DNA of 54,473 nt. Source: Dehalococcoidia bacterium (GTDB taxonomy: Bacteria; Chloroflexota; Dehalococcoidia; Lucifugimonadales; UBA3495). This document shows positions 1-54,473 of this stretch, in pieces. The stretch lies in assembly GCA_009692925.1 (NCBI GenBank), contig SHYG01000003.1, positions 1 to 54,473 of the forward strand, in the 5' to 3' direction. Position 1 is the first letter of the stretch. Each line of letters starts with the position of its first letter. Position numbers and translations under genes: made by a program. Under the pieces are notes generated by a model. It was given only the letters and a program-made list of their open reading frames with translations. It did no database searches and was not told the origin of the DNA.

Positions 1-149
1 CCCCCTGGAGCGCGGCCAAGGTTACCCTGGCCTTGAAGGCCGGGCTGTCCTTCTTCCGTGTTTGCTTCATGGTCCTGCTCCTTCGTTTGCCTCATTTTAG
101 GAGCGGGACTCTCTCTTAGCCACCTGTACAGATTTTGGGGCCCACCTCA
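1..149 (-). mobile_element. IS3-family insertion sequence, left end and start of OrfA (runs off window)
   Basis: Minus strand begins TGAGGTGGGCCCCAAAATCTGTACA (TG terminus at 149). AAGGAG SD precedes ATG at 70, giving MKQTRKKDSPAFKARVTLAALQG, a typical IS3 OrfA HTH N-terminus. Confidence 0.85.
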
Positions 150-433
150 GTCTGGCTAAGGCCCTGGGCGCCCAGACGCTGATAATTCTCACCGACGTGC
201 GCCAGGCATCTCTGCACTACGGGAAGCCGGAGCAGCAGGACTTGCCCTGCATGACCGTCGCCCAGGCCAAGGGCTGGCTTGCGGAAGGCCACTTCTTGCC
301 GGGGAGCATGGGCCCCAAGGTGAAGGCGGCCATCGACTTTGCGGAGAGCACCGGCAACCCGGCCCTCATCACCACGCCGGAGTCCCTGGCGGCGGCTCTG
401 GACCACCGGGACGGCACCTGGATCGTGCCGTAG
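150..433 (+). pseudogene. arcC: Carbamate kinase C-terminal fragment, cut by the IS3
   Basis: Frame is open from the IS end: LAKALGAQTLIILTDVRQASLHYGKPEQ...GHFLPGSMGPKVKAAIDF...GTWIVP, including the carbamate kinase GSMGPK motif. Confidence 0.85.
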
Positions 434-581
434 TCGCTTGTCCGGCGCCTCATCCCGCTTGAGCGCATTCCCCCAGCAGGATATAATCCCACCGGCAACC
501 GCGCGAATTGCCCTTCATCCTGAGCACCCACTCATCACTGAGGCTTGCCTTAGCAGAGCGTAAGGAGAATATCCGAAAGCC

Positions 582-1244
582 ATGATTACGTCAGATTTCA
601 CCACCCAGCTCCAGAGCCTGATCCAGGCGCGGAGCCTGCTCAAGCACCCCTTCTACCAGGCGTGGAACGCGGGCACACTGCCCCTGGACTCCCTGACTGA
701 GTACGCGGGCCAGTACTACCACTTTGAGCTGGCCTACCCCACCTTCCTCAGCGGGGTGCACCACCGCTGCGCCGACCGCCAGGTGCGCCAGCTGTTGCTG
801 GAGAACCTGTGGGATGAGGAGCACGGCCCGGATAACCACGTGGAGTTGTGGCTGCGCTTCTGCGATGCCCTGGGCCTGGACCGGGCGGCGGTGCAGGCAG
901 GCGCGCCCCGGCGGGCCACCCAGGAACTGGTGGACACCTACCAGCGGCTGACTACTGAAGCCCTGCCCGCGGCAGGGGCCGGCGCCCTCTACGCCTTTGA
1001 GTCCCAGGTGCCCTTAGTTGCGGAAGCTAAGATTCGCGGCCTGCGTGACCACTACGGACTCCAGGACTCGCGGGCCATCTCCTTCTTCACGGTGCACCAG
1101 ACCCTGGACCTGCAGCACTCCGCGGCGGAGCTCCAGATGGTGCTAGGGCTGGCCGATACCCCAGAGGCCCAGCGCCAAACCCTGGCGGCAGTGGAAGAGT
1201 CCGCCACGGCCCTGTGGCAGTTCCTGGACGGGGTTTACGCCTAG
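582..1244 (+). CDS. CADD/PqqC-like heme-oxygenase-fold diiron protein (putative p-aminobenzoate synthase)
   Basis: Motifs LLKHPFYQAW, YAGQYY, ENLWDEE..NH.ELW, FESQVP.VAEAKIRGL, FF.VH..LD..H; AAGGAG SD. Confidence 0.85.
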   Translation: MITSDFTTQLQSLIQARSLLKHPFYQAWNAGTLPLDSLTEYAGQYYHFELAYPTFLSGVHHRCADRQVRQLLLENLWDEEHGPDNHVELWLRFCDALGLDRAAVQAGAPRRATQELVDTYQRLTTEALPAAGAGALYAFESQVPLVAEAKIRGLRDHYGLQDSRAISFFTVHQTLDLQHSAAELQMVLGLADTPEAQRQTLAAVEESATALWQFLDGVYA

Positions 1245-1253
1245 GCAGACGCA

Positions 1254-1571
1254 ATGAGCAAAAGAACCTCGAATCCAGGGGCTACCTTGGACGAAACTTT
1301 GCATACGCTCAAACTCAATCTCCCGGAGCTAAGGCAAAGCTACGGGGTCAAGAGCCTTGGCGTGTTTGGCTCTTACGCCAGGCGGGAGAACCGGCCTCGA
1401 AGCGACCTGGACCTGCTGGTGGAGTTCCACCGGGCGCCGACATTCTTTGAGTTCGTGCGTCTGGAGCGCTGCCTGACCACCATGCTGGGAGTCAAGGTAG
1501 ACTTGGTCATGAAAACCGCGCTGAAGCCAGAGATTGGCAAACGCATCTTGGCTGAGGTGATGCAGGTGTAA
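1254..1571 (+). CDS. MNT-type minimal nucleotidyltransferase (HEPN/MNT antitoxin), no partner gene
   Basis: GVKSLGVFGSYAR.E.RP.SDLDLLVEF, LGVKVDLV, 105 aa. Confidence 0.85.
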   Translation: MSKRTSNPGATLDETLHTLKLNLPELRQSYGVKSLGVFGSYARRENRPRSDLDLLVEFHRAPTFFEFVRLERCLTTMLGVKVDLVMKTALKPEIGKRILAEVMQV

Positions 1572-1594
1572 GGTGAGGAAAAGCCGAATCGGTA

Positions 1595-2059
1595 TCAGCT
1601 CTTTGGGACTCGCGCCAGAACCTTATCCCACCTTGCCTCGTGGCTGCTGGCGTCCTTGAGTGGCAGCGAAACCACAGCCGTGGCCGTGGATTCGTGGCCG
1701 TACTTTTGCCGGTACTTGCACTGATACTTCAAGTGGTATGGCATGAGAATGCCATGTAATTCGCGGGAAGTGAGAATGAAGTAACGAGGCGATTCCTTTT
1801 TATCTTCTGGGATTTTCACAAAGACCCAGAGTTGGTCCGATGGTTCAGGAATCCGATTTCCTACGACCCACTTCTTGGCTGTTGTGGAGTTTACTTCAAG
1901 GACAACAGCGCTGACCCTGGAGGCCGAGAGCACGACCACGTCAGCTTGCTTGGCGTTACCGTAAGTGACCGCAGCCGATGCTCCACGGCGCTGAAGCTCT
2001 GCAGCGACGAAGAACTCACCGGCAAGACTGAGAAAGAGTTTCCGTTCTTGATTGGTCAT
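1595..2059 (-). CDS. Small PD-(D/E)XK nuclease-like protein
   Basis: AGEFFVAAELQRRG...GNAKQADVV...LEVN motif layout; GC lower than flanks. Confidence 0.55.
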   Translation of the reverse strand: MTNQERKLFLSLAGEFFVAAELQRRGASAAVTYGNAKQADVVVLSASRVSAVVLEVNSTTAKKWVVGNRIPEPSDQLWVFVKIPEDKKESPRYFILTSRELHGILMPYHLKYQCKYRQKYGHESTATAVVSLPLKDASSHEARWDKVLARVPKS

Positions 2060-2173
2060 GGGGCTAACCTACCACACCTGCCCTTCAGGCGGAACTTACG
2101 CACCACCCAGTTGGTGTTAGTGTCACCCACCAACTTGAGCCTTCCCACTACAGCAGGCTATAATCCCCTAACT

Positions 2174-3211
2174 ATGCAGATTAAGGACCTGGGCGAGTTC
2201 GGGCTGATTGAACGGCTGATTGCCATGGCCACCCGCCAGCGGGGCGGGCCGGACCACGGCGCGCCCCTGGGCTTCCGGCTGACCGTGGATGCTGGCGACG
2301 ACACCGCCGCCTGGCGCACCGGCGTCGCCACTGAGCTGTTCACCACCGACACCATGGTGGAGGGCGTCCACTTCACCCGGGAAACTACCCCCTGGCGCGA
2401 CCTGGGCTGGAAGTCCATGGCTTCCAACATCAGCGACATCGCCGCGATGGGCGGGCTTCCCACCTACGCCCTGGTCACCTTGGGCCTGCCCCCGGAAACG
2501 GCGGTGGCCGACATCGAAGAGCTGTACCTAGGGATGCTGGAGATCAACCGCCAGCACGGGGTGTCCATTGTGGGCGGCGACATGGTGCGGTCGCCGGTGG
2601 CCTTCATCACCGTGGCCCTCACCGGCGTGCACCCCGGCCAGCCGCTGTTGCGCTCCACCGCCCGGCCCGGCGACCAGATGGGCGTCACCGGCTACGTAGG
2701 GAGCTCCGGCGGCGGCCTGCGGCTGATGCTGGAGCATTCTGCGGTGCCTGCCAAGGCGGCGGAGTACCTGCGACAGGCCCACCGCCGGCCCCAGCCCGCC
2801 GTGGCCCAGGGCCGCATCCTGTCGGAGGCGGGTGTGCTCGCTGCCATGGACATCAGCGACGGACTGGCCGACGATCTCTCCAAGCTGTGCAAGGCCAGCG
2901 GCGTGGCTGCCCGCATCTTTGCCAGCCAAGTCCCCATCCATCCGCTGTTGCGCCAGGCCTTCCCAGATCGCTGCCTAGAGCTGGCGCTGGGCGGCGGCGA
3001 GGACTACCTTCTGCTGTTCACCGCGCCGCCCAAGCTGATGTCAGAAGTGCTGCCCCGGCTGCCCCAGGGCGCGGCGGTTATCGGGGAGATCGTGGCCGGC
3101 CAGCCTGGGCAAGTGGAGCTGGTTGACCCCGCAGGGGTGGCTCATGCTGCCGGGTCGCTGGGCTGGGACCACTTCACCGGCGACCCCCATGCCGCGCCGG
3201 ACAGATCATGA
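2174..3211 (+). CDS. thiL: Thiamine-monophosphate kinase
   Basis: LGEFGLI, GDDTA, TTDTMVEGVHF, NISDIAAMGG, MDISDGL, GGEDY; start at ATG 2174. Confidence 0.95.
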   Translation: MQIKDLGEFGLIERLIAMATRQRGGPDHGAPLGFRLTVDAGDDTAAWRTGVATELFTTDTMVEGVHFTRETTPWRDLGWKSMASNISDIAAMGGLPTYALVTLGLPPETAVADIEELYLGMLEINRQHGVSIVGGDMVRSPVAFITVALTGVHPGQPLLRSTARPGDQMGVTGYVGSSGGGLRLMLEHSAVPAKAAEYLRQAHRRPQPAVAQGRILSEAGVLAAMDISDGLADDLSKLCKASGVAARIFASQVPIHPLLRQAFPDRCLELALGGGEDYLLLFTAPPKLMSEVLPRLPQGAAVIGEIVAGQPGQVELVDPAGVAHAAGSLGWDHFTGDPHAAPDRS

Positions 3212-3711
3212 CGCCCGCCCTGACCATTTACTCCTGTAGCCCCGAGGAGACTCAGACCGTGGGTCGCGTGTTGGGCCAGCAGGCTCAGGCTGGGGACATC
3301 TTTCTCCTCACCGGCCCCCTGGGCGCGGGCAAGACCTGCCTTACCCAGGGCATCGCCTGGGGTTTGGGGGTGACCGGCTACACCCGCAGCCCAACCTTTG
3401 TAATCATGACCCGCCACCAGGGGCGGCTGACCCTGTACCACCTGGACCTGTACCGCATTAGCGACCCTTTGGAGGCGTGGGACTTGGGCCTGGACGAGGC
3501 GCTGTTTGGCGACGGCGTGTGCGTGGTAGAGTGGGCCAGCCGGGCCAGCGACCTGTTCCCCCCTGAGGCGCTGTGGGTCAGTTTGGACTACGCAGAGGAT
3601 GAAGACCGGCGCAGCCTCAGCTTCTCCGCCGGGGCCGCAGACCGTCATCGGACGCTGCTGGCGGACTTGGCGCGACGCTTCCCCGTAGCGCCAAAGGCGG
3701 TCACGCCCTAG
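3208..3711 (+). CDS. tsaE: t6A biosynthesis ATPase TsaE
   Basis: LTGPLGAGKT, SPTF, HLDLYR, VEW motifs. Confidence 0.95.
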   Translation: MTPALTIYSCSPEETQTVGRVLGQQAQAGDIFLLTGPLGAGKTCLTQGIAWGLGVTGYTRSPTFVIMTRHQGRLTLYHLDLYRISDPLEAWDLGLDEALFGDGVCVVEWASRASDLFPPEALWVSLDYAEDEDRRSLSFSAGAADRHRTLLADLARRFPVAPKAVTP

Positions 3712-4421
3712 TGCTGCTGGCCATTGACACCTCCACTCGCTATGCTGGCGTGGCGTTGGCCCATGAGGGGCGGGTGTTGTCCTGCCGCTGCTGGCACTCC
3801 ACGGTCAACCACACCACGGAGCTGATGCCGGCGGTGGCCCAGACCCTGGAGGCCCGCAGTCTGGCGGTGCGGGATCTGGAGGGCATCGCCGTGGCCCTGG
3901 GGCCCGGCGGGTTCAGCTCCCTGCGAGTCGGCCTCAGCGCCGCCAAGGGTCTGGCCAAGGCGGCGGGCCTGCCGCTGGCGGGCGTGGTCACCCTGGACTT
4001 GGAGGCATTCCCGTATATGGCGTTGGGTCTGCCGGTATGCGCCTGGCTGGACGCCGGCCGCGGCGAGGTTGCGGCGGCCTGCTTCGGCCCCGGCGGCCAG
4101 CGCTGTCAGGCCGACACCATCGGCACGCCAGAGGCGCTGCTGGAGGCCCTGCCGGCTTCGGCTACCCAGCCAACCCTGTTCTGCGGCGAAGGTGTGATGC
4201 CCTGGGCGGGCTTAATCAAAGACCGCCTGGGGCCTGGCGCGTTGGTGGTAGCCCAGTCCTCCCCCGCCGTGCGATTGTCGTCCCTGGTGGAGTTGGGCGG
4301 ACAAAGGCTGGCCGCCGGGCAAGTCAGCGAGCTGGCGGCCCTCCAGCCCTACTACCTGCGCATGCCAACGCTGGGCAGCCCCAAGCGGCGGGACTGGACG
4401 CCCCAGCGGTCGCAAGCCTGA
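3711..4421 (+). CDS. tsaB: t6A biosynthesis protein TsaB
   Basis: LLAIDTST, GPGGFSSLRVG, DAGRGEV, LQPYYLR; follows tsaE. Confidence 0.93.
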   Translation: MLLAIDTSTRYAGVALAHEGRVLSCRCWHSTVNHTTELMPAVAQTLEARSLAVRDLEGIAVALGPGGFSSLRVGLSAAKGLAKAAGLPLAGVVTLDLEAFPYMALGLPVCAWLDAGRGEVAAACFGPGGQRCQADTIGTPEALLEALPASATQPTLFCGEGVMPWAGLIKDRLGPGALVVAQSSPAVRLSSLVELGGQRLAAGQVSELAALQPYYLRMPTLGSPKRRDWTPQRSQA

Positions 4422-4428
4422 TTACGGT

Positions 4429-4462
4429 TTCACCGCTGAGAGCGCGGAGAACGCAGAGACGT
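4429..4462 (+). repeat. Short purine-rich tandem motif (caccgctgagagcgcggagaacgcagaga)
   Basis: Three imperfect cgc(t/g/a)gaga units directly after the tsaB stop. Confidence 0.4.
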
Positions 4463-4480
4463 AAGGTGGGAACTGAGTGG

Positions 4481-4618
4481 TATCTGGGGATTGTGGGGAA
4501 ACGGGGAGTGCAGAGGGGAGAAGCCTCTCGCCGGGGGTCTGGGGGTGTCCCCCAGACTTAATCTTCTCCCCCCTTCCTGGCAGGAAGGGGGTCAGGGGGA
4601 TGGTCGAAGCCCCCGATA
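4481..4618. repeat. MITE-like element with TA-terminated inverted ends and internal hairpins
   Basis: tatctggggatt (4481-4492) matches the reverse complement of aagcccccgata (4607-4618) at 10/12. Internal hairpins gtctggggg/cccccagac and cccccttcctg/caggaaggggg. Confidence 0.5.
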
Positions 4619-4723
4619 TATACATTCTACGGTGAAAAGAGGGATGGTTCTCCCATTCCTGGCGGCCCCGGCGATAGGACTACATTGCCAACGAGATTCG
4701 GATGGAGGGAAGGGATACAAATT

Positions 4724-5182
4724 ATGTCTATGGAACGAACCTTGGTGCTGGTCAAACCCGATGGCGTGCAGCGCGGTTTGGTGGGCGAAATTATCTCCAG
4801 GCTGGAGCGGCGCGGTCTCAAGCTGGCGGGGATGAAGCTAATGCAGGTGGACTACGACCTGGCCCGGCGGCATTACGCCGAGCATGTGGCGCGGCCCTTC
4901 TTCAGCGGCCTGGTGGGGTTCATCACCTCGAGCCCGGTGGTGGCTATGGTGTGGGAGGGCAGCAACGCCGTGGAACTGGTGCGGCAGATCATGGGCGCCA
5001 CCGACCCCGTAAAGTCGGCGCCGGGCACCATTCGCGCCGACCTGGCGGTCAACATTGGCCGGAACCTGGTGCATGGGTCAGACAAGCCGGAATCGGCCCA
5101 GCGGGAGATCGCCCTGTTCTTCCAGCCCCAGGAGATTCTGGACTACCCCCGGAGCAACGACGCCTGGATTACAGAACCCTGA
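4724..5182 (+). CDS. ndk: Nucleoside diphosphate kinase
   Basis: [28 protein letters not shown]; start may be 4730. Confidence 0.97.
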
Positions 5183-5513
5183 CCACCTGCGGCGCGCGGG
5201 CCCACAGGCGCTCCAGCCCGTAGAACTCCCGCTCGGTGGGGCCAAAGATATGCACCACCACGTCGCTGAAGTCCAGCAGCACCCAGCCGCCGGTGGAGCT
5301 GCCCTCCCGGTGGTGGAGGCGGACGCGGGCTTCCTTCATGGCGTGAGCCAGGTCCTCCTCCAGGGCCTGAATCTGGCGGGCTGACTCCGCCGACATAATT
5401 ACGAAATAGTCGGCAAAGGGGGCCGTCTGGCGCAGGTCCAGCAGGACAATGTCGTCCGCCAGCTTGTCCGAAGCTACGTCTACCAGTTGCCGGGCTACTT
5501 CCGTCGGGTCCAG
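5169..5513 (-). CDS. rsfS: Ribosome silencing factor, probable CTG start
   Basis: [44 protein letters not shown]; AAGGAGG lies 6 nt before CTG at 5513. Confidence 0.92.
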
Positions 5514-5685
5514 TGCGGGCCTCCTTGCGATTCGGGTGCAGTTAGCGTGAAGCTAATCTGAGTATAAGTGCCATCCCTGGGCCAGGTCAACCTGGGGGAA
5601 TGCACCCTCAACCGCGCCCTTGGGGGTATGATAACCTGGAACTGTTGCACCATTTGCCCGCCTCCCGCAGGCTGGGCGGAGTGCT

Positions 5686-6658
5686 ATGAAACTAGCTGTT
5701 TCCACAATTTTCGTGGTCGCCTGGACACTACTGTTGGCGGTGGTCTGCTCCTACGCGCCGGATGCCGACCCCCCGCAAACTGGCGCCGGCCAAAGCTAAC
5801 TTCATCGGCGAGCTGCGGGTGGCTGACATCTTGAAGGACCCTGACCTAGAGAAGCTCTACGCCGCGGTGCCCAAGGGGTCGGATCATCCCAAGACCCTCC
5901 AGGACCTGCTGGCCTCGCAAAGTCTGGAGATGGGAATCGACCTTCGCACCGTCCGCACCGCGGTAGTCTTTGGCGACTCCTCTGCTGCTGGCGACTATGT
6001 GGGCGCCATCCTGCAGGGTCAGTTTGAACCGCAGGCGCTGCTGTCGGCCTTGGGTAAGTCCAACCCAGGCGCCACCGAGACTAAGTACAAAAACCGTCAG
6101 GCGTACATTGGCAAGGATGACGACGGCGAGGTTGCCTACACGCTGTTGAGCAAAGAGCTTCTGGTGGTGGGCGACCCTTCCGCGGTGCGAGGGGTGATTG
6201 ACGTTCACCAGGGCGACCAACCACCCTTGTCCGGCGTGGTCTGGGACACCTTTCAAGCCCTGGGCAACCCTATGTTCCGGGTGGCGGCGAAGGTGCCCCA
6301 GAATGCCTTCGACGACTCTGACTCGCCCCTGAGCGACCTGCCCGGCCTGGGCGGCATGCCGCTGGGCGCTGAGGCTCTGAAATCCTTGGAAGTAGTGGGG
6401 CTGTCCCTGGACAAGACCGGCCAGAACCTGAAGTTGCACGCCCAGTTGGACTGCAGTGACGCCGATTCCGCCAGCCGGACGGAGGCGATGCTCAGCGGCG
6501 GCCTCAGCTTGCTGCGCGGCTTCAGCAACGACCGGCAGTTGCGAGACCTCCTTGACCAGATACAGGTGAAAGTTGACGGCAAGCGCATGGATGTGGTCTT
6601 TCAGGCGGCTGGGGCCGACCTTCAGGCGCTAGCCGCCAAACCGGGGCTTCGGCCCTAG
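5686..6658 (+). pseudogene. Exported/lipoprotein-like hypothetical protein with +1 frameshift in a C6 run
   Basis: ATG 5686 gives signal-like MKLAVSTIFVVAWTLLLAVVC. Removing one C at 5769-5774 joins it to the 5762-6658 ORF (DADPRKLAPAKANF...). Confidence 0.65.
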
Positions 6659-6679
6659 CTGGCCCATTCCCCCTGCGGC

Positions 6680-6890
6680 AGCTCTCGTCATTCCGGCGGA
6701 AGCCGGAACCCAGGGTGACAGTTCCGCATCTATCTTCCGTGTCTAGGCGAAGTGGCTGGATTCCGGCTTCCGCCGGAATGACGAGAGCTATGTCGCCGCT
6801 ATTTGTGCGCAAGGCCGACGGCGTTTCCTCTTTGGCTGCGGCCATTTCCCCTTCCCACAATCCGCTTGAGAATCCGGGATGACTCATGTA
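6680..6890. repeat. CGTC-type palindromic repeat doublet, copy A (empty)
   Basis: 34-bp inverted arms 6680-6713 and 6756-6789 (1 mismatch), each self-palindromic; distal motif tccgggatgactcatgta at 6873-6890. Confidence 0.85.
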
Positions 6891-7107
6891 CGGCCTTCCG
6901 CCGCCGCGCCAACGAGCCTACCCAAAAGCCAGGGCCAAGACTATAATGCTACCCAACCCAAGGGCGTTGTGATATATTTAACAAAGCTCAGTGGCCTGGG
7001 CAGGGTATCTGTTTTACTTTTTGTCAAGGTGCCCTGCGCCGGCCGCGTAGCCCGAATCCGGGTTGGGCCTGGGCCGGCATCAAGCCCCCAGGCTAGGGGT
7101 CACAGCT

Positions 7108-11656
<4,549 letters not shown>

Positions 11657-11664
<8 letters not shown>

Positions 11665-12244
11665 GATGGTGTCGGTTCGCGTTTTTACAGCCGATGACCT
11701 GCTGCGGCTGCCCGATGACGGCTGGCGCTATGAGCTGGTGCGCGGGGGGCTGAGAAAGATGGCGCCTGCCGGGAAACATCACGGGGTTCTCGCCGTACGG
11801 GTTACCTGGCGGCTGGCGCAGTACGTGGAAGCCCATAGCCTGGGAGACGTCTGTGCGGCGGAGACGGGGTTCCGACTCTCCTCTGCACCGGACACAGTGC
11901 TGGCTCCTGACGTAGCCTTTATCAGTCGGCAGAGGCTCAGCGAGGTCGGGAGAGAAGTAGAAGGCTACTGGCCGGGCGCTCCCGACCTTGTCGTGGAGGT
12001 GATCTCACCCTCGGACACGTATACCGAGGTGGACACGAAAGTTCTCAAGTGGCTGGCTGGCGGCGCCCGCATGGTAGTAGTGATCAACCCACGCACCAAG
12101 AGAGTGGCCGTTTATCGCTCTCCCACCGATGTCACCATCCTGGGCGACCGTGATGTCCTGGACGGGCAGGATGTGGTCCCAGGCTGGACCATGGCGCTGG
12201 CAGACCTCTTCGCCGGGCCTGCTTCGGAATCAGCGGAGAGCTGA
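11657..12244 (+). CDS. Uma2 (DUF820) family endonuclease-like protein
   Basis: RYELVRG.L..M.P...[22 protein letters not shown]; overlaps the gltB stop. Confidence 0.9.
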
Positions 12245-12258
12245 GCATATAGCAGACT

Positions 12259-13710
12259 ATGGGAAAGATTACAGGGTTCGTGGAGTTCAGGCGGGAGCCG
12301 CCCAAGCGGCAGTCCCCCCAAGAACGCAAGCAGCATTACCGGGAGTTCTACCAGCGCTGGACTGACGAGCAGGCCAGAAAGCAGGGCGGCCGGTGTATGG
12401 ACTGCGCCGTGCCCTTCTGCCATATGGGGTGCCCCCTGGGCAACGTCATCCCCGAGTTCAACCACCAGGCCTACCTGGGCAACTGGCAGAAGGCCCTGCA
12501 GATTCTCCTCAGCACCAACAACTTCCCGGAGGTGACTGGCCGCATCTGTCCCGCGCCCTGCGAATCCTCCTGCGTCCTGGCCATCAACGCCGACCCCGTG
12601 ACTATTGAGTACATGGAGAAGGAGATTGCCGACCGCGGTTTTGCCGAGGGCTGGATCAAGGCCGAGCCGCCTGTGCACCGCACCGGCAAGACCGTGGTGG
12701 TAGTGGGTTCCGGCCCGTCGGGTCTGGCGGCGGCCCAGCAGTTGAACCGCGCCGGGCACTGGGTCACCGTGCTGGAGCGCGCCGACCGCATCGGCGGGTT
12801 GCTGGCCCTGGGTATCCCCGACTTCAAGCTGGATAAGGGTGTGCTGGGCCGCCGCGTTGAGCTGATGGCCGAAGAGGGCATCACCTTCCGCACCGGCGTT
12901 AACGTGGGGGTCAACTACTCTGTGGCGGAGCTACGGGGCAGTTTTGACGCCGTCTGCCTCACCGGCGGCTCCACCCAGGCCCGGGACCTTCCGGTGCCCG
13001 GCCGCGAGCTTCAGGGCGTTCATTTTGCCATGGAATACCTCAGCCAGCAGAACCGCGCGCTGTCGGGGGAGCAGGTTGCTCCGGAGCGGCGTATCACCGC
13101 GGAGGGCAAGCGGGTGATAATCCTTGGTGGCGGCGACACTGGCTCCGACTGCCTGGGCACGGCCCACCGGCAGGGGGCTGAGGTGGTGTACCAAATGGAG
13201 TTGCTGCCCGAGCTGCCCCAAGACCGGCGGGCCAACAACCCCTGGCCTCAGTGGCCGTTTACCCTGCGGATCTCCACCTCCCAGGAGGAGGGTGGCGTCC
13301 GGGACTTCAACGTGCTGACCAAGTCCTTCTCCGGCAGCAACGGCAAGCTGGAACGGCTGCACGCGGTGCGGGTGGACTGGACTCCGGCGGCGCCCAACGC
13401 CCGCCCGGCGATGAAAGAGGTGCCCGGCAGCGAGTTTGTCATCGAGGCGGACCTGGTGCTGCTGGCTATGGGCTTCCTCCACCCGGAACACGAGGGAATG
13501 CTGGCCCAGCTAGGCGTGGCGCTGGATGGCCGGGGCAACGTGAAGGTGGACCGCTACCGGATGACCAACCTCCCCGGCGTCTTTGCCGGAGGCGACATGG
13601 TGCGCGGCCAGTCGCTGGTGGTGTGGGCCATCGCCGAAGGGCGAGAGGTGGCTCGGGGCGCGGACCGCTACCTGGTGGGGGAGACCAGCCTGCCGCCGTC
13701 GTTGGAGTAG
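12259..13710 (+). CDS. gltD: Glutamate synthase small subunit
   Basis: [52 protein letters not shown]. Confidence 0.97.
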
Positions 13711-13738
13711 GCACGGGGCGGACACCGCGGGACAACGA

Positions 13739-14157
13739 GCATGAGTCAGCCAGGACAATGCTCTCGTCATTCCGGCGAAAGCCGGAATCTACTAGCTTAA
13801 CTCTTCGTACAAGTCACGCCATTCCGGATTTGACTCTTCGATCAACGCCATCTTCCAGGCGCGTTTCCACCCCTTGATGGTCTTCTCGCGGGAGATTGCA
13901 CTCTCCATCGTGCTGTGCGCTTCGTACCACACCAACGTATGTACTCCGTAACGTTGGGTGAACCCCTCGACTAGGTCATTCTTGTGTTGCCAGATACGTT
14001 GGATGAGGTTGGAGGTCACGCCTAGGTACAAAGTACCGTTTTGCCTGCTCGCAAGAAGGTATACGCAGGGCTGCCACTCTGGGTTCCGGCCTCCGCCGGA
14101 ACGACGATGGCCGTACACCAGGTGCTCCTCGTTACCAAATTTCGGGATGACTCATGT
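13739..14157. mobile_element. CGTC-type repeat doublet, copy B, carrying a GIY-YIG gene
   Basis: Arms 13760-13791 and 14079-14107 bracket the nuclease ORF. Outer imperfect IR: catgagtcagccag (13740) / cgggatgactcatg (14143-14156). Confidence 0.75.
13792..14118 (-). CDS. Small GIY-YIG nuclease
   Basis: PCVYLLAS..NGTLYLGVT.NL..R..QHK, GFT.RY.V..LVWYE, AI.REK.IK.W.R.WK..LIE..NP.W.DL. Start uncertain: the only in-frame start is GTG 14118, beyond the repeat arm. Confidence 0.9.
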   Translation of the reverse strand: MYGHRRSGGGRNPEWQPCVYLLASRQNGTLYLGVTSNLIQRIWQHKNDLVEGFTQRYGVHTLVWYEAHSTMESAISREKTIKGWKRAWKMALIEESNPEWRDLYEELS

Positions 14158-14245
14158 GTTCATTCCCTTGGGTGATGGGTTCGGGCTGGAGTGCCCTCTC
14201 GGAGCAACTTAACAATCCATCAGCGATTTTGCCTGATGTTACGGC

Positions 14246-14584
14246 CTACGGCCCCCTCGTAAGCCCATCAGCCGGGGTATAGATGTCCTCCGCAGGGTCC
14301 TCCAAGAAACTAAAGGCAGGGTTTCGCGCGGCAGCCTTGAGCCATTCCTTCTCTTCTGGAGCATCGTCGCTGCGCAGTTGTAGCAGTAGGTCGAGGATTG
14401 CGTGCAACCTGGCGGCGAGCTCTTCGTGCGTCATGTCCTGAGCAGACATCAGCAGCACTTGATACTCGCCGGGTGTGACAGTCGTCAACGGCTGGCTCAG
14501 ACGCAGCCAGCCCTGCTCATCCACCTTTCCGGTAGCGCACACAGGCTTCAATGAGAAGCTTGACGGTTTTGCTTTTCGCTCCAT
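14246..14584 (-). CDS. Hypothetical protein with antitoxin-like C-terminus
   Basis: EWLKAAARNPAFSFLEDPAEDIY tail; ATG abuts the pyk stop. Confidence 0.5.
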   Translation of the reverse strand: MERKAKPSSFSLKPVCATGKVDEQGWLRLSQPLTTVTPGEYQVLLMSAQDMTHEELAARLHAILDLLLQLRSDDAPEEKEWLKAAARNPAFSFLEDPAEDIYTPADGLTRGP

Positions 14585-14585
14585 A

Positions 14586-16067
14586 TTACCGCCGCGTCCC
14601 CGCCGTGCGCCGTGGCTGGGGGGCTGCCGCCTGGGTTGCCTCCGCTTGACTGATGCTGGTCAGGTACTCATGCACGTCCAGCACTTGGACGGTGTTGGTG
14701 GTGCCGGTAACCCCCGTCAGGAAGCCGTGGACAATGGTCACCACATCCGTTTCCCCCACCAGCTTGCTGTCCAGAGCCGCCTGAATAATCATGGCCACCA
14801 GCTTGGGCACGTCCTGCTCCGCCTTTAGCACACCCATGGGCGCCAGTCCCCAGCCCAGAGCCACCTTGCGCAGCACCTTGGGGTCGTGGGAGAAGACAAT
14901 GATGTCAGCGTCGGGCCGGAACCGGGCCACCTCAAAGGCCGCCCGCCCGGTGCTGGTCAGCACAATGGGCTTGGCATGGAGCGACTTTACCAGCCCCGCC
15001 GCCGCGCCGGCAATGGCCTCCGTGCGGTCCCTGGAGGTGTAGTCGCGGAAGTAGGGGTAAATCTTCTCCGCCTGCCGGATGGTGGCGTCGGCTACCTTGA
15101 CCGCCTCCACCGGGTAATGGCCTATGGCCGTCTCGTCCGAGAGGAGGATGGAGTCGCAGCCGTCCAAGACAGCGTTGGCAATGTCGGAGACCTCCGCCCG
15201 TGTGGGCGTGGGCGAGTCCACCATGGACCGCAGCATCTGGGTGGCGATGCAGGACGTCTTCGCCGCCTCGTTGGCCCGCTTGGCGATGTGTTTCTGGACC
15301 AGGGGCACCTCTTCCATGGGGATCTCCACACCCAGGTCTCCCCGGGCCACCATTACGCCGTGGACCTCCTTGAGAATCCCCTCCAGGTTCTCCGGCTCAA
15401 TGCCCTCCCGCTTCTCCAGCTTGGCCATCACCAGCGCCTTGCTGCCGATGATCTCCAGGTAGGCCTTGGCATCCCGTATGTCCTGGGCGGTGCGGACAAA
15501 GGAAATCCCCACCCAGTCCACGTCCTGCTCCACCCCGAACTTCAGGTCAACCTTGTCTTTCTCAGTCAGCACGGGCAGGTCTACTTTCACACCGGGCAGG
15601 TTCACTCCCTTGTTGGAGGTGATGACGCCGCCGTTGCGCACCCGGGTGCGTATCCTCAACCCCTGCTTCTCCAAAACCTCCAGGCAGAAGGTGCCATCGG
15701 AGATGTAGACCAGGTCGTCCACCTTCAAGTTGCGCAGTATTGCCGGTTCAGGGAAGGGCAGCACGTCGGGCTGGTCCGAGGTAGCGTCGGGGACTATCCA
15801 GACCTCATCTCCCCGGTTGATGCGGACCGGCTGGGCGACCTTGCCCAGTCGCAGCTTGATGCCCCCCAAGTCTTGCAGGATGGCCACGGTGCGACCGTGC
15901 TCCACCGACAGCCTTCTCAGGTCGCGGATTACCTCCGCGTGCTCCGCGTGGGTGCCGTGGGAGAAGTTGAGCCGGGCGCAGTCCATGCCCGCGTCAATCA
16001 GCTCTCCCAGGGTTTTCACGTCCCGCGATTGAGGCCCGATCGTTACCATGATCTTGGTTTTGCGCAT
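14586..16067 (-). CDS. pyk: Pyruvate kinase
   Basis: RKTKI..TIGP, ARLNFSHG, MVARGDLGVE, ATQML.SM, PTRAEVSD. Confidence 0.97.
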   Translation of the reverse strand: MRKTKIMVTIGPQSRDVKTLGELIDAGMDCARLNFSHGTHAEHAEVIRDLRRLSVEHGRTVAILQDLGGIKLRLGKVAQPVRINRGDEVWIVPDATSDQPDVLPFPEPAILRNLKVDDLVYISDGTFCLEVLEKQGLRIRTRVRNGGVITSNKGVNLPGVKVDLPVLTEKDKVDLKFGVEQDVDWVGISFVRTAQDIRDAKAYLEIIGSKALVMAKLEKREGIEPENLEGILKEVHGVMVARGDLGVEIPMEEVPLVQKHIAKRANEAAKTSCIATQMLRSMVDSPTPTRAEVSDIANAVLDGCDSILLSDETAIGHYPVEAVKVADATIRQAEKIYPYFRDYTSRDRTEAIAGAAAGLVKSLHAKPIVLTSTGRAAFEVARFRPDADIIVFSHDPKVLRKVALGWGLAPMGVLKAEQDVPKLVAMIIQAALDSKLVGETDVVTIVHGFLTGVTGTTNTVQVLDVHEYLTSISQAEATQAAAPQPRRTAGTRR

Positions 16068-16140
16068 GGCGCCCTTCCTTCCGCCGGTTCAGTGCGGCGG
16101 CGCACTAGGTCCAAATTGTGTCGGTCTTGGATTTATTCCC

Positions 16141-16201
16141 GCCGGGATTTGGGGATTAGGGGTTTCATTTAACGTTAATCCGCTAATCTCCTAATCCCGG
16201 C
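16141..16201. repeat. Imperfect inverted repeat built from short ggatt(a/t)g units
   Basis: gccgggatttggggattag versus reverse complement of ctaatctcctaatcccggc, 17/19; lies downstream of the LLM gene. Confidence 0.55.
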
Positions 16202-16211
16202 CTGTTGACTC

Positions 16212-17375
16212 TTATTGCCGCCGGGCGTCGTAGGCGTTGGTGGCGGCCTTCAGCCCGGCCCGGCGGTTGACCTGCAACTCGTCCCGCTTGCTTCGGGTCC
16301 AGCGATTGGACGCGGTTATGCCTTCCAGGGAGCCCTGGAACTGGGGCATCACGTACCGGGCCAGCAGCTCGTAGCTGTTCAGCACTTTCTCCCGGGGCGC
16401 CCAGTCCTCAACTCGCACCATGAACTTGCCAAACCCGCCGCTCATCTCCTGCAGCCGCTGGATGCCGGCAATGCAATCATCGGGGGTGCCCACGATCCAC
16501 TGGTTTTGCTCCGACATAAAGTCCACAATCTTGTCGAAGGGCGCGTTGGGCGGCTCATGGCCCAGGGTCTGGCCAAAATACTCGGTGACCACCCGCGCAC
16601 CGCCGACGCGGATGTCGTCAAAGGCCTGTTTCTTGGTCTCCGCCAAGTGACAGCCCACCACCAGCGCCCAGTTCTCCCGGTGCATGGTCTTGCCGTGCTC
16701 GGCGGCGCTTTCCTCCGCGATGGCCCACAGCTCCTTCAGGTTGGTCTCCCGCACCAGTCCCCGGGGCACGCTGAGGGAGAGGACGCTGGCCCCGTGCTTG
16801 CCCGCCACCTGCACGCCGGCGGGCGACTGCACGGAGGCCACCGCCACGGGAGTATGGGGCTGCTGGTAGGGGCGCAGTTGCAGCGTCGCTTCCCGGAGCT
16901 GGAACCAATCGCTCTTATAGGTAATCGGCTCGGTCTCCGTGAAGAGGCGGAGAATAATCCCCAGGGACTCGTCCATCATCTCCCGCTGTCGCGACGGGTC
17001 AATGCCGAACATGTAGGCGTCGGAGGCCAGGGCGCCGGGGCCCACCCCCAGAATTACCCGGCCGCGGGTGAGGTGGTCCAGCAGCACCATGCGATTGGCC
17101 ACCATGTAGGGGTGGTGGTAGGGCAGGCTTACCACGCCGGTGCCCAGCCGGATGTGCCGGGTGCGCTCCGCGGCGGTGGCGATGAACACCTCCGGGGAGC
17201 AGATGGTCTCCCAGCCGGCGCTGTGGTGCTCGCCGATGTAGGCTTCGTCAAAACCCAGCACGTCCAGCCACTGGAGCAGCTCCAGGTCGCGCTCCAGGGC
17301 CAGGGTCGGGTTCTCGCCCACCCGGTGGAAGGGCGCCATGAACACGCCGAACTTCATTCTGCTGAGTTGGATCAT
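16212..17375 (-). CDS. Luciferase-like (LLM) flavin-dependent monooxygenase, LimB-like
   Basis: MKFGVFMAPFH, GFDEAYIGEHHS.GWE, IRLGTGVVSLPYHHP, LDHLTRGR..LGVGPG. Confidence 0.9.
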   Translation of the reverse strand: MIQLSRMKFGVFMAPFHRVGENPTLALERDLELLQWLDVLGFDEAYIGEHHSAGWETICSPEVFIATAAERTRHIRLGTGVVSLPYHHPYMVANRMVLLDHLTRGRVILGVGPGALASDAYMFGIDPSRQREMMDESLGIILRLFTETEPITYKSDWFQLREATLQLRPYQQPHTPVAVASVQSPAGVQVAGKHGASVLSLSVPRGLVRETNLKELWAIAEESAAEHGKTMHRENWALVVGCHLAETKKQAFDDIRVGGARVVTEYFGQTLGHEPPNAPFDKIVDFMSEQNQWIVGTPDDCIAGIQRLQEMSGGFGKFMVRVEDWAPREKVLNSYELLARYVMPQFQGSLEGITASNRWTRSKRDELQVNRRAGLKAATNAYDARRQ

Positions 17376-17554
17376 ATGGCCACCCCCGTCTTATACCGGC
17401 TTGATTAGAGCTATTCTAGCATGGGCGCACGGCTACATCCAATTCCTGACCCCGCGTTGACACCCCACTTTCCCCTGCCTGGAATACGGGTATATCGCGG
17501 GTTGGTGCGCAAGCCACAGCTAGAGCACCGTCCAGCCATGTGGAGGGAAGCGCC

Positions 17555-18689
17555 ATGAAGTTTGGTCTCTTTTACGAAATTCAGGTGCCACGTCCCGTGT
17601 CGCCCGTGCCGGAGCACCAACGCATCCTGGAGGTCATCAAGCAGGTGGCGCTGGCGGAGGAAATGGGCTTTGAGCACGTGTGGTTCGTGGAGCACCACTT
17701 TCTCACCGAGTGGGCCCACTGCAGCGCCTCGGAGGTGATGCTGGCGGCCATCAGCCAGCATCACCAGCAATATGCGCCTGGGGTTTGGCGTGGTGCTGCT
17801 GTCGGTGCACCACCCGCTGCACGTGGCGGTAAAGACCGCGACTCTGGACGTGCTCAGCGGCGGGCGGGTGGACGTGGGCGTGGGGCGCTCCGGCAACCCC
17901 TACCAGCTCACCCCCTTTGGCGTGAAGCTGGAGGACACCCGCGGCATGTGGGAAGAGTCCCTGTCCATGCTGCCCAATATCTGGACTCAAGAGGTGTTCT
18001 CCCACCAGGGCAAGTACTACAACGTGCCCGAGCGGTAGGTAATCCCCAAGCCCTTCCAGAAGCCGCATCCTCCCCTGTGGTCGGCCTGCAGCCAGGACGA
18101 CACCTTCCAGCGGGCCGGAGAGCTGGGCATCGGCTGCCTGTGCAATGTGCTGGGCCAGTACGACACCGTGGAGCGCCGCATCAACATCTACCGCGAGGCG
18201 ATAAAGACGGCCCAGTCGGTGGGCAAATTCATCAACAACAAGGTGGTGGTGTCCAGCATCGGCTTCTGCGACGAGAACAAGCAGCGCGCGCGGGAGCGGG
18301 GGGCGGAGATCGCCGCGTGGAACGTGAACATCCGGCTGAAGAACTATGCCAAGGGTTGGGAGGGCGTGGACCTCGGCAAGGTGCCCGCCGATTATAAGCA
18401 CCACGTGCGCCGCGCCGAGTGGGACCCGCAGATGCGCAAGGGGGTCAGCTCGGAGGAGGTGCTTTCCTCAGGGCGGTTCTGCGTGGGCACCCCCGACGAG
18501 TGCATTGAGGTGGTGGAGAACTACGAGCGCATCGGCGCCGACCAGATCATGCCCATCTTCCAGGCGGGCCCCGCCACGGACGCCGAGGTGAAGAACTCCC
18601 TGCGCCTCTTCGGCAAGTACGTGATTCCCCACTTCAAGGAGAAGGAGCGCCGGGCCAAGGCCGCCGCGGCCGCCTTGGCGGGCAACTAG
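17555..18689 (+). pseudogene. Second LLM oxidoreductase with frameshift and in-frame TAG
   Basis: MKFGLFYEIQ...VEHHF; +1 base near 17760 (ISQH/TSNMRLG); TAG at 18036-18038 inside NVPER*VIPKPFQKPHPP; frame continues to 18689. Confidence 0.88.
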
Positions 18690-18722
18690 GAGCCAAAAAC
18701 GCTACAGCGGTGTCTGCGTCAC

Positions 18723-18751
18723 GTAAGGGCGGGTTTCAATCCCGCGCCTAC
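18723..18751. repeat. GTAG-type REP palindrome (degenerate)
   Basis: gtaagggcgggtttcaatcccgcgcctac; decayed relative of the 37793 copy. Confidence 0.65.
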
Positions 18752-19762
18752 GGGATCACCACCACTGTGACATCCGTCAGCGTGCCGGTGCGGTTGTTTC
18801 CCGACCGGATCGCCTTGGTCGGTGGGTCAGCTAGAGTGTCGAACAAGACCTGCGTGCCGCTCTCGCCGGTAACATCCAGCGCCTCAAACTCCACCCACGC
18901 CAGGGTGAACTCCTCGGTCATTGGGCTGTTGGTGTCGGACGCGCCGGCGGCATACCCTACTTGTCCCAGCGAGTTGTCAAACGCCGGCACCGGCAGTTCC
19001 TGGTCAAGATATAAGTAACCAGCTATGTCGGTGACTTTCAGCGTTGCCGGGTTAAACTTAAGGTAGACCTGCACCGTGTCCACTGGACTGTCGGTGCTGG
19101 CGGCGACCCACACGTCCACGTAGAACAAGCTTCCCTTGGTGATTGGCGGTGGGTCTGCCAACAGAGTAAGGTTCACCGGGGAGGTGCCAAGTGGAGTTGG
19201 CGGTGTTGGAACAGCTGTTGGCTCAGGCGCAGGTTCGGGTGTCGGTGTAGGCGCGACTGTCGGCGTGGCAGTTGCCGCTGGCGCCGGCGTGCGTGTCGGC
19301 GTGGGCGCCACTGTCGGTGTGGCCGTTGACCCTGGCGCCGGAGTGCGCGTAGGGGTTGGCGCGACTGTCGGCCCTGTGGCAACTGTGGGTGCAGGAGCTG
19401 GCGTCCGGGTTGCCGCGGGTGGTGGAGCCGTTGCCGCAGGCGCCCCCCACCGCCACCGGCGGGAGGCTTCGCCGTGGGTGTGGGCGTCGCGGGTGGCAGT
19501 GGCGCAGGTGTTAAAGTGGGCACTGGTACTGGAGTGTCGGTAGGCCCTGGCGTGGGCGCCGCGGTCGGTACCGGGGTGGCGGTAGCTGGCCGGGGAGTTG
19601 GCGTGACCGGCACCCCGGCCGGCTGGGGCGCCGATCGGATCCGGGGAATGATTACCAGGGTCGGTGTTACCGGCGGTGGGCCGGAGGTTGGCGCCGCGGG
19701 CGCTTCCCACAGGCCACCAGCAGGGCTAGCACAAGGGCGACCAGGAGTCGTGCCAGGCTCAT
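18748..19762 (-). pseudogene. Lipoprotein with Pro/Thr-rich stalk and C-terminal cohesin-like domain, two frameshifts
   Basis: MSLARLLVALVLALLVACG lipobox; frame changes near 19706 and at G6 19443-19448; TVAPTPTRTPAP repeats; DTVQVYLKFNPATLKV beta domain. Confidence 0.7.
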
Positions 19763-19775
19763 GGGCGCACCGCCT

Positions 19776-21026
<1,251 letters not shown>

Positions 21027-21158
21027 GGGTGTCTGTCTCCTGTTCCAAGGTGTGAACAGACATCATTATAGTTGCTGGCTATCTGCGGCGACAGTGGTTG
21101 TCCGTAACGGTCGGAAACTGTGAGGTATTGGCGGTAACTGCGGGGGGGGCGAATAGAC

Positions 21159-21186
21159 GTAGGGGCGCACAGCTGTGCGCCCCTAC
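21159..21186. repeat. GTAG-type REP palindrome
   Basis: Perfect 28-bp palindrome gtaggggcgcacagctgtgcgcccctac. Confidence 0.85.
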
Positions 21187-21214
21187 CGGGTAGAACCAAT
21201 CGCCGGGTTCGGAC

Positions 21215-22716
21215 TTACGGCACCTTGGACTGCAGCCCCTGGGCCAGGACGATGTCGTCGGCGTGGTTAATGGTACAGGAGTAGCGGTGGGTCACCGCGT
21301 CGCCCAGGGCTGCCGCGGAGGGCATGCCGGCGCCGCTCTTCTTTAGTCCGCCGAAGGGCAGGTGCACCTCGGCGCCAATGGTGGGAAAGTTGACATAACC
21401 CACGCCGAACCGGACCTCCTCCCGCACCTGGCGGATCTTGCGGTAGTCCCGGCTGCACACCGACATGGCAAACCCGTAATCGCTGTCGTTGTAGATGTGC
21501 ACCGCCTCCGCCAGCTCCTTGAAGGGGATCAGCGCCACGTGGGGGCCGAACACCTCTTCGCGCAGCACCCGCTGGGGGCCGTGCTTCATCACGTAGGCAA
21601 AAGGCGATGCGAAGTAGCCGTGCTTGTGGTCCTTGTCCTCCAGCCGTCCGCCATCCAGCAGCACCTGGGCTCCCTCCTGCTTGGCCAGCTTGTTGTATGC
21701 CAGCACCTTGTCCAGTCCGGCCTGGCTCACCATCGGCCCCATGAAGGTGTCGTCGGCCAGGGGGTCGCCGATCTTCAGCCGGCCCGCCTTGGCGGTGAAT
21801 GCCTGCACGAACTTGTCGAAAATGCCCTCCTGCACAATGAGGCGGGAGGCGGACACGCACCGCTGCCCGACGGTCTTGAAGGCCGACAGCACCGCGGCAT
21901 TTACGGCCAGGTCGAAGTCGGTGTCGTCGAAGACAATGATGGCGTTCTTGCCGCCCATCTCCGCGGCCACATACTTGTTGTAGTCTCGCGCCGCTTCCTG
22001 CCGGATGCGGGCGCCCACGTCGTAGGAACCGGTGAAGAGCACCACGTCCACGTCCGGGTGAGTCACCAGCGGCCAGCCGGCCTCCTCGCCGTAGCCATGC
22101 ACCAGGTTCAGCACCCCCGGCGGCAGGCCGGCCTGCTCAAACAGCTCCACCAGCCGCTGGGCGACTAAGGGAGTCTCCTCCGCGGGTTTCAGGATCACGG
22201 TGTTGCCCTCCACCAGAGAAGGGCAGATGAGCCACAGCGGAATGGCAAATGGGAAGTTCTAGGGGCTGATGCAGGTAACCACCCCCTTGGGGTGGCGCAT
22301 CACGTAGCTCTCTTTCTCGGCAATCTCCGAGGCCAGCACCTACCCCAGGTTCATCCGCGCCTGGCCAAACCAGTACTGGGCGCAGTGCAGGCTCTCCACC
22401 ACATCGGCGCGGGACTTGTTGAGGGCCTTGCCGCACTCCTGGGCCATCAGCCGGGCCAGCTCCTCGGTGTGGGGCTTCACCAACTGGGCGAAGGCGTCCA
22501 GGTACTCGGCGCGCTTGATTTTGGAGAGCTTGGACCATTTGGGATAGGCGTCGCGGGCAGCGCGCACCGCCGCGTCGGCCTCCCGGCTGCCGGAGCGGGG
22601 GAAGACACCCAGCTTCTTGCGGGTGTCCGCGGGGGAGCGGTCCTCAAAGGTCTCCTCGGTGGCAGCGGACACCCACTGCTCGCCGATGAAGTTCATGCCG
22701 CGACCGGTTTTCGCAT
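21215..22716 (-). pseudogene. Aldehyde dehydrogenase with three lesions
   Basis: SD-preceded ATG 22716 is one base out of frame; TAG at 22340-22342 and at 22259-22261 (ISP*NFP, conserved Trp); FTGS, EMGGKN, GQRC and EEVFGP are intact. Confidence 0.9.
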
Positions 22717-22829
22717 GGCAATCCTCCCAGGGATACAGTCCTGATACTCTCAGCGTAGCACTGGGGCGAGGGATGGGAAAGGGTTAGGCATGACCCGGCA
22801 ACGCGAGCAGGATATATCAAAGGCGCGGA

Positions 22830-22869
22830 GTACGAAAATCCCCCCCTCGCAAGGGGGGGATTTTCGTAC
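22830..22869 (-). terminator. Intrinsic terminator-like hairpin after the CoA-transferase
   Basis: Perfect 18-bp stem, 4-nt loop, 20 nt after the stop. Confidence 0.7.
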
Positions 22870-22889
22870 CAGCCCCAGCGCCTCCGATA

Positions 22890-24128
22890 CTACACCACCC
22901 CGTCGCGCTCCATCTGCGCCAACTCCGCCGTCGTCAGCCCGCCGATGCCGCACAGGATTTCGGCGTTGTGCTCCCCCAGGCTGGGGGGCGTGCCGGTGGG
23001 GGTGTCGGGCGACTCGGTGAGGCGGATAGGAGTGTTGGCGGCGCGGAAGGTGCCGCCGATGCCGTCGCTCATCGTCACAAACATCTTCCGAGCCTCCAGG
23101 TGAGGGCACTGGTCAATCTCTGCAGTGTTCTGCACCACGCCCATGGAGTAGCCCAGCTTGATGAGCTGCTGGGCGATGTCCAGCTTGAGTTGGTGCTGCG
23201 ACCACTCCTCGATGGCCGGCACTACGTAGTTGAAGTAGAACTCCCCGGTGACGCCCTGGCCGAGGTAGCGGGTGTCGCTAACCAGGTCCTCGCGCCCAAT
23301 GTGCCGCCACAGGGCCGCCCACTTGTCGGCGGTGCCCGCGCCAGCCAGCACCGCGTAGCCGTCCTTGGCCTTTACCGCTAGCTGGGCGGTGAACATGTTC
23401 TCCCTGGCCCGGCTGGTCACCTCACCGGTGGCCTGGTAGTGGGGCATGGAGCTGGTGGTGTGGGCCACCATGCAGTCGTACATGGCCATATCCACGTGCT
23501 GGCCCAGCCCGGTCTTGCGGCGGCCCTCCAGGGCCATCATCACGCCTAGGGCGGTCCACACGCCGGGCACCGAGTCGCCGATGTTGTCGCCCACCATCTG
23601 GGGCGGGCCATCCGGCGCGCCGGTAATCTCCATCCAGCCGCCCATGGCCTGCACGCAGGGGTTGTTGGCCGGCCACTGGGAGTATGGTCCCCGCAGGCCA
23701 TCGCTGTCGCCGAAGCCCGTAATGGTGGCGTACACCAGGCCGGGGTTAATCTCCCGCAGATGGTCGTAGCCGTAGCCCAGCCGCGCCATGGCGCCGGGGC
23801 CCCAGTTGTCCAGCAGCACGTCAGAGACGCGCACCAGGTTCCCGAAGGCCCGCTGGCCCCGGGGGTCTCGGATGTCCAGGGTGACGCTCTTCTTGTTGCG
23901 GTTCACCCCCAGAAAGCGGGCGCTAACCTTCTGCCCATCCTCTGACGTGACGAAAGGGTGGTTGTGCCGCGCCCGGTCTCCCGACTTGGGGCGCTCCACC
24001 TTGATGACCTCCGCTCCCATGTCCGCCAGGATCATGGAGCAGAAAGGCCCTGCGACGATGTGGGTGGCATCCAGCACGCGCAGGCCATTCAGGGGCAAGG
24101 GCTGCTGGCTTGGCTGGCGAGTGGTCAT
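22890..24128 (-). CDS. CaiB/BaiF family III CoA-transferase
   Basis: PLNGLRVLD, AGPFC...LADMGAEVIKVE, NRNKKS, ITGFG, PSLGEHN; AGGAG SD before ATG 24128. Confidence 0.93.
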   Translation of the reverse strand: MTTRQPSQQPLPLNGLRVLDATHIVAGPFCSMILADMGAEVIKVERPKSGDRARHNHPFVTSEDGQKVSARFLGVNRNKKSVTLDIRDPRGQRAFGNLVRVSDVLLDNWGPGAMARLGYGYDHLREINPGLVYATITGFGDSDGLRGPYSQWPANNPCVQAMGGWMEITGAPDGPPQMVGDNIGDSVPGVWTALGVMMALEGRRKTGLGQHVDMAMYDCMVAHTTSSMPHYQATGEVTSRARENMFTAQLAVKAKDGYAVLAGAGTADKWAALWRHIGREDLVSDTRYLGQGVTGEFYFNYVVPAIEEWSQHQLKLDIAQQLIKLGYSMGVVQNTAEIDQCPHLEARKMFVTMSDGIGGTFRAANTPIRLTESPDTPTGTPPSLGEHNAEILCGIGGLTTAELAQMERDGVV

Positions 24129-24139
24129 GGTTGTCTCCT

Positions 24140-24167
24140 GTAGGGGCACGGCATGCCGTGCCCCTAC
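24140..24167. repeat. GTAG-type REP palindrome
   Basis: Perfect 28-bp palindrome gtaggggcacggcatgccgtgcccctac. Confidence 0.85.
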
Positions 24168-24270
24168 TCTGGTTTTTGGCGTTCCGGTACGGTGTTTAGA
24201 ATACTACCAAACCCGGCCACCGGCTAGAGGGCGATACAGACCTGGGGTTCTAGCACCTGTGCTTTACCGG

Positions 24271-24451
24271 TACATGAAGCAAAACTCTCGTCATTCCGGC
24301 GAAAGCCGGAATCCAGCTACTGCAACGCCACGTGGCATGGGCATTAACCAGCCTGACCTCGGCGCGGTCGCCCTGGGTTCCGGCCTCCGCCGGAACGACG
24401 AAAGGGAAGCACATGATGTTCCTCGCGGATGCATTCGGGATGACCCATATA
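24271..24451. repeat. CGTC-type repeat doublet, copy C (empty)
   Basis: Arms 24285-24316 and 24373-24401, each with 29 bp identical to copy B; distal motif ttcgggatgacccatata. Confidence 0.85.
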
Positions 24452-24526
24452 CCCGAACTCCAAAAAGAGAGGCGCTCCGATTTAATCGGGGCGCCTCTCC
24501 AGCGGGTCTTGGATTTCGGGCGGGTG

Positions 24527-26394
24527 CTACTTGAGCCAGTGGGTGGTGTTAATCTGAATGCGCCGCCCACCGGGCATGTCGATGTAGTCCAGGTTCTTGT
24601 TCACGCCCCAGACCGCCACGACGTCCATGAAAGGTATGTGCAGCAGGTTTTTGGCAAATTCGTCATAGGACGCGGTCATCAGGCGTTCCCGGTCCGCGCC
24701 AGCGGCGCCCAAGGCGGCTTCCGTCATCTTCTGGCGCTCTGGGTCGCAGTTCTTGCCACGGTTGCTGCCGCAGCTGGCGTAGAAGCTGAGCTGCCGGCCG
24801 AAGTCGAACAACTCGCCTCCGGGGGCCAACATTACCATCCCCGGCGAGAAGTTGTTTGGCGCCGGCGGCTTGGAGGTGGCGACGCTCTCGATGGTGCCGC
24901 CCGCGGCCAGGATTCGCCCCGGCTCGGTGAGGTGCTTGGTCTGCCAGATGGCGTCGTCCACCACGTTGACCTTCACGTTGATCCCCGCCTCTTTCCAATA
25001 GGCGGCCAGGGCCTCGCCCACCTCCACGTCCTTGGCGTAGCGCCCCTGGCGGTTCCATACGTGAAACTTGTGGCGGCTTTCCACCGTGCTTCCAGTGGCG
25101 GTGTAGCCGGACTCCAGCAGCAACTGCTTGGCCTTCGCCGGGTTGTAGGTGTAGATGGGTTTGGTGTTGGTCTCGTTGATCCCCAGCACGCCGGGGCCGT
25201 TGGGGCCGCTGTGGCACTTGGACTGGGGCCCAAAGAGGGCCAGCGCCACCGCCGGGCAGTCAACGGCGTGGACCAGGGCCTGGCGCACCCGCAGATCCTT
25301 CAGGAAGGGGTCCCAGATGTAGTCCGCGTTGAGGATGTAGGTCTCGCCGGTGTTGGCCAGCACCGCCTTGGAATTGGCGCTCTTGTTCAGGCCCTCGGTG
25401 AAGTTGGTGCCATCCAGGCCAAAGGCCAGGTCGGCCTCACCGGCCCGCACCATGGCGTCACGCACCAGCTCCTCATTGCGCCAAACAAACTTGGCGGTCT
25501 TGATGGAGCCCTTCTGGGCAATAAACCGGCCCTTGGGCTCCACGTAGCCGGGGAACTGCTCAATGGTGTAAGACCCCCCCCTTTTGCCACTCCTTCCACT
25601 GGTAGGGCCCCCAGCCGATGATGCGGCCCTCCGCATTGCGCTGGTCCGCGGGAGTATTCTGATACCAGGCCGGGGCCTGGAAGGTGTGGTAGGAGGTGTA
25701 GCGGAGCAGCAGGGGACAGGCGATCTTGTCGCACACCCAAGCCACGGTCAGGTCGTCAATCACCTCGCCGTGGGAGGTGTCTACGTTGGCGAAGGCCTGG
25801 GAGCCATTCTTGACGTTACCGTGGAAGTCAATGCTGAACTTGGCGGCGGCGGCGTTCCAGGACTCGCCATTATGGAACTTGACCCCCGGGGTCAGCTTGA
25901 ACACCCAGCGGTTTGGAGTCTCCATCTTGAAGCTCTCGAATCCGGCGGTGAGGGTGTCCACAAAGTCCGGCCCCAGCAGGGTGGGGCCAGGCACCACGTT
26001 GAGGCCTAGTTGGTAGGGATACGCGGTGCTGGCCAGGAAGATGTCGGGGTTGGCCGGTTCCACGTTGATCACTACCGTCATGTCGCTGCGCTTGGCCACC
26101 ACCTGGGCGGGCGGGGCAGTAGGCAGCGCCGTTGGCGGCGGCGCGAACACCGTGGTCGGCTTAGCAGGCTGCTGAAAAACCCCGATCTTGCGAAAAATGG
26201 ACGGACTCTCAGATACGAAAATTGGGACGATTTCGGGCCGTCGACCCCTTTTTCAGCACCCTGTTAGGCACCGCTGTAGGGGCTGTCGTGGGCGTTGCCG
26301 CCGCGCCGCAGGCCACCAGCAGCATCGCTGCCAGCGCCGCCAGGCATGATAACCATCGGGTCAAGTTGTGGGATGGCCGAGTTGCTAAGGACAT
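24527..26394 (-). pseudogene. Peptide/nickel ABC substrate-binding lipoprotein, MITE insertion plus frameshift
   Basis: LLVACG lipobox; GVKFHNGE, IGWGPY, DLRVRQAL..AVD, YNPAKAKQLL; MITE at 26161-26267; frame change in G8 at 25574-25581. Confidence 0.88.
26161..26267 (+). mobile_element. 99-bp MITE, copy 1, with TTAG target duplication
   Basis: Core 26165-26263; TIR caggctgctgaaaaa/tttttcagcaccctg (14/15); TTAG on both sides; removal restores the host frame. Confidence 0.92.
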
Positions 26395-26566
26395 GACAGA
26401 CTCCTTACTACTGAATGGTGGTGGCGCTTTCCGCTAAGTACTTACGAAAAACTGTAACCGACTGACCTCATATTAGTCTAAACGGAGTATGATAAACTCG
26501 GATTTGTAAAGCCTCCTGACGAAATGTCCGAATGCTATTTAGATATATGTACTATCGAGGTCGCCG

Positions 26567-27313
26567 GTGTCAACGACGGGTAAGAACCCATCCAGTCCGG
26601 TCTCCCTTTGGCAGACCATCTCCCGCGCGCGGGTGGTGGACCTGAGCCAGCCGCTGCATCCCGGCATGCCCCGCTGGCCGGGGGACCCGCCGCCGGAGTT
26701 TGCGCCGGTGGCCAGCATCCCGCACGACGGTTACTACCTGCGCCGCTTCACCCTGGGGGAGCATAGCGGCACCCACCTCAACGCCCCCAGCAGCTTCCAT
26801 GCGGGCGGCGTAAGCGTTGACGACTACCCTGCCGAGTCCCTGGTGGCGCCGGCGGTGGTGCTGGACGTGCGGGAGGCCGCCGCCGCCAACCCCGGCTACT
26901 CTCTGGGCGCGGCCCAGGTGGCGGCGTGGGAGCGGCAGCACGGCGCAATACCGGCGGGCAGCCTGGTGCTGCTGTACACCGGCTGGCAGGCAAAGTGGGC
27001 CAGTCCAGACCGGTATCTAGGATTGGACTTAGAAGGTATGCCGCACTTCCCAGGGTTCAGCCTGGCGGCGGCGCGGCTGCTGGTAGAGCAGCGTGGCGCG
27101 GCCGGTTTGGGCATTGACACCCACGGCGTGGATGGCGGGAGGGACCCCAGCTTTGCCGTCAACCGGCTGGTGCTGGAGCAGCCCCGGCTGGTGCTGGAGA
27201 ATCTCGCGAACCTAGACCAGCTCCCCCCGGTTGGGGCAGTGCTGTTTGTCGGGCGGCTACGACTGCAAGGGGGAAGCGGCTCGCCGGCCTCGGTGCTGGC
27301 GCTGGTTCCTTGA
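26567..27313 (+). CDS. Cyclase family protein (kynurenine formamidase-like)
   Basis: VVDLSQPL..GMP.WPGDP, EHSGTHLNAP.F, LYTGW, LGIDT.GVD, LENLANL, GSGSP. Confidence 0.9.
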   Translation: MSTTGKNPSSPVSLWQTISRARVVDLSQPLHPGMPRWPGDPPPEFAPVASIPHDGYYLRRFTLGEHSGTHLNAPSSFHAGGVSVDDYPAESLVAPAVVLDVREAAAANPGYSLGAAQVAAWERQHGAIPAGSLVLLYTGWQAKWASPDRYLGLDLEGMPHFPGFSLAAARLLVEQRGAAGLGIDTHGVDGGRDPSFAVNRLVLEQPRLVLENLANLDQLPPVGAVLFVGRLRLQGGSGSPASVLALVP

Positions 27314-27338
27314 GACGGCGGGATAACCGATGACGCAA

Positions 27339-27400
27339 CCCCATCCTAACCTTCCCCCGTCGAGGGGGAAGGGACAGACCTCCTCCCCCTCGACGGGGGA
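27339..27400. repeat. CCC-rich hairpin repeats
   Basis: cttcccccgtcgagggggaag and ctccccctcgacgggggag, in inverted arrangement between convergent genes. Confidence 0.6.
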
Positions 27401-27428
27401 GTGTGGCGTGCCTGCCTCGTGGTTTCCG

Positions 27429-27468
27429 GTCACCGTAGGGGCGAGGCATGCCTCGCCCCTACGGTGAC
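27429..27468. repeat. GTAG-type REP palindrome with extended arms
   Basis: Perfect 40-bp palindrome gtcaccGTAGGGGCGAGGCATGCCTCGCCCCTACggtgac. Confidence 0.85.
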
Positions 27469-27474
27469 GCAACG

Positions 27475-27881
27475 TTAGCGGCGTGACGCCAGGCGCTCCA
27501 CGCCGGCCTTGGCGCAGTCCTCGTCCTGCTGGCTGGCGCCGCCGCCCACGCCGCAGGCTCCCTCCACCAAGCCGTTGCGGAGGATGGGCACCGCGCCCTG
27601 GCCAAAGATCATGTGCCCGCCCTCCAGCTCCCGGATGCCCGCCGGAGTGGGATGGCTGCCCGCTCGGCCATCTCCCCGCTGGGGCGGCTGAAGGCCGCGG
27701 AAGCCACCGCCTTGCCCTGGCACCCGTAGGCGCTGGCCCAGATGGCCCCGTCCATGCGGTTCAGGGCCACCAGCCGGCCCCCGGCGTCGCATACCGCCAC
27801 ACTGACCTTGATGTTCAGCTCCTGGGCCTTGGCGATGGCGCCGTCCACTATCTGTTTAGTCTCGGCGAGAGTAAGGGACAT
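27475..27881 (-). pseudogene. GlcG/HbpS family heme-binding protein, one-base deletion
   Basis: MSLTLAE...VSVAVCDAGG.L....RMDGA, then frame switch near 27658 to GQGAVPI...GACGVGG...QQDEDCA. Confidence 0.82.
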
Positions 27882-27941
27882 GGCACACCTCCCGTGACAG
27901 TTATGTGAATCGGGAAGCATTGTACCGTCTCCGGCAGAGGT

Positions 27942-28048
27942 TTAGCAGGGTGCTGAAAAAGGGGTCGACGGCCCGAAATCGTCCCAATTTTCGTATCTGA
28001 GAGTCCGTCCATTTTTCGCAAGATCGGGGTTTGTCAGCAGCCTGTTAG
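27942..28048 (-). mobile_element. 99-bp MITE, copy 2 (opposite orientation), TTAG duplication
   Basis: Core 27946-28044 is the reverse complement of copy 1 with one difference (28033). Confidence 0.92.
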
Positions 28049-28128
28049 TAGTAAACTCCTCAGGATGTTATACTTCGCAGGAAGAATCTGCCGCCAAGCT
28101 GGCCGTAGTTGCGGAGTGAGATAGGCAC

Positions 28129-28965
28129 GTGCTGACCAAGCGCATCATCCCCTGCCTGGACGTGGACGCGGGCCGGGTGGTCAAAGGCGCCAGTTTCGTC
28201 AACCTGCGGGACGCCGGAGACCCGGCGGAGCTGGCCGCCAGGTATGATCAGGAGGGCGGCGACGAGTTGGTGTTCCTGGACATTACCGCCAGCGCCCAGT
28301 CGCGGGACACCATGGTGGATGTGGTGCGCCGGGTGTCGGAGCAGGTGTTCATCCCCCTGACGGTGGGCGGCGGCATCCGCACGGTGGATGACGTGCGCCG
28401 AATGCTCCGCGCCGGAGCGGACAAGGTCTCGGTCAACACCGCGGCGGTCAACCAGCCCGCGCTCCTCAGCGACGGCGCGGGGCAGTTTGGCAGCCAGTGC
28501 ATGGTGCTGGCCATCGACGCCCGCCGGGTAGCCCCCGGCCACCGCGCTTCAGCTCGCGCGCCCCTGGACTTGGCCTTGCAGGAAGGCTCCCGGTGGGAGG
28601 TTTACACCCACGGCGGGCGCACCCCCACCGGCCTGGACGCCCTGCGGTGGGCCATTCGCGGCGTGGAGCTGGGCGCGGGGGAGATTCTGCTGACCAGCAT
28701 GGACGCCGACGGCCAGTTGTCCGGCTACGACCTGGACTTGACCCGGGTCATCTCCCAGTCGGTGCCGGTGCCGGTCATCGCCAGCGGCGGCGCGGGCACG
28801 CTGGAGCACCTGTACCAGGCCTTCACCCAGGGCCTGGCCGACGCCGTGCTGGCTGCCAGCATCTTCCACTTCGGGACTTACTCCATCGCTCAAGCCAAGG
28901 ACTACTTGGATGAGCGAGGCATCCCCGTGCGCCGGGAGCCTGCGGCCGCCAGCCGGGCGGGCTGA
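28129..28965 (+). CDS. hisF: Imidazole glycerol phosphate synthase cyclase subunit
   Basis: [38 protein letters not shown]. Confidence 0.97.
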
Positions 28966-29018
28966 TTCGCGGGAGACGCCATTTCAATGCCATAGGCCCC
29001 ATAAGCCCCAAGAGGCCC

Positions 29019-29723
29019 ATGAGCGCCATTACCACCATTATCTTTGACATGTACGATACCCTGGCCCAGAATAATGCCAGATTCTGGCTGGAAACCGTGG
29101 CCCGCATCATTCAGGAGCAAGGCATCAACGCCGACGCGGAGCGGCTGTGGCAGGAGTGGCGCAAGGTGGATGCCGTGTCGCGTCAGCAGCGTGCGCGGCC
29201 GGAGACGCCCTTCCGGTGCTACTTCGAGACTTGGCAGGACGCCTTTAGCGGCGCTTTCGCCGCCCTGGACGTGGCGGGGGATGCGCAGGCCGCCACTCGC
29301 CGCGCCTTTCAGGACATGGGCTCCCGTCCGGCCTTTCCCGAAGTCTTGGAAGCGCTTGGCCTGGTGCAGCGGCAGTGGCGCACCGCCCTGTTGTCCAACG
29401 CCGACGATGGCTACCTGCGGCCTAACCTGGCCCGCCTGGGGCTGGAGTTCAGCCAGGTGCTGTCTTCCCAGGAAGCCCGCTGCTACAAGCCGCGGCCCGA
29501 GCTGTTTCAGGAGATGCTGCGGCGGCTGGACGTGACTCCTCAGGAGTGCTGCTACGTGGGCGACCGCCAGTTGGAGGATGTGCAGGGTGCGGGACAGGTG
29601 GGTATGCGCACCGTTTGGATTAACCGCGCCGGCGCCACGCCGGACCCCAAGTTGCCCGATCCGGACTATATGATTCGCAGCTTGCTGGAGCTTCCCGCCC
29701 TGGCAGGCGATATCCGTAAGTGA
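29019..29723 (+). CDS. HAD family hydrolase
   Basis: FDMYDTL, LSN, YKP.P..F, VGD...DV.GA...G. Confidence 0.9.
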   Translation: MSAITTIIFDMYDTLAQNNARFWLETVARIIQEQGINADAERLWQEWRKVDAVSRQQRARPETPFRCYFETWQDAFSGAFAALDVAGDAQAATRRAFQDMGSRPAFPEVLEALGLVQRQWRTALLSNADDGYLRPNLARLGLEFSQVLSSQEARCYKPRPELFQEMLRRLDVTPQECCYVGDRQLEDVQGAGQVGMRTVWINRAGATPDPKLPDPDYMIRSLLELPALAGDIRK

Positions 29724-29729
29724 GGGGCC

Positions 29730-30392
29730 ATGACCGAATTACCCCCAGAATCGGTGAACCCGCCGGTGAAGCTGCCGGTGAAGCTGAATGACCAGGGTCT
29801 AATGCCCGCCATTGCCCAGGACTTCAACACCGGCCAGGTGCTGATGCTGGGATACGTTAACCCAGGGTCCCTCAAACGCACCCTGGAAGGCGGGCAGGTC
29901 TGGTTCTACAGCCGCAGTCGTGAGGAGCTGTGGCACAAGGGAGAGATGTCGGGCCACTACCTTAATCTGAAGGAAGCCTGGCTGGACTGCGACGCCGACA
30001 CCGTGCTGCTCCGGGTCCAGCCGGATGGCCCGACCTGCCACACCGGCGCCGTCTCCTGCTTCTTCCATCCTTTGGACGCCGCGCCGGAGCAGTTCGAGAC
30101 TGCTGACAACGGCGCGCGCATTCTGGACGAGCTGTTTGCCCTGGTGAAGGACCGGCAGCAGGCCATGCCCCAGGGCAGCTACACCACCCGGCTGTTTGAG
30201 GAGGGCGTGGCCCGCATTGCCCAGAAGGTCATCGAAGAGGGGGGGGAGACCGCGCTGGCCGCGGTGCAGGGGGATGTCGCGGCGCTGCCCAACGAGGTGG
30301 CGGACCTGCTCTACCACACCTTGGTGTTGCTGGCTGCCTTGGGTGTGAGTCCCGCCCAGGTGTGGGCGGAGTTGCGGCGGCGCAGGCACTGA
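29730..30392 (+). CDS. hisIE: Bifunctional phosphoribosyl-AMP cyclohydrolase / phosphoribosyl-ATP diphosphatase
   Basis: YSRSR..LW.KGE.SG, DCD.D, CHTG..SCF, SYT..L, KV.EE, E.ADLLYH. Confidence 0.96.
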   Translation: MTELPPESVNPPVKLPVKLNDQGLMPAIAQDFNTGQVLMLGYVNPGSLKRTLEGGQVWFYSRSREELWHKGEMSGHYLNLKEAWLDCDADTVLLRVQPDGPTCHTGAVSCFFHPLDAAPEQFETADNGARILDELFALVKDRQQAMPQGSYTTRLFEEGVARIAQKVIEEGGETALAAVQGDVAALPNEVADLLYHTLVLLAALGVSPAQVWAELRRRRH

Positions 30393-30407
30393 TTGCCGTT
30401 TCAGGCC

Positions 30408-30514
30408 CTCGTCATTCCTTACGCTCGCCGCTAAGACAAGCCGGCGTAGGCCGGAATCCACCGGAGCATCTCAACTTCGCTGGCACGTGGACACCGGCCT
30501 TCGCCGGTGTGACG
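30408..30514. repeat. CGTC-type repeat doublet, copy D (diverged, 24-bp insert in left arm)
   Basis: ctcgtcatt[24 bp]ccggcgtaggccggaatcca ... gtggacaccggccttcgccggtgtgacg. Confidence 0.7.
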
Positions 30515-30565
30515 GATAGAACCCTGTCCCTGTCTGCTCCAGAGTCATACCGCCGGGGTCACGGC

Positions 30566-31255
30566 TCATAACTGGGCGGGTAGGCGGTCCCCGGACAGGA
30601 AGCTGGCCCACTTGTCTCCCTGATACACCACCACCCGACCCACCCCCACCACCCGCCAGCGGCCGGGGCGGCCCAGGACGCCGGTGCGTGCGTCAATTCC
30701 CAGCACCGTCAGGTTTGGAGACACCTCGCCTTGCAGTTGCAGGGCGGTCTCCGCCGGATTTTTTTCTTCATGGTGGGGCAGCACCGCCACCCCAGCCGCC
30801 AGGCCCAGCCCCTCCACCCATCCGCCGAGCTGGGGCCGGCGCATCTGCGCCCCCATGACCATCGCCCCCGCGCTGGAGCCGGCCAGCACCGTCCCGTTTG
30901 CCAGCGCCTGCCGCAACGCCTCTTCCAGCAAGGAGCCTTGCAGCGTCTCCAGCAAGTAGTCGGGGCTGCCGCCGGCAAAGTAGATCACCCCGGCGCCCAC
31001 CAGCGTCTGGCAGTACCGCGGGTCGTCCGCCTGGGCGCGGTCCAGCACCATTAAAGGGCTGGCGTCGGCGCCCAGCTTGGTGAGGTGGCGCACCCCATGA
31101 TCGGCGGAGTCGATGGGCGTGTACCAGGCGGCGGCGGTGGGCACTACCAGCACCCGCGCGGGGTCCTGACCGCTGGCCCGCAGAATCTCCCGGTCCATCT
31201 CTTCGCAGCCCACCCGGAACTCGTTGCCGCCCACCAGCGCAATCTCTCCCGCCAT
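30566..31255 (-). CDS. Peptidase S51 / cyanophycinase-like protein
   Basis: IALVGG.E, VPTA, YFAGG, GSSAGA nucleophile, VLPH, LGID. Confidence 0.85.
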   Translation of the reverse strand: MAGEIALVGGNEFRVGCEEMDREILRASGQDPARVLVVPTAAAWYTPIDSADHGVRHLTKLGADASPLMVLDRAQADDPRYCQTLVGAGVIYFAGGSPDYLLETLQGSLLEEALRQALANGTVLAGSSAGAMVMGAQMRRPQLGGWVEGLGLAAGVAVLPHHEEKNPAETALQLQGEVSPNLTVLGIDARTGVLGRPGRWRVVGVGRVVVYQGDKWASFLSGDRLPAQL

Positions 31256-31347
31256 TGAAGCACCTCGCAGCTTGCATGTATCGGTGTGGTCGCGCCCCGG
31301 CTATTCTATCAGAACCTGTTGGCAGAACCCGCTTATGCAGTTGGGGC

Positions 31348-31476
31348 TACCGAGCGTTGCATAAAAATCTGATCCGGTTGGTAAACATCTGGGAGGAAAT
31401 CCCCCAACCCCCCTTTGCAAAGGAGGGTTGGGGGATTTCCTCCGCCGTGGTTAAAAGATTTGTGCAAGGCCTGGTA
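31348..31476. repeat. MITE-like element with TA-terminated inverted ends and a long internal hairpin
   Basis: taccgagcgttgcataaa versus taccaggccttgcacaaa (reverse complement of right end), 14/18; 25-bp near-perfect stem at 31392-31443. Confidence 0.6.
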
Positions 31477-31613
31477 AATTCTGGAGAGCCGGCCAGCTAC
31501 GGTTGATTGACCCTGCCCGTTGCCGGGGACTAGAATGCTATCATTCCCTGGAAGCCGCCGGCGCACGGCCAGCGGGCGGTGGAGATCGAGGATCAATAGT
31601 GGGTCAATCTTAT

Positions 31614-33293
31614 ATGGAAACGCCTCTAGTCCGAGACACGATCCTCCAGTTGGTCGCCCAGGCGGTGGCCCAGGCCCAGCGGGAGGGTGACCTGCAGCTC
31701 CAGACCACCCCTGAAATCGAGGTGGACCGTCCTGCCAAGGGGCAGCATGGGGATTTTGCCACCAACCTGCCCCTGCGCCTGGCCCGGGCTACCCGCCTGA
31801 ACCCGCTGAAGCTTGCGGATAAGCTGGCTAGCTACATTCCCGCCCATGATGCGGTGGCCCAGGTCGTGGTCGCCCCGCCGGGGTTCATCAACTTCTACCT
31901 GCGGGAAGGCTGGCTGCAGCAGCAGGTGGAGGTGGTGCGCCAGACTCCAGATAGCTATGGGCGGGTGGACGCAGGACACGGGCGGACGGTCATGGTGGAG
32001 TTTGTCAGCGTTAACCCCACCGGCCCGGTGCACGTGGGCCACACCCGGGGCGCGGTGCTGGGCAGCACTCTGGCCAACGTCCTGGAGGCAGCCGGGTATG
32101 TGGTGACTCGCGAGTACTACGTGAACGACGCCGGCAGCCAGATGGAGAACTTCTACCGCTCGGTGTTTGCCCGCTACCAGCAGGCCCTGGGGGTGGCCGC
32201 AGAGCTGCCCGCCAATGGCTATGTGGGCCAGTATGTGGCCGAGTTAGCCCAGGAGATTGTCCAGGCCCACGGCCAGACGTTCCTGGACATGGACGAAGCC
32301 GCCGCTATCAAGCAGATTGGCGACCTGAGCCGCGAGAAGATGGTGGGCCTCATTCGGGAGGACCTGAGCTTCATCCGCGTCAACTTCGACAACTGGTTCA
32401 GCGAGCGCACCCTGTTTCAGACCGGCGAGTACCAGCAGGCCATTGACCGGCTTCGTCAGCAGGGCTACCTCTCAGAACGGGAGAACGCCCTGTGGTTCAA
32501 CTCCACCATGCTGGGCGACGACAAGGACAACGTGGTGGTGCGCTCCACCGGCGAGCCTACCTACTTCGCGTCGGACATCGCCTACCACTACAACAAGTTC
32601 ATTAAAAGGGAGTTTGCCCAGGTCATCGACATCTGGGGCGCCGACCACCAGGGCCACGTGCCGCGCATGAAGGCGGCGGTGGCAGCCCTGGGCGCCAACC
32701 CCGAGAACCTCACCATCCTCATCGCTCAGATGGTCACCCTCAAGCGGGGCGCCGAGGTGGTGCGGGCCTCCAAGCGCACCGGCGAGTTCGTCACCCTGCG
32801 CGAGCTGGCGCAGGAGGTGGGCGTGGATGCCTGCCGCTACTTCTTCCTAGCCCGCAGCCCCGATGCTCAGATGGAGTTTGACCTGGAGCTGGCGAAAAAA
32901 GAGTCTTCCGAGAATCCGGCCTACTACATCCAGTACGCCCATGCCCGCAACGCCGGCATTCTGAATTTGGCCCGCAACCGGGAGATTGACTGGAGCCGGG
33001 GCGATGTATCCCTGCTGCGGGACCCCAACGAGCTCAACCTCATCCGCACCATGCTGCGCCTACCGGAGCTGGTGGCCAAGATGGCCCAGTCCCTGGAGCC
33101 GCACCACCTGCCCCACTACGCCATGGAGCTGGCCACCGCCTTCCACTGGTTCTACGAAAACTGCCGGGTTATCTCCGCCAATCCCGAGGACGGCCAGATG
33201 ACGCTGGCGAGGCTGAAGCTGGTGGAGTCGGCCCAGATAGTGCTGCGGCGCTCCCTGGAGCTGATGGGCATGGGCGCCCCGGAGCGGATGTAG
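31614..33293 (+). CDS. argS: Arginine--tRNA ligase
   Basis: HGDFATN, EFVSVNPTGPVHVGH.RGA, WGADH.G, SKR.G, YIQYAHAR; start could be GTG 31599. Confidence 0.97.
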   Translation: METPLVRDTILQLVAQAVAQAQREGDLQLQTTPEIEVDRPAKGQHGDFATNLPLRLARATRLNPLKLADKLASYIPAHDAVAQVVVAPPGFINFYLREGWLQQQVEVVRQTPDSYGRVDAGHGRTVMVEFVSVNPTGPVHVGHTRGAVLGSTLANVLEAAGYVVTREYYVNDAGSQMENFYRSVFARYQQALGVAAELPANGYVGQYVAELAQEIVQAHGQTFLDMDEAAAIKQIGDLSREKMVGLIREDLSFIRVNFDNWFSERTLFQTGEYQQAIDRLRQQGYLSERENALWFNSTMLGDDKDNVVVRSTGEPTYFASDIAYHYNKFIKREFAQVIDIWGADHQGHVPRMKAAVAALGANPENLTILIAQMVTLKRGAEVVRASKRTGEFVTLRELAQEVGVDACRYFFLARSPDAQMEFDLELAKKESSENPAYYIQYAHARNAGILNLARNREIDWSRGDVSLLRDPNELNLIRTMLRLPELVAKMAQSLEPHHLPHYAMELATAFHWFYENCRVISANPEDGQMTLARLKLVESAQIVLRRSLELMGMGAPERM

Positions 33294-33534
33294 CCCTCCT
33301 GCGGCTGGCCCACCTTCGTGCGTCGCCTGCTCAATGCAGGCGACATCTGTTTATAGCTCCGCCCCACAACCATAACCTGAGTTTACATCTGGCATAATTT
33401 TATTTACGATATACGTAGCTGTATGGCTGAGATAAGTTCAAAAGTATTGATTATGGCGAAGAAGGGCGCTAAAATTGCAGCGTTAGGTTATATAGGCGAT
33501 GGTTAACCGCGATGGGTAAGGAGGAGGAGGAGCG

Positions 33535-33810
33535 ATGACTACCCAGGTTGCGCCCGATGTGGCTGTCTTGCGGCGGGAGGTGCAGCTCAAATACACCGAG
33601 GTGGCCACCAGCCCGGACCAGACCTTCCATTTCCACCACGGCAGGCCCCTGGCCCAGCTTCTGGGCTACTCCATGGAGAAAGTGGATGCCATGCCGGCCC
33701 CGGCGGTGGAGTCCTTTGCCGGGGTGGGCAACCCCTGTTCCCTGGGGGATATCCGGCCAGGGGAGACGGTGCTGGATTTGGGGTGTGGTGGCGGCTTCGA
33801 TAGCTTCATC
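33535..33810 (+). pseudogene. ArsM-like SAM-dependent methyltransferase, 5' fragment
   Basis: Strong SD; FHFHHGRPLA..LGY, ESFAGVGNP, PGETVLDLGCGGG.D; ends at the MITE fragment. Confidence 0.85.
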
Positions 33811-33858
33811 GAGTCCGTCCATTTTTCGCAAGATCGGGGTTTTTCAGCAGCCTGCTAG
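33811..33858 (-). mobile_element. 99-bp MITE, copy 3, partial (44 bp plus CTAG)
   Basis: Identical to the reverse complement of 26165-26208; the other half is missing. Confidence 0.88.
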
Positions 33859-33977
33859 CTCTCATGCCCCCCGTGGAGACCGGTAAGGCCCCGCTGCTAT
33901 TGGCGGGGCCTTTCACATTGTCCAGCCTGACCTTGAACCTCGGGCGCTTCCGGCGTAAGATAGCCTTCAGTGCGTAA

Positions 33978-35756
33978 ATGAGCATCCTGATACGAATCAC
34001 CCGAATGGCATGGCGCTATCCCACCCGCATGTCCTTCGCCTACTTTACCCTGATGCTGTCGGTGGCAGCCACTCTGGCTATTCCCCTGGTGCTGGGCCGC
34101 GCGGTGGATGGCATCGTGACCGGGGCGAACCGAGGCCACCTGATTGAGCTGGCCCTGCTGCTCCTGGGCGTCAGCGTTCTGCGGGGCCTCTTCGACTTCG
34201 GCCGCATCTACTTCTCCGACTCTACCTCCCACCGAGTCACCTACGACCTGCGCAACCTGCTCTACGACAAGTGGCAACACCTGAGCTTCGCCTACCATGA
34301 CAAGGAGCATACCGGCGATCTCATGTCCCGCGCCACCGCAGACGTGGAGTCGGTGCGCCGCTTCATCAACCTGGGGCTGCTGCGCTCGGTGCACATGACG
34401 CTGATGATGATCGTCATCTGCGTGCTCATGCTGCGCCTGAACTGGCAGCTTGCCCTCTTGAGCCTGAGCTTTGTGCCCTTCATGGTAGTTCGATCCACCA
34501 TGGTGGTGTATGCTCTGCGCCGCTCCTGGGCCAAGGTGCAGCAACTGACCGGCGAGTTGGTCACCGCCTTGCAGGAGAACCTGTCCGGCATGGCGGTGGT
34601 AAAGGCCTTCGCCGCGGAAAGCTACGAGGAGAAGAAGTTTGCGGCCAAGACCCGGGACTTGGCCGACGCGGCGTTCCGTTCCGACCGCATTGAGTCCGGC
34701 AACAACGCCACCACCACCTTCTTCTTCACCGTGGCCACGGGGTTCATCATCTGGTACGGCGGGCTGCAGGTCGTGAACACCGACCTCACCATAGGGCAGT
34801 TCACCGAGTTCCTCTTTTTGATGAGCATGCTGAACCAGCCCATCCGCATGTCGGCCTGGATCATCAACACCTTCGCCAGGGCGGTATCGGCAGGGGAGCG
34901 GGTCTTTCAGGTGCTGGATGCCGAGTCGCCGGTGAGCGAGCGGCCCGATGCCCGAGCCTTGGAGCGCCCCAGGGGCCAGGTGGACTTCGACCACGTGTCC
35001 TTCGCCTATGACTCGGTGTCGCCGGTGCTCAAGGATGTTGACATCCACGCCAAGCCGGGGCAGGTGACCGCCATTCTGGGAGCGCCGGGCAGCGGCAAGA
35101 GCACCATCGTGCATCTGCTTCCCCGCTTCTACGACTCCTCGGAAGGCGCCGTGCGTATCGATGGCGTTGACATCCGCGAGTTTACCCTGGACTCCCTGCG
35201 CCGCAATGTGGGCATCGTGGCCCAGGATGTGTTCCTCTTCGCCGCCACCATCCGGGAGAACATCGCCTACGGCGTGGCTGGCGCAACGGAGACCGATGTG
35301 GTGCTGGCCGCCAAGACTGCCCAGCTCCATGACTTTATAATGAGCCTGGCGGAAGGCTACGACACCTGGGTTGGCGAGCGGGGCGCCACACTCTCCGGCG
35401 GGCAGCGGCAGCGCATGGCCATCGCCCGCACCATCCTGCTGGACCCGCCGGTGCTGATCCTGGATGACTCCACCTCCAGCGTGGATGTGGAGACGGAACG
35501 GCAGATCCGGCAGGCCATGCAGCAGGTGGTGAAGGGCCGCACCACTTTCATTATCGCCCACCGGCTGAGCACGGTCCGCCACGCCGACCACATTTTGGTG
35601 ATGCAGGACGGGGCCATCGCAGAGCAAGGCAGCCACGATGAGCTGTACTCCCGGAACGGCCTGTACCGCGACATCTATGACCTCCAGCTTAAGCCCCAGG
35701 AAGAGGTGTTGCTGGAGGCCGCTTCTCCCCTGAGCGCGGCTGGAGGGAACGCTTGA
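33978..35756 (+). CDS. ABC exporter fused permease/ATPase, subunit 1
   Basis: TM domain; GAPGSGKS, LSGGQRQR, ILDD (degenerate Walker B), IAHRL. Confidence 0.93.
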   Translation: MSILIRITRMAWRYPTRMSFAYFTLMLSVAATLAIPLVLGRAVDGIVTGANRGHLIELALLLLGVSVLRGLFDFGRIYFSDSTSHRVTYDLRNLLYDKWQHLSFAYHDKEHTGDLMSRATADVESVRRFINLGLLRSVHMTLMMIVICVLMLRLNWQLALLSLSFVPFMVVRSTMVVYALRRSWAKVQQLTGELVTALQENLSGMAVVKAFAAESYEEKKFAAKTRDLADAAFRSDRIESGNNATTTFFFTVATGFIIWYGGLQVVNTDLTIGQFTEFLFLMSMLNQPIRMSAWIINTFARAVSAGERVFQVLDAESPVSERPDARALERPRGQVDFDHVSFAYDSVSPVLKDVDIHAKPGQVTAILGAPGSGKSTIVHLLPRFYDSSEGAVRIDGVDIREFTLDSLRRNVGIVAQDVFLFAATIRENIAYGVAGATETDVVLAAKTAQLHDFIMSLAEGYDTWVGERGATLSGGQRQRMAIARTILLDPPVLILDDSTSSVDVETERQIRQAMQQVVKGRTTFIIAHRLSTVRHADHILVMQDGAIAEQGSHDELYSRNGLYRDIYDLQLKPQEEVLLEAASPLSAAGGNA

Positions 35757-37738
35757 TGATGATGCACGGCGGCGGCGGCGGAATGGGCTTCAACGTCCAG
35801 GGCTCTCAGGAGCGGACGGGTGGGGCTGGGTCTGCGGTCAAGGTGTCCGACGACGAGATTCTGGGCAAGGCCTACGATCACAGCATCACCATGCGCCTGG
35901 CCCGGTACGTTCTGCCCTTCAAGAAATGGGTATTAGTTACCCTGGTGGCGGTGTTGCTGTATACCGGCGCCACTGTAGCTTTCCCGCTGCTGGTCAAGTG
36001 GGCCATAGACTCCTACATCAAGCCCGGTCTCATCACCGGCCAAGGCTCCGGCCTCACCAAGGTGGCGCTGATCTTCCTGGCGGTGGCCCTGGTGCACTAC
36101 GGCTCCAACTTTGTGCAGGCGGTGGGCATCTCCAAGGTCGGCCAGGGCGTGCTCTACACCCTGCGCACCCAGATGTTCAACCATCTGCAAACCCTCTCGC
36201 TCTCCTTCTACCGGCGCACCGAGGTGGGCCGCATCATGTCCCGGATGCAGAACGACATCCTCCAGCTCCAGGAAACCTTCGAAATCATGGTGATGACCCT
36301 GGCCGACATCCTGAGCCTGGGCGGCATCGTCATCATGATGGTCATCCTGGATTGGAAGCTGGCGCTGGTTACCTTCAGCGTCATTCCGGTGCTCTTCTTT
36401 CTCATGGCCTACTGGCAGCGGTTTGCCCGGCGCTCCTTCCTGCGCATCCGGCGGGCCATCGCCTTGGTCAACGGCGCATTGCAGGAGAACATCGCCGGCG
36501 TGCGGGTGGTACAGAGCCTTAACCGCCAAGAGCGCAACCTGGAGCACTTCGATGCGCTGAACGGGGAGCACCGGGACGCCAACATCAACGCCACCCTCTT
36601 TGCCGGCGGGGTGCAGCCGCTGGTGGAGCTGCTCACCGGCATCTCCACCGCGCTGGTCATCGTCATCGGCGGCTGGTGGGTGGTCACCGGGAGTCTGCAG
36701 GTGGGCGTGCTGGTGGCCTTTGTGCTGTTCATCCAGCGCTTCTTTGACCCCATCCGAAACCTGACGATGCAGTACACCCAGCTCCAGCGTTCGATGGCCT
36801 CCGGCGTGCGCATCTTTGAACTGCTGGACGTGCAGCCCGAGGTCACCGACAAGCCCGGCGCCCCGGCAATGCCCGCAATAAAAGGCCACATCAAGTTTGA
36901 CAACGTGGACTTTGCGTACAAGCCGGGAGTGCTGGTGGTTCAGGGTATGAATATCGAAGTGCAGCCGGGGGAGACAGTGGCTTTGGTTGGCCCCACCGGT
37001 GCGGGCAAAACCACCACCGTGGCCCTGGTCAGCCGGTTCTACGACGTCACCAGCGGGCGCATCACCATTGACGGCCATGACGTGCGCGACGTGACCCGGC
37101 AGTCGCTGGTGGGTCAGATGAGCATGGTGCTCCAGGAGCCGTTCCTGATCTCCGCCACGGTGAGCGAGAACATCCGCTACTCCCACATTGAAGCCACCGA
37201 CGAGCAGGTGCTGGAGGCGGCCACGGCGGTGGGCGCCCACGACTTCATCATGCGATTGGAGCATGGCTACGACACCCTGCTGCGCGAGCGGGGCAGCAAC
37301 CTGAGCATCGGCCAGCGGCAGCTCATCAGCTTTGCCCGGGCCATTGTGGCCGACCCGCGCATCCTCATCCTGGACGAGGCCACCGCCAACGTGGACACCC
37401 ACACGGAGATGCAGATCCAGGAGGCGTTGAAGCGCATTCTGAAGGGGCGCACCTCCCTGGTGATTGCGCACCGGCTGTCCACCATCCGTAACGCCCACCG
37501 CATTGTGGTGCTGGATCATGGACGCGTGATGGAGCAGGGCAACCACTTGGAACTGCTGCGCCTGGGCGGGCTCTACGCCCACCTGTACTCCATGAACTAC
37601 GGCGACGAGGGCGTGGCTGCGGAGCTGTCGACTCATAATGGCGCTACCGCCACCGTGGCAGCTAAGCCCAAGCCGTCCCGCCGACCGCGCCGCAACGGAG
37701 GCAGTGCCGGGGTGCCTAGCCCGGCGGTGGGTGACTGA
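35756..37738 (+). CDS. ABC exporter fused permease/ATPase, subunit 2
   Basis: GPTGAGKT, LSIGQRQ, ILDEAT, IAHRL; overlaps the subunit 1 stop (heterodimer). Confidence 0.93.
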   Translation: MMMHGGGGGMGFNVQGSQERTGGAGSAVKVSDDEILGKAYDHSITMRLARYVLPFKKWVLVTLVAVLLYTGATVAFPLLVKWAIDSYIKPGLITGQGSGLTKVALIFLAVALVHYGSNFVQAVGISKVGQGVLYTLRTQMFNHLQTLSLSFYRRTEVGRIMSRMQNDILQLQETFEIMVMTLADILSLGGIVIMMVILDWKLALVTFSVIPVLFFLMAYWQRFARRSFLRIRRAIALVNGALQENIAGVRVVQSLNRQERNLEHFDALNGEHRDANINATLFAGGVQPLVELLTGISTALVIVIGGWWVVTGSLQVGVLVAFVLFIQRFFDPIRNLTMQYTQLQRSMASGVRIFELLDVQPEVTDKPGAPAMPAIKGHIKFDNVDFAYKPGVLVVQGMNIEVQPGETVALVGPTGAGKTTTVALVSRFYDVTSGRITIDGHDVRDVTRQSLVGQMSMVLQEPFLISATVSENIRYSHIEATDEQVLEAATAVGAHDFIMRLEHGYDTLLRERGSNLSIGQRQLISFARAIVADPRILILDEATANVDTHTEMQIQEALKRILKGRTSLVIAHRLSTIRNAHRIVVLDHGRVMEQGNHLELLRLGGLYAHLYSMNYGDEGVAAELSTHNGATATVAAKPKPSRRPRRNGGSAGVPSPAVGD

Positions 37739-37792
37739 GCCGGTCTGTCCAAAGGATTGGTGCCAGGTACGGGCAGTATCAACCAGACAAAC

Positions 37793-37821
37793 GTAGGGGC
37801 GGGTTTCAAACCCGCCCCTAC
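37793..37821. repeat. GTAG-type REP palindrome
   Basis: gtaggggcgggtttcaaacccgcccctac, between convergent genes. Confidence 0.85.
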
Positions 37822-37845
37822 GTGTTTGCTGCGACAATTCCCCGA

Positions 37846-38832
37846 TTAGTACAGGTGGCAGGACACCTCGTGCTGCGGTTTCAGCTCCTTCAGCACTGGC
37901 AGCTCCTTGGAGCAGCGGTCCAGCACAAAGGGGCAGCGCGGGTGGAAGGCGCATCCGGAGGGCGGGTTCAGCGGCGAGGGTATCTCCCCGCTGAGCACAA
38001 TGTCCTCCCGCTGGATGTCCGGGTGGCTGGGAAGCGCCGCCGAGATGAGGGCCTTGGTGTAAGGGTGCATGGGGTTGGTGAACAACTCGTGGGTGGGGGC
38101 TGTCTCCACAATCTTCCCCAGATACATTACTCCCACATTGTGGCTCATGTAGCGCACGGTAGCCAGGTTGTGAGCAATCAGCAGGTAGGCCACCCCGTAA
38201 CGTTCCTGCAGGTCTCGCAGCAGGTTCATGATCTGAGCGCGGATGGACACGTCCAGGGCCGACACCGGCTCGTCCAGCACGATGAGCTTGGGCTGTAAAG
38301 ACAGCGCCCGGGCAATGGCGATGCGCTGGCGCTGGCCGCCGCTGAATTCGTGGGGATAGTAATCCCCCTGGAAGCTGTGCAGCCCCACCTCCTCCAGCAG
38401 GGACTCCAGCTTCTCCTTGGCCTCCCCCTTGCTCAGCTTCCGGTTGGTGAGCAGCGGCTCCATGATGATGGAGCCAACCCGCATCCGGGGGTTCAGGGAG
38501 CTCCAGGGGTCCTGAAACACCGCCTGCACCGAGGCCCGGTACTCGCGGTATTGCTCTGAACGAAGGGTCGCTAGGTCATTCCCTTGGAACTTGATGATTC
38601 CGGCGGTGGGCTTCTCCACCTGCAGAATCATCCTGGCGGTGGTGGTCTTGCCGCAGCCCGACTCTCCCACTAGGCTGAAGGTTTCACCCTGCTTGATTTC
38701 GAAACTCACGCCATCCACCGCTTTGACGTGGCCGATGGTCGTCCTAACCACTACCCCTTTGGACACCGGGAAATACTTCTGAGCATTTTCCACCGAGATT
38801 ACCGCGGAGGTGGCCGCCCCATTCTGACTCAT
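37846..38832 (-). CDS. Oligo/dipeptide ABC ATPase (OppF/DppF-like)
   Basis: GESGCGKT, FSGGQRQR, HPYT, PPSGC.FHPRC, VSCHLY. Confidence 0.93.
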   Translation of the reverse strand: MSQNGAATSAVISVENAQKYFPVSKGVVVRTTIGHVKAVDGVSFEIKQGETFSLVGESGCGKTTTARMILQVEKPTAGIIKFQGNDLATLRSEQYREYRASVQAVFQDPWSSLNPRMRVGSIIMEPLLTNRKLSKGEAKEKLESLLEEVGLHSFQGDYYPHEFSGGQRQRIAIARALSLQPKLIVLDEPVSALDVSIRAQIMNLLRDLQERYGVAYLLIAHNLATVRYMSHNVGVMYLGKIVETAPTHELFTNPMHPYTKALISAALPSHPDIQREDIVLSGEIPSPLNPPSGCAFHPRCPFVLDRCSKELPVLKELKPQHEVSCHLY

Positions 38833-39803
38833 ATTAACTTCCAGCAGTGGGCATGATGATTTTCGCCCACCGTCACCGACGTAGGATACTCATGCAGGCA
38901 CCGATCGAAGACATAAGGGCATCGGGGAGCGAAGGGGCACCCGACGGGCAGCTTGTCCAGTGCCGGTGGCTGCCCTTCAATGGCGTACAGCTTGTCCACC
39001 TCTTCATCCACGTTGGGCACGGAGCGCATCAGCGCCTCGGTGTAGGGGTGAGACGGTTTGTTGAACAGGTCCCGCACTGGGGCGAACTCCACCATCTTCC
39101 CGGCGTACATCACCGCCACCCGGTCGCACATCTTGGCCACAATGCCAAAGTCGTGAGTGATGAAGATGATGGATAGGCCAGTGTCTTTCTGAAGCTCCCG
39201 GAGGAGCTGTAGGTACTGATACTGGATCGTGGCATCCAGGGAGGTAGTGGCCTCGTCGGCGATGAGCACCTTGGGCGACCCCGAGATGGCGATAGCCCCC
39301 ACCACGCGCTGGCGCATGCCGCCGCTCATCTGGTGGGGGTAGTTGCCGATGCGGGTTTCCGGGGAGGCAATCTTCACCTTGGACAGCAGGTCAATTGCCC
39401 GTTCCTTTAATCCGTGTCCGCGCGCGTCTTCCCGCATCCGCAGGGTTTCAATCAGCTGGTTGCCCACGGTGTACACCGGGTTCAGGGAGGTCATGGGGTC
39501 CTGCAGGATCATGCAAATCTTGCGCCCCCGGATCTGCCGCATCTCCGAGTTGGACTTTTGCAGCAGGTCCTCCCCGTCCAGCAGCACCTTGCCGCCCACG
39601 GTCTTCCCCGCGGGTTTGGGCACCAGCCCCATGATGGACAGGGCGGTCATGCTCTTGCCGCTGCCCGACTCCCCCACTATTCCGAGGGTTTCTCCTGGCA
39701 TCAGTGAGAAACTCACCCCGTCCACCGCCTTTACGACGCCGGTGCGGGTGTAGAAATAGGTCCTCAGGTCTTGTACTTCCAGAACCGGCGCTTGTTTAGC
39801 CAA
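38829..39803 (-). CDS. Oligo/dipeptide ABC ATPase (OppD/DppD-like)
   Basis: GESGSGKS, QDPMTSLNP, MSGGMRQR, GCPFAPRC; TTG start with AGGAG SD. Confidence 0.93.
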   Translation of the reverse strand: MAKQAPVLEVQDLRTYFYTRTGVVKAVDGVSFSLMPGETLGIVGESGSGKSMTALSIMGLVPKPAGKTVGGKVLLDGEDLLQKSNSEMRQIRGRKICMILQDPMTSLNPVYTVGNQLIETLRMREDARGHGLKERAIDLLSKVKIASPETRIGNYPHQMSGGMRQRVVGAIAISGSPKVLIADEATTSLDATIQYQYLQLLRELQKDTGLSIIFITHDFGIVAKMCDRVAVMYAGKMVEFAPVRDLFNKPSHPYTEALMRSVPNVDEEVDKLYAIEGQPPALDKLPVGCPFAPRCPYVFDRCLHEYPTSVTVGENHHAHCWKLI

Positions 39804-39824
39804 GGTGTAATTCTCCTCCGCCGG

Positions 39825-40748
39825 CTAGGCTCGCCGGAGCTTGGGGTCCATCGTGTCGCGCATCCAGTCGCCGAAGAAGTTGAACGCCAGCACCACTATG
39901 GTGATGGCCAGACCGGGCAGCAGGGACAGCCACCACACGTCCACGATAACCGTGCGTCCCTCGGCCACCATGATGCCCCACGCGGCTTCACCCGGCGGCA
40001 ACCCCAAGCCCAGGAAGCTCAGGGAGGCCTCCAGGAGAATTACCTGGCCGATCTGCAGGCTGGTGATGACCAACAGGGTGTTGACGATGTTGGGGAAAAT
40101 GTGCCGGGCAATAATCATGTGGGCGGATACCCCGGCGATCTTCGCCTGGGTGACGAAGTCCAACTCCCGGATGGCGAGCACGTCGCCCCGGATCATGCGG
40201 GCGAACCTGGCCCACACTGTGAGCATCACCGCCAGCACAATGTTCAGCATGCCAGCTCCCAGGAGCACCACAATGATCATGGCCACCAGGATGGTGGGGA
40301 ATCCCAGCGCGGCGTCGGCGAAGCGCATGACCAGCGCGTCCACCCACTTGCCACGGTACCCGGCAATCAGCCCCAGCGTGGTGCCCACCACCATGCCGAA
40401 GCTCAGCGCCACCAGGCTAATCAACACGCTGGTGCGGGCGCCGTAGATCAGGCGGCTCAGCATATCCCGGCCCATGACGTCGGTGCCCAGGGGATGGCTC
40501 CAACTGTAGTTGGCGTCTGCCCCGCCAAAAAACTCGCTGATAACTGCTGGCGACATCCGGGCTTCAAGCATGTTGATCTCGCGTGGATCGACAGACGTCA
40601 GCACTTCGGCAAAGATCGCGCAGATGACCAGCGTTGACACGATGGCCACGGGAATCCAGGGCAGCTTTAGCCGGCGGGTCTTGGTCCGCATTTGCCTTAG
40701 CCAGCCGGGCCGTGTTGCAGTAGTTGTGACACTAGTCACGGCAGCCAT
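39825..40748 (-). CDS. Oligo/dipeptide ABC permease (OppC/DppC-like)
   Basis: HPLGTD..GRD..SR.IYGARTS, EASLSFLGLG. Confidence 0.93.
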   Translation of the reverse strand: MAAVTSVTTTATRPGWLRQMRTKTRRLKLPWIPVAIVSTLVICAIFAEVLTSVDPREINMLEARMSPAVISEFFGGADANYSWSHPLGTDVMGRDMLSRLIYGARTSVLISLVALSFGMVVGTTLGLIAGYRGKWVDALVMRFADAALGFPTILVAMIIVVLLGAGMLNIVLAVMLTVWARFARMIRGDVLAIRELDFVTQAKIAGVSAHMIIARHIFPNIVNTLLVITSLQIGQVILLEASLSFLGLGLPPGEAAWGIMVAEGRTVIVDVWWLSLLPGLAITIVVLAFNFFGDWMRDTMDPKLRRA

Positions 40749-40769
40749 AGTTCCCTCCGCACCAGTTAT

Positions 40770-41687
40770 CTACTCGTACCGAATCTTGGGATTAACATAA
40801 GCGTAAAGGATGTCCACCAGCAGGGCCGTGAGAATGTAGAAGAGTCCGGCAGCCAGCACCGTGGCCTGCACGATGGGGAAGTCACGGGTTTGGATCCCCT
40901 GGAGCATCAGGCGCCCAATGCCGGGCCAGGCAAACACCACCTCCACCGCCACCGAGCCGTTGAGCAACCCGGCCAGAGTCAGCCCGGAGAAGGTCAGTAG
41001 GGGAATGATGGCGTTCTTAAGTGCGTGTTTGAAGATGACCAGCCGCTCCGACAGTCCCTTGACCCGGGCGAACTTAACATACTCGCTGTCCAGAACCTCC
41101 AGCATGCTGGAGCGGCCCAGGCGCACCATGCCTGCCATGGCGGCCCAGCCCAGCACAAAGGAGGGCAATACGAAATGATCCAAGCCCCCTCTGCCGAAGG
41201 TCGGCAGCCAGCCCAGGATGGCCCCAAAGAGCAGGATTAGCATGATGGCGATCCAGAATCCGGGCGTGGCAATGCCCAATACGGCGAAGAACTTGGCGAA
41301 CATGTCAATGGGAGTGTCGCGTTTCACCGCGGACACGATGCCCAGGGGGATTCCCACCACCAGCGCAATGAGGAAGGCAGCGGAGGCTAGCTGCAACGTT
41401 GCGGGGAACCGCTCCATCAGCACCTCCCGGGCGGAACGGCCCAGGATGTGCGACTTGCCGAAATCGGCCCGCACCACGTCGCCCATGAAGTCAATGTACT
41501 GGATGTACAAGGGGCGGTCCAACCCCAGGTTCTTCTTGAGCTGTTCGTACTCGGTGCGTCCGGCCTCAGACCCCAGCAGGTACTGGGCTGGGTCGCCCGT
41601 AAGGTGGACGCTGAGGAAGATGGCCAGGCTCAAAATCCACAGTGTGAACAGCGCCTGAATGCCCCTGAACAGGATGTACCGCTGCAT
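40770..41687 (-). CDS. Oligo/dipeptide ABC permease (OppB/DppB-like)
   Basis: GDPA, LGLDRP...QY, RSSMLEVL..EYV..AR.KG, EVVFAWPGIG, NPKIR. Confidence 0.93.
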   Translation of the reverse strand: MQRYILFRGIQALFTLWILSLAIFLSVHLTGDPAQYLLGSEAGRTEYEQLKKNLGLDRPLYIQYIDFMGDVVRADFGKSHILGRSAREVLMERFPATLQLASAAFLIALVVGIPLGIVSAVKRDTPIDMFAKFFAVLGIATPGFWIAIMLILLFGAILGWLPTFGRGGLDHFVLPSFVLGWAAMAGMVRLGRSSMLEVLDSEYVKFARVKGLSERLVIFKHALKNAIIPLLTFSGLTLAGLLNGSVAVEVVFAWPGIGRLMLQGIQTRDFPIVQATVLAAGLFYILTALLVDILYAYVNPKIRYE

Positions 41688-42014
41688 ATCCACCTCTGAG
41701 TCTGACTGCGCCGAAGCGCCTGCTGGGGCTACATGTCTGCTGCCCCAGGCCTATCTGCTGTGGTTTCTGTAAGTAACCTGCTCCAATTGGTCGCTGAACG
41801 CCAGGTAATCCACTATTAGCCAACCGGCGAGGGTACCGTAACTGTGACGCCGTTCCCCGGGAACCGCCCCTGGGCGGGTACAACCCAGGAATGCTGCTCA
41901 GCTAGGCCAGCCATGCCTCCCACGGGTAGCCATGGCGTGGCTGCGGCCTCAGTCACCGTGCTGTTCCAACTACTGGCAGACCGTAAAACTTAAGGACAGC
42001 ATCAAGTTTGATTG

Positions 42015-42043
42015 ATACTATCATCTGGGGCCAATCATGTCAA
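42015..42043 (-). promoter_or_regulatory. Sigma70-type promoter for the dpp permease operon
   Basis: TTGACA-17-TAGTAT on the minus strand, about 320 nt before the dppB start. Confidence 0.6.
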
Positions 42044-42057
42044 TTTGGCGGGGGTTC

Positions 42058-42097
42058 CCGGCGCAGGCGCCCGCGGTTATCCTGGCGCCTGCGCCGG
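42058..42097 (-). terminator. GC-rich hairpin after the binding-protein gene
   Basis: Perfect 14-bp stem ccggcgcaggcgcc/ggcgcctgcgccgg; no clear U tract. Confidence 0.5.
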
Positions 42098-42108
42098 AAG
42101 TCGTCGCG

Positions 42109-43866
42109 CTACTTCAGCGTGATGCCATAAATGTTGGATGGATAGAAGGCCAGCGGGTAGGGCGTCCAGGCGGTGACCCGCGGTCCCACGGCCCAGGGGA
42201 TGTTTATGTAACCGATGCCCAGCTCGTAAGACTCATCCCTGCCGCGCTTGGCCAGGATGTTGTTCTGCTTCTGCCGCTCCACCGGCTCTACCACACCCAG
42301 GGCCATGCCGGTCAGATCAAACAGGTCCTGCGTCTGGTGCAGCCTGGCCCCGTGGGTGGGGCTGCCGTAGGAGGGCAGCCACACGCTGGACTTATCCAGG
42401 CCGGCCTCATTGTCCCGCCACAGTATCTGCCCGTGGAGGGCGTCGGTGAGGGTGTCCCGCTTCAGGGCGGCCTCGTCGCCGACTTTCACCTCCACGTCCA
42501 ACCCCAGCTCCTTGCGCCAGAAATCGGCGGCAAGCTGGGCTGACTCCGGCAGGAAGGGCATGGCGGTGGACACCCAAGTGTTGACCGTCAGCTTGCCAAA
42601 GCCCTGGCCGTTGGGGTAGCCGGCCTGGGCCAGCAACTGCTTGGCCTTGGCCACGTCCTGGGGCCATACGTCCAGGTCCTTGCTGTACCCGATGGTGCTG
42701 GGCGTGATGTGGGCCCATCCCTTGGTCTGGAACACCTCCGGGCCGCCAAAGAGCTTGTCCCGGATGATGTTCTTGTCAATGGCGTAGTCCAGAGCCTGGC
42801 GCACTTCCTTCTTGCTGCAAGGGTTTGCGGTCTTGTAGCAGCCCAGCAGCATCACCCGCATGTACAGGCCTTCAGGGCCGAAGACCAGGCGGCCGCCGCC
42901 GGCCTCCACCTGCTTCTTGGTGGCCAGGCTGGCGGGGGCGATGTCCGCATCGCCGGCGCGAATGGCGGCCACCCTGGTGGCTTCCTCTGGCACCAGCCGA
43001 AGGTCCAAGCTCTTGAACTTGGGCCGGCGGTCTTCGGGCAGGCCGTTCTTGGTCTGGTAGTAGTAGTCCTCAAACCGCTCAAAGGCCATCACCTCGGCGG
43101 GCACGTGTTTCATCAGGGTGAAGGGGCCGGAGCTGACGGGCTTCTTGTCGTAGGCCTCTTCCTGGGCGGTGTCGTGGACCTTGGGCCGCTTGGGGTTCAC
43201 TCCGTACCAGTTGCCTGCCGCCTCCGACACGTAGGCCCCGGCGAAGCCGGCGTTGCCCTGGGTGAAGTTAATGGCAACCTGGTTTGGCTGGGGCTGGGTG
43301 ATGCTGCCCACGGTCCGGGCCAGGGACTGGGCGCTGCTCTGGGTGACCCGCTCCGCCGCGGAGCCGGACTCATCCTTGCCCCAGTAGTGCATGAAGGTCC
43401 ACCACACGTCCTGGGCGGTGATGGCGCTGCCGTCGTGGAACTTGCCGCCCTCCCGGATGGTGAAGATCCAGGTCTTGCCGTCGGGGGAGACGTCCCACTT
43501 GGAGGCGATGCCGGGGATTAGCTCGGTCTTCTCGTTAGTGGCTATAAGGTATCCCTGGAGAAACCGGGCGAAGTTGTTGCCCCCGCCCACGGCATAGTTG
43601 TAGGTGAACCGTTCGTTGCCGACGCCGGCGGTCATGAAGGTCAGCTTGCCGGGGTTGACTGTCGGAGCCGCGGGCGCTGTGATGGATTTGGGCATGGCTG
43701 TGGGGGCGCCAGGGCCAGTAGCGGGCGCCGCCACAGTGGGGTTGGCTGCCGGCGCCGGCGGAGCGGCGGCGCCGCAGCCTACCGCCAGCAGCAGTAGAAG
43801 TAGTAGCGGGGTCAAGAGAGTCAACCCCAAGAAAAGTTTGCGCTGATGAGTCCTGGTATACCGCAT
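42109..43866 (-). CDS. Peptide/nickel ABC substrate-binding lipoprotein (paralog 1)
   Basis: GAGGAGG SD, LAVGC lipobox, W.VSPDGKTW.F..R.G.KFHDG, VRQAL.YAIDK. Confidence 0.9.
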   Translation of the reverse strand: MRYTRTHQRKLFLGLTLLTPLLLLLLLAVGCGAAAPPAPAANPTVAAPATGPGAPTAMPKSITAPAAPTVNPGKLTFMTAGVGNERFTYNYAVGGGNNFARFLQGYLIATNEKTELIPGIASKWDVSPDGKTWIFTIREGGKFHDGSAITAQDVWWTFMHYWGKDESGSAAERVTQSSAQSLARTVGSITQPQPNQVAINFTQGNAGFAGAYVSEAAGNWYGVNPKRPKVHDTAQEEAYDKKPVSSGPFTLMKHVPAEVMAFERFEDYYYQTKNGLPEDRRPKFKSLDLRLVPEEATRVAAIRAGDADIAPASLATKKQVEAGGGRLVFGPEGLYMRVMLLGCYKTANPCSKKEVRQALDYAIDKNIIRDKLFGGPEVFQTKGWAHITPSTIGYSKDLDVWPQDVAKAKQLLAQAGYPNGQGFGKLTVNTWVSTAMPFLPESAQLAADFWRKELGLDVEVKVGDEAALKRDTLTDALHGQILWRDNEAGLDKSSVWLPSYGSPTHGARLHQTQDLFDLTGMALGVVEPVERQKQNNILAKRGRDESYELGIGYINIPWAVGPRVTAWTPYPLAFYPSNIYGITLK

Positions 43867-44149
43867 GGACAAGTCCTCCTCTATACATACATTTATCAAC
43901 ATACATTTATCATTTTCGGCAATTTGCCCGGTTCCTAATTGATTGAGAACGGCAGGGGCTTGCCCCCCGGCCATCAAATTGCAGGGGGGGCAAGCAACGG
44001 CCCCCCCTGCAATCCATCACAAAATCAGCCTCCTGCGCCGCCGACCGGCCAGTGGATGGTTACGGCTCTAATAGCGTTAAATACCATGTTTTACGCCATA
44101 GTGTTACGAAAACTCCACTTATAACAGGCAAGCGGCAAAAGTTGTCTGG

Positions 44150-44178
44150 ATGTTAACAGAGCATATGCTGAATGTCAA
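44150..44178 (-). promoter_or_regulatory. Sigma70-type promoter for paralog 1
   Basis: TTGACA-17-TAACAT with extended TG; palindrome AGCATATGCT in the spacer. Confidence 0.6.
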
Positions 44179-44299
44179 TTATCATGAATTGAGATGAACT
44201 ATTGATATTTTTATTTCTGCCAAGTGTAGGTAATTCTCTAGAAGTGTCATCAACGGGAGACGAAGATATAGGATATAGTAGTGCCCCTTACGGAAAGCA

Positions 44300-44340
44300 C
44301 AACAGTGAGGGGGGCCGTTAATCGGCCCCCCTCACTGTTG
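44300..44340 (-). terminator. Terminator-like hairpin after paralog 2
   Basis: Perfect 18-bp stem, 5-nt loop. Confidence 0.7.
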
Positions 44341-44387
44341 TTCCCGCCGGTTGGACGCCCCCACCCCGGGGGCCGTCCCGCTAGGGA

Positions 44388-46124
44388 CTACTTCAGCACG
44401 ATGGTGTGCAGGCCCGAGGGAAAGAAGGAGAAGGTGAAGGGCTTCCAGGTGGTGACCCGGGGGCCAACGCCCCAGGGGATGTTCACGTAGCCGATGCCCA
44501 ACTCGTAGGACTCGTCCCGTAGCCGCTTGTAGGTGCCGTTGAGGGCGGCGCCGCGCAGGGCCGGATCGGTGACCGCCAAAGTCTTGCTGACCTCGTCAAA
44601 CAGCGATTGGTCATGGTGCGCGCGGTCGCCCTGGTCGGGCGTGCCGTAGCCGGACCGCATGATGCTGGCCCCGTCCATCCGCGCTTCGTTGTCCCGCACG
44701 GTAATCTGGCCGTTCAGCTCTCCGTTGCGCCGGGAGGCGTTAAGGGACGCTTCCTCGCCCACCTTAACTTCCACTTCCAGCCCCAGCTCCCGCCGCCAGG
44801 TGTCGGCCATGAGAGTGGCTGCCTCGGGCATGAAGGGCAGAGACGCCGAGATCCAAGTGTTGACCGTCAGCTTGCCAAAACCCTGGCCGTTGGGGTAGCC
44901 GGCCTCGGTCATGAGCCGCTTGGCCTTGGCCACGTCTTGGGGCCAGGCGTCCAGGTCGGGGCTGTAGCCCAGGGCGCCGGGAGTCACAAACTCCCAGCCC
45001 TTAGTGGAAAATACCTCAGGACCGCCGTAGAGCTTGTCCCGGAGGATGTTCTTGTCCAGGGCGTAGTCCAGGGCCTGACGGACCTTCTTGTCCTTGCAGG
45101 GGTACTTGGTGTAGTTGGCCTCCCAGCAGCCGCTGAGTATGACCCGCATGTACACGCCTTCGGGGCCAAAGACCAGGCGGCCGCCGCCGGCCTCCACCTG
45201 CTTCTTGGTGGCCAGGCTGGCGGGGACGATGTCGGCGTCGCCGGCGCGCAGGGCGGCTACCCGGGTGGCCTCTTCAGGCACCAGCCGCAGGTCCAGGAAC
45301 TTGAAATTGGGCCGCCGGTCTTCCGGCAGGCCGTTCTTGGGCTGATAGTAGAAGTCCTCGAACCGCTCGAAGGACATAACCTCGGCCTGGACATACTTGA
45401 CCAGCTTCATTGGGCCGGCGGCGATGGGGTTGCGATCGTAAGCAGCCGCCTCGGCCTCGTCGTTCAGGGTGGCCCGCTTGGGTATGATCAGGCCGAGCCA
45501 GTTGGGGCCGGCTTCCGCCAGCAGGCCGGAGGGCACTCCTGAGTCCACGTTCTTGGTGGTCATGCTGACCTTATTGGGACCGGTCTGCTCAATCTTTGCC
45601 GCGTTGCGGGCGGCGGCCTGACCGGTGGTGCCCTTGTTGTAGGCCAGACTCTCCGCGCCCCATTCGTGGTTCATGCTCCAGGCGATGTCGGCGGCGGTGA
45701 GGGGTGAGCCGTCGTGGAACTTGACGCCGTCCCGGACGGTAATGGTCCAGGTCTTGCCATCGGCGGAGATGCTCCAGTCGGTGGCGATGCCCGGGGTCAT
45801 GGTGCCGTTGGGGTTCGCCGCGATGGGGAACCCGTGCAGGATGCGAGCGTACTGGTTGCTGGTGCCGGTGCCAGAGTAAACATAGTCGAACCGGCCGGCG
45901 CCCCAATTGCCCACCATCATGGTGAGCTTGCCGGGGTTGACTGTCGGGGCTACCGGGGCGGTGGTGACCCCGGGCTTCGCTGTGGCGCCGGGGGCCGGCG
46001 CAGTAGTGGCACTAGGCACGGCGGTGGTGGCGGCGCCGCAGGCCACTGCCAATAGCAGCAATGATGCCACACCGGCGCTGAAGGTGTAGTGGAGCAGTGA
46101 CCTGAGCCGGGAGATTGATCGCAT
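44388..46124 (-). CDS. Peptide/nickel ABC substrate-binding lipoprotein (paralog 2)
   Basis: AAGGAG SD, AVACG lipobox, GVKFHDG, VRQALDYALDK; tandem paralog of 42109-43866. Confidence 0.9.
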   Translation of the reverse strand: MRSISRLRSLLHYTFSAGVASLLLLAVACGAATTAVPSATTAPAPGATAKPGVTTAPVAPTVNPGKLTMMVGNWGAGRFDYVYSGTGTSNQYARILHGFPIAANPNGTMTPGIATDWSISADGKTWTITVRDGVKFHDGSPLTAADIAWSMNHEWGAESLAYNKGTTGQAAARNAAKIEQTGPNKVSMTTKNVDSGVPSGLLAEAGPNWLGLIIPKRATLNDEAEAAAYDRNPIAAGPMKLVKYVQAEVMSFERFEDFYYQPKNGLPEDRRPNFKFLDLRLVPEEATRVAALRAGDADIVPASLATKKQVEAGGGRLVFGPEGVYMRVILSGCWEANYTKYPCKDKKVRQALDYALDKNILRDKLYGGPEVFSTKGWEFVTPGALGYSPDLDAWPQDVAKAKRLMTEAGYPNGQGFGKLTVNTWISASLPFMPEAATLMADTWRRELGLEVEVKVGEEASLNASRRNGELNGQITVRDNEARMDGASIMRSGYGTPDQGDRAHHDQSLFDEVSKTLAVTDPALRGAALNGTYKRLRDESYELGIGYVNIPWGVGPRVTTWKPFTFSFFPSGLHTIVLK

Positions 46125-46220
46125 AGTTCTCCTTGTGAGATTAAATATAGTCGCTTTTCGTTGCATTATCGCTGAAGTAATGCAGCTTTAGCCCGAAATG
46201 CTCCGAATTGCATTGTGGGA

Positions 46221-46249
46221 AGGTTAGCATGGCGGGTGTCCCGTGTCAA
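46221..46249 (-). promoter_or_regulatory. Sigma70-type promoter for paralog 2
   Basis: TTGACA-17-TAACCT with extended TG. Confidence 0.6.
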
Positions 46250-46445
46250 TAAGCATACATGGCCGGAATCCGCCTAACTGCGCCGGGAACATCGCCGTCC
46301 GGCGCCGGCTACCCCACAAGCCCGGTAAGGCTGGGTCTTAATTGAGTTAGCGCCCCAAACCGACTGGCGGCTGCTGGAATTAAAATACGGTGTTGGATAC
46401 AATGATAGCTGGGGCAGTTGCACCCTGATCGCACGGAGGCCGGCA

Positions 46446-47465
46446 TTGGCCACATCCCACGTGTTTGTTACGCGGCAGATCTTTCCAGAGGCACTGGATA
46501 TGATCGCCAAAGAGGCGGAGTTGGAGGTGTGGCCGGATGAATATCCGCCCACCCCCGAACAGCTCCGCAAAAAGCTTGCCAGCGTCGATGCGGTGCTCAC
46601 GACTGTCATGGACCGCATGGACCGGGCAGCCATGGACGCCGCCCCGCGCCTCAAAATCATCAGCCAGCTGGCCGTGGGGTTGGACAACGTGGACGTGGCG
46701 GAGGCCACCCGTCGCGGGATTCTGGTGGGGCATACCCCCGGCGTGCTGGCCAAGGCCACTGCTGACCTGACATTTGCCCTGCTCATGGCGGCGGCCCGGC
46801 GGGTGAGCGAGGGCGACCGCTGGGTAAGGAATGGCCAGTGGCAGTTGGCCTTCCACCCCATGCGCTGGCTGGGCATGGATGTCCATGACGCCACCCTGGG
46901 CATTGTGGGTTTGGGCCAGATTGGCTTAGAGGTGGCCAAGCGGGCGCGGGGCTTCGACATGACCCTGCTGTACCACTCGCGCACCCGCAGTCCGCAGGTG
47001 GAGAACCAGTACGGCCTCAAGTATGCCGAGCTTCCGGCTCTGCTGGCGACCTCCGACTTTGTGAGCCTCCATGTGCCGCTGACTCCTCAAACCCGCCACT
47101 ACATTGGCCAGCGGGAGCTGCGGATGATGAAGCCCAACGCCATCCTCATCAATGTGTCGCGAGGCCCGGTGGTGGACTCCAAAGCCCTGTACACGGCCCT
47201 GAGCGAGGGTTGGATCCGCGGCGCCGCGCTGGATGTGACGGACCCGGAGCCCATACTTGCCGATGACCCGCTGCTGAAGTTGGATAACCTGGTGATTACC
47301 CCTCACGTCGGCAGCGCCACAGTGGCGTCCCGCCGGGCCACCTGCCTGCTGGCCGCCCGCAACCTGGTGGCTGGGCTGAAGGGGCAGCGGCTGGAGAGTT
47401 GCGCCAACCCCGAGCTGTACCAGACCAGGGGGTCCCAGCCCGGCTCCGGAACTGCTCAGGAGTAG
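46446..47465 (+). CDS. D-2-hydroxyacid dehydrogenase (glyoxylate reductase/D-glycerate dehydrogenase type)
   Basis: AVGLDNVDV, GIVGLGQIG, LINVSRG, LDVTDPEP, PHVGSAT. Confidence 0.92.
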   Translation: MATSHVFVTRQIFPEALDMIAKEAELEVWPDEYPPTPEQLRKKLASVDAVLTTVMDRMDRAAMDAAPRLKIISQLAVGLDNVDVAEATRRGILVGHTPGVLAKATADLTFALLMAAARRVSEGDRWVRNGQWQLAFHPMRWLGMDVHDATLGIVGLGQIGLEVAKRARGFDMTLLYHSRTRSPQVENQYGLKYAELPALLATSDFVSLHVPLTPQTRHYIGQRELRMMKPNAILINVSRGPVVDSKALYTALSEGWIRGAALDVTDPEPILADDPLLKLDNLVITPHVGSATVASRRATCLLAARNLVAGLKGQRLESCANPELYQTRGSQPGSGTAQE

Positions 47466-47494
47466 GCGCCGGGCGACTGGTACGCGCAAACAAC

Positions 47495-47522
47495 GTAGGG
47501 GCGACGCATGTGTCTCCCCTAC
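47495..47522. repeat. GTAG-type REP palindrome
   Basis: gtaggggcgacgcatgtgtctcccctac (2 mismatches), between convergent genes. Confidence 0.8.
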
Positions 47523-47548
47523 GTTTCGCCAGCGGCCAACCCTAAGGG

Positions 47549-48001
47549 CTATCCCTGGCGCCGGCGGCTCCGCTCGTACACAGTGAGGAAGGCGTCCACT
47601 GATGTGCTGGCAATGGCCCGGCCAATGGCGTCTAAAGGCAGGTCGTCCAGCTTCTTGAACCGCACGCAGGACTTGCCCATGTTCAGCTTCTTGTCCGCGC
47701 GGGCAAACTCGGCCCGCAGCCACGCCTCGGCTGATTGCTCCATGTACACGGCCGTGAGGTACAGGGAGCAGTAGTTCTTCTGGGAAGCCAGGGCGGCGTA
47801 CATCAGAGGCTGCTTGTTGTAGGTTTTGGGGTACCGCTCCAGGGTCACCTCGTAGCAGAGGCCTCCCCACCGCATAGCCTCAGCGTACCTCGCCGGCAGG
47901 TTGTCCAGGACGATCTGGCGCAGGGCGGCAATGGTCTGCTGGCGTTCCTGAGGCAGGGCGCTCAGATAGGCTTCAGGGGTGGTCGCAGCGCTCTTGACCA
48001 C
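47549..48001 (-). CDS. DUF1801 domain protein
   Basis: YL..LP.ER, YPKTYNKQPL.YAALASQKNY.SLY, MGKSCVRF. Confidence 0.85.
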   Translation of the reverse strand: MVKSAATTPEAYLSALPQERQQTIAALRQIVLDNLPARYAEAMRWGGLCYEVTLERYPKTYNKQPLMYAALASQKNYCSLYLTAVYMEQSAEAWLRAEFARADKKLNMGKSCVRFKKLDDLPLDAIGRAIASTSVDAFLTVYERSRRRQG

Positions 48002-48076
48002 GGATTATAGTCTTCCCAAAAGGCGCTTGGCGCTTGGATGGCAGGAGGAGTGCGGGTCAAGTACCAGTGGGTCGGC

Positions 48077-48168
48077 TGGCGGAGAGGGCGGGATTCGAAC
48101 CCGCGAGAGACTTGTGAGCCCCTACACGATTTCCAGTCGTGCCCGTTCGACCACTCCGGCACCTCTCC
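48077..48168 (-). tRNA. tRNA-Ser (anticodon GGA)
   Basis: GGAGAGG/CCTCTCC acceptor stem, CACGA-CTGGAAA-TCGTG anticodon arm, long variable arm, GGTTCGAATCC, encoded CCA. Confidence 0.96.
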
Positions 48169-48300
48169 AGCAATGCGGGGCCTTTCAGCCGGGACGGTAT
48201 TATAGCCAACCGCCGCTTTCTCGTCCATGTCGCCCATCGCCAGTCCCGGTCGGGTTTATCCCGCTGCCCAGGGCCATCGCCGTCCCCAGATTCAAAATTA

Positions 48301-48329
48301 TTGACAAAATATATACCTGATATTAAACT
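48301..48329 (+). promoter_or_regulatory. Sigma70-type promoter of the transporter operon
   Basis: TTGACA-17-TAAACT; predicted start about 48336. Confidence 0.75.
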
Positions 48330-48337
48330 GCCTGAAT

Positions 48338-48451
48338 GTGCGCAACGCCGTCATCACGTTCCGCTCTCCGCGGTTTGCCGCCGGCTTCGTTTGAGTCCCC
48401 GCCTGCGGGGCCTGGACAGGCTGGCGGTCCCACGGTGGCGTTACCTCTTAG
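48338..48451 (+). promoter_or_regulatory. Candidate leader peptide with in-frame UGA (Sec?) and SECIS-like hairpin
   Basis: GTG-RNAVITFRSPRFAAGFV-TGA(48392-48394)-VPACGAWTGWRSHGGVTS-TAG; 28 of 35 sense codons end in G/C; stem-loop with GGAC loop 19 nt after the TGA. Confidence 0.5.
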
Positions 48452-48477
48452 CTCCCCGGTTCGTTGCCACCATTAGA

Positions 48478-48575
48478 CCTCCTGCTTTCTGCCCCACAGG
48501 CATGCCGCTGGAATGCCGCATACGGTGGTCCCGATTCGCCTTTGGGTCAGCAAAAACATTTGGGTTAGCAGGAGG
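48478..48575 (+). promoter_or_regulatory. Anti-Shine-Dalgarno / SD pair
   Basis: CCTCCTGCT (48478-48486) is perfectly complementary to AGCAGGAGG (48567-48575). Confidence 0.6.
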
Positions 48576-48583
48576 GTTCTTTA

Positions 48584-49528
48584 ATGCTTCAGATGTTTCA
48601 GAGGTTTAGTGCCCGCAGACTTGTCCTGGTGGTATTCTCCGCATTGATTTTGGCAGCAGGCATCGTCGCCTGCGGGCCCGCCGTAGCACCTACTCCCGCC
48701 GCTCCTGCGGCAACTCCGGCGCCGCCGACTCTCAAGATTGGCGGCATTCCCGACCAGAACGCCGCCACTTTGGCCCGCCGCTACGACAGCTTCGCCGCCT
48801 ACATGTCCAAGGAGCTGGGGGTGCAGGTGCAGTATGTGCCCAGCGTGGACTACGCCGCGGTGGTGACCGCCTTCACCCAGGGGGAGCTGCAACTGGCCTT
48901 CTTCGGCGGGCTCACCGGGGCCCAGGCCCGGCTGCAAAACCCCGGCGCGCTGGCCATTGTCCAGCGGGAGAACGACGCCAAGTTCCACTCCCGGTTCATC
49001 GTGCGCAGCGAGCTGCCGGTGAAGTCGTTGGAAGAGCTGAAAACCCAGGCCAAAAGCCTGACCATCACGTTCGGCAGTGAAAGCTCCACCTCCGGCCACC
49101 TGATGCCCCGCCACTTCCTAGTCCAGGCCGGCATAGACCCCGCCACCGCCTTCAAGACGGTGCCCAACTTCTCCGGCTCCCACGACCTGACCTGGCAGTT
49201 GGTGCAGAGCGGCTCCTTCGACGTGGGGGCGCTGAACGAGGATGTGTGGACGGCGGCAGTAAAGGCCGGCAAGATTGACCCGGCCAAGGTGCGTGAGTTC
49301 TACACCACTCCCGAGTATGTGGACTACCACTGGCTGGCCCACCCTGGCTTGGACAAGACCTACGGCGCCGGCTTTACCAGCAAGGCCAAGCAGGCGCTGC
49401 TGAAGCTGAACCTGCAGGAGAACAAGGAGATTCTGGGCCTGTTCGCCACCCAGAAGTTCATCGAGACCAGCAACGCCAACTACCAGCCCATCGAGCAGAT
49501 TGGCCGCAACCTGGGGATAATCAAGTAG
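48584..49528 (+). CDS. PhnD-like ABC substrate-binding lipoprotein, resembling the putative selenate-transporter subfamily
   Basis: IVACG lipobox; IPDQ, DYAAVVTAF, FGGLTG.QAR, FGSESSTSG.LMP, FSGSHD.T..LVQSG. Subfamily is recognised from memory of TIGR04553-type proteins, not searched. Confidence 0.75.
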   Translation: MLQMFQRFSARRLVLVVFSALILAAGIVACGPAVAPTPAAPAATPAPPTLKIGGIPDQNAATLARRYDSFAAYMSKELGVQVQYVPSVDYAAVVTAFTQGELQLAFFGGLTGAQARLQNPGALAIVQRENDAKFHSRFIVRSELPVKSLEELKTQAKSLTITFGSESSTSGHLMPRHFLVQAGIDPATAFKTVPNFSGSHDLTWQLVQSGSFDVGALNEDVWTAAVKAGKIDPAKVREFYTTPEYVDYHWLAHPGLDKTYGAGFTSKAKQALLKLNLQENKEILGLFATQKFIETSNANYQPIEQIGRNLGIIK

Positions 49529-50341
49529 ATGGCTGATTCTCGACACCACGCGGCAGTCGCTGCCCCGGCCGCCACTCACGTGGTGGTCAAGGATGTTGCC
49601 AAGGGCTACCCTGGGGTGCGGGCTTTGGCCCCCATCGCGTTCAGCGTGCAGCCCGGCGAGCGGTTGGCCCTGGCCGGGCCCAGCGGCAGCGGCAAGACCA
49701 CGCTGCTGTACCTGCTGGCGGGCCTGCTGCAGCCCGACGCCGGCCAGCTGTGCATTGACGGGCGTGACCTGGCGGAGATGAGGCCCGGCCGGGAGCTGGC
49801 TCGGCTGGTGGGCATGGTGCACCAGCAGTACGATCTGGTGTCCTCCCTGCCGGTGCTTCACAACGTGCTGGCCGGGCGGCTGGGCCAGTGGAGCCTGGCG
49901 GGTTCAGCCCTCTCCCTCATCTGGCCCCGGGAGCGGCATCTGGCGGAGGAGGCCCTGGCCCGGCTGGGCATCGCCGACAAGGCCAGCCAGCGCACCTCCC
50001 GCCTTTCCGGCGGTGAGCAGCAGCGGGTGGCCATCGCCCGGCTCATGCTGCAGTCGCCCCGCATCATCCTGGCCGACGAGCCGGTGTCATCCCTGGACCC
50101 CGCTCTGGCGGAGGAGATGATGCGCCTGCTGGTGGACCTCGTGGAAGGCTCCGGCAAGACCCTCATCGCCAGCCTGCACTCGCCCTATCTCATCAAGAAG
50201 TACTGCACCCGGGTCATCGGGCTGCGCCAGGGGGAGATGCAGTTCGACCTGCCCGCCGCCGACCTGACGGAGGCGGTGCTGGACCGCCTCTACGACCTGG
50301 ACCGCCGGCGTCCTGAGAACGGCGCAATACGGCAGGAGTGA
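49529..50341 (+). CDS. PhnC-like ABC ATPase
   Basis: GPSGSGKT, HNVLAGRLG, LSGGEQQRVAIAR, ADEPVSSLDP. Confidence 0.9.
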   Translation: MADSRHHAAVAAPAATHVVVKDVAKGYPGVRALAPIAFSVQPGERLALAGPSGSGKTTLLYLLAGLLQPDAGQLCIDGRDLAEMRPGRELARLVGMVHQQYDLVSSLPVLHNVLAGRLGQWSLAGSALSLIWPRERHLAEEALARLGIADKASQRTSRLSGGEQQRVAIARLMLQSPRIILADEPVSSLDPALAEEMMRLLVDLVEGSGKTLIASLHSPYLIKKYCTRVIGLRQGEMQFDLPAADLTEAVLDRLYDLDRRRPENGAIRQE

Positions 50342-50345
50342 GGCG

Positions 50346-51128
50346 CTGAAGCTATCCGATAGCCGCGGCCTGCTGACCCTGCTGCTGCTGGGGGCATTCC
50401 TCTGGAGCCTAACGGGCGTGGACTGGGGAGGCTCCCTGATTCACAGCGGCGGTGGCGGCGCCGCCCGCACCTTCTTCCTGGCCCTCTTCCCGCCAGACCT
50501 GTCCCCCGAGTTTCTCCGCATCAGCCTGGCCGCCACGTGGCCCACCCTGGCCTACGCCGTGGCGGGCATGACCGTGGCGGTGCTCATCGGCCTGCCGTTA
50601 GGCATACTGGCCTCAGGCACTGTAATTTCTGTGCCGCGCCTGCGGTGGCCGGTGGCGCTGGCATCCCGGTTCTCCCTGGGCGGGATGCGGGCCATCCATG
50701 AGTTGGTGTGGGCGGTGCTCTTCGTGGCCGCCTTTGGCCTCTCGCCCTTGGTGGCGGTGCTGGCATTGGGCATCCCCTACGGCGGCATCCTGGGGCGCAT
50801 CTACTCGGAGCTGCTCCACGACGTGCCGCCCGAGCCGCTGCGGGCGCTGCGGACCGCCGGTGCGTCGCCGGTGCGCCAGCTGCTGTACGGGCGCATCCCC
50901 CTGGCCCTGCCGGACATGGTGGGCTACACCTTCTACCGCTTCGAGTGCGCCATCCGTTCGGCGGCTATCATGAGCTTTGTGGGTATTCAGGGACTGGGGT
51001 ATCAGCTACAGTTGTCGCTGAACGACCTGCTGTTCCGGCAGGTGTGGACGCTGCTCCTGTTCATGCTGGTGCTGGTGGTGCTGGTGGACCAGTGGAGCTC
51101 CCTGGTGCGCCGGAAGCTGGCGTCCTGA
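50346..51128 (+). CDS. PhnE-like ABC permease 1, probable CTG start
   Basis: RAIHELVWA, YRFECAIRSA; frame is open upstream of GTG 50418 through a TM helix to CTG 50346, 7 nt after AGGAG. Confidence 0.85.
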   Translation: MKLSDSRGLLTLLLLGAFLWSLTGVDWGGSLIHSGGGGAARTFFLALFPPDLSPEFLRISLAATWPTLAYAVAGMTVAVLIGLPLGILASGTVISVPRLRWPVALASRFSLGGMRAIHELVWAVLFVAAFGLSPLVAVLALGIPYGGILGRIYSELLHDVPPEPLRALRTAGASPVRQLLYGRIPLALPDMVGYTFYRFECAIRSAAIMSFVGIQGLGYQLQLSLNDLLFRQVWTLLLFMLVLVVLVDQWSSLVRRKLAS

Positions 51129-52018
51129 TGGAGGCGAGGGAGAGGCCCACCCGGTCTGCCTCGGCCAGTCCCAAGCCCGGTGGGGTGGTCCGGCTCTCCA
51201 TGCTGGGACTGCTGGCGCTGGCGGCGGCCTCCTGGGGCTACCTGGTGTTCGGCGTAGACCGGGATTTCCCCAACCTGCTGGCTGCGGATACGTGGCAGGG
51301 AGCCGGGCGCTTGTTGGGCCAGATGCTTGGCAGAGACTCAACTTCTCCTCCGGCTTACACCCAGTGGGACCGGTGGCTGGAGACCGGCAAGCTGGCGTAC
51401 CAGACCCTGACCATGAGCGTGCTGGCCATCGGCCTGGCGGGCATCGGCGTGCTGGTGACCTTCCTGCCGGCGGCCCGCAACGTGAGTCACGGCGGCCTGG
51501 GCGGCGCGTCGTCTCGGCCCTGGCGGGTGCTGCATCACGTCATACGGCTGGTGTACAACCTCACCCGCGCCGTGCCCGAGCTGGTTTGGGCCATGATCAT
51601 CGTGTTCTTCCTGTCGCCGGGGTTGCTGCCCGGCGCGGTGGCCCTGGCCCTGCACAACTTCGGCATCGTGGGCAAGTTGTCGGCAGAGGTGGTGGAGAAC
51701 CTGGACCCCGCGCCTAGCCGCGCACTTCGGGCGGCCGGGGCCAGCAACACCCAGATGCTGCTGTACGGCATTCTGCCCCAGGCGTTGCCCCATTTCCTGA
51801 CCTACCTGCTCTATCGCTGGGAAGTGGTCATCCGCACCACGGTGGTGGTGGGCTTTGTGGCCGCCGGCGGCATGGGGCGGGAGTTCCGCCTGAGCCTGAG
51901 CTACTTTCACTACACGGATGTTGCCCTGCTGCTGATGTGGTACATGATTCTGGTCACCGGCGTGGACCTGCTCAGCGCGTTGCTGCGCCGCATGGCGCTC
52001 CCTCCGCCGGTGCGGTAA
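51128..52018 (+). CDS. PhnE-like ABC permease 2
   Basis: RAVPELVWA, ALALHN.G..GKL, YRWEVVIR; ATG overlaps the previous TGA. Confidence 0.88.
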   Translation: MEARERPTRSASASPKPGGVVRLSMLGLLALAAASWGYLVFGVDRDFPNLLAADTWQGAGRLLGQMLGRDSTSPPAYTQWDRWLETGKLAYQTLTMSVLAIGLAGIGVLVTFLPAARNVSHGGLGGASSRPWRVLHHVIRLVYNLTRAVPELVWAMIIVFFLSPGLLPGAVALALHNFGIVGKLSAEVVENLDPAPSRALRAAGASNTQMLLYGILPQALPHFLTYLLYRWEVVIRTTVVVGFVAAGGMGREFRLSLSYFHYTDVALLLMWYMILVTGVDLLSALLRRMALPPPVR

Positions 52019-52059
52019 GCGGTGCGCCGTGGCCTCCTCCCGAGTTGTATAGTTAGGGC

Positions 52060-53301
52060 ATGCGATGGCTCCTCCGCGGGATATTGGTGGTGTTGTTGGC
52101 CGGTCTGATACTAGCCTCCGGTGGCGGCTACCGGCCCGCCAGCCTGGACTTGCTATTGGCGCCCTACCGGTACAGCCTGCTGGCCTGGGAGCTGGAGCAT
52201 CTCCCGGAGAAGTGGCTCCACAAGCTGGACCGTGCCCTGGCCTGGTGGCAGTCGCCCACTGGCGCCGAAAAGGCGGCCTGGGCGCAGGAGTATTTCTCCC
52301 TGGCCCAGCGCGCGGATCAGGTGGAGCGTGCTCTGGATGGCGAAGGCACTTCCGGCGACCCCCTTACCCAGGAGCAACTCCGCGTGTCCCGGCAGGAGCT
52401 GGCGGACTTGCGCGAGCGGCGGGCGCGGCTGCGGGCCCTGGTGGAAGCGGCCATCGAGGCGGCCATCAGCGATGTCCTGGCCCAGGAGGGTTTGGACTGG
52501 GGCGCAGGGATTGTCATGCCGCCGGTGGATGCGGTGCTCTCCAGCTCGCCGCACGTCCTGGTGACGTCGCCCCGGGAGCGCATCCACCGGGAGTGGGCGG
52601 TGCTGCTGCGACCTGCCCTGGACGACGGCGACAAAGAGCTGGTGGAAGCGGGCGTGTTGGCGGACCGCGGGCTGTCGGCGATTGTAGAAGGCACCGGGGG
52701 TGTGGCCTCCTACCCCAGCGTGGTCTCCGACGCCTACGGGCTGCAATACGGGATGGCCACGGTGGCCCACGAGTGGGTCCACCAGTGGCTATTCTTCCGC
52801 CCGCTGGGTCAGGGCTTTGACCGCACGCCGGAGCTGACCGCCATCAACGAGACGGTGGCCACCATTGTGGGGGAGGAGATCGGCGACCGGGCCTATACCG
52901 CACTGACTGGAGAGGTGGTGGACCGGCCCGCAACCGATTCCAGATCGCCAGAACCAAGCGCAGATGCCCCCGAGGCGGATGCCTTTGACTTCAACGCCGC
53001 CATGCGGGAGACGCGCCTGGGTGCTGAGGAGCTGCTGGCAATGGGAAAGATCGACGAGGCTGAGGCGTATATGGAGCAGCGCCGCCAGTTCCTGGATGGC
53101 CAGGGGTACCCCATCCGCAAGATAAACCAGGCCTACTTTGCCTTCCACGGCTCCTACGCCACCGGCGCGGGCTCAGTCAGTCCCATCGGGCAGCAGCTAC
53201 AGGACTTGCGGCGGGACAGCGCCTCGGCGGCGGAGTTTCTGAAGGTGGTGGCCCGGTTCAGCACCTACCAAGAGTTTTTGGACTACCTGAAAGGTAGGTG
53301 A
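52060..53301 (+). CDS. Exported hypothetical protein with HEXXH motif (putative zinc peptidase)
   Basis: N-terminal hydrophobic helix; AHEWVH followed by INETVA; INQAYFAFHGSYA. Confidence 0.6.
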   Translation: MRWLLRGILVVLLAGLILASGGGYRPASLDLLLAPYRYSLLAWELEHLPEKWLHKLDRALAWWQSPTGAEKAAWAQEYFSLAQRADQVERALDGEGTSGDPLTQEQLRVSRQELADLRERRARLRALVEAAIEAAISDVLAQEGLDWGAGIVMPPVDAVLSSSPHVLVTSPRERIHREWAVLLRPALDDGDKELVEAGVLADRGLSAIVEGTGGVASYPSVVSDAYGLQYGMATVAHEWVHQWLFFRPLGQGFDRTPELTAINETVATIVGEEIGDRAYTALTGEVVDRPATDSRSPEPSADAPEADAFDFNAAMRETRLGAEELLAMGKIDEAEAYMEQRRQFLDGQGYPIRKINQAYFAFHGSYATGAGSVSPIGQQLQDLRRDSASAAEFLKVVARFSTYQEFLDYLKGR

Positions 53302-53336
53302 GCTTGACCGCTAACCAACTTATAGCCCCTCGCTGT

Positions 53337-54328
53337 TCAGGCGCTGTGCTGTATTGTGGTTAAGCCGACTCCCAGGGCTTCCACCACTGGCGTAACGGGC
53401 GCAAGCCGCGCCCAAGGAACTCCTCTACATTGGCTTCTGTGCAGCACCGTCCTGCTACCGCCGCTAGCCTCCTCGTCTATTAACGTAGAGGGCACATCCT
53501 CCCAGTCAAACCCACGTCTGCCGAAGGCGTCTCGTTGCTCCCAAACTATGATCCTATCGTCCTCAATCTTCCAGCCGTTGGCCGCGTCCCCCTCGCTCTT
53601 GGCGTGGGTCGATACCCTCAGCAAGCTATCAAGGCGGGCCTTCACCCGGTCATACCGATTCTCGGCGTAGTCAAACCAGGTTACGGTCTGGCACCAGCGT
53701 GGCGGCGATACGTCTATGGCGCTCGAGATTATGCTGCTTAGCTCGCCTGACGACAGCCCCAGCCAATCTTCCGGTAGTCGCTCATCGTCGAGGCGATCCA
53801 TAACTGATGTCAAGTAGCGGCGATAGAGGTGTCCCGTTAGCCCACGGCGCATCTCCTGTACGCTGCCCTGCAGTCGCTGACGTAGCTCTTCGTTGTGTGG
53901 CGGCAACGCCGGCGTCGTGTAAATCATCATGCTGCGCTTTACCACCTCGTCTGGGAACGACTGGGGCTCCGCATTCATGGAGAGTATGAAACCTGGGTAT
54001 TCTGTGACGGGAGGCTGCATCTCGTCCTTGATCATATCTCTGCCATGAAGCCTGAATGCGTTGCGCCCAATGTCGTCAAACACCACCGGAAACCTTTTGT
54101 ATCCTTGTTGTAACCCACGAAGTTGAGACGTGGTAAAGCTCCTCTTTTCTACTGTGTGGGCATAGCCGAACATAGAGGTCATCAGTGTATCTGCCAGGCT
54201 GGTCTTACCACAGTTAGACTTGCCGAAAATTATCGCAAAGGAGGGATACCGGATTACATCGCTATCCTGCAACAACGCGAGAGAGCGCATGTCACAGATG
54301 AATGGCGAAAAGTATAACCAGGACATAG
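53337..54328 (-). pseudogene. C-terminal part of a P-loop NTPase protein (possible defence gene), cut by IS1182
   Basis: Walker A GKSNCGKT, Walker B VVFDD; lower GC than flanks; 5' end runs into the IS end. Confidence 0.6.
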
Positions 54329-54473
54329 GAGCTTGTCCCACAAACCCCCTTCTCGCAGGGTAGGTAAAGCAGTAAGCTCATGGAAACATGGAGCGAGGTA
54401 CGAGGGGATGGCGTACAACCTGCTGGCGGGTGACCGAGAGCAAGGGTATCTGCTGCCGCCGTCGGTGCGGGAG
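54329..54473 (+). mobile_element. IS1182-family element, left end and transposase start (runs off window)
   Basis: ATG 54408 gives MAYNLLAGDREQGYLLPPSVRE, matching the DR.Q..LLPPS..E transposase N-terminus; left boundary approximate. Confidence 0.75.

What the first reader, a model, noticed from the sequence alone, without database searches (positions are those of the whole stretch)
48338..48451. Candidate selenocysteine-sensing leader peptide ahead of a putative selenium-oxyanion ABC transporter
Seen: right after a TTGACA-17-TAAACT promoter is a near-leaderless frame, MRNAVITFRSPRFAAGFV-UGA-VPACGAWTGWRSHGGVTS-UAG. G/C-ending codons are 14/17 before and 14/18 after the UGA, against 26/45 in the overlapping ATG frame, suggesting coding through the UGA. 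After the UGA comes a stem-loop: CCGCC 48399-48403 / GGCGG 48423-48427 and GGCCU 48409-48413 / AGGCU 48418-48422, with a GGAC loop 19 nt downstream. Established: bacterial SECIS elements lie just 3' of the UGA with G at the start of the apical loop, and amino-acid attenuators sense charged tRNA through leader codons. The next gene resembles the PhnD subfamily annotated as a putative selenate transporter. Inference: UGA read-through reports Sec-tRNA supply and so selenium status, a Sec-codon attenuator I do not know to be described. Caveats: the GTG has no SD, the substrate is unproven, and no sel genes are in this window.
Basis: partly seen in the sequence, partly recalled or inferred. Interest (0 to 1): 0.88.

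Follow-up and report, generated by a model that had tools for sequence, protein, structure and literature searches.

The report
Conserved UGA-ending leader before selenium-linked transporter
A tiny upstream reading frame that always ends Gly-Phe-Thr-UGA and is followed by a hairpin shaped and spaced like a selenocysteine insertion signal sits in front of a phosphonate-type ABC importer in many selenocysteine-using Chloroflexota, and may be a ribosome-based selenium sensor of a kind not yet described.

Summary

The genome has selA, selB, tRNA-Sec and a Sec-containing selD. The binding protein scores 313 bits on TIGR04553 (cut-off 250).

Roughly 60 distinct orthologous leaders from at least six sequence variants keep three features:
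- a short ORF of 4-19 codons with an unconserved N-terminus;
- a C-terminus [G/E]-[F/Y]-[T/V/A], conserved at the peptide level: all four Gly codons and both Phe codons are used;
- a stop that was TGA in every leader found.

In 54 of 58 unique leaders a hairpin with a GG-containing loop starts 18-21 nt after the UGA, against about 9-16% in controls. This fits the published bacterial SECIS model.

No terminator is present. The leader sequesters the importer's Shine-Dalgarno site instead.

Best reading (about 0.55): ribosome dwell at the UGA, set by SelB and Sec-tRNA supply, opens the ribosome-binding site.

The main doubts are these:
- The G-F-T motif looks like an arrest peptide.
- The nearest characterised homologues bind phosphite or phosphate.
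- Sec use is common in this class, so co-occurrence says little.
- Nothing has been tested experimentally.

No such element turned up in my literature searches.

The parts
48301..48329 (+). Sigma-70-type promoter TTGACA-17-TAAACT
   Evidence: 10 of 12 matches. The hexamers and spacing are conserved in orthologous variant-A leaders.
48338..48394 (+). Leader ORF1: GTG plus 17 codons (MRNAVITFRSPRFAAGFV) ending in TGA. The start lies 8 nt after the -10 box, so the mRNA is near-leaderless.
   Evidence: Upstream of the TGA, frame 0 has a synonymous share of changed codons of 0.34, against 0.09 in the other frames.
48392..48394 (+). In-frame UGA, the candidate Sec or stall codon
   Evidence: TGA in every leader found (the regex also allowed TAA and TAG). 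The base after it is G in 51, C in 8 and A in 6 of 65.
48399..48427 (+). Two-tier SECIS-like hairpin: CCGCC/GGCGG lower stem, UGCGG bulge, GGCCU/AGGCU upper stem, GGAC apical loop starting 19 nt after the UGA
   Evidence: -13.5 kcal/mol, exactly this structure. (hairpin test positive, loop start 19).
48395..48451 (+). Frame-0 extension that would be read if the UGA were decoded (VPACGAWTGWRSHGGVTS, then UAG)
   Evidence: It is not conserved as protein. In other leaders the next frame-0 stop comes after 1-4 codons in 12 of 59.
48478..48486 (+). Anti-Shine-Dalgarno CCUCCUGCU
   Evidence: It pairs with 48567-48575 in the MFE fold. The partner pairing is kept with a compensatory change in L015, L190 and L251.
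48499..48517 (+). Second conserved block, a small hairpin GGCAUGCC-GCU-GGAAUGCC
   Evidence: Conserved in alignment A1 and paired in the fold. The structure was otherwise judged by eye.
48567..48575 (+). Shine-Dalgarno region AGCAGGAGG of the binding-protein gene
48584..49528 (+). Periplasmic substrate-binding protein, TIGR04553 ('putative selenate ABC transporter SBP'), PhnD1-like
49529..50341 (+). PhnC-like ABC ATPase
50418..52018 (+). Two PhnE-like permease domains or genes (ORFs 50418-51128 and 50708-52018, in different frames)

Best explanation
The element is a translated leader that works as a ribosome-based selenium sensor for a TIGR04553-type ABC importer.

The mRNA starts at or next to the ORF1 start codon. 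A ribosome translates 4-19 codons ending Gly-Phe-Thr (Val in this window) and arrives at a UGA. That UGA is followed by a SECIS-type hairpin whose GG-containing apical loop sits 18-21 nt downstream.

When Sec-tRNA(Sec)-SelB-GTP is plentiful, the UGA is decoded quickly. The ribosome moves on, terminates a few codons later, and the leader refolds. The anti-SD (48478-48486) then pairs with the importer's SD (48567-48575), and the importer is OFF.

When selenium, and so Sec-tRNA, is scarce, the ribosome dwells at the UGA. The Gly-Phe-Thr end may slow RF2. The waiting ribosome holds open the RNA just downstream and redirects folding, so the SD is free and the importer is ON.

Shown here:
- the ORF is under peptide-level selection;
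- the UGA was found in every leader;
- the hairpin has SECIS-like geometry;
- the SD is sequestered;
- Sec machinery is present.

Inferred:
- SelB binds the hairpin;
- the UGA is decoded as Sec;
- dwell time is what is sensed;
- the direction of regulation;
- the cargo is a selenium oxyanion.
For: 1. The ORF is translated. In-frame start to TGA is kept in 9 of 9 variant-A leaders despite length changes of 45-54 nt. Among 65 unique leaders, position -3 uses GGC 44, GGA 8, GGT 8, GGG 2. Position -2 uses TTC 48, TTT 16. Position -1 uses ACC 46, ACT 13, ACG 1. Upstream of the TGA, frame 0 has a synonymous share of 0.34 against 0.09 in the other frames.

2. The stop is TGA in every leader found, across variants A-F and an AT-rich form. 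The regex also allowed TAA and TAG.

3. SECIS-like geometry holds. 54 of 58 unique leaders have a hairpin with a stem of at least 4 bp, a 4-9 nt loop, GG in the first four loop bases, and a loop start 18-21 nt after the UGA. The control rates are 90 of 1032 ordinary TGA stops in this genome, 511 of 5000 random TGAs and 457 of 2900 shuffles. Other 4-nt position windows give 3-32 of 58. The hairpin sequences differ between variants: GGCC-UGGAYU-GGYY, CCACUC-CGGGNNY-GAGUGG, AGAGG-CGGAGGGUN-CCUCU and GGGCG-WGGUG-CGUYC. In variant C, 4 of 17 pairs show compensatory changes.

4. The published bacterial SECIS model is met by the window's hairpin (-13.5 kcal/mol). That model requires a 3-9 nt loop, a 4-16 bp stem, G in the first two loop positions, 16-37 nt spacing and MFE of -7.5 or lower (passages of PMC13188914).

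5. In variant-B genomes the genome's own selD SECIS has the same 12-13 nt spacer and a CGGG loop, as the leader hairpin does.

6. Sec decoding is evident in every leader-bearing genome tested: selA or a Sec-containing selD in 58 of 58 by my tally over.

7. TIGR04553 goes with Sec genomes. 32 of 33 TIGR04553-positive genomes of the class sample have selA, against 298 of 401 overall. In the order sample the figure is 70 of 73.

8. The SD is paired in MFE folds of all ten representative leaders. In the minimal variant E the anti-SD lies 7-14 nt after the UGA. By recalled ribosome-footprint geometry, a ribosome waiting at the UGA would cover that stretch.

9. Picocyanobacterial members of the family lack the leader, and the one cyanobacterial genome tested (Synechococcus WH7803) lacks selA.
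Against: - Gly-Phe-Thr conservation at the peptide level is not a known requirement for Sec insertion. It is typical of peptides that act at termination.
- After the UGA, frame 0 is not conserved (synonymous share 0.11). It stops after 1-4 codons in 12 of 59 leaders. In variant D a second in-frame UGA follows one codon later.
- In variant A, RNAalifold finds no covariation-supported hairpin. The 18-21 nt test was designed after I had looked at the data.
- Bona fide SECIS elements in these genomes are heterogeneous. Loops include GUC, GGUU, GUA and UUU, and spacing ranges from 12 to 27 nt. Resemblance is therefore not specific.
- The Sec trait is common: 74% of the class sample. Leader-less TIGR04553 operons also occur in Sec users.
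- The nearest characterised proteins bind phosphite more tightly than phosphate or methylphosphonate (7S6G at E 5.7e-77; 5LQ5). TIGR04553 is only a 'hypoth_equivalog'.
- I saw no UGA/Cys-codon exchange among leaders.
Confidence: 0.55

Rival explanations
1. The leader is a nascent-peptide and release-factor arrest switch of the TnaC/SpeFL type. The Gly-Phe-Thr end of the peptide, with UGA in the A site, inhibits RF2-mediated release, perhaps only when a small ligand such as the transported oxyanion is present. The stalled ribosome opens the SD-sequestering fold. The UGA matters because only RF2 reads it, and Sec plays no part.
For: - G-F-T is conserved at the peptide level directly before the stop.
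- The stop codon was the same in every leader found.
- The anti-SD lies within reach of a ribosome waiting at the stop in variant E.
- There is no coding constraint after the UGA.
- Characterised homologues bind phosphorus oxyanions, not known selenium compounds.
Against: - The ORF can be as short as 4-8 codons and its N-terminal part is not conserved. That leaves no tunnel pocket like those of TnaC or SpeFL (their features are recalled, not tested here).
- It does not explain why unrelated hairpins keep a GG loop 18-21 nt after the UGA.
- It does not explain why the variant-B hairpin, which starts 12-13 nt downstream and by recalled footprint geometry would lie outside a stalled ribosome, is invariant.
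Confidence: 0.2
2. The leader is an ordinary upstream ORF that opens the importer's ribosome-binding site by translational coupling. Regulation is exerted elsewhere: at leaderless initiation, at the promoter, or by a protein or metabolite binding the structured leader. The UGA and hairpin geometry would then be inherited features of no sensing value.
For: - SD sequestration and a translated ORF are all that is strictly shown.
- RNAalifold support for the variant-A hairpin is weak.
- The z-score of the whole leader fold is only -1.58.
- Many orthologous operons do without the leader. Some appear to have a divergent LysR-type gene instead, a reading made by eye and not verified.
Against: - It does not account for the same G-F-T-UGA ending recurring in every leader found, across about 60 leaders whose remaining sequence has diverged beyond alignment.
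- It does not account for the kept 18-21 nt loop spacing.
Confidence: 0.12
3. Variant A holds two coupled small ORFs. ORF1 stops at the UGA, and a second ORF starts at the overlapping NUG (UUGA, GUGA or CUGA) in the -1 frame. ORF2 would encode S-P-x-L-R-G-L-D-x-x-A-V-P, so the conserved GGGGCCUGGA would be coding sequence rather than RNA structure.
For: After the TGA, the -1 frame has a synonymous share of 0.35-0.37, against 0.05-0.12 in the other frames. A start-type codon overlaps the stop in 10 of 10 variant-A leaders.
Against: - Two further variant-A leaders (L242, L243) have a TAG in that frame, read by eye from the sequences printed.
- ORF2 length is not conserved, ranging from 18 to 72 codons.
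- Variants B and F have 1-nt length differences that break any frame.
- The same bases form the 5' arm and loop of the hairpin scored.
Confidence: 0.05

Closest known systems
Bacterial SECIS elements in selenoprotein genes (E. coli fdhF type; bSECIS consensus)
   Same: An in-frame UGA is followed at once by a two-tier hairpin. It has a small apical loop with G in its first positions and a loop about 18-21 nt from the UGA. It meets all four constraints of the published model (passages of PMC13188914).
   Different: It sits in a 4-19 codon leader ORF, not in an enzyme's active site. There is no Cys-containing homologue. The read-through product is not conserved. A conserved G-F-T precedes the UGA.
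E. coli selAB 5'-UTR SECIS-like element bound by SelB-GTP-Sec-tRNA
   Same: This is a SECIS-type hairpin in a 5' leader that reports Sec-tRNA status and acts on translation initiation. I saw the passage in bioRxiv 10.64898/2026.03.03.709296.
   Different: That element has no UGA and no leader ORF, and SelB binding itself blocks the SD 3 nt away. Here a translated ORF delivers a ribosome to a UGA, and the SD is about 175 nt downstream.
Selenium control of fdhF(Sec) transcription by translational coupling at the UGA in Treponema primitia
   Same: Decoding of a Sec-UGA is used as the read-out of selenium supply for expression downstream (abstract of PMC3892789).
   Different: There the UGA lies inside the enzyme gene itself, and the effect is transcriptional polarity. 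It is not a dedicated leader peptide controlling another gene's ribosome-binding site.
Ribosome-stalling leader peptides (trp/his attenuators, ermC, tnaC)
   Same: A short translated leader is involved. The position of the ribosome decides between alternative RNA folds, and the downstream SD is sequestered in the default fold. The features of these systems are recalled, not tested here.
   Different: There is no terminator and no run of regulatory sense codons. The sensed codon would be a recoded stop codon with its own RNA signal.
Picocyanobacterial PhnD1 (PDB 7S6G, 5LQ5)
   Same: It belongs to the same NCBIfam family: Prochlorococcus SS51 scores 307 bits and Synechococcus WH7803 340 bits on TIGR04553. 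The window protein matches 7S6G at E 5.7e-77.
   Different: Those genes have no leader ORF, and the one cyanobacterial genome tested, WH7803, lacks selA. Their measured ligands are phosphite, phosphate and methylphosphonate (abstract and passages of PMC10284923).

Membership tests
Bacterial SECIS element (published bSECIS model) | In-frame UGA inside a translated reading frame | tested here: met
   The ORF is kept in frame in 9 of 9 variant-A leaders. Synonymous codon variation occurs at G, F and T.
Bacterial SECIS element (published bSECIS model) | Apical loop of 3-9 nt on an upper stem of 4-16 bp, with MFE of -7.5 kcal/mol or lower | tested here: met
   In the window the loop is GGAC, the upper stem is 5 bp and the lower stem is 5 bp, at -13.5 kcal/mol. 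Model constraints come from passages of PMC13188914.
Bacterial SECIS element (published bSECIS model) | G in the first two loop positions, often followed by G or U | tested here: met
   The window has GGAC. 54 of 58 leaders have GG within the first four loop bases. Variant E has GUUU.
Bacterial SECIS element (published bSECIS model) | 16-37 nt between the UGA and the apical loop | tested here: met
   19 nt in the window, and 18-21 nt in 54 of 58 leaders.
Bacterial SECIS element (published bSECIS model) | Binds SelB and directs Sec insertion | not testable with these tools
   Needs a SelB binding assay, 75Se labelling or mass spectrometry.
Bacterial SECIS element (published bSECIS model) | Homologues with Cys (UGY) in place of Sec | tested here: inconclusive
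   No UGY variant was seen among the leader-less loci I read. I made no systematic search.
Amino-acid-type transcription attenuator (trp/his leaders) | Terminator and antiterminator hairpins after the leader ORF | tested here: not met
   0 terminator-like sites in 47900-48900. The SD is sequestered instead.
Amino-acid-type transcription attenuator (trp/his leaders) | Short translated leader ORF carrying the codon whose decoding is sensed | tested here: inconclusive
   The ORF is shown. That the UGA is the sensed codon is an inference.
Stop-codon arrest peptides (TnaC/SpeFL type) | Conserved residues directly before the stop codon | tested here: met
   [G/E]-[F/Y]-[T/V/A]-UGA.
Stop-codon arrest peptides (TnaC/SpeFL type) | A longer conserved peptide that forms a ligand pocket in the exit tunnel (feature recalled) | tested here: not met
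   The N-terminal parts are unconserved, and ORFs run as short as 4-8 codons.
NCBIfam TIGR04553 (putative selenate ABC transporter substrate-binding protein) | Score above the curated cut-off of 250 bits | tested here: met
   313.4 bits. The model type is 'hypoth_equivalog', so the function is a hypothesis.
NCBIfam TIGR04553 (putative selenate ABC transporter substrate-binding protein) | Binds or transports a selenium oxyanion | not testable with these tools
   Relatives with solved structures hold phosphate or phosphite. The word 'selen' occurs 0 times in the main text of PMC10284923. Its supplementary ligand list could not be seen.

The most novel reading that the evidence does not exclude
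The G-F-T-UGA leader is a dedicated selenocysteine-decoding sensor, a recoding event used as a regulatory read-out. Its presence marks TIGR04553/PhnD1-type ABC systems as the missing specific selenium importer of prokaryotes, most likely for selenite, which would resemble the phosphite these proteins bind. That would also explain why picocyanobacteria keep a phosphite-binding PhnD1 without any phosphite-using pathway.
Probability: 0.3. Interest if true: 0.92.

Novelty: new variant of a known kind. Interest (0 to 1): 0.85.

Why it matters
Three consequences would follow if the Sec-sensing reading holds.

1. It would be the first leader-peptide switch whose sensed codon is a recoded stop. Selenium status would be read directly from the supply of Sec-tRNA at the ribosome.

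2. It would give independent, regulatory evidence that this PhnD-like ABC system carries selenium. A 2026 review states that no specific high-affinity selenium transporter is known in prokaryotes (passage of PMC13188914).

3. It would make testable a new idea about the puzzling picocyanobacterial PhnD1 transporters. These bind phosphite although the cells cannot use it (abstract of PMC10284923).

Even if Sec is not involved, a 3-residue peptide plus UGA conserved across about 60 diverged leaders is an unusually compact translational control element and deserves an experiment.

Tried and rejected
- **Rfam.** No family matched in the leader at E up to 10; only the neighbouring tRNA matched.
- **Whole-leader fold.** The z-score is only -1.58.
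- **Genome-wide GGGCCTGGA search.** I searched the genome for this motif as a possible lineage SECIS motif. It is a common Gly-Leu-Asp coding string and was uninformative.
- **Strict variant-A pattern over 401 class genomes.** Of 9 genomes with hits, only the window and G207 are real. The other 7 lie in coding sequence.
- **De novo selenoprotein scan of the genome by coding potential.** It gave 281 noisy candidates. Only selD, two SelW-like genes and one UPHC thioredoxin-fold gene were credible by eye.
- **Lineage-specific SECIS loops mirrored by the leader.** This holds for selD in variant-B genomes. It fails for the SelW-like genes there, whose loops are GUA or UUU.
- **The UPHC protein** found no relatives in five variant-B genomes.
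- **RNAalifold on variant A** gave -4.57 kcal/mol with 0 covarying pairs. A second run found only a GGCUUC/GGGGCC helix.
- **The -1 frame ORF2 idea** is kept only as a minor rival.
- **Leader peptide against NCBIfam.** The only hit was a chance SpoVM match at E 0.005, below its cut-off.
- **Other copies of the motif in this genome.** Of 18 hits, none but the window's is a leader.
- **Regex hits in Prochlorococcus loci** are the C-terminus of a 401-codon upstream gene.
- **RNA evidence.** Only two runs hold 0.14 and 0.05 of the sampled words, and both are kept as contigs. I did not lay them, so they say nothing.
- **Literature.** The searches, and the passages read, found no description of a Sec-codon leader or of TIGR04553 function. 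This covers only the held library.
Full report
**What is in the window**

A strong sigma-70-type promoter, TTGACA-17-TAAACT, lies at 48301-48329. Eight bases after the -10 box a GTG at 48338 opens an 18-codon frame, MRNAVITFRSPRFAAGFV. It ends in TGA at 48392-48394. Read through, it would continue for 18 codons to TAG at 48449-48451.

It has CCGCC/GGCGG, a UGCGG bulge, GGCCU/AGGCU and a GGAC loop, and it folds in that form at -13.5 kcal/mol.

No Rfam family matches the 250-nt leader. No terminator-like site is present.

Downstream genes are as follows:
- a PhnD-type binding protein at 48584-49528, scoring 313.4 bits on TIGR04553 against a cut-off of 250;
- a PhnC-like ATPase;
- two PhnE-like permease domains.

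A tRNA-Ser(GGA) lies divergently upstream.

**The genome uses selenocysteine**

The 2.07-Mb assembly has selD with one in-frame TGA, selA, selB and a tRNA-Sec. By its nearest relatives it is a Chloroflexota/Dehalococcoidia MAG. By eye it also encodes two SelW-like CxxU proteins and a UPHC thioredoxin-fold protein.

**The leader is conserved, and its core is a peptide plus a UGA**

Nine of them have upstream sequence, and eight carry three shared features:
- the same promoter;
- a start codon 7-9 nt after the -10 box;
- a short ORF in frame with a TGA.

The ninth, L016, has a different leader.

A sample of 401 genomes of the class holds TIGR04553 proteins above cut-off in 33. Of 28 informative upstream regions, 11 have the ORF.

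A sample of 401 genomes of the order holds 97. Of the 77 upstream regions I read, 44 have it. I did not read 13 others. Eleven of those belong to a family, f3, whose other members lack the leader. Two have too little upstream sequence.

The N-terminal part of the peptide is not conserved, and its length varies from 4 to 19 codons counted from the nearest start. The end is [G/E]-[F/Y]-[T/V/A]. The codon counts at these positions are:

| Position | Codons used |
|---|---|
| -3 | GGC 44, GGA 8, GGT 8, GGG 2 |
| -2 | TTC 48, TTT 16 |
| -1 | ACC 46, ACT 13, ACG 1 |

So selection acts on the amino acids. The stop is TGA in every leader found, although the regex also allowed TAA and TAG.

Within this genome the 12-nt motif occurs 18 times. 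Only the window's copy is a leader.

**What follows the UGA differs by lineage but keeps one geometry**

At least six sequence variants exist:
- Variant A, this window: GGGGCCUGGAY.
- Variant B: a 12-13 nt spacer, then CCACUC-CGGGNNY-GAGUGG.
- Variant C: a two-tier hairpin with an AGAGG-CGGAGGGUN-CCUCU top.
- Variants D and F: GGGCG-WGGUG-CGUYC.
- A g243 form.
- An AT-rich minimal form, E.

After seeing this pattern I wrote an explicit test. It required a stem of at least 4 bp, a loop of 4-9 nt, GG in the first four loop bases, and a loop start 18-21 nt after the UGA.

| Sequence set | Passing | Rate |
|---|---|---|
| Unique leaders | 54 of 58 | 93% |
| Ordinary TGA stops in this genome | 90 of 1032 | 8.7% |
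| Random TGA trinucleotides | 511 of 5000 | 10.2% |
| Shuffled leaders | 457 of 2900 | 15.8% |

Other 4-nt position windows give 3-32 of 58. Because the test is post hoc, the contrast is overstated to some degree. It nevertheless holds across hairpins that share no sequence.

RNAalifold supports the variant-C hairpin, where 4 of 17 pairs are compensatory, and finds the D/F hairpin. For variant A it gives no covariation.

The geometry satisfies the published bacterial SECIS model. That model asks for a 3-9 nt loop, a 4-16 bp stem, G in the first two loop positions, 16-37 nt spacing and MFE of -7.5 or lower (passages of PMC13188914). From memory, the E. coli fdhF loop GGUC starts 18 nt after its UGA.

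In variant-B genomes the selD SECIS has the same 12-13 nt spacer and a CGGG loop. Other real SECIS elements in these genomes are more varied.

**Expression platform**

In the window's MFE fold the anti-SD CCUCCUGCU (48478-48486) pairs with the SD AGCAGGAGG (48567-48575). The pairing is kept with compensatory changes in close relatives.

The SD is paired in the MFE of all ten representative leaders tested, across variants. In the minimal variant E the anti-SD lies 7-14 nt after the UGA. By recalled ribosome-footprint geometry, a ribosome waiting there would cover it.

The device therefore acts on translation initiation, not on transcription termination.

**Interpretation**

The simplest model that uses all conserved parts is a dwell-time sensor at the UGA. 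The ribosome passes quickly when Sec-tRNA-SelB is available and waits when it is not. The waiting ribosome redirects folding so that the SD is freed.

Points in its favour:
- The UGA was found in every leader.
- The hairpin is SECIS-like.
- Sec decoding is evident in all 58 leader-bearing genomes I tested.
- TIGR04553 is tied to Sec genomes: 32 of 33 against 298 of 401 in the class, and 70 of 73 in the order.

Points against:
- Peptide-level G-F-T conservation is typical of arrest peptides.
- There is no constraint on the read-through frame, with early stops in 12 of 59 leaders and a second UGA in variant D.
- Sec use is frequent in the class.
- Leader-less operons also sit in Sec users.
- The nearest characterised proteins are picocyanobacterial PhnD1. 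These also pass TIGR04553 and bind phosphite, phosphate and methylphosphonate.

Those cyanobacterial genes have no leader, and the one cyanobacterial genome tested, Synechococcus WH7803, has no selA.

**An unexplained observation**

In variant A the bases after the TGA vary with a period of three in the -1 frame. The synonymous share there is 0.35-0.37, against 0.05-0.12 in the other frames. The frame reads S-P-x-L-R-G-L-D-x-x-A-V-P, and a start-type codon overlaps the stop. Two further variant-A leaders break that frame, by eye from the sequences printed.

**Novelty**

My searches of the held library and the passages I read turned up three related precedents:
- the E. coli selAB SECIS-like operator;
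- selenium-dependent transcriptional coupling at the fdhF UGA in Treponema primitia;
- a 2026 review stating that no specific high-affinity selenium transporter is known in prokaryotes.

None of them describes a Sec-codon leader peptide.

I rate the element a new variant of known kinds, namely leader-peptide switches and SECIS-based control. My confidence in the Sec-sensing mechanism is about 0.55.

Noticed in passing
window 48395-48455; loci L014, L015, L094-L100, L166: After the TGA, variant-A leaders vary with a period of three in the -1 frame. The frame reads S-P-x-L-[R/W/M]-G-L-D-x-x-[A/V]-V-P, with a synonymous share of 0.35-0.37 against 0.05-0.12 in the other frames. An NUG codon overlaps the UGA. 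This could be a second coupled ORF or a by-product of RNA constraints. L242 and L243 have a TAG in that frame.
   Followed up: partly
window 48380-48412: RNAalifold on 14 variant-A leaders pairs the Gly-Phe codons GGCUUC with the conserved GGGGCC after the UGA, enclosing the stop codon. The changes are one-sided only, with no compensatory pairs.
   Followed up: no
window 48077-48168 (-); L253 (G755): A tRNA-Ser(GGA) gene lies divergently upstream of the transporter operon. The same adjacency appears by eye in a related genome whose operon has no leader ORF.
   Followed up: no
L022, L031 and other picocyanobacterial loci: Marine Synechococcus and Prochlorococcus PhnD1-type proteins score above the TIGR04553 cut-off (340 and 307 bits). 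Synechococcus WH7803 has selD but no selA. The published puzzle is that PhnD1 binds phosphite although the cells cannot use it. That puzzle might be worth re-testing with selenite.
   Followed up: partly
L255-L257 (genus g223), L016/L254: Some close relatives have other long conserved leaders without the G-F-T-UGA ORF. One example holds GGTCTGTCAAGGCCCGGACAG. These are uncharacterised.
   Followed up: no
L180, L185, L186, L188, L191-L193, L195, L200: Leader-less TIGR04553 operons seem to have a divergently transcribed LysR-type regulator gene directly upstream. I judged this by eye from the sequence and did not confirm it with a family search.
   Followed up: no
L239, L240, L246, L278 (variant D): A second in-frame UGA follows the first after a single codon (UGA GCG UGA).
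   Followed up: no
G000 contigs C38, C101, C15, C48: Four candidate selenoprotein genes appear in the window's genome. They are selD (CAG-U-AAK), two SelW-like genes (YCQP-U-G and YCVP-U-G) and a thioredoxin-fold protein (TPA-U-PHC). The rest of a 281-candidate scan is noise.
   Followed up: partly
window 50418-52018: The permease is listed as two overlapping ORFs in different frames (50418-51128 and 50708-52018), each matching PhnE. They are probably two adjacent permease genes, with the second starting well inside the listed ORF.
   Followed up: no

Follow-up and report, generated by a model that had tools for sequence, protein, structure and literature searches.

Upstream of a putative selenium transporter in a Dehalococcoidia bacterium lies a short open reading frame interrupted by an in-frame UGA, which raises the question of what this frame does and whether it controls the genes that follow it. 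We examined the locus in the window, a 54,473-nucleotide stretch of contig SHYG01000003.1 (assembly GCA_009692925.1). An earlier note on this DNA had described an anti-Shine-Dalgarno (anti-SD) switch that could couple read-through of the UGA to translation of the transporter; its observation was confirmed, and its interpretation was partly supported. That the element is a selenocysteine-sensing translational attenuator of the transporter has, in our judgement, about an even chance of being correct. The promoter-like site and the transporter genes are located as follows.

48301..48329, + strand: sigma-70-type promoter-like site, TTGACA, 17-nt spacer and TAAACT, matching the consensus at 10 of 12 positions
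48567..48575, + strand: Shine-Dalgarno (SD) region AGCAGGAGG of the binding-protein gene, 8 nt before the ATG at 48584
48584..49528, + strand: periplasmic substrate-binding protein, PhnD-like, TIGR04553 (by Pfam PF12974 and NCBIfam)
49529-50341, + strand: PhnC-like ATPase directly after the binding-protein gene, within 49529..52018
within 50418-52018, + strand: two PhnE-like permease domains

The binding protein matched Pfam PF12974 with E = 1.2e-59 and reached 313.4 bits, above the cut-off of 250, with NCBIfam TIGR04553 ("putative selenate ABC transporter", where the label selenate is itself hypothetical). The PhnD equivalog model gave 129.9 bits, below its cut-off of 261.1. The gene downstream of the leader thus encodes the binding protein of a putative selenate transporter, in keeping with the uptake system supposed by the earlier note.

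The leader itself was compared among 38 distinct leaders from Chloroflexota/Dehalococcoidia MAGs. Conservation in this set is partly circular because the matches had been picked up either through sequence similarity or with a pattern fixing GG.TTY...TGA and GGGGCYTGGA; a subset of 18 leaders was not picked by pattern. The features of the reading frame are these.

48338..48451, + strand: leader ORF of 37 codons, reading GTG, 18 codons, UGA (candidate selenocysteine, Sec), 18 codons and TAG, on a probably leaderless mRNA
48383..48391, + strand: codons GGC TTC GTT (Gly-Phe-Val; mostly Gly-Phe-Thr in relatives), directly 5' of the UGA
48392..48394, + strand: in-frame UGA, candidate selenocysteine codon, invariant in 38/38 leaders, the matches having been selected for UGA

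GTG 48338, UGA 48392 and TAG 48449 share one frame. The start was found 17 codons 5' of the UGA in 32/38 leaders, and the next in-frame stop 17-20 codons past it in 34/38, against 4/38 for each of the other frames; this stop was of all three types (TAG in 21, TAA in 15 and TGA in 2). The UGA thus sits inside an ORF that stays open to a later stop, as in a selenoprotein gene, and the whole is also a short upstream ORF with a control codon, as in a leader-peptide attenuator. In codons -3 to -1, encoding Gly-Phe-Thr, the first and second positions were nearly invariant (entropy about 0) and the wobble positions carried 1.0-1.5 bits; among the 18 leaders not chosen by pattern, Gly was present in 18, Phe in 17 and Thr in 14. 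The Gly-Phe-Thr/Val tripeptide before the UGA is selected at the amino-acid level. Since the frame of start and stop and the length are conserved and the Gly-Phe-Thr codons vary at the wobble position alone, the leader ORF is a genuine conserved gene that looks translated. Codon periodicity was absent from the N-terminal 13 codons, and codons +5 to +7 were invariant including their wobble positions, which indicates a constraint at the RNA level.

The -35 box TTGAC was located 35-37 nt 5' of the leader start in 35/38 leaders, and an SD-like tetramer preceded that start in only 3/37. Given this fixed spacing and the rarity of the tetramer, the sequence suggests that the leader mRNA is probably leaderless. 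The upstream ORF with an in-frame UGA and a SECIS-like hairpin, as claimed by the earlier note, was borne out by the conserved UGA and a conserved hairpin after it in the 38 leaders and by the Sec machinery of the genome; the conserved Gly-Phe-Thr peptide, the leaderless start and a second conserved hairpin had not been mentioned there.

Two compact variants, L104 and L105, bear on how the UGA is used. Both keep Thr-Gly-Phe-Thr-UGA, lack the GGGGCCUGGA hairpin and have an in-frame stop 3 codons past the UGA, and in both the anti-SD falls within the footprint of a ribosome at the UGA. The TnaC leader of the tna operon, which senses free tryptophan and acts through Rho, is likewise a short peptide with conserved C-terminal residues before a UGA, where the dwell of the ribosome decides downstream expression. 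In the present leader, unlike in TnaC, the UGA is followed by further codons in the same frame and by a SECIS-like hairpin, and the output would be the unmasking of an SD. We consider it quite improbable that the leader encodes an arrest peptide of this kind, in which the UGA would be a plain stop, Gly-Phe-Thr would stall release on a small molecule such as the transporter substrate, the stalled ribosome would open the SD, and the conserved RNA past the UGA would have a part in folding or in binding a ligand rather than in Sec insertion. Such a peptide would fit with amino-acid selection that hits precisely the three residues preceding the UGA, with the stop at that position always being UGA and with the retention of Gly-Phe-Thr-UGA in compact variants that lack the hairpin. 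However, a conserved open frame would be pointless if translation always ended at the UGA, and the frame is kept open and then closed in 34/38 leaders, even the compact variants keep their later stop, and selB was present in all genomes checked.

The same frame could instead specify a small selenoprotein with a function of its own (37 aa, U-x-x-x-C), such as a selenium carrier produced alongside the transporter, with the anti-SD helix described below acting as an unrelated damper that is constitutive or otherwise controlled. An in-frame UGA, a hairpin and a conserved downstream frame are typical of a selenoprotein gene, Cys occurs at +4 after the UGA in 24/38 leaders, and the ORF adjoins a putative selenium transporter. 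We nevertheless regard this reading as distinctly unlikely: amino-acid selection is absent from the N-terminal half, conservation past the UGA is at the nucleotide level with wobble positions included, in the compact variants the UGA is followed by just 3 codons, and the ORF and the regulatory helices overlap; in addition, one relative has another copy in front of a different operon. Comparison of the leader peptide with Pfam and NCBIfam gave no family above cut-off, and the sub-threshold matches to SpoVM (16.6 bits), Gallidermin (12.9) and DUF4357 (13.1) were set aside as chance. A version with Cys (TGY for TGA) was seen in none of the 38 leaders or divergent upstream regions, in searches that were biased to TGA.

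If the UGA is read as selenocysteine, a SECIS element is expected behind it, and the following structures were found in this part of the leader.

48403..48427, + strand: best-conserved hairpin after the UGA, SECIS-like, with stem 48403-48411/48419-48427 and loop CUGGACA at 48412-48418, proposed by RNAalifold
48377..48428, + strand: long minimum-free-energy (MFE) hairpin with outer helix 48377-48387/48418-48428, the SECIS-like hairpin of the earlier note
48491..48495, + strand: GCCCC, conserved in alignments, situated 3' of the anti-SD and 5' of hairpin 2
48499..48517, + strand: second conserved hairpin (hairpin 2), stem GGCAU/AUGCC, loop with CCGCUGGA (CCGUUGGA in relatives)

The hairpin at 48403-48427 was 90.6% paired over the 38 leaders, against at most 46.6% for slid controls, and its covariation score was reached by 4/500 shuffles, with compensatory changes almost absent (2 cells). 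The long hairpin at 48377-48428, which the earlier note had taken as the SECIS-like structure, is present in the MFE fold of the window, but its outer helix was 76% and its inner helix 61% paired over the 38 leaders with no covariation signal (102/500 shuffles), and the conserved hairpin is the shorter one at 48403-48427. Counted from the U of UGA, the loop of the latter spans +20 to +26, and in the bSECISearch description the apical loop of a SECIS is reportedly some 16-37 nt from the UGA, so that the hairpin stands just downstream of the UGA at SECIS spacing. SelB recognises loop nucleotides, with a G-U in the loop, in E. coli and Moorella. The leader loop contains UGGA and the SECIS loop of selD in the same clade contains UGGU; the GGA in place of GGU weighs against the attenuator proposed here. 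Both also have a 7-nt loop closed by C-G that contains UGG and lies about 20-26 nt from an in-frame UGA; unlike the selD SECIS, with its loop UGGUNCA, the leader has the loop CUGGACA, a bulged stem and a 37-codon host ORF without sign of protein function.

The genome encodes the machinery for selenocysteine, namely selB (309 bits, over cut-off), tRNA-Sec (66 bits, over gathering) and a selD that carries one in-frame TGA. selD was found in 35/38 related genomes, and among the matches listed every one has one TGA. All these suggest that the leader UGA may be read as selenocysteine. A genome-wide hunt for further SECIS elements (TGA with a CYTGGW hairpin loop) returned 173 candidates, mostly out-of-frame TGAs in GC-rich genes, and was dropped; formate dehydrogenase alpha, considered as a second example, does not have an in-frame TGA.

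Hairpin 2 is the most conserved 3' element, with its motif in 28/38 leaders, stem pairs that vary between UA/UG/CG and AU/GU/UA and an invariant loop, and it plays no part in the attenuator mechanism proposed here. Its loop and that of the first hairpin share YUGGA (CCGYUGGA and CUGGACA, respectively). CsrA was considered as a binder of GGA loops and rejected, PF02599 not being found in the genome G000, which is 91% complete.

The pair of hairpins also invites comparison with the 5'UTR of E. coli selAB, where, according to the accessible part of PMC13449736, an untranslated SECIS-like hairpin 3 nt from the SD lets SelB with GTP and Sec-tRNA block initiation. By analogy, SelB-GTP-Sec-tRNA bound to 48403-48427, and perhaps to hairpin 2, could stabilise the fold that locks the transporter SD, with leader translation secondary or assisting. 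What the two systems would have in common is a SECIS-type hairpin that does not belong to an ordinary selenoprotein gene and that makes translation of a selenium-related operon depend on the status of Sec-tRNA and SelB, and the two conserved hairpins with their shared loop motif, the invariant wobble positions in the first and the selB gene of the genome are consistent with such an operator. On the other hand, as far as that part of the paper describes the E. coli element, the leader differs from it in that its hairpin lies in a translated ORF behind a UGA, about 140 nt from the SD (about 50 nt for hairpin 2) rather than 3 nt, and the blocking would fall to a distinct anti-SD. Hairpin 2 bears no likeness to the SECIS of selD in this clade, and an operator would leave unexplained why the leader ORF has kept its start, frame and length and why Gly-Phe-Thr is under selection. 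An operator of this type is thus unlikely as the main device; it is compatible with an attenuator, and the two can coexist.

The central claim of the attenuator concerns how the transporter SD is hidden, for which one further feature is needed.

48478..48486, + strand: anti-SD CCUCCUGCU, in a helix that extends over 48471-48486

The anti-SD and the SD (48567-48575) form 9/9 Watson-Crick pairs, the perfect complementarity asserted by the earlier note, and the helix is included in the unconstrained MFE, where it extends to 48471-48486 with 48567-48585. The SD is thereby sequestered by an upstream complement, as in a leader-peptide attenuator. In the window, the duplex of the anti-SD region with the SD reached -24.9 kcal/mol, compared with -17.4 +/- 2.8 for shuffles, of which 3/200 were as good. 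The folding energy of the whole leader was ordinary (z = -1.58; 15/200 shuffles folded as well), so that stability alone is uninformative. Across 18 related leaders, an anti-SD paired with its own SD at -18.8 kcal/mol and with the SDs of others at -15.7 kcal/mol on average, and 0/10000 re-pairings were as good. In relatives, compensating changes that differ between lineages preserve the anti-SD:SD helix. A column-wise count in the MAFFT alignment, where the SDs are out of register, gave 54.8% paired for this helix (63/500 shuffles) and 68.8% at a slide of +1; this misalignment explains why the count falls short of significance. The covariation analysis that the earlier note had called for thus yielded a positive answer from the own-versus-cross duplexes of this helix, whereas the column counts of both helices were indistinct from shuffles; the anti-SD, whose lack of conservation would have contradicted the earlier note, proved to be conserved.

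The alternative pairing, which would release the SD, involves two elements upstream of the anti-SD.

48407..48428, + strand: region 2, candidate anti-anti-SD (GGGGC ... GGCUGGCGGU), pairing with 48477-48495 in the masked fold
48434..48471, + strand: hairpin with the uORF stop in its loop, 7-bp stem 48434-48440/48465-48471

Both pairings put forward for the open state are present in the sequence: 48477-48487 pairs with 48418-48428 at 9/11 positions (one G-U, two mismatches), and 48434-48440 pairs with 48465-48471 at 7/7 (one G-U), with the in-frame TAG 48449-48451 inside the loop. A stem of at least 4 pairs enclosing the stop was found in 14/18 relatives, against 9.7 expected from shuffles. When 48380-48406 was kept single-stranded, the MFE switched and 48478-48486 paired with 48419-48427, as the earlier note had predicted. 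Opening the SD in the window cost 13.7 kcal/mol in free RNA; a ribosome-sized mask at the UGA about halved this to 6.6, and one placed at the uORF stop did not lower it (14.2). The ribosome masks did not alter the mean P(unpaired) of the SD; a freed SD forms a weak local hairpin, and the opening cost was used as the measure instead.

Results across relatives were more mixed. At equilibrium, a ribosome at the UGA made the SD at least 2 kcal/mol cheaper to open than in free RNA in 6 of 18 leaders, and relative to a ribosome at the stop it made opening cheaper in 7 and dearer in 4. In nascent-transcript models of 18 leaders, the mean P(anti-SD:region 2) was 0.42 with the ribosome at the UGA, 0.04 with the ribosome nine codons past it, 0.18 with the ribosome at the stop and 0.27 without a ribosome. 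GGGGC and GCCCC are complementary in about 16/18 leaders, and by eye the change to GAGGC:GCCUC in L088/L089 is compensating. The own-versus-cross test gave 41/10000 for this pairing, and the column-wise count gave 63.1% paired (93/500 shuffles), with 2/11 positions never pairing. Constrained folding of the window thus reproduced the anti-anti-SD step of the earlier note, but the equilibrium effect extended to only 6-7 of 18 relatives and was reversed in 4; across relatives the step is thus only moderately supported.

Together, these observations suggest the following model, in which the leader peptide encoded at the 5' end of the transporter mRNA would have a selenocysteine UGA as its control codon. 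Transcription would begin at or beside GTG 48338 to give a leaderless mRNA, and by default the transporter SD would be locked by the anti-SD. At low selenium, when Sec-tRNA(Sec)-SelB is scarce, the ribosome on the leader would wait or terminate at UGA 48392, where release may be slowed by the Gly-Phe-Thr end of the nascent peptide and by the UGA-G context. The waiting ribosome would cover 48377-48405 and melt the helices that hold 48407-48428, and this freed G-rich strand could then capture the newly made anti-SD together with GCCCC (48477-48495), so that the SD would emerge unpaired and the transporter would be made. When Sec is inserted under the guidance of the hairpin at 48403-48427, the ribosome would cross the G-rich strand and proceed through 18 codons to the stop at 48449, leaving the anti-SD free to pair with the SD and shutting uptake off. 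The position of the ribosome would thus decide the fold, and low selenium would turn expression on. We rate the full scheme, with a leaderless peptide, UGA recoding as the selenium sensor, a dedicated high-affinity selenium importer switched on at low Sec-tRNA and Gly-Phe-Thr slowing the stop, at somewhat short of an even chance.

The opposite direction would result from transcriptional polarity, in which termination at the UGA at low selenium uncouples translation and Rho stops the transcript. The accessible part of PMC3892789 provides a precedent in fdhF(Sec) of Treponema primitia, where selenium-dependent transcription shows polarity with the UGA in the enzyme gene itself; there too, reading the UGA as Sec or not changes downstream expression, whereas the UGA here lies in a dedicated leader before a transporter. 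A C-rich, G-poor stretch follows the uORF stop and would suit Rho. Polarity is nonetheless highly improbable here, since reading through the UGA lengthens translation by only 18 codons, with about 130 nt left untranslated in either case, an uptake system that is off at low selenium would respond in the wrong direction, a search for intrinsic terminators gave none, and the conserved anti-SD:SD helix points to translational control.

Leader-peptide attenuators, translational as in ermC or transcriptional as in trp and his, are textbook sensors of amino-acid supply, in which the ribosome at a control codon chooses between the exclusive pairings 1:2, 2:3 and 3:4. The present leader resembles them in its short ORF and in its proposed exclusive pairings, of which the 3:4 helix conceals the SD of the gene under control. 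It differs in that its control codon would be a UGA requiring SelB, Sec-tRNA and an mRNA hairpin instead of a scarce ordinary tRNA or a drug stall, that its mRNA is apparently leaderless and that the signal would be selenium status. To our knowledge, no attenuator is known for selenocysteine, and a leader with a Sec UGA and an SD-locking helix looks like a new way to sense selenium supply.

No paper describing the leader element was found, and a Sec-codon leader or uORF before a transporter was not found described in the literature searched. TIGR04553, selenate and leader have 0 occurrences in the Haft preprint (10.1101/2022.07.06.499078), and the only related mention in PMC5029168 is of an ABC ATPase near an orphan selD. 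A 2026 review states, in its accessible part, that no specific high-affinity prokaryotic selenium transport system has been identified (PMC13188914). If the proposed mechanism is true, this leader would be the first attenuator that responds to the 21st amino acid, recoding of a stop codon would itself be usable as a regulatory sensor, and there would be independent genetic evidence for the TIGR04553 ABC transporter as the specific prokaryotic selenium uptake system that reviews list as missing. The leader element ties TIGR04553 to selenium by evidence that does not depend on gene neighbourhood, and it opens the question of the prokaryotic selenium transporter to direct experiment.

The leader element matched no Rfam, Pfam or NCBIfam family: in Rfam 15, searched to E = 10, the best hit to the leader region was a CRISPR-repeat family (E = 0.039; 23 bits, below the gathering score of 39), and seven related loci gave no match at E <= 0.05. 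The 4 sequencing runs holding the stretch are all DNA, 2 RNA-labelled rows hold 0.05 of its words, and the survey yielded no usable RNA run. A uORF of the form GG.TTY...TGA was found at 3 of 80 binding-protein homologue loci, all in Chloroflexota, and at no homologue locus outside that phylum (Bacillaceae, Betaproteobacteria, Stutzerimonas and others). A class-wide pattern scan matched 2/401 genomes, both of the window's own family, which indicates that the long form is family-restricted. Within one Chloroflexota/Dehalococcoidia (SAR202-type) MAG family, the element was located before the TIGR04553 transporter, in single copy, in 59/121 genomes, and the second leader copy that precedes a different operon occurs in one relative.

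The transporter genes are preceded by a short leader ORF that runs from GTG 48338 to TAG 48451, with an in-frame UGA at 48392-48394, and the features around it are as follows.

48077-48168, minus strand: tRNA-Ser(GGA) gene, divergently upstream of the leader promoter
48301-48329: promoter-like TTGACA-17-TAAACT
48499-48517: second conserved hairpin, directly 3' of the anti-SD (48478-48486), in at least 28 of 38 leaders
48584-49528: PhnD-like binding protein, with a PhnC-like ATPase and PhnE-like permeases next downstream

The binding protein matched NCBIfam TIGR04553, 'putative selenate ABC transporter substrate-binding protein' (313.4 bits, cut-off 250), and failed the PhnD equivalog (129.9 vs 261.1). 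A like tRNA sequence upstream of the transporter in loci L094, L104 and L105 indicates that the tRNA-Ser(GGA) synteny is conserved. Two long ORFs directly past the transporter genes, 52060-53301 (+) and 53337-54341 (-), had no Pfam or NCBIfam match.

Of 61 related genomes, 38 had a homologue of the binding protein, and within the window's own family the count was 32 of 36; the best-matching public contigs bear titles of Dehalococcoidia, Chloroflexota or SAR202 MAGs. Of 31 upstream regions (30 loci and the window, duplicates L001, L002 and L081 dropped), 19 proved to have the element when searched by iterated nhmmer with the core 48370-48445; all 19 leaders contained an in-frame TGA, followed 17-20 codons on by the next in-frame stop in 16, and L102 had only a partial match without TGA. 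An exact-pattern scan (GGNTTYRYNTGAG-N11-GGGGCYTGGA, one genome per species) returned 32 stretches, 31 with a complete leader ORF and titled Chloroflexota, Dehalococcoidia or SAR202 (one just 'uncultured bacterium'); a match in a Myxococcales MAG had no start codon and was taken as a chance match. The merged sets comprised 49 rows, 38 of them distinct, of which 20 were pattern-selected, the pattern forcing Gly, Phe and the GGGGCYTGGA block. Analyses on the 18 rows not chosen by pattern exclude L101 (divergent, 66 codons after TGA) and L102. By a covariance model of the core, 59 of the 121 genomes in the window's family carry the element, and so do 19 of its 27 genera. A pattern scan of 401 genomes sampled evenly across the class matched 2, each a member of that family; binding-protein homologues of other phyla were without the leader. 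Rfam 15 gave no match in the window leader or in seven related loci.

TGA 48392 and TAG 48449 are in frame with GTG 48338. The 38 distinct leaders start with GTG (22) or ATG (16), the start lies 17 codons ahead of the TGA in 32, and a first stop 17-20 codons past the TGA is present in the leader frame in 34, vs 4 in each other frame, with TAG, TAA and TGA all in use. Codons -3 to -1 encode Gly-Phe-Thr, with entropy of about 0 at the first and second positions and 1.0-1.5 bits at the third; in the 18 non-pattern rows Gly was found in 18, Phe in 17 and Thr in 14, with GGC/GGA/GGT, TTC/TTT and ACT/ACG/ACC all present. Such wobble-only variation argues for selection on the peptide. Codons +5 to +7 (Gly-Ala-Trp, GGGGCCUGG) do not vary, four-fold degenerate sites included, an indication of constraint at the RNA level, and in codons 1-13, equally variable at all three positions, only the codon number is conserved. 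Sequence comparison thus argues that the leader is selected as an ORF. The window peptide, VRNAVITFRSPRFAAGFV-U-VPACGAWTGWRSHGGVTS, matched no Pfam or NCBIfam family above cut-off. An ATG two bases ahead of the GTG opens a 46-codon ORF in another frame (48336-48476, +), with its TAG at 48474 just before the anti-SD; it is probably unused, since this frame closes within 2-4 codons in relatives with ATGTG.

TTGAC was located 35-37 nt ahead of the start codon in 35 of the 38 leaders (exactly 36 nt in 28), a spacing that places the start codon 7-8 nt past the -10 hexamer, where transcription usually starts. Only 3 of 37 leaders have an SD-like tetramer ahead of their start, and from this arrangement we infer that the mRNA is translated with no untranslated leader, or almost none.

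In the window genome selB scored above its cut-off with 309 bits and tRNA-Sec above its gathering threshold with 66, and the known Sec position of its selD (G000:C38:11798-12721, -) is taken by a TGA, the only one in frame. Of 38 related genomes, 35 yielded a selD (including loci L130-L158), with one in-frame TGA (…CAG-U-AAK…) in every match listed, and the clade's selD SECIS is a perfect or near-perfect hairpin, AGGACC-UGGUNCA-GGUCCU. In one relative (G004:C1:1371326-1379296) about 6 kb separates the leader and transporter from the selD gene with its Sec codon. A formate-dehydrogenase-alpha-like gene of the window genome (G000:C93:8465-10639, +) is in three consecutive pieces in differing frames, without in-frame TGA, and may be frameshifted or mis-assembled. 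For the fold after the UGA, the long hairpin of the window (outer 48379-48386 x 48419-48426, inner 48397-48401 x 48406-48410) was paired in only 70% of cells, no different from shuffles (102/500). The stem 48403-48411 x 48419-48427 with loop CUGGACA was paired in 90.6% of cells of the 38-row ungapped alignment (slid controls at most 46.6%), and its covariation score, with both-side changes in 2 cells only, was matched by 4 of 500 shuffles. RNAalifold on all 38 rows drew yet another fold from the same invariant bases, so covariation does not settle this fold. Segment 48419-48427 has three possible partners, 48378-48386, 48403-48411 and the anti-SD.

The earlier note proposed a switch coupling UGA read-through to transporter translation, in which the anti-SD pairs either with the SD of the binding-protein gene (OFF) or with 48418-48428 (ON). 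The candidate anti-anti-SD is here called region 2 (48407-48428). Its observation at these coordinates was confirmed: 48478-48486 pairs with 48567-48575 at 9/9 positions, 48477-48487 with 48418-48428 at 9/11, and 48434-48440 with 48465-48471 at 7/7, including one G-U. The OFF helix lies within the unconstrained minimum-energy fold, lengthened to 48471-48486 x 48567-48585; stability of the whole leader was not exceptional (z = -1.58, equalled by 15 of 200 shuffles). Most relatives have, 20-35 nt past the leader stop, a C/U-rich segment that pairs with the SD region, and flanking bases co-vary, as in GACCUCUUGCC with GGCAAGAGGUC, CCCUCUUUGCCCC with GGGGCAAGAAGGG, CUUCUGCC with GGCAGAAG and CUUGCCCUC with GAGGGCAAG. 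The duplex of each leader's own anti-SD and SD was stronger than mismatched ones (mean -18.8 vs -15.7 kcal/mol), and none of 10000 re-pairings was as good. A column-wise count in the MAFFT alignment was not significant (54.8% paired, 63/500 shuffles); the SDs are out of register there, so that a shift by one column improves the pairing (68.8%). The leader ORF, its UGA, its conservation at the peptide and RNA levels and the SD-sequestering helix are well supported.

Beyond these, we infer that Sec is inserted, that refolding depends on the ribosome and which way the system responds, with computational support that is moderate and partly conflicting. As the earlier note predicted, keeping 48380-48406 unpaired made the window's minimum-energy fold re-pair the anti-SD with 48419-48427, the ON helix extending through GGGGC 48407-48411 x GCCCC 48491-48495. 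Over the ensemble, to open the SD and start would cost 13.7 kcal/mol in the free RNA, 6.6 with this mask and 14.2 with a mask at the uORF stop. GGGGC and GCCCC are both conserved, and the L088/L089 clade, read by eye, has GAGGC with GCCUC; region 2 also forms stronger pairs with the anti-SD of the same leader than with those of other leaders (41/10000 re-pairings). Against the switch, by column the 11-pair ON helix was 63.1% paired (93/500 shuffles), with two positions that never pair. Also against it, over the 18 leaders the mean SD-opening cost was 13.8 kcal/mol free, 12.7 with a ribosome at the UGA and 13.8 with one at the stop; in 6-7 leaders the ribosome at the UGA eased opening by 2 kcal/mol or more, and in 4 it hurt. 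The switch would have to be kinetic, so the nascent transcript was modelled before the SD exists. Region 2 held the anti-SD with a mean probability of 0.27 without ribosome and 0.42 with one at the UGA; with the ribosome nine codons further along the value was 0.04, and with it at the stop 0.18. Of the 18 leaders, 12 had a value at the UGA that was higher by 0.2 or more than the one nine codons on, and none had a lower one, a contrast partly built in because the mask covers region 2. A hairpin with the leader stop in its loop was found in 14 of 18 leaders vs 9.7 expected.

The hairpin at 48499-48517 has a 4-5 bp stem varying UA/UG/CG and AU/GU/UA and an essentially invariant loop, CCGYUGGA, whose YUGGA also occurs in the loop that follows the UGA. 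The window genome (91% complete) does not encode CsrA, the obvious binder of GGA loops; that SelB binds here is our guess.

Compact forms were also observed. Low-GC loci L104 and L105 have a 12-codon leader ending Thr-Gly-Phe-Thr-UGA, then three codons and TAA, with the anti-SD within the ribosome footprint of the UGA. Gly/Ser-Phe-Thr-UGA is kept in otherwise different leaders at L106, L108, L110, L101, L194 and L199, and L003, L094, L100, L107 and L109 have no such leader. The selB gene was present in 5 of 5 further genomes examined, including those with compact forms or no leader. Common to long and compact forms would be that a ribosome stalled at the UGA unmasks the SD.

Leader-peptide attenuation is known from ermC- and trp-type systems; the logic here is alike, with a Sec UGA instead as the control codon. 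TnaC has conserved residues ahead of its UGA, and here too conserved residues precede the UGA. We rate the element as a new variant of leader-peptide attenuation. No description of a Sec-codon leader of this kind was found in full-text searches of the literature, and 'uORF', 'leader' and 'attenuat' are absent from a 2026 review of prokaryotic selenoproteomes. The nearest selenium-specific precedents are E. coli selAB, with an untranslated SECIS-like operator three nt from the SD bound by SelB-GTP-Sec-tRNA (PMC13449736), and the selenium-dependent, translation-coupled transcription of Treponema primitia fdhF(Sec) (PMC3892789).

Within the 121 family genomes the element is single-copy except in G002, a close relative, apart from a weak second match in G479. 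The G002 copy (L180:1200-2841, second contig), the only clear extra one, is without the CCGYUGGA hairpin; it has a promoter, a leader ORF and an anti-SD-like CCUCCUGCC, and, in place of the transporter, is followed by two other genes, one OsmC-like and one like an acyl-CoA dehydrogenase of the Rv1679 family.
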